DNA from: the human T2T-CHM13v2.0 reference genome, Homo sapiens
Assembly (NCBI RefSeq): GCF_009914755.1
Contig: NC_060925.1
Reading direction: 5' to 3' (one strand)
DNA: 64,000 nucleotides
In this document: positions 1-64,000 of the stretch, in pieces
Numbering within the stretch: the stretch's first letter is position 1
Layout: each line of letters starts with the position of its first letter
Program-made: the position numbers and the translations under genes
The notes under the pieces: model-generated
Seen by the model: the letters and a program-made list of their open reading frames with translations, nothing else
Told to the model about the DNA's origin: nothing
Database searches by the model: none

Positions 1-132
1 CGGTGGATTGGAACAGGAGACTGACTGAGATAGAGAAGATGAGGCTGGAGCAAAGACTGGAGTCAAGATAGGATGAGGTCAGGAGCTGGGGCAGTATTAG
101 AGGAACAAGCCCGGGACTGGGAGAAGGCTTGA

Positions 133-3528
<3,396 letters not shown>

Positions 3529-5325
3529 TCAGGGGTGCTGGCCCCATGATAGGTGCAATGGGTGCCTCCAATTCCCTCTGGCTCTGCCTCCCAGCCTCTG
3601 TCCAAGCAACAGGCAGATTTTCCATGCCTGGGGACTTGCCCCTGGCTCACTGATGATGATACCATCTTAAGTCTCCTGGAATCCTTAAACCCTTCCTTGG
3701 CATTTGTGAGCAAGTATTGAGCCCCTCCCATGTTTTAGGCCCAGTGCTGGGTGCTTTCACCTGCAATTTCTTACAGAGGATGGTATTTCCTAAACTCCAT
3801 TCATTTGCTACCTCCATGATTTTTGCCATATCACCCAACCCATGAAATACATAAATAAATAGTATTTACTCAATATTTTGACTCACTTTTAAAAAACATA
3901 AACTTATCTGAAAAGGGAACCTATGTCACGCCTCTAAATAAACAGTATCAACCAAAAATACAAAAGAAACAAAAATAAATACAAAGACATTCTTGGTTTC
4001 TGGCACCAGGCCCCAGTTCTGGCTCCAACCTTACTGAGAAGTCACATGATCTCTCTGGGCCTCAGTTTTCTCCTCTGGAAAATGGAGCTTTTGGAAGTTA
4101 ATGCATGCACAGTGCCTGGCCCTGAGACTGGAATGGAGTGAGTGGAAGAGAGGTTGCCTGACCTGGCTAAAATTGGTTCTCTGGGCAGACATTTTCCCAA
4201 GGGCCACTGAGAAGACCCTCCTGTTAGGAGTCAGTGAGCTCTGTCGCTGGAGGCATTCAAACAGAGCCTGCGGACTTCTCACTGCGAAGTTGCCCAGAGA
4301 ATTCAGTGCTCAGAGGAAAGGGAGTGGTTATTCCATCAGAGCTGGTTCCCCAGGAGCGGGAGCAGGGCCTGTAGCACCCAGCCTCTGTCCCTGGCTCCCG
4401 TCTATCCGGGATTTTAGCGTTTCCTCTGTAGTTTTCAAGCACTGTCTCATATGACTCTCGCACCAGCGAGAGGCCAGGGGAGATGGTGTCTGCCTGTTAA
4501 AGAGGGGCAGGCTGGTCCACATAGGTCAAGTGACTTGGCCAAGGTCACCAGAGCAGAGTTTTGAACTTGAGCTGTCTGACTCAACTGCCTGGGAAGTGCC
4601 TGCCCCTCCTCTGGCATCCAGGGAGCATGTCCTGGGGCTCTGGCTGGGACATAGCCGGACACCTGCGGGCCCTTTACGTCTCTAAAGAGAGAAAGAGGGA
4701 AGGGCCCCTGTCTAGGGGGTGGTTTCCCTCCAGATGCCACCCCTCCGAGGTCCCCTTCTGCTTCTTCTTGCGGTAGCCAGGGAGGCAGCCCACGGGCAGG
4801 GAAGCGGGGGTGGGGGTGCAGAGTCAGAGGTGCACGTGGACAGAGACAGAGAGACAGGGACACGTGGGCAGAGACGGATAAAGACAGAGACCCAGAGAAA
4901 GCCAGATATGTTGACAGACACAGAGACAGACGCCAGAGAGGAAGGCAGACAAAGAGACGGGTGGAGACAAAGACTCCCACCAAGAGACGCAGAAGGAAGA
5001 TGCCGACGGTAAAGACAAAACAGGAGACGCGCGCAAGGAGCAGGTCAGAGCCCAGGCTCGCTGAGAGAGGAAGGGCTGGGCTGGGGCAGCCCGGAGGCAG
5101 AGAGACCGAGAGTGCGGGGCGGGCGAGGGACGCCAGGGCCGCGTCACCCCAGCCCGTTCCTAGCTCCGCTCCCGGCAGGGGGCGCCCTGGCCTCGTGGCA
5201 CGACCGGCCCGCGGGGCGCGGGGCTCGGGCCGGGGGCGGGGCCGGGGCCGGGCTGGGGAGGGGTTGGGGCCGGGGGCGGGGGAGGGGGCGGGCTGCCCGG
5301 GCCTCACTCGGGCCCCGCGGCCGCC

Positions 5326-5332
5326 TTTATAA
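5326..5332 (+). promoter_or_regulatory. ALPL: TATA box (TTTATAA) of ALPL exon 1 promoter
   Basis: Isolated AT motif inside the GC-rich island, downstream of the GC boxes and about 30 bp upstream of the inferred exon 1 start. Confidence 0.85.
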
Positions 5333-5357
5333 GGCGGCGGGGGTGGTGGCCCGGGCC

Positions 5358-5449
5358 GCGTTGCGCTCCCGCCACTCCGCGCCCGCTATCCTGGCTCCGT
5401 GCTCCCACGCGCTTGTGCCTGGACGGACCCTCGCCAGTGCTCTGCGCAG
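5358..5449 (+). other. ALPL: ALPL non-coding exon 1 (bone-type leader, 1B); TSS approximate
   Basis: Ends at a strong donor, GCGCAG|GTAAGG (GT at 5450-5451). Joining it to exon 2 gives ...GCGCAG|GATTGGAAC..., matching the ALPL mRNA leader as I recall it. Confidence 0.85.
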
Positions 5450-8400
5450 GTAAGGATTCGACGCTGCCCCGCGCCCTGGTTCCCCAGGGCCCCAGCGGAC
5501 GTGGTCCATCCCCTTCTGCATCCTCCGCTGGCCCCGTGGTTGAACTTTAATGGCAGGGCCGGGGTCTCCAGCGCCACGCCGCCCACAGCAGCCCATTCGG
5601 GACGCCCTGCAATTGGTCCTGCCCCTGTCCTCCCGCGCATCCCAAGCTCCCGGCGCGCGCTCTGGGCGGGACAGGAGATTGGACGTGGCGCCCGCGGAGC
5701 CGGCGAACTCAGGGGACCGCGCTCGGGACCGCCCTGCAGTCCCAGGGTCTCCTACCTCCCGAGCCGCTGCCTGGGACCCTGCGCTCTGTCTGGGCACCTG
5801 CCCTTGGTGCCCCGTGACTGAGCCCCTCCTGGTGCCTCCTTAGCCGTAGCTCTAGAGACCTGGGCTGCCAACCCCAAGGCCTCGTGGCCTGGCGCCCTCC
5901 CAGGCGTCCCACCTGACCCGGTGGGGTCTAAAGCAGTTTGGTTTGGGAGGAGGAGAGGGCAGGAGGCGCTTGGAATGGGGGGCGTGGCGGGAGGAGACAG
6001 AGGACACCCGCGTGGGTGTCAAAGTGTGGGCACCCACTGTGGGCACCGCAGCTGTGGGGCAAAGCTCTGGAGCCCGCGAAGCCGAAGGAGCCTGCCGCCC
6101 CCTTTAGGCTTTGCGAGGTGGGCCTCCCAGGGCTGCTTCCCTGCCCAGTCTTGGTAAGAAAGGGTTAAACGCAGGTCTCAGCAGAAAGGCAGGAGGCCGA
6201 GGAAAGCCTCCCCCACTCCCCATTGTGCCTTATGACTCTTTTTCAACACATAATGGGGTCGAAGGCGGGGCCTTTACAAAGGCCTCTGGGTGGAGGGTGA
6301 AATTCCTTGAGATCAAAAGAGGGGGCGATTCTTGGGCCAGGAAGGGCTTTGGGCCCTGGGAAAAAGTCAGACCGCTCAGGTGGGCCCAGCTGCCCAGGGA
6401 GGCAGGGGTTGGGTCCCAGCCTCAGTGTAGATACTGCAACTGTTTTTTGAAGGCCTACCGTGCGTAGAGGGACCTGCTCTGACATCTCATGTACATCATT
6501 TCATTTTACAAATGGGGAAACTGAGGCTTAGACAATTTAAGTAAGTGGTGGGACCAGGGTTTGAATCCAGACTCCAAACTCTGCAGCCCTAGCGTCCTGC
6601 TCCCACTGTGTTGCCTAAGAGATAGGGGGCTGAGCCTTGGTTTTGTCTTCCGGCTCCTCCTGGGCTCAGCCCGCTCTTCCTCCACTCTCCAGTCTTGCTC
6701 TTTCCAACTGTTTAGTCCTCCCCACCTGTGGGTGTCCCCACGCTGTCCTGCCCCAGCCATCCCACTCCCTGGCCCCATGCATCTTGTTCCTGTGTCACCT
6801 TTTTCTTTCTTTAACTGAATACCTGTGAATTCCCTCAGAAGAGGCCCCTGGACACAGCTTCTCAACATCCCAACTGGTGAAGACTAGGCTGAGTGATGAT
6901 CCCGGTCCATGTGCCCATTTGTAAAAAGGGGTGTATTCCCCTTTCGGGACTATTGTGAGGAATAAAACTGAACTGAGGCCAGAACAAGATGCTATCTTCA
7001 TTCAGCAAATACTTAAGCATCCGCCGTGTGCCAAGCTCTGTTCTAGGTGCCGGGAATGCCACAGTAAATCAGCCAAAAGCCCTCTTCTGGATTGGATGTT
7101 TGCATAACAAAATTCTTTCAGGCTTTGAAACTGTCAGAATTCACAGTGTAGACTTGAAATCAAGCTATTCATAAGGAAGGAGATTAAGACGCAATCACCT
7201 GTAAAATGGATTGGCCAACCTTTGGCCCTCACTTTAGCAAAGGCAGCCTTGCTGTGGGACCTGGGATCAGTTCTGTTCCCTCTCTGTGCCTCGGCCTCCT
7301 CCCATAAGCTGTGGAGATCAATAGTGCCTACCAGTGGTGAGGTCTAGATATGATGAATGCTTGCGAAGGGTTTAAGCTGGTACCTGTGCTTAAGAAAATC
7401 CTGGCTATCCTCAGCTCTCTTCTCAGCAGAAAATGCAATGCGGAGACTGGAAGTTGGGTTATGTGCCTACCCTGCCTCTGAACCTGTTACCCACTTCTGC
7501 CCAGGCCCTTCCCATCCTGTTGGGCTACACATGTGGGGTGGCATGGTGCCCTCTTTGCTCACACTCAGATGCCACCTTCTGTCGCCATCCTAAACACAGC
7601 CTGGGCTGGGAGCGCAGAGCTCCATGATGAGATCAGCCCTGGAGCCATCATCTCTGCAGCGCTTCCTGCCCTCTGCCTGTTCTTGTGCCTCACCGTGTCC
7701 TAGCTCAGGACCAAACTCAGCCCTGTTCTGTCCCATGACTTACATACCCAACATTCCCTGCAAGCTGGATATGATCTTGGAAAGGGGAAGTGAGTTGCCC
7801 AGAGGCACACAGATGCTACCTGAGGAGCTGGGGCTGGAGCCTGCGTATCTAGAATTCCAAATCTAGCAATCTCCATGCTGTACCCATCTCTGGGCATATG
7901 AGGCCTTTTAATCCAGGGAGTAGGATCCAGTAGCAGAGCCCGAGTTCTCACCTTGAAATCAGTCTGACTTGGCTTTTTAATACAAAACCCAGAGCTCTGA
8001 GAGAACATTGCTGGGAGAGTGAGCAAGCTGGGCTGAGAACCAGCACTCAGAAATCTCCATGTGGCCACAGGAATGCTGACTTGGCTTCCCAGCACCATGT
8101 CGTCGTCCTTGGCAGGCTGGAGCTGGGCTTTGTGGTATGTTAGATTTGTTTTTTTTCTTCTGGAGATGTCCTCACTTTCAGAGGGCAGTTAGGGGCAGTA
8201 GACTGAAGGTTCATTCCCAGCACTGCCATGCGACCCTGGACAAGTCACCTTCCCTTTCGAAGCCTCAGTTTTCTCATCTGCAATATGGGTTAAAATTATA
8301 TACTTTGCAGGGTCGCAAGATCATAAATGGTTTTCCAACTTTGGGCTGAACCAGCATTGATGTTATTAAGACATTCATATTTCCTGTGGAGCAATTTCAA

Positions 8401-8991
8401 AAGCAGTTAACTTTATCCCTACCAGGTGATCCTGAGGGCCTGAGGGAAGTCCACGTTTAGGTCACAAAAGCCTACACAGCAGGGAAAACACTGGTTTGGG
8501 GGCTGGTGTCTTGGATTCCAATCGCCAGCTGTGTGACCTGAGGCAAGTCACTTTACCTCTCTGAGTGTCAAGCTCATAGGAGGCCCCCAACATCAAGATA
8601 TGATGCTCAGTGTCTGAAGAACATAGTCTCCGTATTTTTCTGCCTCCTTGTACCAGCTCCCAACCCCCCCGCCAACACTTCGTTAATTGCTCCCAGAAAA
8701 ACTCTATGCTTAAAGTTTTCCATGCTTAAATTCTCAGCCTCACTGTGGCATGAAATCAATTGTTTGCATTGAATTTGACTTCTCAAATTAAGGGGTAAAA
8801 TTTGAGATGAGAGTAGGGGGTTAGGGAGGAGATGAGGACGAAGTTAAACCAGATGTGCTTTTGTTTAATTGTAGGATGGTGGTTAAGCTGCTCAAGTATT
8901 ACCATCGTTCTTTCTGAATTCCAGTAACCAGGAGTCAGGTTTCACAAAAAGTCGTAGTGTTCTTTCCTGGCTGGTGTGGACTCGCCCTCTC

Positions 8992-9016
8992 TATTATTAT
9001 TATTATTATTATTATT
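8992..9016 (+). repeat. (TAT)n microsatellite
   Basis: tattattattattattattattatt. Confidence 0.9.
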
Positions 9017-9649
9017 ACTATTTTGTATTCATCTGAGGCCACAGAGTACTGGCCAGAGAGGAGACATAGATCCCCAGAATTTCAGTTGGAAGGCCTTTAG
9101 AAGCTGGCTCGGTCAACTGGGCTCTTGGTGCACCAGGGAGACTGAGGCCCAGAGAGGAGAAGAGGCTTGCCCAGGGTCACACAATTGCTTAGGGCAGAGT
9201 GGACTGGGAATTCAGTCTCCTGGCCTTAAGCTACATGATCTTTCCAAAGGCAACCACTCTCCTGAATTTGGTGTGTTTCATTTCTACAGTATATTCTTAG
9301 CATATCTGTTTTTTGAAAATCATTGTTTAAGGGAGGATGCAGATGATGTGGGTTGGTGGAAAAAGATATTAAGCTCAGGAGAGCTGAGCTGAAGTCCTTG
9401 AATACCTCTGTGACCTTGGGCAAGTCACTTCCCCTGTCTGAGTCTCAGATTCTTCATCTGTAAACCAATATATCTGAGGAGTAGGAGTGGAGAGATGAGA
9501 CTTCCCTAAGACTTGGAATGGGTCTAATGTATTCAACTGGTCCTCAGATATTTATAGCCTGCTGTGTGCTGGGTTATGGGAGATCCATCACAAACTGCCT
9601 TCCTAAGGCTGCAGGGGGTGGGGGATTGTTGACTTTTGCGGTGATTAAA

Positions 9650-9910
9650 CAACTTTTATTTAGTTGCTGGTGTTTTTAAACCAGGCAATTTCATTTTATA
9701 TAAAGATAAGGATTTCTGGCTTCTCTTGAAAGATCAGAAGATGTGGCCATATGGGGCTATGTCCCTGCCTGGCCACAGTGGCTGGAGCTGATTAGCAGCT
9801 GCTCCATCCACTTTACCACAGTCTCCACCACGCCCCACTGCCTCACACTTGCCCACCTGCCTCCCTGACATTACCTACCTACCTTCTGAGCTTGCGGTTT
9901 CTGGGCTAGA
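9650..9910. mobile_element. MER102/Charlie-like fragment
   Basis: GATTTCTGGCTTCTCTTGAAAGATCAGAAGAT...GGCTGGAGCTGA resembles MER102. Confidence 0.5.
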
Positions 9911-11179
9911 TGCAGTGAGGCCATGTAAGAGGGGCTCAAATTCCACTTGAATGATTGTGTGGGGCTTGGGCCAGCCCTCAGGGGGCTCAGGGTGAGAATA
10001 TGGGACACGTGGACACTAGCCCCTCTTCCATAGCCTGGCAACATCTACAAAACATGTCAGCTAGGCGAAGGAGCTTTTTTCCTGCTTCGGTGGTCCTCAG
10101 GAAGAGTCTGAGGGCTCTGGAGGTTTGGGGGTGATAGAGCATCTACCTGTCAAGGCTCAGCGAGTTGAGCCCAGGGTCTAGCTGGGGACAGGCATCGCTG
10201 GGTACTTCATTCTAAAGATTGCACAGCCCCTGCAGGGAAGAGACTCCCTTGACAGCTTCCACCTTACCCCTTGCTCCCCAAGAGCCCTGTGCATTGGTGC
10301 GCCACTTCACCCTGTGCTCCCTAACAGCCCTGTGCATCAGTGCATAACCACTTCTCAGACAGGAAACACGATCTTGCACTCTGAACCCACAGCTCTCTGT
10401 TCCACCCCCTTTGCTGGGAGCCAGGGCCTGGTGATGACAGGCAGGTACCATGGTGGCTGCAGCAAGCATCTTAGAATCGCCATGTCTGAGCCAGAGGGTA
10501 GCACAGGAGGCTGTGAAGCCTGATGGTTACATGCGGGGGGCTCTGGAGGCAGCTGCTGTGATGTGAGATTCTAGGTCTCCACGAATCAACTGCTCCAGGG
10601 GTTATGAGATGGACAAGGGAGACTGATTGATTGTCGATTGCTGATACTAACCTCACATCCCCTGGTCCTTACACCTGCAGACGACTTCAGAAATGTGCCC
10701 TGTGTGGGAAGTGGCATTTTGTGAGCACCATTGGGTACCAGGCACTTTCGCACATTACCTTTGATACTCACCTACCCCCTACTCTCCAGCATTTTGCAGT
10801 TAAGGAGACTGAGGCTCAGAGGGCAGACACCTTAGGATTACTCCTCCCCTAGGTCTCTATGCCTCTCTGCTTTGACCCAGGGAAGGGAGGAGAGGACAGG
10901 CTGGAAGGTCATTTCTGGAAATAAGGCCGTGGAGACCCTGTAGTGAGGCCCTGACCCTCCAGACTTTCTAAGCCACCCCCTCCTCCTCCACTCCAGCTTG
11001 TTTCAGAGATGCTTCTTCATCCTTCCAGAGCTCAGTTTGTCATTCAGGTGCATGAACTTTACCTGGCCAGGTCTGCAAACTGCTGGGCAGAGCTCAGCAA
11101 ATATTTTATGTTCTTTAAAAAAGTTTTTAGGTGGCTGAAGCAAATTGCTTTTACTGGAAAAACCAGAAGTGTGACCTTT

Positions 11180-12208
<1,029 letters not shown>

Positions 12209-12797
12209 TGACCCGTCTGCCGCCATTCTGGTGAGAAAATGTCTCATCTGAGGCCCATTTCCCCTCCTCCACTCCTTCTGAGCCCTTCTATAGCTCCTCT
12301 TCTTTCTCTGCCTCATTCCGCTGGTCCCTGCCACGCCACTACTAACTAAAAGTCCATAGACTATAAGCCCAACATGCACGTACTAGGCATGGTGCTCAGT
12401 GCCTTGCCTGTAATTACTATTTGGTCCTACAGCAGCGCTGGGTGGCAGGTGCTATTATCCCCACATTACAGATGAGGAAACGGAAACACAAACTCCCCCA
12501 GCTGGGAAGTGAGAAGTAGACATGTTTGTTCCCTGCGGTGACCCATCCATCCATTCAAGGCTACTGCTTTCTCCGTAATGCAAATGACATAACCCATCTT
12601 CCTAGAAGAGTCAGTTCCCTATTTATCTTAAAACCATCCAATATAGAAATTCATATTCTAGGTCTGTTAGCCTATCAAGATATCAGAGATAAGCAGGGTT
12701 CCTCTCAACAGCTTGTCCAAGCCCTTAATCACCTAAGTGATTTTTTTGTGTGTGAAAATGCTGTTTTTTTGCTTTTCCCCATGACCTAATCCTTATA

Positions 12798-13147
12798 CAG
12801 ATGCTCCTTGATTTACCAAAGGTTTTTGTCCTGGAATTGTAATTTGAAAAATATCATAAGTAGAAAATGGTTATAACACCTAACCTGTCAAACATGGTAG
12901 CTTAGCCTGACTTACCCTAAATGTGTTCAGAACAGTTACGTTAGCCTATAGTTGGGCAAATCATCTAACACGAGGCCTATTTCATAATAAAGTGTTGACT
13001 ATCTCATGTCAATTTCTTGGCTATACTGTATTGAATGTGAAAAACAGAATGGCTGGTTGGGTACTCGAGGTGTGGTTTCCACTGAACACTGTAGCTTTTG
13101 CATCATCGTAAAGAAAAAAATCTTAAGTGTAAGTTGGGGACAGTCTG
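12798..13147. mobile_element. MER47A-like Tigger-family DNA transposon
   Basis: TA|CAGATGCTCCT...GGGGACAGTCTG|TA termini with TA target sites; internal GTTGGGCAAATCATCTAACAC...AATAAAGTGTTGA. Confidence 0.75.
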
Positions 13148-14001
13148 TAATGAACATTTAAGGGCTTACTCTGTGTCAGAAACTGAGCTAATCACTTTGA
13201 ATGACCTTATTGTATTGAGCTCATAATTCTTTCCATTTTGCAAACAAGGAAACGGAAGCTCAGAGAGATTGAGTAATGTTCTCAAAGTTTGGAAAGTGCA
13301 GGTGAGACTCAAATCCAGGGTTGCCCAATCAGATTGGCATCTGGATTCAAATTTGCATGTTTGGAGAAGAGCTCTCAGGGCACCTTGTGGTACACATTTG
13401 TTTTTCAGTGAGTGTTTGCAAATGACATGGGGGTTGGGAGGCCCCAGGGGGAGGAGACAGAACATAGACACACCTGGTGGGGCACCAGCGTCTGTTCTCC
13501 CAGACAGTGTTTCTTAGCCTGTTCACCCCCTCATAGGAAATGACAAGCCTAGAAGGAAGCATCCTGAGAAACCCAGAGGGGCCTGGGTTTGAATCCCAGC
13601 CCTGCCATTTCAAGCTGTGTGACCTTCGCCAAGTCCCTTTCCCTCTCTTAGCTTCTGGCTACCCTCCCTACCACGCATGGTTTATTTGAATGAGGCAAGG
13701 CCTTAGGATTTTTCGATTTGTGGATGGCGAATAGCCAGCATGTCTCCTTCCTCTCTCCTGCCCTGCACCCACATCAGACATCACTAGTCAACCACTGCTT
13801 GCTTTCCTTCCCAGATTCCTTCTAAGTACAGTGCTCCAGACAGCCATTAGCAACTAATATAGAGTTGGCACACAAGATAAAAGGACATCCCAGAACCAGA
13901 TTAGATTTGGTCATTGTGTGGGTGGGGGTAGGGAAGGGGTAGGCCCAGGTGGCACCCAGTTCAGTGTCACGGTGCTCCTTGGTCTTCTTTTCCTTGTCTT
14001 T

Positions 14002-14168
14002 GGAGGAACTAAGCTAGACTGTACCAGGGCCCGCCCCAGGTGTGGGGTAGGAACCTTTTATGAGGCACAGAGCTGTGCCCATGTTCAGTCCCAAGGGAGA
14101 GGCAGGTTTCTGGGCCTCATCACTGTCTAGGCTTAAAGTAAGAGTGACGAGAAAGAGGCTGGTTTCAG
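14002..14168 (+). repeat. Left arm of 167-bp inverted repeat
   Basis: Reverse complement of 15081-15247 with 3 mismatches (aligned by hand). Confidence 0.95.
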
Positions 14169-15080
14169 GTCCTCCTGGAAAGAGTTAGGCCTGCCCCTCT
14201 CCACCCTTTGTCATAACATCCATAGTAGTAATAAGAGTTCTCGACACTGACGGACCACTTGTTACGCACCAAGCCACTCTGCGAAATGCTTTGTATACAT
14301 TTACACATTTAATCCTTGTACCAGCCCATTTTTCAGGTGAGGAGAATGACTCAGAGTAATTAGCCTGGGTTTGCCCAGCTGGTAAGTGTCGGAGCTACGA
14401 TTTGAATTCATATCTGTCAAACCCCGAATAAATAACTCTTATTACTACGATGGATATTATTACAAAGGATGGGGAGGGGCCAGCCTAACTCTTTCCAGGA
14501 GGACCTGAAACTGAGCTCTTTCTTTTTTTTATGGTATTCAGAACATCACTTTATAAACTGTTGTCAGATTACCATTTAAACATTAATACCCAAATACAGA
14601 ATTTAGACAATTACTTTAAATTGTAACTGTACCATCCCCAAGCTCTCAGCTATGAATTTGGTTTGGGGAGAGGGCTCCGTAATAGGCCACTGAAGTCCCC
14701 CGTCCCACCCCTTTATTCTCCCCTGAAAACTAGCTGCCTGACTGCTCTGCCAGACTTGGGCTAGAACTTGGCTTCACTGTGACAGTGGGACCACCTGGGC
14801 CCTACAGTGTGGCAAAACCGACCCGCCCACAAACTCCATCCCAGGTGTTGAGATGCTAACACACTGAAGCTGAAAGACCCCACTTGGTTTTGCCACAGAT
14901 CAAGTTGCATCTGACTAGAGAGCCTGTCCTCTACCCTATTTCCTGCACAAGTCTTTTTCTTTGTAATGCAACAAGCGCTACTCAGCTCAGATCCAGTGGG
15001 ACACAGGGAAAGGGGCTGTAGTGTAGCCCAGCCTTGCTGAGGGAGACCCCTGCCTCGCCAAAGCACTTCGCTCACAAAGG

Positions 15081-20457
<5,377 letters not shown>

Positions 20458-21626
20458 TGAATAGAAGCACAAAGGAAGGGAAGGGATCACCCAAGGTCCT
20501 ATAGCTCATACATGGGTTAATCCAGAATTGGAACCCGGGCAGCCTTGCTCCAGAGTCCGGTCTCACTTAATGAGTACTAGATAATTCTCTGCATGTCAGA
20601 TGGGTACACTCTTCTTGAACCTGCTAGTTCTTTTGGAGCCAGATCTGGGGAGGGGGAGCAAGGCAGGAGTTGAGCAAATAGCAGGAACAGACTGTGTGAC
20701 ACTTGCTGGGAGGCTCCGAGGCTCCAGCTCCCTGAGCTTAGAAGTGCGGAGTTTATCTATCCCCTGCGCGATTCCTGGGGGAAGGGAAGGACAGGCGAAG
20801 GGGCATGGCGGGGCAGTCCTGGTGTCTCCAGGACCAGGGTCAGGGGGAGGCCAGAGCAATTAGCCTGGCTGAGGCCTCTGCTAACTCAGAAACGTAAGTG
20901 GGGGATTGGTCCAGGCCTCACTCCAGGGCTCTGGCCTCGAGCCTGACCCTCCTGAGTTTCTATCTGAGGCTTCCAGAGTCTTCCTGGGGCAGTGAATCTC
21001 AGAGTGCTGGTTTGTGTGAGAACTTTGTTCTGAAATTTCCCTTTTCAACAACCAAATCCCTGGGCTGGCCTGCCTGCCCCACTTCCCCCTCTTGGAGGAA
21101 ACGGATGCTTTCCTCTTGGGCGGCCACATGATTTGAATAATCAAGTGTTTCCCAGCTGGCCTCTGGCCAAACGGAGCTCAGCTGGGCAAGGCCCCCAGTT
21201 GGGGCACTGAGGCAAGCCTGCCAACCTCCTCATCCCGCCACACGCTCCAGCCACCGAGGGTAAAATACAGGAAAAATGCATGGCCCATAGACTTGGCTGG
21301 GCCAGGCCCCAGACTATTCCTGTGATGGAGGCAGCGCTTGTCTTGGGCTTTGTCCCATCTACCTGGAGAAAGCTGAGTGGAGGAAGAAAAAGGCTGCCCC
21401 TGCTCAGGAAATTCCTGATGGAGCGGCCTCTCCTGGCGTGCTCACCTGGGTGCTGGCGTCTTGGCACTTGTCAGGGTGGAGAGAGGAGGAAGCCAGTCAA
21501 GAAGGGGAAAGACGGGTGCGGGAGGACATTCACTGATTCAACAAACATCTCATTAGCCCAACTGCCTGTGAGGCCCAGGGTTAGGTGCTGGAATCACAGA
21601 TGGATCTGCCCTGGATTTTGCCTTCA

Positions 21627-27340
<5,714 letters not shown>

Positions 27341-27393
27341 CCATGCTTTGACTTTATCTCAGTAGACACTTGTGCCATCCTCCTGGGCTGCTT

Positions 27394-27692
27394 TATGCAA
27401 GATACTTTTTGTGGGTTTCATGAAAATGTGGGCTTAGTGATAAGCCATAAGTTAATTGAGGGGCAGAACAAAGGTGGGTTGGACAATTTGGGGCTCACAT
27501 GTCCTGGGATAGAGAGCCAAAGGGGCTCTGGGAAAGGGAGGAGGATTCTGGGAGGACACGGAGTCAGCAGAGAGGAGGATGGAGTTTCAACAAGCCCAGA
27601 GCTGAAGTTGGAGACTGAGGTCTAGGGTAGCAGATGTGGGCTTTGCCAGGAGGCAGGTCCAGAGGGTGGCTGTGGGGCTGAACTCCAACCCC
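27394..27692 (+). repeat. Copy 1 of ~300-bp direct duplication
   Basis: Colinear with 30274-30572; both contain GGCAGAACAAAGGTGGGTTGGACAATTTGGGGCTCA. Confidence 0.9.
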
Positions 27693-28132
27693 ACACCCAG
27701 CTCTGACCTTAGTTGTTCCAGGACAGTGGGTGTGTGTATGGGGGCCTGGGCTTGGAACAGAGAGGCAAGAGGAGAACTCAAACCCTGTTTTCTTTTCTGT
27801 AATATTCTCTCCACCCTAAAGACCATGCCCTGCCTTTTCTCCTGGCTGCAGCAACCCCTCCCCGCCACCCTACACACACTAGTTTAAACTCTCTTCCATC
27901 TCCCAGGAGATTCTGTTTCCCCATTGTTGCCTAGGCTTAGTGGTATTTTGTTCTGTTGTTACTTGGGATTGATGTTGAGAAGGAGGACCCAGGAGCCATA
28001 TGTCTTCTCTCTCTGTTGGGGCAAGGAGCGTGTGGATTCCCCAATCCCCTGTCCCACCACCAGCCAGAGCACAATGAATTCAAAAGTAAAACCATAAACT
28101 GATTAGAGACAACCCAGAGTCAGTGGTATTAG

Positions 28133-28413
<281 letters not shown>

Positions 28414-30273
28414 TGAAGTGCTGGGATTACAGGCGTGAGCTACTGCGCCCAGCCCAAGACCAATATTTTAAATAAACATCAGAAACATGAGAAATAAGGA
28501 AACAAGAGAAATAAGGAAAAACATTTGCAGCATAAAGTAGAATGAGAGAGTGTAAAAAATAAAAGAGCTGAAAGCAAATATTCAATATGAGAAAGCAGCC
28601 TCATTCTCTGCCCCACCCAAACCTCTGCGTGCACCTTACAGCTCCCTGTTCTCCAGGAAAGACGTTCACGGCTTCTGGACCTTGGCATGGGCTGTTCCAG
28701 CAGCTTAGACTTCCTTCCCTCCACTTCTGCTGAAACACTTCAGCACATCCTCAAGACTCCTTCCCTGACCATGCCTCATGGTCAAGGTGACACTCAGTGA
28801 TGGCATAGGGTTCTGGAGTCAGGACACCAGGGTGCCTGTCCTGATTCTTCAACTAATTGGCTGTGTGACTTTGGGCAGGTCATGCTACCTCTCTGGACCT
28901 CAGGCTTCTCTTGGAGAAAAAGATGAAGGTGTTGGGTTAGAGTATTCCTAGAGTCCCTTTCAGTTTGTTGTGATACCGTGGTGGGGAGCACAAGCTTTGG
29001 AGTGGGGCTGCCCACCAGCCCTTCCTGGGTCAGCACTTAACGCTATGTATCATGGAGCAGTTCTTTCAACATGGAAAGCCACCGTTTACTTACCCTAATA
29101 TATGGGTTAAGAGCTTGTAGTTTGGAGTTGGACAATTTGGGCTCAGAATCCCAGCTCTGCTGCAGGTCTGCTGTGTGACCTCAGGCAAGTTACTTAACCT
29201 TTCTGTGCTTTTTTCCTCTTCATAAAATGTGAATGATACTAAGAGTACCTACCTCAAAGTGTAGGAGCACAGTGAATGCAGCTGTCATTCTGCTGGTGAC
29301 AGTTGTTTCACCACTATACAGACATCTCCTTTCAGTTTGGTAGATTCTTGATGATTATCTGCCGGGCTCTGCTTTCCAAATACACTCTCTGTTGAATTTT
29401 AACTTTTAACGGATGCTCTCCACTGCATTTTATCTGTAAAACAACCCTGCAAGGTGAGGATGACCAACCTTGTTTTATGGATAAGGAACCTGAAACCCCA
29501 AAGTTGCTTTCAAAGCTACACAGCCAGGACTTAACCCCAGGTCCACTTCCCACAAGACCAAGGTCTTTCCACCATGCCACACTATTCAGAAGATTAGACT
29601 GGGTCTGGGCACGGTGGCTCACGCCTGTAATCCCAGCACTTTGGGAGGCTGAGGTGGGTGGATTACCTGAGGTCAGGAGTTCGAGATCAGCCTGGCCAAC
29701 ATGGTGAAACCGCCCATCTCTACTAATAATACAAAAATTAGCCAGGTGTGGTCGTGGGCGCCTGTAATCCTGGCTACTCGGGAGGCTGAGGCAGGAGAAT
29801 CGCCTGAACCTCGGAGGTGGAGTTTGCAGTGAGCCGAGATCGTGCCATTTCACTCTGGCCTGGGTGACGAGTAAAACTCTTGTCTCAAAAAAAAAAAAAG
29901 AAGAAGAAGAAGAAGAAGAAGATTAGACTGGGACTTGGGAGATTACCAAATACAGGCAGATGGGAAAGCACAGTGAGAAGTCTCCCAGGCTGGAGTGCAG
30001 TGGCGCAATCTCGGATCACTCACTGCAGCCTAGACCTCCTGGGCTGAAGCGATCCTCCAGTCTCAGCCTCCTGAGTGGCTGGGCCTACAGGTGTGTGCCA
30101 CCATGCCTGGCTAATTTTTGTAGAGACAGGATTTCGCCATGTTCCCCAGGCTGGTCTTGAAATCCTGGGCTCAAGCAGTCCTCCTGCCTTGGCCTCCCAA
30201 AGTGCTGGGATTACACGTGTCAGCCACCACACCTGGATCCTACATGTATATTCTGACTGTCCGCCCTTGGCCA

Positions 30274-30572
30274 TATGCAAGATGCCTTTTGTAGTTTCAT
30301 GCAAATGTGGGCTTAGTGATAAGCCAGAAGTTAATTGAGGAGGCAGAACAAAGGTGGGTTGGACAATTTGGGGCTCATAAGACCTGAGATAGAGAGCCAC
30401 AGGGGCTCTGGGAAAGGGAGGAGGATTCTGGGAGGACACGGAGTCAGCGAAGAGGAGGATTGAGTTTCAACAAACCCAGAGCTGAAGCTGGAGACTGAAG
30501 CCTAGGGTAGTGGATGTGGGCTTTGCCAAGAGATAGGCCCAGAGGGCAGCTCTGGGGCTGAACTCTAGCCCC
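30274..30572 (+). repeat. Copy 2 of ~300-bp direct duplication
   Basis: Colinear with 27394-27692 at an offset of 2880 bp; roughly 85-90% identical by eye. Confidence 0.9.
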
Positions 30573-32359
30573 CCACCGCTGTCCCTCACCCTGGTGTACT
30601 CTTGAGGGTCTGGGTTTGTGGTTTCAGTTTCTTCCTCTGCAAAAGGGCTGCTAGTACCCCTTGGTAGAGTTAGGGGAGAGGGCACGAGGGAGACAGGAGG
30701 CCCTGGGCAAGAATCCAGTTGCGCTGGTTGTATTGACATGCATGGACTTGAGAGTTATCCTGAAACCCTATCCCTCCTTATCTGTGATTTGGGAATCACG
30801 TTCTGGCCTGTGTGGGATCATTGCAAGGCCACAGTGAAATGATTTCTTGGTGAGACCTTCTCTGATCTTTCTATTTAAAACTGCAAACCTCCCTGTCCTC
30901 CTCCCTGCCTTCTTTTTCCCCGCTGTACTTACCGCCACCTGGCGTTCTATTGCTTTTACTTACTTCCTTGTTGTCTGCCTGCCACACTGACAGGGATTTG
31001 GGCTGTTATGTTCAGCACCTAGAACAGCCCCTGGCATATTGTGGCTGCTCAATAAACAGTGTTCCAGCGAATGTTGGTTGAATAACATATAGGGAAAGCC
31101 CTAGGCATAGAAGGTGTTTAGTCAAGATCAGCTGGATCTTAGAGACATAGGGCAGACGCCTGAGAAAGGCTGGGACAGCTCACTTGGGGTGACGAGGTCT
31201 CCCATGAAAGCATTTGGGGTCTGGATTTCAGGGCGGTGCTGGTTTCCTCTCTGGCCAAAGCCTGCAAGCAGCGAGCCATATAGGAGAGGAAAGTTTGGCT
31301 GGGTGTGGGGCCTCACCCGGGAGTCCCAGCACTTTGGGAGGCTGAGGCAGGAGGATTGCTGGAGCTTAGGAGGTTGAGAGTCTGGGCAACATAGCGAGAC
31401 CTTGTCTCTACTAAAAATAAAATCACCAGCCGAACGTGGTGCTGTGCGCCGGTGGTCCCAGCTACTTGGTCTCTTGCTGAGGCAAGAGGATCGTTTGAGC
31501 TCGGGAGGTTGAGGCTGCAGTGAGCTATGATCGTGTCACTGCACTTCAGCCTGAATGACAGAGCAAGACCCTGTCTCAAAAAAAAAAGAAAGGAGAGTGA
31601 AGCTGGATGGGCCAAATACTGGGGCTTCTGAAGAAGTCAAGACCTTCAGGCAGACAGGAAGCTCATGACACTTAGCTTTCTCGTTTTCTTTAGCTTTTTA
31701 AACCACTCTGACTGCTCCTGAGTGGAACAAACTCTCAAAGAAATGATAGCCTCAGCCCACTCCACTCCAATGACTAGGAGAAAAAGCAGTAGCACTGGGC
31801 CCAGGCAGATCTGGAGACATGGCTTGGCCCTGCCCCTGTTTAGCAGAGGGACCTAGGGCAAGTCACTTCACCTTGCTGAGTCTCTACTTTCTCCTCTGAA
31901 ATGGGTGTAGTGGTATTCTCCCTCCGAGGCCTTTTGTGTAAAACCTACTAGAAAGGTGAATTATAACCAGTCATTACCAAACTGAAGGGCCTGGAAGGCA
32001 GAGCTTGTACCTGCAAGTCCTGTCACAGGGCTGGCACACAATAGATGCATGGAACCTGGTGGTCAAAGGGTTGTAAACTTCAATGGACAACAACCTGTCA
32101 GAAAGTGAGGATCTGAGTCCTGCAGGGCTATTAGACAAGTCCAGCCCCAAAACTTTCTGTAATTCTAGAAGTTTATAGATTCCAAGTAGAAAGTGACTTG
32201 TAGGAAGTTGGACTCTTACATTACCACATACTTGAAACTTGTCAGCTTTAGCTTGTTTGCAAGATTTTTCCTCTGGCAGAAACAGCTGGCAGAATATGAA
32301 TGACCTGATTTGGTTGCTCACAATCTAAAGCGCTGAGAAAAACTGGCTGAGCTGCAGTT

Positions 32360-33038
<679 letters not shown>

Positions 33039-35381
33039 TAGTAGAGACAGGGTTTCACTGTGTTAGCCAGGATGGTCTTGATCTCCTGACCTTGTGATCC
33101 GCCCGCCTCGGCCTCCCAAAATGCTGGGATTAAAGGCGTGAGCCACCGTGCCCGGCCAGGTTCCTTCCCTTCTAAGACGCTGATACTGGAGGCAGAATGG
33201 AGTTTATTATCCCTGCTCTACAGCCAAGGAAACAGCCCTTGAATATTCAGCGAGGACTCTGACTTGTAACCCTGGGCTGCCCCCACTGATCTCAGCCTCT
33301 CTGTGCAAAATTATAAGCCCAGAGGAGCTGACCCAGGAGGGAGAGGCCAACGTGACTGAAGCCCCTCACTTTGCGGAGCGGGCACTCTGTCTAGATACAA
33401 GAGGCCCCCAGGAAGCTGCGATCATGGGAAAGTACACAGGGAGCTGAGAGAGCAGCATGACATGAGGACCAGCCACAGGGCAGCAGCCAGGCATGGCTTC
33501 CTGCAGCTCTCATTGCCAGAACCACCCCCCCAACCGCCATCCCCCTACACCCCAGCAGAGTGAGCTCATGCAGCCCCACTGAGGCAGGGCTCCCTGTGCC
33601 TGGGATGGCTGAGGCACGAGCTCTGCCATTGGTGACCGAGGTTGTCCTGGCATGTGACTGAGATGGGGGTGGCATGTACACTGGACATGGAGCTGGACGG
33701 ACCTGGCCTGAATCCCAGCGCTCCCACGTGGTTGCTTTGTGACCCTGAACCTCCCTCCTGTTCTGAGCCTTGGTTTTTCCTCCTGAGCCGGAGCTGATCA
33801 TTTGCACTTCACTGGAATTCGAAGACTGGGTGAAAAGCCCCCGGCGCGTAGTAGTTGCTCCATAGAGTTTCTCCCTCTTCCTCTTTGGGTCCTGTTAGTA
33901 GCTATGTGACCTTGGCCCAGTTCCTTGACTTTTCTGTACACTGGGAGCAATGAGGGCGTTGGTGTGAGGACCAGATGGCTTTGCGTGTAAAGTGCTTAGA
34001 GCAGTGCCCGGCACACTCGTGATCACTGTTACTTCTGGCTAACACCTATTGTTTAATGCGTACCAGGCCCTGGGTCTTTCTCTCCTTGTTTATTGTCTCA
34101 CTGAATTCTTGTTCCTCCAGTGACGTAGGCTCTCACCAGGATGGTCCCCATTTGACGGGTGAGGTGGTGTGCCCAAGGTCAATGGGGGCCTGCTGAGCTG
34201 CATGCCCTTGGGTGGGACCTCACCTCCATAGGCCCCAGTTTCCTGTCTGGGGCTCTCGGCGTCAGCCCTGCCCTACTATGTCCCAAGGTCGCCGCGGAGA
34301 TCAAACGCAAAAGCCACCGGAGCCTTCTGTGGCCGGCTGGAGCGTCCTCTGGGAATGCGAGGAACGCTGTTATCTGGAGCCCAGCTGCCCTGAGCACTGT
34401 CTCTGGGAACACCCGCGTCCTTCCTCCTCTGATCTGAGCCCTCTGCGCCCGCCACCCAGGGATTCGGCTTGTGCTGGCCGCTGCCCAGCAAGCTACAAGT
34501 TCATTGTCCCTTTTCCCACAGCCCGGCGCCTCCTCAGCCTCCTCTCACAGGGCCTGCGTGGGGCCATCTGCACAATGGACACATCCTCTGCTAGGGGGAG
34601 GGGAGTGGGGAGAGCCGGGATTGGCCAATGCCCTGTCTTGAGGATGAGTTGAAGGAGGGGATTATGGGTGGGGGTGGCCAGGGTGCGCCCACCTGGCCAG
34701 GGGCAGAGCCAGGTCTTGAATCTGGGATCCTCCCCTCCCTGCCACTGCAAGCCCCAAGTGAGTTGCACTGCAGGGCTGGCTACAAGATACCGTGCAAAGA
34801 TCAGAAGAGACTTGGACCCTAGATGTGACATTCTCTTGCTGTGTGACCTCTGGCAAGTCACCTCACCTCTCCTGTAAAGTTATGATTATAGGAAGCCCTC
34901 CCACTGGGAACCGTGGTGCAGATACAATGAAATAACATTTGGGAACAGAGTGTAGTGAGTGTGAATCAAATAGCAGCTGCACGCAATCCCTTCATCTGCA
35001 AAAGTATAATGTGTCTGTGTAATGTACATATTGCAGAGAGGGCAAATGGTGGTTTGTTTCCAGTCTTGCCTCCTGTTTGAGGAGTTTATGCTTAGTCCTG
35101 GGAGACAGAAACATCCCCAAGTAAGGCTGAATTCTGGCTCGCTCACTTACTGGCTGTGTGACCTTGGGCATGCTCCTTAATCTCTCTGTGCTTCTGTTTT
35201 GTCATCTGTAAAATGGGGATAATAATAGTGCTTACCTTGAAGGTTGTTGTGGGGATCAAGTGAGTTAATATAGGTAAAGTGTTTAGAACAATGCCTGGCA
35301 CATAATAAGGTCTATGAAAAGGTTTGTTATTATTAATCTTATGAATACGATGACAAAATATGTAAAATAGGATTTTTCTAA

Positions 35382-35840
<459 letters not shown>

Positions 35841-38450
35841 TGATCTGCCCACCTCTGCCTCCCAAAGTGCTGGGATTACAGGCTTGAGCCACCGCGCCCG
35901 GCCTGTGCCTTCCTTTTCTTGTTGTTTGTGAGAGCAAGGATGGGCCGGCCATGTCTCCTAGTACCAGGGAGGCTCCCCCTGCAGAGGGCTGAGGGAAGTG
36001 CTGGAGGAGGTGGTTGGCGAACACCGCAGATGTAGTGCGTGCGCCACCCTCCCCCACCGCTTTCTGTACTTGGCATCTAGGCTTGGCACAGAGTGAGGTG
36101 GCCTGGGGCAGAACATGTCCTTTCCATGGCATGGCAGAAGGCTGTGTGCCTGCAAAGCAGCCATGCTCCGCCCCCGACCCCTGCCTGGGCACTGCAGGCC
36201 CCAGGCATGGTGTCTCTGGGCCCTGCTATCTCCCTCCCCTGCGATCTCCCTACTGCGCCTCCCTGCTGCTTCTCTCCTGCCACTAGTCCTCTGGCTTCAG
36301 TCCTCTGCCCACAGAGTTGGTTTGGGGCATCATGACCGTCCTGGAGCCTCAGGGACCCCCAGAGAAGCTTTGGCTTCTCTGAACCCAGACCCTCAGGGTT
36401 TCTGATTCCAGCTCTGCTGTGTGGCCTTGAGTAAGTGACAGTCAGAGCCTCACCCTCCTCACCTGTAAAATGGAGCTGGCAATGGGGCATGTAGTGAGAT
36501 GAGGCATGCAGAGGGCCTGCTCTCCACCAGGCCGTGCTTGGGGAGCAGAGCCCTTTGTGGTGGGTCCAGGCTGCCCCTCTGTCCTGAATGCAAGCCGCCT
36601 GCTCGTGCCTTTCTCCCTGAACCCCAAACTCCACACATTCCTGCCTCCTTGCCTTTAAACACTCAGGTCCTGTTGGGAGTGTCCTCTCTCTCTCTCTGCT
36701 CATCTCAACCCCATCATCCTTCCAGCCTGGTGCTCGACCCACCCCCACGGACACTTCTGGCCCATACCCTGTCCTAGACTTTCTCTCTCTCCCCTTCAAG
36801 ATGGAAAGGAAGTGTCAGGCTACCTGGCAGGTTACTCCTTTCTTCCCAAGTGAGTGTGTGAGGGAGAGAGAGATCTGGTTCTCTTTGGAGATGGGAGCCC
36901 TTTGACTGTAAGAATAGGACCTCTGCCGCTTAAGAACAGGCCCTTTGAAGGGAAAGTACTCAGCAGGCAGGTGAGCTTCTGGGTTCTAGAGTCTCAGAGC
37001 TGGAAGGACTGTCTGCAGCCATCCAGGTGAACAGGTCTCTGGGAAATCCCAAAGCACATGGTGGCTTGATCGAGTGGGCGGGGAAGGGTCCATCCGTTCT
37101 CTGCTCCAGCCCCTCATCTGCCCCACTTGCCCATCTCTGCCCCGCAGTCCATCCACCTCATTTGCTCCCCCTCCCCATAACCCTAGCTCCTGACTGACAT
37201 TCACTCAGCACCTACCACATCCCAGCCTCCGTTTTACACCCTTGTGTGTATGAAGGCATCCTTACAACAACGCAGTGGCTTCTATTAGGTGTGGAGGGGT
37301 GAGGTCACCTGCTCTGAGCTGCCCAGCTGGTGAGGGGCAGAGGCAGGATCAGAATCCAGGCAGCCTGGCTCCAGCATCCATCTTCACTGCTGCTGAGCTG
37401 TCTCTTCAGCCACCCACCCTCTGACCCCATCATCCTTCCACCTAGCGACATTCCCTGGCCACCCGGCCTGTGCCGGCCTCTGCCAGCCACGGGGCTGCTG
37501 CCATCAGCAGAGCAGGATTCCAGCTCCCTAGGAGCTCACCACGGTGAGAGGGTGACAACCTATGATTCTCTAAGGCTCTGATTAATTTCACCAAGGGCTT
37601 CATGGCACTGGGTTCTGGGAGCTTGGGGAGGAGCCGAAACTGCTGTCTGGGCTGGGGTAGGGTAGGGAGAGGGCAGGGGGAGGGATTCATTGGTTGGACA
37701 GCATGGGACATTCTAGTCTGGGAAGCACAGAGTGCAGAGGTGTTGAGGCTGGGAGCGCTCAGGGGACAGCTGGGTTCTCATCAAAGCCCTAAAGATGCAG
37801 TGGCTTGGCACCAGGCCTCTGGGGTACTTCCACGTCTGTTTCCTGCCAGGATGGGGTGCTGTCAATGGCTAGAAGTCTGAGCCTTACTATAATCCCCAGC
37901 ACTGGCCCACTGCCCTCTAGGGAAGTCCTTCCTTGGATCTGACCTGCAGCCCACTCTGAAACCACCACACATTCCTGCGCAAGCACTTCATCCAGCTCTT
38001 CATGACAGCCATAAATAACTTCCTCCAGTAATGAATACAGTCCTGGCCAGCAAGGCTTGCCAGAGATGCTGGGCTTGGCGGAGAGAGGAATTCCATGTCC
38101 CTTCCCTATGACTCTGCAGCTGAAATGTTACTGGGCTGGTCTTCAGCAGGGCTCCCTCCCTAGGCAGCTATGCAGGTGCCCCCCCAGCCCCTGCCTCATT
38201 CCTCATGCCCACCAGGGACACAAGGGCAACTCAGCACTCCTCTCTAGCCACAGCTCCTTGGAAGAGCCCAGAAGGCCCAGCTGACAGGCTAGGGGATGCT
38301 GGCTCCAAGCTGACTCAGTTCCCTATGTGTGCCTCTGGTGGGGAGCAGCTGAGAGATGCAGGGTCTGCTTATAGTGGTTCCTCTCACCGGGCAAGGCTTT
38401 CCTCCTCTTTAGGCCTCAGTCTTCCCATTTGGACAATGGGATGATCTCTA

Positions 38451-38639
<189 letters not shown>

Positions 38640-40324
38640 TTAGCCGGGCATGGTGGTGGGCCTGCAATCCCAGCTACTAGGGAGGCTAAGGCATGAGAAT
38701 CGCTTGAACTCTGAAGGCGGAGGTTGCAGTGAGCCGAGATTGCGCTACTGCACTCCAGCTTGGGTGACAGAGCAAGACTCCATCCCCCCAATCCCCCCAC
38801 CAAAAAAATACAGCTTCCAGCTGGGCACAGTGGCTTATACCTGTAATCCAAGCATTTTGGGAGGCTGAGGCAGGAGGATCACTTGAACCCAGGAGTTCGA
38901 GACTAGCCTGGGCAGCATAGTGAGACCCCACCTCTATTTTAAAAATGTAAACATTAACCAAATGTGGTAATGTGTGCCTGTAGTCCCAGCTACTTGGGAG
39001 GCTGAGGCAGGAGGATCGCTTAAGGCTGCAGTGAACTATGATCGTGCCACTGCACTCCAGCCTGGGCGACAGAGTAAGACCCTGTCTCAAAACAAAAAAT
39101 AAAAAAACAGCTTCCCAGGCCCTGACCTGGGAGATTCTGACCGAGTAGGTCTGGAATAGGAGAAGTAGGAATTTATTTAGGGGGCTGTTATGTCTTTCTA
39201 ATCTGTCCTTTTAAACTTGCATATAGTCACATCCCTCCACTAAACCCTTTTTTTCCCCAACACTCCCTTTATTGAAATCTCATCAGCTCCTCCCCAAAAA
39301 CCTCACGATATAGACAGGGTAGGGACGATTAGCCCCTCGACAACTTTTCACAAATATACACACGTTTAACTACCTCTCAGGTCATGATAAAGACCGGCCG
39401 GGCAGAAACACTGTAATCCCAGCTACTCGGGAGCCTGAGGCATGAGAATCACTTGAACCTGGGAGGTGGAGGTTGCCATGAGCCGAGATCACGCCATTGC
39501 ACTACAGCCTTGGCGACAAGAGTGAAACTCCATCTGAAAAAAAACAAAACAAAACATTTCCATTGCCCCAGGAAGTTCCTTCATGCACCGCCTAGTCAAT
39601 CCTCCTCCCAAGGTAACCACTTGGGAATAAGACTTTTTCCATAAGCACCTCAAGTGATTTTTGTGGCTCGGGGCATTTGGGAAATCGCAAAAGACCTTCC
39701 CAGCCTGGACAGTCTGGGGCTGCGTGCTCTAGACCGGGGGCTCCCTAAGGGCAAATACCTGACCCTGTGAGTCCTGCCAGGTACAAGCTGGGGCATACCA
39801 GCTGATGCTCCCTGGAGGCACATCAGTTTATTAGGCTGCTTGGTAGAGCCTTGGAGGGTGTCCTTGGAGCAGGCCTGGGAGCTGGGTGGGCTTGGATGGG
39901 GAAGGCTCCCGGCTGAGCTGAGGTGGAGAGAGCTTGGCACAGGGGTGTCCCTGGGTAGGTCCCACATGGAGGCCTGTGCAGGGCCTGGCCCAGTACCTGC
40001 CATCGATGTGACCTCTTCACCATGGCCAAGTGGACCTCCATTTTCTCACCTGTAAAGGGGGACAGCTCTGTCTCACTCTCAGGGTTGTTAATGAGGACAC
40101 AGCAGGTCAGGTGTGTCACAGTCAGCACCTGGTGCACCGTAGTTCTTGAATGGGAAACCAATGTTAGACGCCAAAGGAAACGGTTTCGGAGGTGCAGGGA
40201 CTGACCCAGCAACACACACCTGGGAAGTGGTGGAGCTTGGGCTTGGATCAGATTTGCTGGCTGTGTGACAGCTCACCCAGTGACTTCATTGCTAGGCCTT
40301 GGTTTCAAAATGTGGTGACTGAGA

Positions 40325-42083
<1,759 letters not shown>

Positions 42084-43351
42084 ATAGGGCTAATAATCCC
42101 CACCCTGCCAGTATCACTAGGATGTTGTGAGGATCTGACGCAATTTGAGTTACGGGAATGTTGAGAAAGAAAAGGGCGTAATGGAGTAACGAGATTAGTT
42201 TTCCTGTTATGGTGAGGTCAGTGGCCTTTCTGGGGTCAAGAAGAGGGGACTTTCCTTGGCACCAAGAGGGTAAAAGTGTCTCCTCCTGACCTTGGGTATT
42301 TTGGACCATGGGATCTGAGGTGTACCAGGAGACAGGAAGTGTGATCAGAAAAGGCCTGGTCTAATGGTGCACAGCTGTGCATATCCAAGTGGCTTGACCT
42401 CTCTGGGCCGTTTCTGAATCTGTGAGATGGGAATCATAACCACTCTCCTGACTTCATAGGATGTTTTAGGAGAGATTGGATCTGGGTTGGGGAGACAATT
42501 TTGGAAGCAGAAAAGGCCCCTCCGTGCTGGCAACAGCTCGTCCACCTCCAGCCTGTGTGTGCTGCCTCCTGGATGACTGCTGGCTTTAGGCCAGCGCCTG
42601 GCAGGGCTTCACTAAAGCCTCCGTAGGCTGCTGCTATCTCAGTTCTGAGGTACGGGCCGTGGAGACCCCCAGATTTGGGCTTAAATCCCAACTCCACCAT
42701 TGCACCTCTGAGCCTCTGTTTCTCTGCAAATGGGGATACTAGTCCCTAGCCCAGATGGGGCCTGGTACACAGTTGGTGCTCAATAAGAGCAGTTCGTCTT
42801 CTTCTGAGCATGGGTGCATCCCTCTGGCTGGGGTAAGCACCAACTCAGATTTCTAGGCCCATAGATGGGCTGGAACAGCTGCTGCTGTTAGGGGAAAACC
42901 TACTGTGTTACTAGCCAAGGGGTTCCCTTCCATGTTTTTGCCCCACAGGGCACCTGGCACAATGTCTAGCATACAGTAGGTGCTTTGTCCACACTGGCTG
43001 GTCAGTTACCTCCAAGCTGACAGAAACTCTGTCCCGTTCCCGACTGTTTCCATAGAACCTAGCACAGAGATACTCAGCAGGTGCTCTGTAGGTGTTTGGG
43101 AGTGAGGAATGAATGAACAAAGTTGAATGAAGAAGCATCGGGCCCTCCCCCGGGGCTCAAATGGGAGAGAGGAGCTTCGTAGCCTGCTCCCCCTCCCACC
43201 CCAGCACCCCGTTTCATCCCTTCTGACTAATCCACAAAGATTAACCCAGGGATAAAGCGGGTCACGGCCACTGACCCAGGGCTTTGGAGCTAGTGTGACC
43301 GAGTGTGTGCAGGGCGTGGTGGCTGCTCCCAGGGGCCCTCTTTGCCCCAAG

Positions 43352-43474
43352 ATGGCCCTCCTGTCCCCCATCCTGGATGTGGTCCTCACGGTGGCCCTCA
43401 GCCTCCTCCTCCTGGGGCTGATCCTGGGCCTCCTTTGTTTCTTCACTTGCCGCCTGGCCAGGCCGCTCAGGTAG
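43352..43474 (+). CDS. Candidate small ORF/exon encoding a single-pass membrane microprotein (MALLSPILDVVLTVALSLLLLGLILGLLCFFTCRLARPLR*)
   Basis: AAG-ATG-G Kozak context; 36 of 40 third positions are G/C; 22-residue hydrophobic span; donor CAG|GTAGGG at 43470/43471. No expression evidence is available from sequence alone. Confidence 0.4.
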   Translation: MALLSPILDVVLTVALSLLLLGLILGLLCFFTCRLARPLR

Positions 43475-45029
43475 GGGAACTCAGCTGGCCTGACTCCCCC
43501 TGCATCCCGCCAAATTCCCCGCCCTAAGCTCGTTCAGCTTCCATTTGTTCTCGTGAGATGGAGCAAGAGGGGCACTCATTTCTCTTACTCTTCATGGTGG
43601 GGAAACCAAGGCCCGGAGAGGTTGAGCCCTGGCGTCAGCCTGGGCTTAAATGGCGCATAGTCGAAGACTAGCCAAACCCTCTGTTGGGTTTCCTAAGCTA
43701 CAAAACGGGGGCTCTTCATCCATATTGTGAGATCAGGGATGTAAACAGCATGGGGCTGAGTGGAACATGAGGGCCTAAGAAATGGTAGTGACACGTTTGT
43801 CCCATTCTTCTATCATTTGCCCCAGATCTTCTGAGACCCAGCCCAAGGCTGGCTTTTTGCCCCACTCCAGGATGCTCCCGGGCCCTCTGCCTGGGTTGCT
43901 GAATCAGTCCTCAGAGCTAAGGCCTGCCTGGCTCCTCAGCCCCCTGCACTGAACTGCCAAGTAGCTGCTCCTCTGGCGCCACAGCCTAGCCGGGGCTTCT
44001 GCACTGGCCATGCGTAATCAGGCTACGGAGGAGCCGGGAGCCTGGCAGAGAAGGGAGGGAGGGGGTGGCGATGGGGCTGACACACACCCGGAGGCCCCAT
44101 TTTAAGCTGGCAGACATTGGCAGAGGGTGGTGGGCAGCCGGGGCCCCCACAGCCCCAAACTGGGCCCCTCCGCTTCCAGGGCTGCCACAGAGCAGCCAGG
44201 AGCCTCTGCGAGGGGGAGGGGTCCTAGGGGTGGGGCCAGCAGGGAGGCTCTGGGTTCTGAAGGCTTTCCCAGGTCCCCACCCCCTCCTTGTCCTGAGCGG
44301 AGGCTATGGGAGAAGGCACCTGCCTCCAGGCCAAGCCTATCTCAATGCCTATCCCTGGGGCCAAAATTCAGAGCATCCCAGCCTGAACTGGTGGCACTTA
44401 TGGAACTGCTACCATGTGCAAGGGCTCGGGATGCAGAGATGGGTAAGATGATGGTCTTTACGTTCACAGAGCTTCAGGCTAGCAGGGAGGAGAGACAGAC
44501 CAATAACCGGAAGAATAATCATGTGGGGCTGGATGAGCCTTTCAGTGCTCCCGGGTCACTACACTTTTATTTTTCTTTATTCGCTCACCTGTTTTGGACC
44601 CTCAGTGCAGAGAGAGTGGGATACGTTATCTCACTTAGCACATGACATACCCAAATAAGCTCTCAGTTCTTGTTTTGTTTATTCATTTTTTCCTTTGTCC
44701 CTGCTCCCTGCCTCCCCACTGCCATTCCCACAGCTCACCGAAGTCCCTATGCTAATGTACTTAATATGGCCTTGGAGTTGTAAGTGTCCTTGTACGTTAC
44801 ACAGCATTCTGTCCGTGGGGGTGGTTTGCACTTACATACACTGCGTTTGATTCTTTACATTCATCACTCAGTCCTCTGCCTTTAGACCCCACCACGCTGC
44901 TGTTTGGACATCTAGTTTTAATACCACTGCCACGCAGACATTGCCTCCACCACTCCTTACTAATTCATTTCCCTAGTTGTGGACGAGACTGCCCCGGCTC
45001 CTCACCATCATAAGCCAGTGTTAAAAGGA

Positions 45030-47080
<2,051 letters not shown>

Positions 47081-47665
47081 TCCTGCACACACAGAGAAGA
47101 TAATTTTGGATGGCTCTTCCCTTCCCCCCACAACCTTCCTTAGGGCACTGGCTTTCAACTGATGTAAATATTTACTATGCCAAGCACTAGGAGGGCAGAG
47201 ACAAACAAGACAAAGTCCTCACACTTAGAAACTCCCGGTGTGGCAGCTGAGATGGCCCAGGAAAGAACTATATTACCTTCAAAAAGAGAGGTACATGCGA
47301 TGTTTGAGGTGGCATGAAGCTCAGTGGTGTTATATTGGAATGAGTGAGTGACCATCCTGGAGCCTTCCTGAAAGAGGTGACTTCATTTTTAAGTGATTTT
47401 AAATAATAGTTTAATGAATTAGTATTTCGTATTCAGTTAATAACATTTTTCTGATTTTAGGATTTGCTATAGAAATATTTGGAAACCGTAAAGTAGAACA
47501 AAAAAAAAATGTAGGAATCATCTGAAATTCCAAATTCTACCACTCACAGTTAAGTGTTGTTAGATGTTAGATGTGGGATATTGCCTTTTAATTTCCACTC
47601 TGCGCCGCTACCCCCAGCCCCTACCCCAGAGCCGTCACTTCTGGCACTGGAGCGCAGCTTGCGTG

Positions 47666-48660
<995 letters not shown>

Positions 48661-49460
48661 TTTTTTTCTTTAAACAACTTTTAAAAAATGTTTTATTTTG
48701 TTTTTACTTAACATATAATAATTGGACTAGAGTGGTGTCTTATCTGTCACAACACTTTTCTAACGGTAGAGTGTGTATTACTGCTGTTTCCCACAACAAA
48801 TGGTGTCATATCTTGGTTTTGGCTGAAGCAATAACATTTCCCAGTGAAACTCTTGCCACTTAAAATTCTTTGTCTTGTAACTCATGTGCAACAGGGTTAG
48901 TACATTTCTCAGCTGCCAGTGGGGTTGTTCTTTGTGATTTAACAGGAAGACCACAGTGTAAAAACATTCTTATGCCATTAATACATGCTTGTTTTAGGCT
49001 ACTTGGAAAATTCAAAAAAATAAAAAAAAGAGGAAATAATCATTCATAGTCCTACCACCCAGAGAAAACCACAGTTAATGTTTTGGTGTATTTCCTTCCA
49101 GTTTTTTTTTTCCACCTAAACTCTTCAATTACATCCGACTTTAAATATATATATATTTTTTAAAAATTGTAAAGATAATACTGTATCTCAGCACAAAAGA
49201 AAATTTTGGAAATGCAGAAAAGACAATGGAAAAGAAAAATCAGTTGTCTGTGATGTCACCACCCAGAAATGGCCACACTTACCAGCCAGTTTTTTCACAT
49301 ATGTGACTCCTACCATTTTTATATCTCTTACCATAAACGACAAGCTCTAGAAGAGAATGTAGCAAATGTAGGGGTCCTGAAAGAAGGGGTGCACTCTGTT
49401 TTGTCCCTGATGTTCCTGGGACACAGGTAATTAAAAGGCTGAAGACCGAGTGCTGTAGAA

Positions 49461-49621
49461 CAGGGCTTCTCAAGGTGTGGTCCGCAAAGCAGCAAAGCAG
49501 CAGCTTCTCCTGGGAGCTTATTAGAAATACAATCGGAGCCTCACCAGTGGGCCGGGAATCTGTTGTAACAAGCCCTTGGGGGATTCAGATGCTTGCTCTC
49601 CTTACAGTTTGAGAAACACTG
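49461..49621. mobile_element. MER5A-like hAT-Charlie element
   Basis: CAGGGCTTCTCAAGGTGTGGTCC...CTGGGAGCTTATTAGAAAT...AGTTTGAGAAACACTG. Confidence 0.7.
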
Positions 49622-49929
49622 CACCAAAAGATTGGACTCTGGGAGGTAGGGGGCTTCAGATGAATTGAAAGTGGAAATTCACTTAGGAAATGGGACGGAA
49701 CTGCTTTGCAGCATGGAACTCATTGACACTGACACAGCTGTTTGTGTGGTTAAGCTTCCTGAGACAGGGACCAGCTGGGTTTGGCATCCCAATGTTGAGC
49801 CCCATGCCTGGTCTGTAATAGGTGCTCACCGAATACTTGTTGAATGAATCAAGGAATGAATAAGTGAGTGAAAAAGGATCTCTAGAGCTGTGCCCCACAT
49901 GCCTCTTTTTCTCTTTTTTTAATTTCTAG

Positions 49930-50033
49930 GATTGGAACATCAGTTAACATCTGACCACTGCCAGCCCACCCCCTCCCACCCACGTCGATTGCATCTCTGG
50001 GCTCCAGGGATAAAGCAGGTCTTGGGGTGCACC
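49930..50033 (+). other. ALPL: ALPL exon 2, 5'UTR part
   Basis: Polypyrimidine tract and TTCTAG acceptor (AG at 49928-49929), then 104 nt to CACC-ATG. Confidence 0.93.
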
Positions 50034-50094
50034 ATGATTTCACCATTCTTAGTACTGGCCATTGGCACCTGCCTTACTAACTCCTTAGTGCCAG
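50034..50094 (+). CDS. ALPL: ALPL exon 2 coding part: signal peptide MISPFLVLAIGTCLTNS, then LVP (61 nt, phase-1 end)
   Basis: ACCATG context; translation matches the TNAP N-terminus; donor CCAG|GTATGC. Confidence 0.98.
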
Positions 50095-50276
50095 GTATGC
50101 TTGGGGACACAGGTGGAGGCATAAAAAGGTGGTGCAGATGGGGTATGATGAGGGCAGTGTCTATGTTTTAAGGTCCCAGAACCATCCAAAGTATTTAAGA
50201 GCTGAAAACAGTGTTCAGAGCAGGAAACCTCAGCCCTGCTACTTGCATGTGTTAGTTGGATAGGTCACTCTTTTCC

Positions 50277-50647
<371 letters not shown>

Positions 50648-50740
50648 TAGCCAGGATGGTCTCGATCTCCTGACCTCATGATCCGCCTGCCTTGGCCTCC
50701 CAAAGTGCTGGGATTACAGGCGTGAGCCACCGCGCCTGGC

Positions 50741-50810
<70 letters not shown>

Positions 50811-50891
50811 CTCTTTCTTTCTTTTTCTTTCTTTCTTTCTTTCTCTTTTCTTTCTTTCTTTCTTTTCTTTTTCTTTCCTTTCTTTCCTTTC
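50741..50891 (+). repeat. (TTTC)n microsatellite / pyrimidine tract
   Basis: About 150 bp of only C and T, starting as perfect CTTT repeats. Confidence 0.95.
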
Positions 50892-51349
50892 TTTTCTCTC
50901 GCATCCGAGTGAAGAGACCACCAAACAGGCTTTGAGTGAGCAACAAGGCTGTTTATTTCACCTGGGTGCAGGCGGGCTAAGTCCAAAAAGAGAGTCAGCC
51001 AAGGGAGATATGGGTGGGGCCGTTTTATAAGATAGGGGTAGGTAAAGGAAAAATTACAGTCAAAGGGGGGTTCTCTGGCGGGCAGGAGTGGGGGTCACAA
51101 GGTGCTCAGTGGGGGAGCTTTTTGAGCCAGGATGAGCCAGGAGAAGGAATTTCACAAGGTAATGTCGTCAGTTAAGGCAAGGACCGGCCATTTTCACTTC
51201 TTTTGTGGTGGAATGTCATCAGTTAAGGTAGGAACAGACCATTTAAATTTCACTTCTTTTGTGATTCTTCAGTTACTTCAGGCCGTCTGGATGTATATGT
51301 GCAGGTCACAGGGGATATGATGGCTTAGCTTGGGCTCAGACGCCTGACA
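50892..51349 (-). mobile_element. Solo HERV-H LTR (LTR7 family) in ALPL intron 2
   Basis: Minus strand begins TGTCAGGCGTCTGAGCCCAAGCTAAGCCATCATATCCCCTGTGACCTGCAC and ends ...GCCTGTTTGGTGGTCTCTTCAC..., as in LTR7. Has duplicated CACAAAAGAAGTGAAA units, TATAAAA (51023-51029) and AATAAA (50952-50957). Possible CTTTC target-site duplication. Confidence 0.92.
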
Positions 51350-51361
51350 CTTTCTTTTTGA

Positions 51362-51472
<111 letters not shown>

Positions 51473-51515
51473 TGAGTAGCTGGGATTACAGGCGTGCGCC
51501 GCAACACCCGGCTAA

Positions 51516-51883
<368 letters not shown>

Positions 51884-51939
51884 TAGTAGAGACGGGGTTT
51901 CACCATGTTAGCCAGGATGGTCTCGATCTCCTGACCTCA

Positions 51940-52083
<144 letters not shown>

Positions 52084-52253
52084 TCAACTAATTCTAGGCC
52101 AGTTTTTATGTTGATTTCTTGGTTTACAATTCTTATACTATAAATTCAGATCCCCACTTAGACCTGGCTCAGATTTGACTTGAATTCACATTTCTTATGA
52201 ATGACTGTCTTTCTCTATCCCTTCCATAGCTCCAAGGCAAAATGTGTACCTTA

Positions 52254-52406
<153 letters not shown>

Positions 52407-52569
52407 CTAGAAACAAACAAACAATTAGCTGGGCATAGTGCTGCATGCTTGTAGTCCTAGCTACTTGGGAGGCTAAGGTGGGAGAATCACTTGAGCCCAG
52501 GATTTCAAGATTACGGTGAGCTATAATCAAACCACTCCAGTCTGGGTGACAGAGTAAGACTCTGTCTCA

Positions 52570-52677
<108 letters not shown>

Positions 52678-52680
52678 CTA

Positions 52681-52965
<285 letters not shown>

Positions 52966-55373
52966 TTAGATTCCCTCATCAATGCTGCCTCCTGAGGATT
53001 TTCCTTCCCCCTTTTCTTCCTTTTTCAAGCTATGTGCTATTTTTTTTTCCCCAGCATTTCTGTATCTGGAGCTGGAGAAGAGAGCCTTCCTCGGCTCAGT
53101 CCATTATGTGGCTAGAAGTCCCCACTTGCCTTCCCCACACTCCAGTGTCTCCATCTGTCCAGTGGGGATGAGTTCCTCCCGCTTAGGGTCATCATGGGAA
53201 TCACATGGGATAGTCACAGTGTCTGGCAAGGAGTGGATGCTCAGTGAATGTTGGTCTCTTCTCTTAGGACGGCTGTATTTCAGCAGATGAGGAGATGGGG
53301 TGCAGTGGGGCACTGAGCCTGAGCTGCTGAGCTCTCAGGCCATTGCTGCGTCTGAGACCTCGTGGTGCCATTTGCATCCCTGGGGGACCAAGGTCACTCT
53401 GGGACGGGGTCCCTGCCTTCTCAGCACTTACAGCCCACCTGGGTGAAAGATGAACTAATGGATGAAAAGGGAAAAGGTGAAAAAGTGACAACATGAAAAA
53501 TCTTCAAACGTTCAGCAGTTCAACTTTTTGTATCTGCTGTTGCCAGGCTGGAGTGCAGTGGCACAATCATGGCTTACTGTAGCCTCAAACTCCTGGCCTC
53601 AAGCAGTCCTCCCACCATGGCCTCCAAAAGTGCTGGGATTACAGGATGAGCCACTTCTTCAGCCTTCTTTTTTTTCTTCAATTAGATATAACTTACAGAA
53701 AAGGGCACCGATCTTAAATACATAGCCTGAAAAAATTTTGACATATATTTATACCCGTGTAACCGCCACCCAGATCAAGACAGAACATTTCTGGTTGTGA
53801 GGCATCTGTGGGCTTCCCTGTGCCAACCCCCTCCCAAAGCCAGAGGAGATGCCCAGGCTTACATTGGCCACCAGAGACTTGCTTTGCCTGTTTTGAGCCT
53901 CATATAAATGGAATCATATAGTATGTACCGATCAGTGCCCTTTCCCCGGCATTCTATCGTGAGCATTAGCACATATCATTTAGTAGTCTCCAAAAACAAT
54001 AGCCTCTTGGAATCCAGTTGTCCAGAGCCATTGTTGCTTAAACCAGACTCCAAACCCTTCTCAGGGACAGGCCCTGGGTGGCTCTGGTGAAAAAGACAAG
54101 GACTCTGCCCTTGTGGGACTCCAGTCTAGAGAGAACAAGCACTCAACGGAGCAGGGGACCCGGTGGCAGAGGCTGGGCTGAACAAGGGCAACAGGTGTGG
54201 GGCGGGCTGATGTCAGCCCAGCCCTGGGACCTCCAAGCTGTTAAGTCAGGTACAGGTTGTAGCGGGTCAGGGTGGGTAGAAGGTCTTCACCACCCAGTGG
54301 CACCCAACGTTGGCCAAAGAGGCTCTATGACCAACAGCACCGTGGTGTGTTTTGAGGAAGGCAGGAGGGAGGCTGGAACCAGCCTGGGCCTGGGGGACCT
54401 CTGAGGAAAACCTCTGGCCCCGGCCTTGCCCAGACTTTATCTCATGTCATCCTAGAACTGCCTGTGGATAGCTACGGGTGTCCCATTTCCTGGGGCAGAA
54501 ACTCTTGTCCAAAGGCACCCTGTCGGGCAGAAGGGCCAAGGTGCTCCCAATTCCCAGTGGGGACTGCGTGGGGACATCTGAAATTGATGCCCTCAGCAGA
54601 CACTTCCAGAAGAGAGAGGGTGGACCTGGGGCTGTCGGGATGAGGGTAGTGGGCTGAGGGATTGGGGTGGTGGTGACGTAAGGGGAGGCCTCTTGGGGAG
54701 GGGCGTGGGGTGTGCTTGGGTCCAAAGCTAGAGGTGCACTGCAGCACCCTGGCGGCTCCTCGCCTGTGCTCTGCGCCTATGCTAGGCTGGGGCAGAGCCA
54801 CGGCGACGCGTGAGTTTCCGGTTCTCCCACTTGGGGCCCTAATCTCAGGCTCTCCATTTCCTAATGTGGAGGAGACACTGGTGCCCACCTGCCAAGGCAG
54901 TTGAGAGGAATAAGAGAAGCTGTGTGGGGGGTCCCTGGCATCTCGCCCAGAGCCAGTGCGTGTGTGAGGAAGGAGGGCTGTTCTTTACCCACGGCCACTC
55001 CGAGAGCCAGGCACGCGTCGGAGCTGGGCCAAAAGATGAGAATTGTGTCCCCAGCCCACGAACATGCTACACGGCCTTGGACAAGACCCTCCCATTCCTG
55101 ATCTCTCCTCCCGTTCTGGGCAGTGGGAGGCCTTGAAAGAGGAAACCGCTAGGGAGCCTCCTCTCTAGGCTTCTGAGCAGATCTGATAGGGCCCTGGGAC
55201 AGAGGGGAGCCCCGCAGACTCTGGGAGGGACTCCAGCTCCCATAGCCAGGGTCCTGGTCCAGCCCTGGAGACGGGATAATGGGGATGGGAGGCAACTTTT
55301 GAGCCTCTCCTGTGGGTCAGGTGTGTCACTTGCCTTATCCGGCCCAGTCCTTAGAGCGACCCTGAGGGGATGA

Positions 55374-55690
<317 letters not shown>

Positions 55691-56559
55691 TGATCTGCCT
55701 GCCTCGGCCTTCCAAAGTGCTGGGATTACAGGCATGAGCCACCATGCCCAGCAGCTGGGGTTTTAATTGAGGTCTGTCTGGCACTAAAGCTGTGGATTGG
55801 TTGCTGGACACACACACACATGAGAAAGAGGGAGAGAGAAAGAAGTGTTCTTAGTTCTCATTTTATCTCAAAACCATAAAGCCCCAGCCAGAAGTCACTA
55901 TCAGCCAAGAGGGATGGAGGGGGCGATGAGAGATGCAGAATGTCGTCCTTGATAACTAATCCTAACAAGAGTGAGATCACCTGGCTCCTTTAAATTTGAC
56001 ATATTAAGCAAAAGGCAAGCTTCGCTTTCCAGCACTGCTATTAAACCAAGTCAGGTTCCTGCTGAGCCTACTTTAATGAATAAGCTAAGCAGAGTTGATA
56101 ATTGATGGCTGGCTATATCAGGGGACCCCTTCTGCTGGAAGGAGTTTGTTGAATAGGTTAAACATTACTCTCTTAATTGTGCTAGCACAATTCATTTGCT
56201 GCCTTAGCAGCTCATCTCCCTACTGGGTAGAAGGAATGAGCATGGGCTTTGGAGCGAAACCCAGCCCTGCCAGTGTCTGCCTGTGCTGTGTGGCCTTAGG
56301 CAAGTTGCTCGTTGTCTCTGAGCCTTGGTTTCTTCATTCTGAGATGTGAGGAGAAGACCCCAGGGTCCACAGGCTTTTCTGGAGGATCTGGATGGCACAT
56401 ATTTATAAACCACAGATGTGTTGTCTGGGTGGGCAACTATTGCACCCACCTCCAAGTTCAGGCATTCCAGCCTGAGCAATCAGAAGTGGGGGGATCTGTA
56501 CGTCTGGAGATAGGAGGCTATCCTTACCCCGCCAAGTAACTGCCTCTCTCTGTGTTTAG

Positions 56560-56724
<165 letters not shown>

Positions 56725-56981
56725 TAGGAGCCCCGGGAGCCAGGCTGAGTTGAAGGGGGCTGTGTTGAAGGGGCTAGGGCTCTGGAGGAAGGGTGTTTAA
56801 AAGGATGAGGGGCCAGGCTGTGGATTCAAGAGGCCTGCTCTGCCAGACAGCCCCCTGAGGATCTGGGGGTGAAGGGAGAGAGGGGCTGCTCACTGACATT
56901 TACAGAGCCATGCCCAGTGCCAACTGCCCGAGCCTGCCTTGGTACCGAACTAGAGAGCTTCTGGGTACCCAAGCAGGCTGA

Positions 56982-57525
<544 letters not shown>

Positions 57526-57778
57526 TAAGCGATCCTACAGCCTTGGCCTCCCAGTCTTGGGATTACAGGCGTGAGCCACCATGCACGGCCTATATATGCC
57601 TTTTTTTTTTTTTTTTTGAGACAGTCTTACTCTGTCTTCCAGGCTGGAGTACAGTAGCATGACATCAGCTCACTGCAACCTCTGCCTCCCGAGTTCAAGT
57701 GATTCTTCTGCCTCAGCCTCCCAAGTAGCTGGGATTACAGGCATGCGCCACCATGCCCAGCTAATTTTTTTATTTTTA

Positions 57779-57925
<147 letters not shown>

Positions 57926-57969
57926 TCATTCATTCTTTCCCGAGGCAGTTCGTGAAGTTAATTAGACTA

Positions 57970-58305
57970 TAGGCATACCTCAGCTATACTTCGGGTTTGG
58001 TTCCAGGCCACTGTAATAAAGCAAATATTGCAATGAAGCAAGTCACACATTTTTTGGTTTCCCAGTGCATATAAAAGTTATGTTTGCACCCTACAGTAGT
58101 CTTTTAAGTGTGGGATAGCATTATGTCTAAAGAAATGTATATACCTTAATTTAAAAATATGCTATTGCTAAAAAACGCTAATGAAGTGAGCTCATGTTTT
58201 TGGAAAAAATGATGCTGATAGACTTGCTTGACACAGGGTTGCCACAGATCTTCAATTTGTAACAAACACAGTGTCTGTGGAGTACACTAAAATGAGGTGT
58301 GCCTG
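57970..58305. mobile_element. Internally deleted Tigger1-type DNA transposon
   Basis: Terminal inverted repeats AGGCATACCTC...GAGGTGTGCCTG flanked by TA; internal TTTTGGTTTCCCAGTGCATATAAAAGTTATG. Confidence 0.8.
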
Positions 58306-58977
58306 TACTGACCTAGGTTGTTCAAGGCAGTGTGCACTGCCGGGTAGCTATTGCTATTGGTGGTGGTGATAGTGGTGTTATGTAATAACCTCCAGACCCT
58401 GGGTCAGGCCCCAGGCTCACTTCTGGGGGAGTAGTGGGGACTATGGTGCCTTCTGTGCCTTCAAGGTGCTCTCAGGCTGGTGGGGAAGGGAGACAGGCAA
58501 ATAGTTTTGGGGTCTCTGCTAAACATCCGGATGTAGGGCAACCCTGTGATGGTGGCCGCAGGGCAGGTGGCAGAGAAGTCAGCGCTGGTCTTGGCCCCAC
58601 CCTTCCCTTCCCCAGTCCCCTTCCCCCTCACTTTCACTACCCTATCCCCAGACCCCCCACTCCTTCAAGAAGGCCCCTCCCTCTCCCTTCTCCAGGACTC
58701 CCCTGCTCCCCAACCCCTCGCTGGCTCCTGCAGCCCCAGGCCCGGAGAGAGGCCTCCGCTGACCCCACCTGAGCCCCAATCTTCCGCCGGACACTTCTCT
58801 GTACTTTGGAGAGCTAAGGTCCTGCCCCAGTGCTGCCAGGGTGCAGGGAATGATGGCAGGAAGCAGGCAGCTAGGTAGTCCTGTGGCTCTGGGGGGCTTC
58901 AGTGGGCAGTGGGCCTGGTCAAGGCTATGGGGTCCTCTCTGGTCCCTCACGCCCCAGTCCCCATGGTGTGAGTGTAG

Positions 58978-59373
<396 letters not shown>

Positions 59374-59943
59374 TGACAGGGGAAGCTGAGGGTTTGGGGT
59401 TCACTCAGTGGTGGGTTCTGGTCCCAGTTCATTTCTCTGAGTCGATTCTTCATTTGACTATAAAACGGGTGGGAACGTAGCCCCCTCATAGGGTTGGTGT
59501 GAGGAGGGAGAAGTCAGCCCAGGGCTAGCCTGTGGGGTGCAGTCCATGGCCACGCCCCTTCCCTCCTCAGAATTGGGAGGCCCAGCCTGTGCCCCCAGAA
59601 GCTTTAGTCAGGGGCCAAGGCCAAAACACAGGTGACAAGGCCAACATACAGGTGACAGAGCCACAGTCCACTTGAGATCCCTCAGGGGTCCTGTGGGCGC
59701 CTTGATGAAGGGGAGGACTCCAGCCCAGGTGCTCACATCTCAAGGGCCTTCGGGGTGAGGGGAGAGGGTTCCAGAGGCAGTGTTCTGGCTGCTCGGCTAC
59801 TTGGAAGCCACTGCCAGACACCTACTGCTGTGGATGGGGAGACTGAGACCCGGGCAATCCTCAGAACTGAAGCGGGGGCCTGTCTTTAGCGGGGAGGGGG
59901 AGGGGAGGGAGGAGGCCTCTGGGACACCCCGATCTGTGGATAA

Positions 59944-60282
<339 letters not shown>

Positions 60283-62080
60283 TAGGGGATTTGCGGTTGG
60301 GCAGGCAGGCACTGTGGGATTTCTCTGCGGTGGGGCTGCGGGGTGAACCCTCATGTGACCGCCACCACACCCCAAGAACCAGGCATCCAGGGATGATTCC
60401 ATAAATTGAAACCTGGTGCTGTGCCCTCCTCTGCCCCCCACTACACGGGAGGTGGTGATGGCCAAGTGTCGTCTGCCTGCCCTGCGTATTCACATGGTCA
60501 CAGATGGGTACATATCTGTACACTCAACCACCAGCATGCCCGGCAAAGAGCTGGTGTGTACAGTGGTTGGCTAGTGCCAGCTCTCGTGTTTAAACTTCCG
60601 AGTTCCAGACCTTGCCCTGCGTGTTGCTAGCTGTGTGACCTTGGGTCAGTTACTTAACCTCTCTGAGGCTTCCCTTTCACAACTCCTTTGTGAACTGTAC
60701 CTGCCTCATAAGCTTATGCCAAGAACTGATTAAGATAATCCCTGTGGAGCTCAGCACAGGACCCGAGGCCTAGCGAGTGCCCAGAAGGTGGTGGCACTTA
60801 CGCAGGAGCCACATGTCCTTGCCCTGAAACACACTTCAACAAACTGAGCTGACTCATGGAGACAGAAGTCATCCATGTGACGCTTACTCTCTGTTCTTAA
60901 GTGAGAATGCCCGGCTCGTTCCTTTTCAGGCTTTTATTGCCTACTGTGGGGGACTGCTGAGGCGATCTGGGGACTTCTGCCCCTTGAGCCTGGAATGGGG
61001 ATTCGGTGAGGGGCAGAGAAAGCCCCCCTGCCCAGCTACACCTCACCTCTTTCTCTCCACCACCAGACAAACTCACCTGCCTTCAGCCCTCCATGCACTG
61101 CCCCCCACAAATTTCTGGGGGCTACTTGGCCCCTCCACAGTAGAGACCCACGTCTGCCCTTTTCCCAGCATGGTGGATTAAGTACCCGCTTTCAGGACAC
61201 ACAGTGCTGTTGGCCCCTTTCACTGAACAGACATCTGAGGCCAAGCCACTCATCCTGGCTTGCCTTCACCCGACATGTGGCCTGGGGCGAGTTCCTTCAC
61301 CTCCCTATGCCTCAGTTTCCCCACCTGTGCAGCAGAAACAGAGAGCCACACTTGCTTGCTCCCAGGGCCGTGGGAGGCCGTGATGAGGTCATGGATGTGA
61401 GAACATTTGTTGTACAGGCACAGGGTATAATTACATGGGGACTGCTCCTCAGAGGGGTTTGTCAGGGACAGCCTGAGCAGGGGACAGGAACTTGAAGGAA
61501 ATTCGAGGGGAGGGAAGATGTTTCAGGTGAGGGGGTGGGAGATGAGGAGGGGGGGCCACAGGGGCCACGTCAAGGGGCACAAGCCAGGGAGTGAGTGAGG
61601 ACGGAGGACCTGTGTGAGGATCCCTTTCTTTCCTCCTCTTCCTTTCTCTCCCAGCCCCACCTGCCTCTCCGTCACCACCCCCCCAAAAGCCTCCCAGTCC
61701 CCAGACTGTACATGAAACAAAAATCCTGGTGTCCACCCTGAAAATAAATACTGTTGCTTAAAAAAAAAAAAGAAAGAAGAGAAAGAAAGAAAGAAAGACA
61801 CAAACCTAAACCCCAAAGCCAAACAGCAAGTCTGTTATTTGGGAGTTTAATGAGCCCGTGTGAAGTCGCTGCCGGGCTGGAAACGATGAGGCTCCCTGCA
61901 GGAAGATTGGGGGCTTCGTTTTCCACTCTGAAGATGCCAAGAGGTCAGGTTCTGTGGGAACAGTTGTGGGGGGCAGGGCAAGGGACCCGTGACCTGGGGT
62001 CCCCTTCTCCTTCTTCTCCCAGCCCACCCTGCCCCCTGAGCTCCTGGCTGCAGCTGAGAGCAAGGACTCTGCCTCTCTGA

Positions 62081-62338
<258 letters not shown>

Positions 62339-62381
62339 TGAGTAGCTGGGATTATAGGCGCACATCACCACGCCCGGCTAA

Positions 62382-62537
<156 letters not shown>

Positions 62538-64000
62538 TGAGACAGGGTCTCACTCTGTTGCCCAGGCTGGAGTGCAGTGGCGTGATCATGGCTCACTTCA
62601 GTCTCAGCCTCCTGGGCTCAAGTGCTCCTCCTGGCTCAGTCCCTTGAATAGCTAGGAGCACAAGCCTGTACCACCATGCCCGGCTAAGTTTCGAAACAAA
62701 TTTTATTTGTATAGACAGGGTCTTGCCATGTTGTCCAGGCTGGTCTCAAACTCCTGGCATCAAGTGATCCTCCCGCCTCAGCCTCCCAAAGTGCTGGGAT
62801 TACAGGCATGAGCCACCGCGCCTGGCCAGTCGCATTTTATGGATAGGAAAACTGGGCTCACAGAGTTTAGGTGGCAGGCCCTTGGTCAGTAGTCGATAGA
62901 GTCAGGGTTCAAACCCAAGTCTGACTTCAAAGCTCACGGCCATGACCATGGCCTGGACCCAGGCTGGTCCTGGGGCACCTTTCCCACCTCTCCAGCCATC
63001 CTGTGTTCCTGGCCCCCTGTGCATTCCACAAAACCTAGGATCTAAGGTGGGAGACAGAGTGGAGGATAGAGCAAGGGACCTATGAGATGCAGGCCTGGAA
63101 TGGTGGATCTGGGGCCAGTGTCAGCCAGGCTCTGCACTCCCAAGGTGTCAGCCAGGGGCAGTGGCCCGGGCTGGCACCCGCGGTGACAAGAGAACACTAG
63201 TGTGGTGGTCACCGCAGGCGGCTGCTGTTATGCTCTTGGCCCTACTTTAAAAATAGTCAGAACTTCAAACATGGACTCCCAAGGAAAACAAACAGTCCCG
63301 CGTCCGTCTGCCCGCACACCAGCTGGTGGGTAAAATTAGCCTGGTGGTGACTACAGAGCCGTGAGGCCCGGCCCCGCTGTTTGCCCAGGCTGCGGTGGGC
63401 TGGCTCCCAGCTGTGGGCTGCCCCAAAGACCTCCCTGGCTGGAGCCTCTCCCTGCACGCATTCAGCCTTCCACCATGGGAGAGGAGGCTCTGGGAGTCCC
63501 TGCCCTCAGCTGCACGAATACAGCAGGGCCCTAGTGCCATAGCCGGAAAAGCCCTGGGTTTGAATCCTGATGCTGCCACTTCCTGGCTCTGTGGCCTTCG
63601 GGGGAAAAAACCAATTTCTGTGCCCATTTTTTTAGTTGGAAAACAGGTGACCAGGGTTTATTGCAGCCTTGGTATGAAGTTGAGTCAGAATGTATCTTAA
63701 ATGCTTAGTGCCTGACACACAGGGAACGCTCTGTAAATGGTCTGATTCTTATTCGAGTGGGAGTTCTGTGGATTCCGGGAAGCCAAGTAAGGTAAGTTAT
63801 CAGCTCCTCCAATATCCCTAGAAGCGCCAAACCACCGTCCCAATAGACTCGTGATTTCATCTCCCCACGCTGGACAAGTAAGGCCCAGAGATGACTGAGG
63901 CCTGGCTCACCAGGCTGGGAAAGTGTCCACACCATCTCCAGGGACTCCAGGAGTCCAGGTTCCAAGCCGAGGTCACTGGGGCTTCTGGGCATCTTGGAAC

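What the first reader, a model, noticed from the sequence alone, without database searches (positions are those of the whole stretch)
43352..43474. Hidden transmembrane microprotein ORF/exon inside ALPL intron 1
Seen in sequence: ATG at 43352 in a strong Kozak context (A at -3, G at +4) opens 40 codons, MALLSPILDVVLTVALSLLLLGLILGLLCFFTCRLARPLR*. This is below the 60-aa ORF-track cutoff. 36 of 40 wobble positions are G/C, a coding-like bias. The peptide has a short N-terminus with one Asp, a 22-residue hydrophobic helix (V10-F31) containing GxxxG (G22/G26), two juxtamembrane Cys and then Arg residues. The ORF ends on a donor, CAG|GTAGGG (phase 2), and lies in sequence I do not recognise as a repeat. 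Established knowledge: this layout (positive-inside rule, palmitoylatable Cys) is typical of signal-less single-pass small membrane proteins. Inference: an unannotated nested gene, a relic of one, or an alternative ALPL leader exon encoding a membrane microprotein.
Basis: partly seen in the sequence, partly recalled or inferred. Interest (0 to 1): 0.85.

Follow-up and report, generated by a model that had tools for sequence, protein, structure and literature searches.

The report
Conserved membrane microprotein exon in ALPL
A short stretch inside the first intron of the human alkaline phosphatase gene ALPL encodes a small membrane-spanning peptide that other mammals also carry and splice onto ALPL messages, so it looks like a real, overlooked mini-gene and not a chance reading frame.

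Summary
The 40-codon ORF at 43352-43474 (+) is there exactly as described. It ranks first of 261 ATG-ORFs of 40 or more codons in the window for both GC3 (0.90) and hydrophobicity. It is not chance. Protein searches returned 27 further predicted proteins carrying the same peptide or a divergent relative. One opens a prairie-vole ALPL gene model. A 47-aa donkey protein and a 48-aa relative continue past RPLR with IGTSVNG and IGTSANIS. Splicing the human donor at 43470 to ALPL exon 2 gives IGTSVNI-stop. So in other mammals this is an alternative 5' exon of ALPL. The ORF is an upstream cistron of 47 codons that ends 79 nt before the ALPL ATG. Selection acts on the peptide. At least 30 amino-acid changes in the membrane segment include none to a polar, charged or Pro residue (P about 1.5e-6). 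Identity to human drops from 75% to 31% just upstream of the ATG. The only indel inside the ORF is one codon, while frame-breaking indels occur just upstream. It is single-copy in the human genome. AlphaFold predicts one helix. RefSeq lists no exon here, and no indexed paper mentions it. Human expression and translation could not be tested.

The parts
43352..43470 (+). Coding part of the alternative ALPL 5' exon: ATG plus 39 and 2/3 codons of the microprotein. It comprises a short N-terminus with invariant D9 (within the 15 sequences of alignment A1), a hydrophobic helix, and the core LLCFFTCRLARPLR.
   Evidence: ORF, periodicity, rank 1 of 261. (27 further predicted proteins with the peptide or a divergent relative). 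(hydrophobicity kept). (one helix, residues 4-39, mean pLDDT 85.6).
43471..43476 (+). Splice donor GTAGGG (exon|intron = CAG|GTAGGG). The in-frame TAG at 43472-43474 ends the ORF at 40 codons if the RNA is not spliced.
   Evidence: sequence. (joining at this position to exon 2 gives the tail IGTSVNI). (P0006 and P0010 continue at this position with IGTSVNG and IGTSANIS). Unspliced database ORFs end at RPLR.
49930..49954 (+). First 25 bases of ALPL exon 2 (5' leader). They complete codon 40 and supply the last 7 codons (IGTSVNI) and the TGA stop at 49952-49954 of the predicted 47-codon upstream cistron.
   Evidence: IGTSVN occurs once in the six-frame translation of the 64-kb window, at 49931 (+), in the phase the donor predicts.
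50034..50036 (+). ALPL (TNAP) start codon, 79 nt after the upstream cistron's stop and in another frame. Its context tgcaccATGA is weaker than that of the upstream ATG.
   Evidence: Hub annotation (coding part starts at 50034)..
43201..43351 (+). Conserved non-coding sequence 5' of the ATG: a 5' UTR/promoter, or an intron end with an acceptor. It contains the inverted repeat GGGTCA-N7-TGACCC at 43259-43277 and a pyrimidine-rich run ending in AG at 43350-43351 (12 of 15 pyrimidines).
   Evidence: The upstream read-through of P0002 and P0025 matches the human sequence in blocks that lie in different frames (RVTATDP; SVCRAWW...), so the DNA is conserved but has frame-breaking indels; no ATG in 43200-43351, and the list of AG sites.

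Best explanation
43352-43470 is the coding part of a conserved alternative 5' exon of ALPL that RefSeq does not annotate in human. Spliced at 43470 to ALPL exon 2 (49930), it opens a 47-codon upstream cistron: 40 codons from this exon, then IGTSVNI and TGA at 49952-49954. The cistron ends 79 nt before the TNAP start codon and in another frame. The product is a single-pass membrane microprotein. It has about 9 N-terminal residues outside (lumenal or extracellular), one hydrophobic helix, and a basic juxtamembrane tail with an invariant Cys on the cytosolic side. Shown here: the ORF, its coding-like periodicity, its conservation at the ALPL locus, splicing to exon 2 in at least two other mammals, and peptide-level selection on the membrane segment. 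Inferred: that the human exon is transcribed and translated; the N-out/C-in topology (positive-inside rule); and post-translational membrane insertion. A further inference follows from the first AUG sitting in a strong context (A-3, G+4), with no ATG in exon 1A or in the 150 nt upstream. Messages carrying this exon would make mainly the microprotein, and TNAP only by re-initiation or leaky scanning. The exon would then also lower TNAP output from those messages.
For: (1) The ORF ranks first of 261 in the window on GC3 (0.90) and on hydrophobicity, with GC1/2/3 = 0.675/0.40/0.90. (2) Synteny: the first 40 residues of a 602-aa 'Alkaline phosphatase, tissue-nonspecific isozyme [Microtus ochrogaster]' model are this peptide (31 of 40 identical, no indel). 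The model rejoins ALPL at exon 3, window 56559 onward. (3) Three word-indexed searches and one exhaustive profile search of 1.84 billion representatives returned 27 further predicted proteins with the peptide or a divergent relative. Two more rows are the window's own ORF, and one (P0021, 1321 aa, 15 stretches) I set aside unread as a probable low-complexity match. (4) Splicing: donkey UniRef A0A9L0IWC6 (47 aa) and P0010 (48 aa, on a 2585-nt contig) continue past RPLR with IGTSVNG and IGTSANIS. The human join 43470->49930 gives IGTSVNI-stop, and IGTSVN occurs only once in six frames of the window, at 49931. P0009 differs from the donkey peptide by one residue and stops at RPLR, so it is the unspliced form. 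(5) Peptide-level selection: in columns 10-31 of 15 sequences there are at least 30 amino-acid changes (states minus one, a lower bound on any tree). None gives D, E, K, R, N, Q, H or P, whereas 36% is expected from random non-synonymous single-base changes of the human codons, so P is about 1.5e-6. (6) Identity to human is 74.8% in the ORF and 30.7% in the 12 in-frame codons just upstream, over 13 sequences. (7) The only indel inside the ORF is one codon (P0017, P0018), while frame-breaking indels lie just upstream. (8) A divergent clade (P0023, P0028-P0030) and P0022 keep the helix and the LLCFFTCRLA core (LVCFFCCRLA in P0023). Of the two members searched, P0029 and P0022, each has its best human match at this same locus. 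(9) The peptide and its DNA are single-copy in the 3.1-Gb genome. (10) AlphaFold2 on the 19-sequence alignment gives one helix, residues 4-39, mean pLDDT 85.6.
Against: No human RNA, CAGE, Ribo-seq or mass-spectrometry data could be consulted. RefSeq lists 7 human ALPL transcripts and none uses this exon (hub annotation). The database proteins are automatic ORF calls on assembled contigs, so conserved non-coding DNA can appear there as 'protein', and broken copies would be missed. Intactness across species is therefore biased upward, although the hydrophobicity test and the conservation step at the ATG are not affected. No orthologous nucleotide sequences could be obtained, so dN/dS and PhyloCSF were not computed. 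The invariant 3' block (CFFT.RLARPLR) could be conserved at the DNA level, for example for splicing. One rodent-like sequence (P0016) reads on past RPLR with a tail that aligns weakly to the human intron, so the stop and donor may be lost there. A stop in exon 2 of 12 would normally expose such an mRNA to nonsense-mediated decay. Only two species are named (donkey, vole), so the taxonomic range is otherwise unknown. Whether the exon is a first exon with its own promoter or a cassette exon is open: a plausible acceptor sits right at the ATG.
Confidence: 0.7

Rival explanations
1. It is a cis-acting regulatory uORF. The exon exists to throttle TNAP translation from a subset of ALPL mRNAs. The peptide matters only as a nascent chain (ribosome stalling) or not at all, and no stable microprotein acts in trans.
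For: The ORF lies upstream of the ALPL ATG and ends 79 nt before it, with a stronger start context than the main ORF. Within alignment A1 the last 12 residues encoded by this exon are invariant apart from the one-codon deletion of C33 in P0017 and P0018. C-terminal conservation is typical of conserved-peptide uORFs (recalled).
Against: The membrane-like segment is kept hydrophobic through at least 30 changes, which a stalling peptide does not require. The true C-terminus, encoded by exon 2, varies in sequence and length (IGTSVNI, IGTSVNG, IGTSANIS). The divergent clade has another tail. This reading does not exclude the best explanation, and both may hold.
Confidence: 0.15
2. It is functional in other mammals but silent or decaying in human. 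The exon is an ancestral ALPL leader that the human lineage no longer uses, and the intact human ORF is a not-yet-eroded relic.
For: There is no exon here in any of 7 human RefSeq ALPL transcripts (hub annotation). The human peptide has states not seen in the other 14 sequences of alignment A1: I7, V14, A15, I24. The local sequence is not a CpG island, with CpG o/e 0.24-0.35.
Against: The ATG, strong start context, frame, donor and the exon 2 continuation are all intact in human. All the human-specific substitutions are hydrophobic-for-hydrophobic or T-to-I, as expected under continued constraint. A cluster that the search lists as the window's own ORF (100% identical) stands for 566 contigs, though these are unspliced forms and say nothing about use.
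Confidence: 0.12
3. It is a conserved non-coding element (enhancer, promoter or non-coding leader exon), and its open frame and hydrophobic translation are incidental to a pyrimidine-rich sequence.
For: The DNA just upstream is also conserved, although it is clearly non-coding with frame-breaking indels. The sequence contains CCT/CTC-rich runs that by themselves give Leu codons and period 3. The database 'proteins' are automatic ORF calls.
Against: Conservation steps from 31% to 75% at the ATG. There are no frame-breaking indels in the ORF in any sequence, and one 3-nt indel. None of at least 30 changes gives a polar residue. Start and stop are kept. The divergent clade has drifted to 45-55% identity yet keeps a helix plus motif, which is how proteins evolve. 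There is no tandem repeat.
Confidence: 0.03

Closest known systems
uORF-encoded membrane microproteins on bicistronic mammalian mRNAs, e.g. SLC35A4-MP/STREMI (103 aa, inner mitochondrial membrane). I saw the abstract and passages of PMC13303939, passages of PMC13143143, and the search-listing abstract of PMC12396333.
   Same: A conserved small ORF in the 5' leader of a well-known gene's mRNA. It encodes a hydrophobic membrane peptide and ends before the main start codon.
   Different: This one is much shorter (47 codons), with one predicted helix where the STREMI paper reports two. It sits in an alternative exon and not in the constitutive leader. No sequence similarity was found, and its localisation is unknown. 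ALPL does not occur in the main text of either paper; I did not open their supplements.
Single-pass regulatory micropeptides such as phospholamban, sarcolipin, myoregulin and DWORF, and stannin (all recalled, not fetched)
   Same: The architecture is the same: under 60 aa, a very short N-terminus, one helix, and a Cys/basic juxtamembrane stretch.
   Different: There is no Pfam match at E <= 10 and no solved-structure sequence match below E 0.5. It is not a member of these families by sequence. Any partner, such as a pump or channel, is unknown.
ALPL leader exons 1A (bone) and 1B (liver), from passages of PMC8156423 and PMC4709781 and the hub annotation
   Same: It is an alternative 5' exon joined to ALPL exon 2, and it leaves the TNAP coding sequence unchanged.
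   Different: It lies at 43352-43470, which is neither 1A (5355-5449) nor the human alternative exon at 47218-47376. It carries a conserved ORF, whereas exon 1A has no ATG. I could not check whether it corresponds to the rodent exon called 1B, because the 1989-1991 papers and Brun-Heath 2011 are not held.
Conserved-peptide uORFs that stall ribosomes (recalled class)
   Same: It is an upstream ORF with a strongly conserved peptide, most of all near the C-terminal part.
   Different: The conserved feature here includes a hydrophobic helix, and the last 7-8 residues vary. Stalling was not tested.

Membership tests
Conserved protein-coding small ORF (microprotein) | Start codon, reading frame and stop kept across species, with indels only in multiples of three | tested here: met
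   All 21 non-human mammal-like sequences, including the vole model, keep the Met and the end at RPLR. The one indel is a single codon, while frame-breaking indels occur just upstream. Caveat: database ORF calls favour intact copies.
Conserved protein-coding small ORF (microprotein) | Purifying selection at the amino-acid level (dN/dS < 1, PhyloCSF > 0) | tested here: inconclusive
   Proxy tests are positive: none of at least 30 changes in the helix gives a polar, charged or Pro residue (P about 1.5e-6), and identity is 75% against 31% across the ATG. True dN/dS was not computable because no orthologous nucleotides were obtained.
Conserved protein-coding small ORF (microprotein) | Evidence of translation (Ribo-seq periodicity, peptide by mass spectrometry) | not testable with these tools
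   No such data are available here.
Upstream ORF / upstream cistron of ALPL mRNA | It lies on the same mature mRNA, 5' of the main start codon | tested here: met
   Met for two other mammals: P0006 (donkey) and P0010 carry the exon 2 leader translation after RPLR. For human it is inferred from the intact donor and an identical predicted junction. No human transcript data were seen.
Upstream ORF / upstream cistron of ALPL mRNA | It ends before the main ORF, or overlaps it out of frame | tested here: met
   The TGA at 49952-49954 is 79 nt before the ATG at 50034, and the offset is 1 mod 3.
N-terminal extension / alternative signal anchor of TNAP | In frame with the ALPL coding sequence | tested here: not met
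   There is a stop after 7 codons in exon 2 and the frame differs from ALPL's. By arithmetic on the exon coordinates (no call), skipping exon 2 is also out of phase: 119 nt gives phase 2, whereas exon 3 follows 61 coding nt, phase 1.
Human ALPL exon 1B (liver leader) | Same genomic position as the annotated alternative first exon | tested here: not met
   The annotated alternative exon is at 47218-47376 (hub table), and this exon ends at 43470. The two are about 3.7 kb apart.
Transposon-derived or repeat sequence | Multiple dispersed copies, or similarity to a repeat family | tested here: not met
   The peptide and the DNA are single-copy in the 3.1-Gb genome, and there is no copy in the window. 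Caveat: these DNA searches also found no copies of flanks that look MIR-like to me, so their power against very old repeats is low. RepeatMasker was not available.
Known small membrane protein families (Pfam; solved structures) | Significant profile match | tested here: not met
   Pfam gave 0 families at E <= 10. The best PDB sequence match has E 0.59 and is a generic membrane helix. The ESM Atlas best score is 0.81, at the level the tool reports for shuffled sequences.

The most novel reading that the evidence does not exclude
An old, so far undescribed single-pass membrane microprotein gene rides as an upstream cistron on alternative ALPL mRNAs, possibly beyond placental mammals given the divergent clade. 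It is functionally coupled to TNAP, for example by setting how much enzyme a cell makes from these messages, or by acting with the GPI-anchored enzyme at the membrane. Variants in 'intron 1' could then contribute to unexplained hypophosphatasia or to variation in serum alkaline phosphatase.
Probability: 0.2. Interest if true: 0.85.

Novelty: new member of a known kind. Interest (0 to 1): 0.68.

Why it matters
ALPL is a heavily studied disease gene (hypophosphatasia, vascular calcification). The reviews I read passages of describe its 5' end as two non-coding leader exons. A third, conserved 5' exon with a peptide under selection would add a second protein product to the locus. It would also add a translational brake on TNAP in the messages that carry it, and a stretch of 'intron 1' where variants could matter. 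Most reported microproteins are evolutionarily young (abstract of PMC13143143). One that is kept in a rodent, an equid and human, with a clear membrane-peptide signature, is among the better candidates for real function. The idea is directly testable.

Tried and rejected
- **Chance ORF:** rejected on the window-wide rank and cross-species conservation.
- **Period-3 tandem repeat:** none found.
- **Second copy or repeat in the window or genome:** none found. Sensitivity to ancient repeats is low.
- **TNAP N-terminal extension:** rejected because the frame stops in exon 2.
- **Splicing to the alternative exon at 47218:** there is no acceptor there (the context is ...aagtc|CTCACA), and the in-frame reading stops after 33 codons.
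- **Vole model residues 41-98:** they have no counterpart in the human window. I regard that part of the model as ab initio filler.
- **Structured RNA:** Rfam gave only one sub-threshold hit outside the unit (15 bits against a gathering score of 90).
- **Pfam, PDB sequences, ESM Atlas:** nothing.
- **Human paralogue of the divergent clade:** none. The best hits of P0029 and P0022 are at this same locus.
- **Profile search of the own genome:** not accepted by the tool.
- **Orthologous nucleotides for dN/dS:** a scan of prokaryote genome contigs and one of viral contigs found none.
- **Literature:** ALPL with microprotein, uORF or 'upstream open reading frame' gave nothing relevant. The peptide strings occur in no indexed paper. 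The papers on rodent exon 1B are not held. One search was a malformed query.
- **Not opened:** supplementary ORF catalogues of Ribo-seq papers, which may list this ORF.

Full report
**1. The observation**

The ORF is real and exact. The start context is cccaagATGG. GC at codon positions 1/2/3 is 0.675/0.40/0.90, and T occupies position 2 in 23 of 40 codons. The exon-like end is CAG|GTAGGG, with the exon ending at 43470 in phase 2.

Of 261 ATG-ORFs of at least 40 codons on both strands of the window, this one ranks first for GC3 (next best 0.79). It also ranks first for 19-residue hydrophobicity (2.87 against 2.61), and no other ORF combines both properties. There is no tandem repeat and no other copy in the window. 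The local DNA is GC-rich (0.63-0.66) but poor in CpG (o/e 0.24-0.35), so it is not a CpG island.

**2. Conservation at the ALPL locus**

A search of longer proteins returned a 602-aa 'Alkaline phosphatase, tissue-nonspecific isozyme [Microtus ochrogaster]' model. Its first 40 residues are this peptide (31 of 40 identical, no indel). From residue 99 it matches ALPL exon 3 in the window (56559 onward). The stretch between has no human counterpart and looks like ab initio filler.

Searches among short proteins, an exhaustive profile search of 1.84 billion representatives, and a profile-seeded search added more. In all there are 27 further predicted proteins that carry the peptide or a divergent relative. 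Two further rows are the window's own ORF. One long protein (P0021, 1321 aa, 15 stretches) I set aside unread as a probable low-complexity match.

The mammal-like sequences all keep the Met and the end at RPLR. In the 15-sequence alignment, C29, F30, F31, T32, R34, L35, A36, R37, P38, L39 and R40 are invariant.

A more divergent clade (P0023, P0028-P0030) and P0022 keep the helix and the LLCFFTCRLA core (LVCFFCCRLA in P0023) but have different ends. Of the two members I searched with, P0029 and P0022, each has its best match in the human genome at this very locus. Humans have no second copy. Only two species are named by the sources, donkey and prairie vole. I did not try to identify the others.

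**3. It is an ALPL 5' exon**

Joining the human donor at 43470 to ALPL exon 2 at 49930 completes codon 40 and adds IGTSVNI, then TGA at 49952-49954. The donkey protein (UniRef A0A9L0IWC6, 47 aa) continues past RPLR with IGTSVNG. P0010 (48 aa, from a 2585-nt contig) continues with IGTSANIS.

IGTSVN occurs exactly once in the six-frame translation of the 64-kb window, at 49931 (+), in the phase the donor predicts. P0009 differs from the donkey peptide by one residue and stops at RPLR, as an unspliced copy should.

So in at least two other mammals the exon is spliced to the ALPL exon 2 leader. The ORF ends 79 nt before the TNAP ATG (50034) and in another frame, so it is an upstream cistron and not an extension of TNAP. 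By arithmetic on the exon coordinates, skipping exon 2 would not restore the frame either.

Exon 1A has no ATG, and there is none in 43200-43351, so this AUG would be the first on such messages. The exon is distinct from the annotated human alternative exon at 47218-47376.

**4. Is the peptide itself selected?**

The database entries are automatic ORF calls on assembled contigs, so their mere existence does not prove coding, and broken copies would not appear. Three tests are not affected by that bias.

- **Hydrophobicity.** In helix columns 10-31 of 15 sequences there are at least 30 amino-acid changes, counted as states minus one per column, which is a lower bound on any tree. None gives D, E, K, R, N, Q, H or P. 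Random non-synonymous single-base changes of the human codons would give such residues 36% of the time. The probability of none in 30 is about 1.5e-6.
- **Step at the ATG.** In 13 sequences that carry in-frame read-through upstream, identity to human is 74.8% in the ORF and 30.7% in the 12 codons immediately before the Met.
- **Indels.** The upstream DNA is conserved but with frame-breaking indels. P0002 and P0025 match the human sequence in blocks that lie in different frames. Inside the ORF the only indel is one codon, in P0017 and P0018.

AlphaFold2 on the 19-sequence alignment gives a single helix, residues 4-39, with mean pLDDT 85.6. I could not obtain orthologous nucleotides. dN/dS therefore remains to be done, and the invariant 3' block could owe part of its conservation to splicing signals.

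**5. Mechanism**

Most likely (0.7), the exon provides the start and 39 2/3 codons of a 47-residue single-pass membrane microprotein. By the positive-inside rule (established knowledge), the short N-terminus, with invariant D9 in the 15-sequence alignment, faces out. The basic tail (R34, R37, R40) faces the cytosol together with the invariant C29.

With only about 16 residues after the helix, insertion must be largely post-translational (inference). The upstream AUG has a stronger context than the TNAP AUG, so messages with this exon should yield mostly the microprotein. TNAP would then come only by re-initiation or leaky scanning (inference). The exon would thus both encode a peptide and damp TNAP output.

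The rivals are a purely cis-acting uORF (0.15), an exon silent or decaying in human (0.12), and an incidental ORF in a conserved non-coding element (0.03).

Evidence against the main reading:
- None of 7 human RefSeq transcripts uses this exon.
- No human expression or translation data were available.
- Such an mRNA may be exposed to nonsense-mediated decay.
- P0016 may have lost the stop and donor.
- It is unresolved whether this is a first exon or a cassette exon. A pyrimidine-rich run ending in AG sits right at the ATG.

**6. Comparison with what is known**

The kind is known: uORF-encoded membrane microproteins such as SLC35A4-MP/STREMI. I saw the abstract and passages of PMC13303939, passages of PMC13143143, and the search-listing abstract of PMC12396333. 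Single-pass regulatory micropeptides are a second comparison, recalled and not fetched.

By sequence this peptide belongs to no described family. Pfam gave none at E <= 10. The best PDB sequence match has E 0.59. The ESM Atlas best score of 0.81 is at chance level.

The ALPL reviews I read in passages describe only leader exons 1A and 1B (PMC8156423 and PMC4709781). Searches for ALPL with microprotein, uORF or upstream open reading frame found nothing relevant. Neither MALLSPILDVV nor CFFTCRLA occurs in any indexed paper. Supplementary ORF catalogues and GENCODE were not consulted, so it may already be listed there.

**7. Verdict**

It is a new member of a known kind. Interest is 0.68: a conserved, apparently undescribed peptide-coding exon inside a major disease gene, directly testable, with human use still to be shown.

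Noticed in passing
window 43259-43277: An inverted repeat GGGTCA-N7-TGACCC lies about 75-93 nt upstream of the ATG. The read-through translation RVTATDP across it is identical in the vole-like sequence P0002, so it appears conserved. The half-sites resemble nuclear-receptor half-sites (recalled). It may be part of a promoter or enhancer for the exon.
   Followed up: partly
window 43337-43351: The pyrimidine-rich run ccctctttgcccc followed by aag sits directly before the ATG (12 of 15 pyrimidines). The residue before the Met is K in 10 of 13 read-through sequences (R, Q and E in the others). The exon might therefore be an internal cassette exon with its acceptor at the ATG, and not a first exon.
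   Followed up: partly
window 43040-43130 and 43590-43700: Both flanks look MIR-like to me by eye (recalled consensus). I could not confirm this. The genome DNA search and a sensitive in-window blastn returned only the query itself.
   Followed up: partly
P0011, P0012, P0014, P0016 (database proteins): Four rodent-like sequences start 12 codons upstream of the conserved Met (MTT[TI]SKGSL.. before MALLSP), giving a 52-codon form. The vole-like P0002 has ATI at the same place. The ORF caller may print a GTG or TTG start as M, so I cannot tell whether these are true ATGs. The extension is lineage-specific.
   Followed up: no
window 43006-43371, minus strand: A 121-codon ATG-ORF on the opposite strand overlaps the start of the finding. 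I saw nothing to suggest it is more than a chance open frame in GC-rich DNA, and I did not study it.
   Followed up: no
window 43850-44450: A GC-rich patch (0.62-0.68) lies 400-1000 nt downstream of the exon. A sub-threshold Rfam hit to a lncRNA model at 43823-44000 (15 bits against a gathering score of 90) is most likely noise.
   Followed up: no
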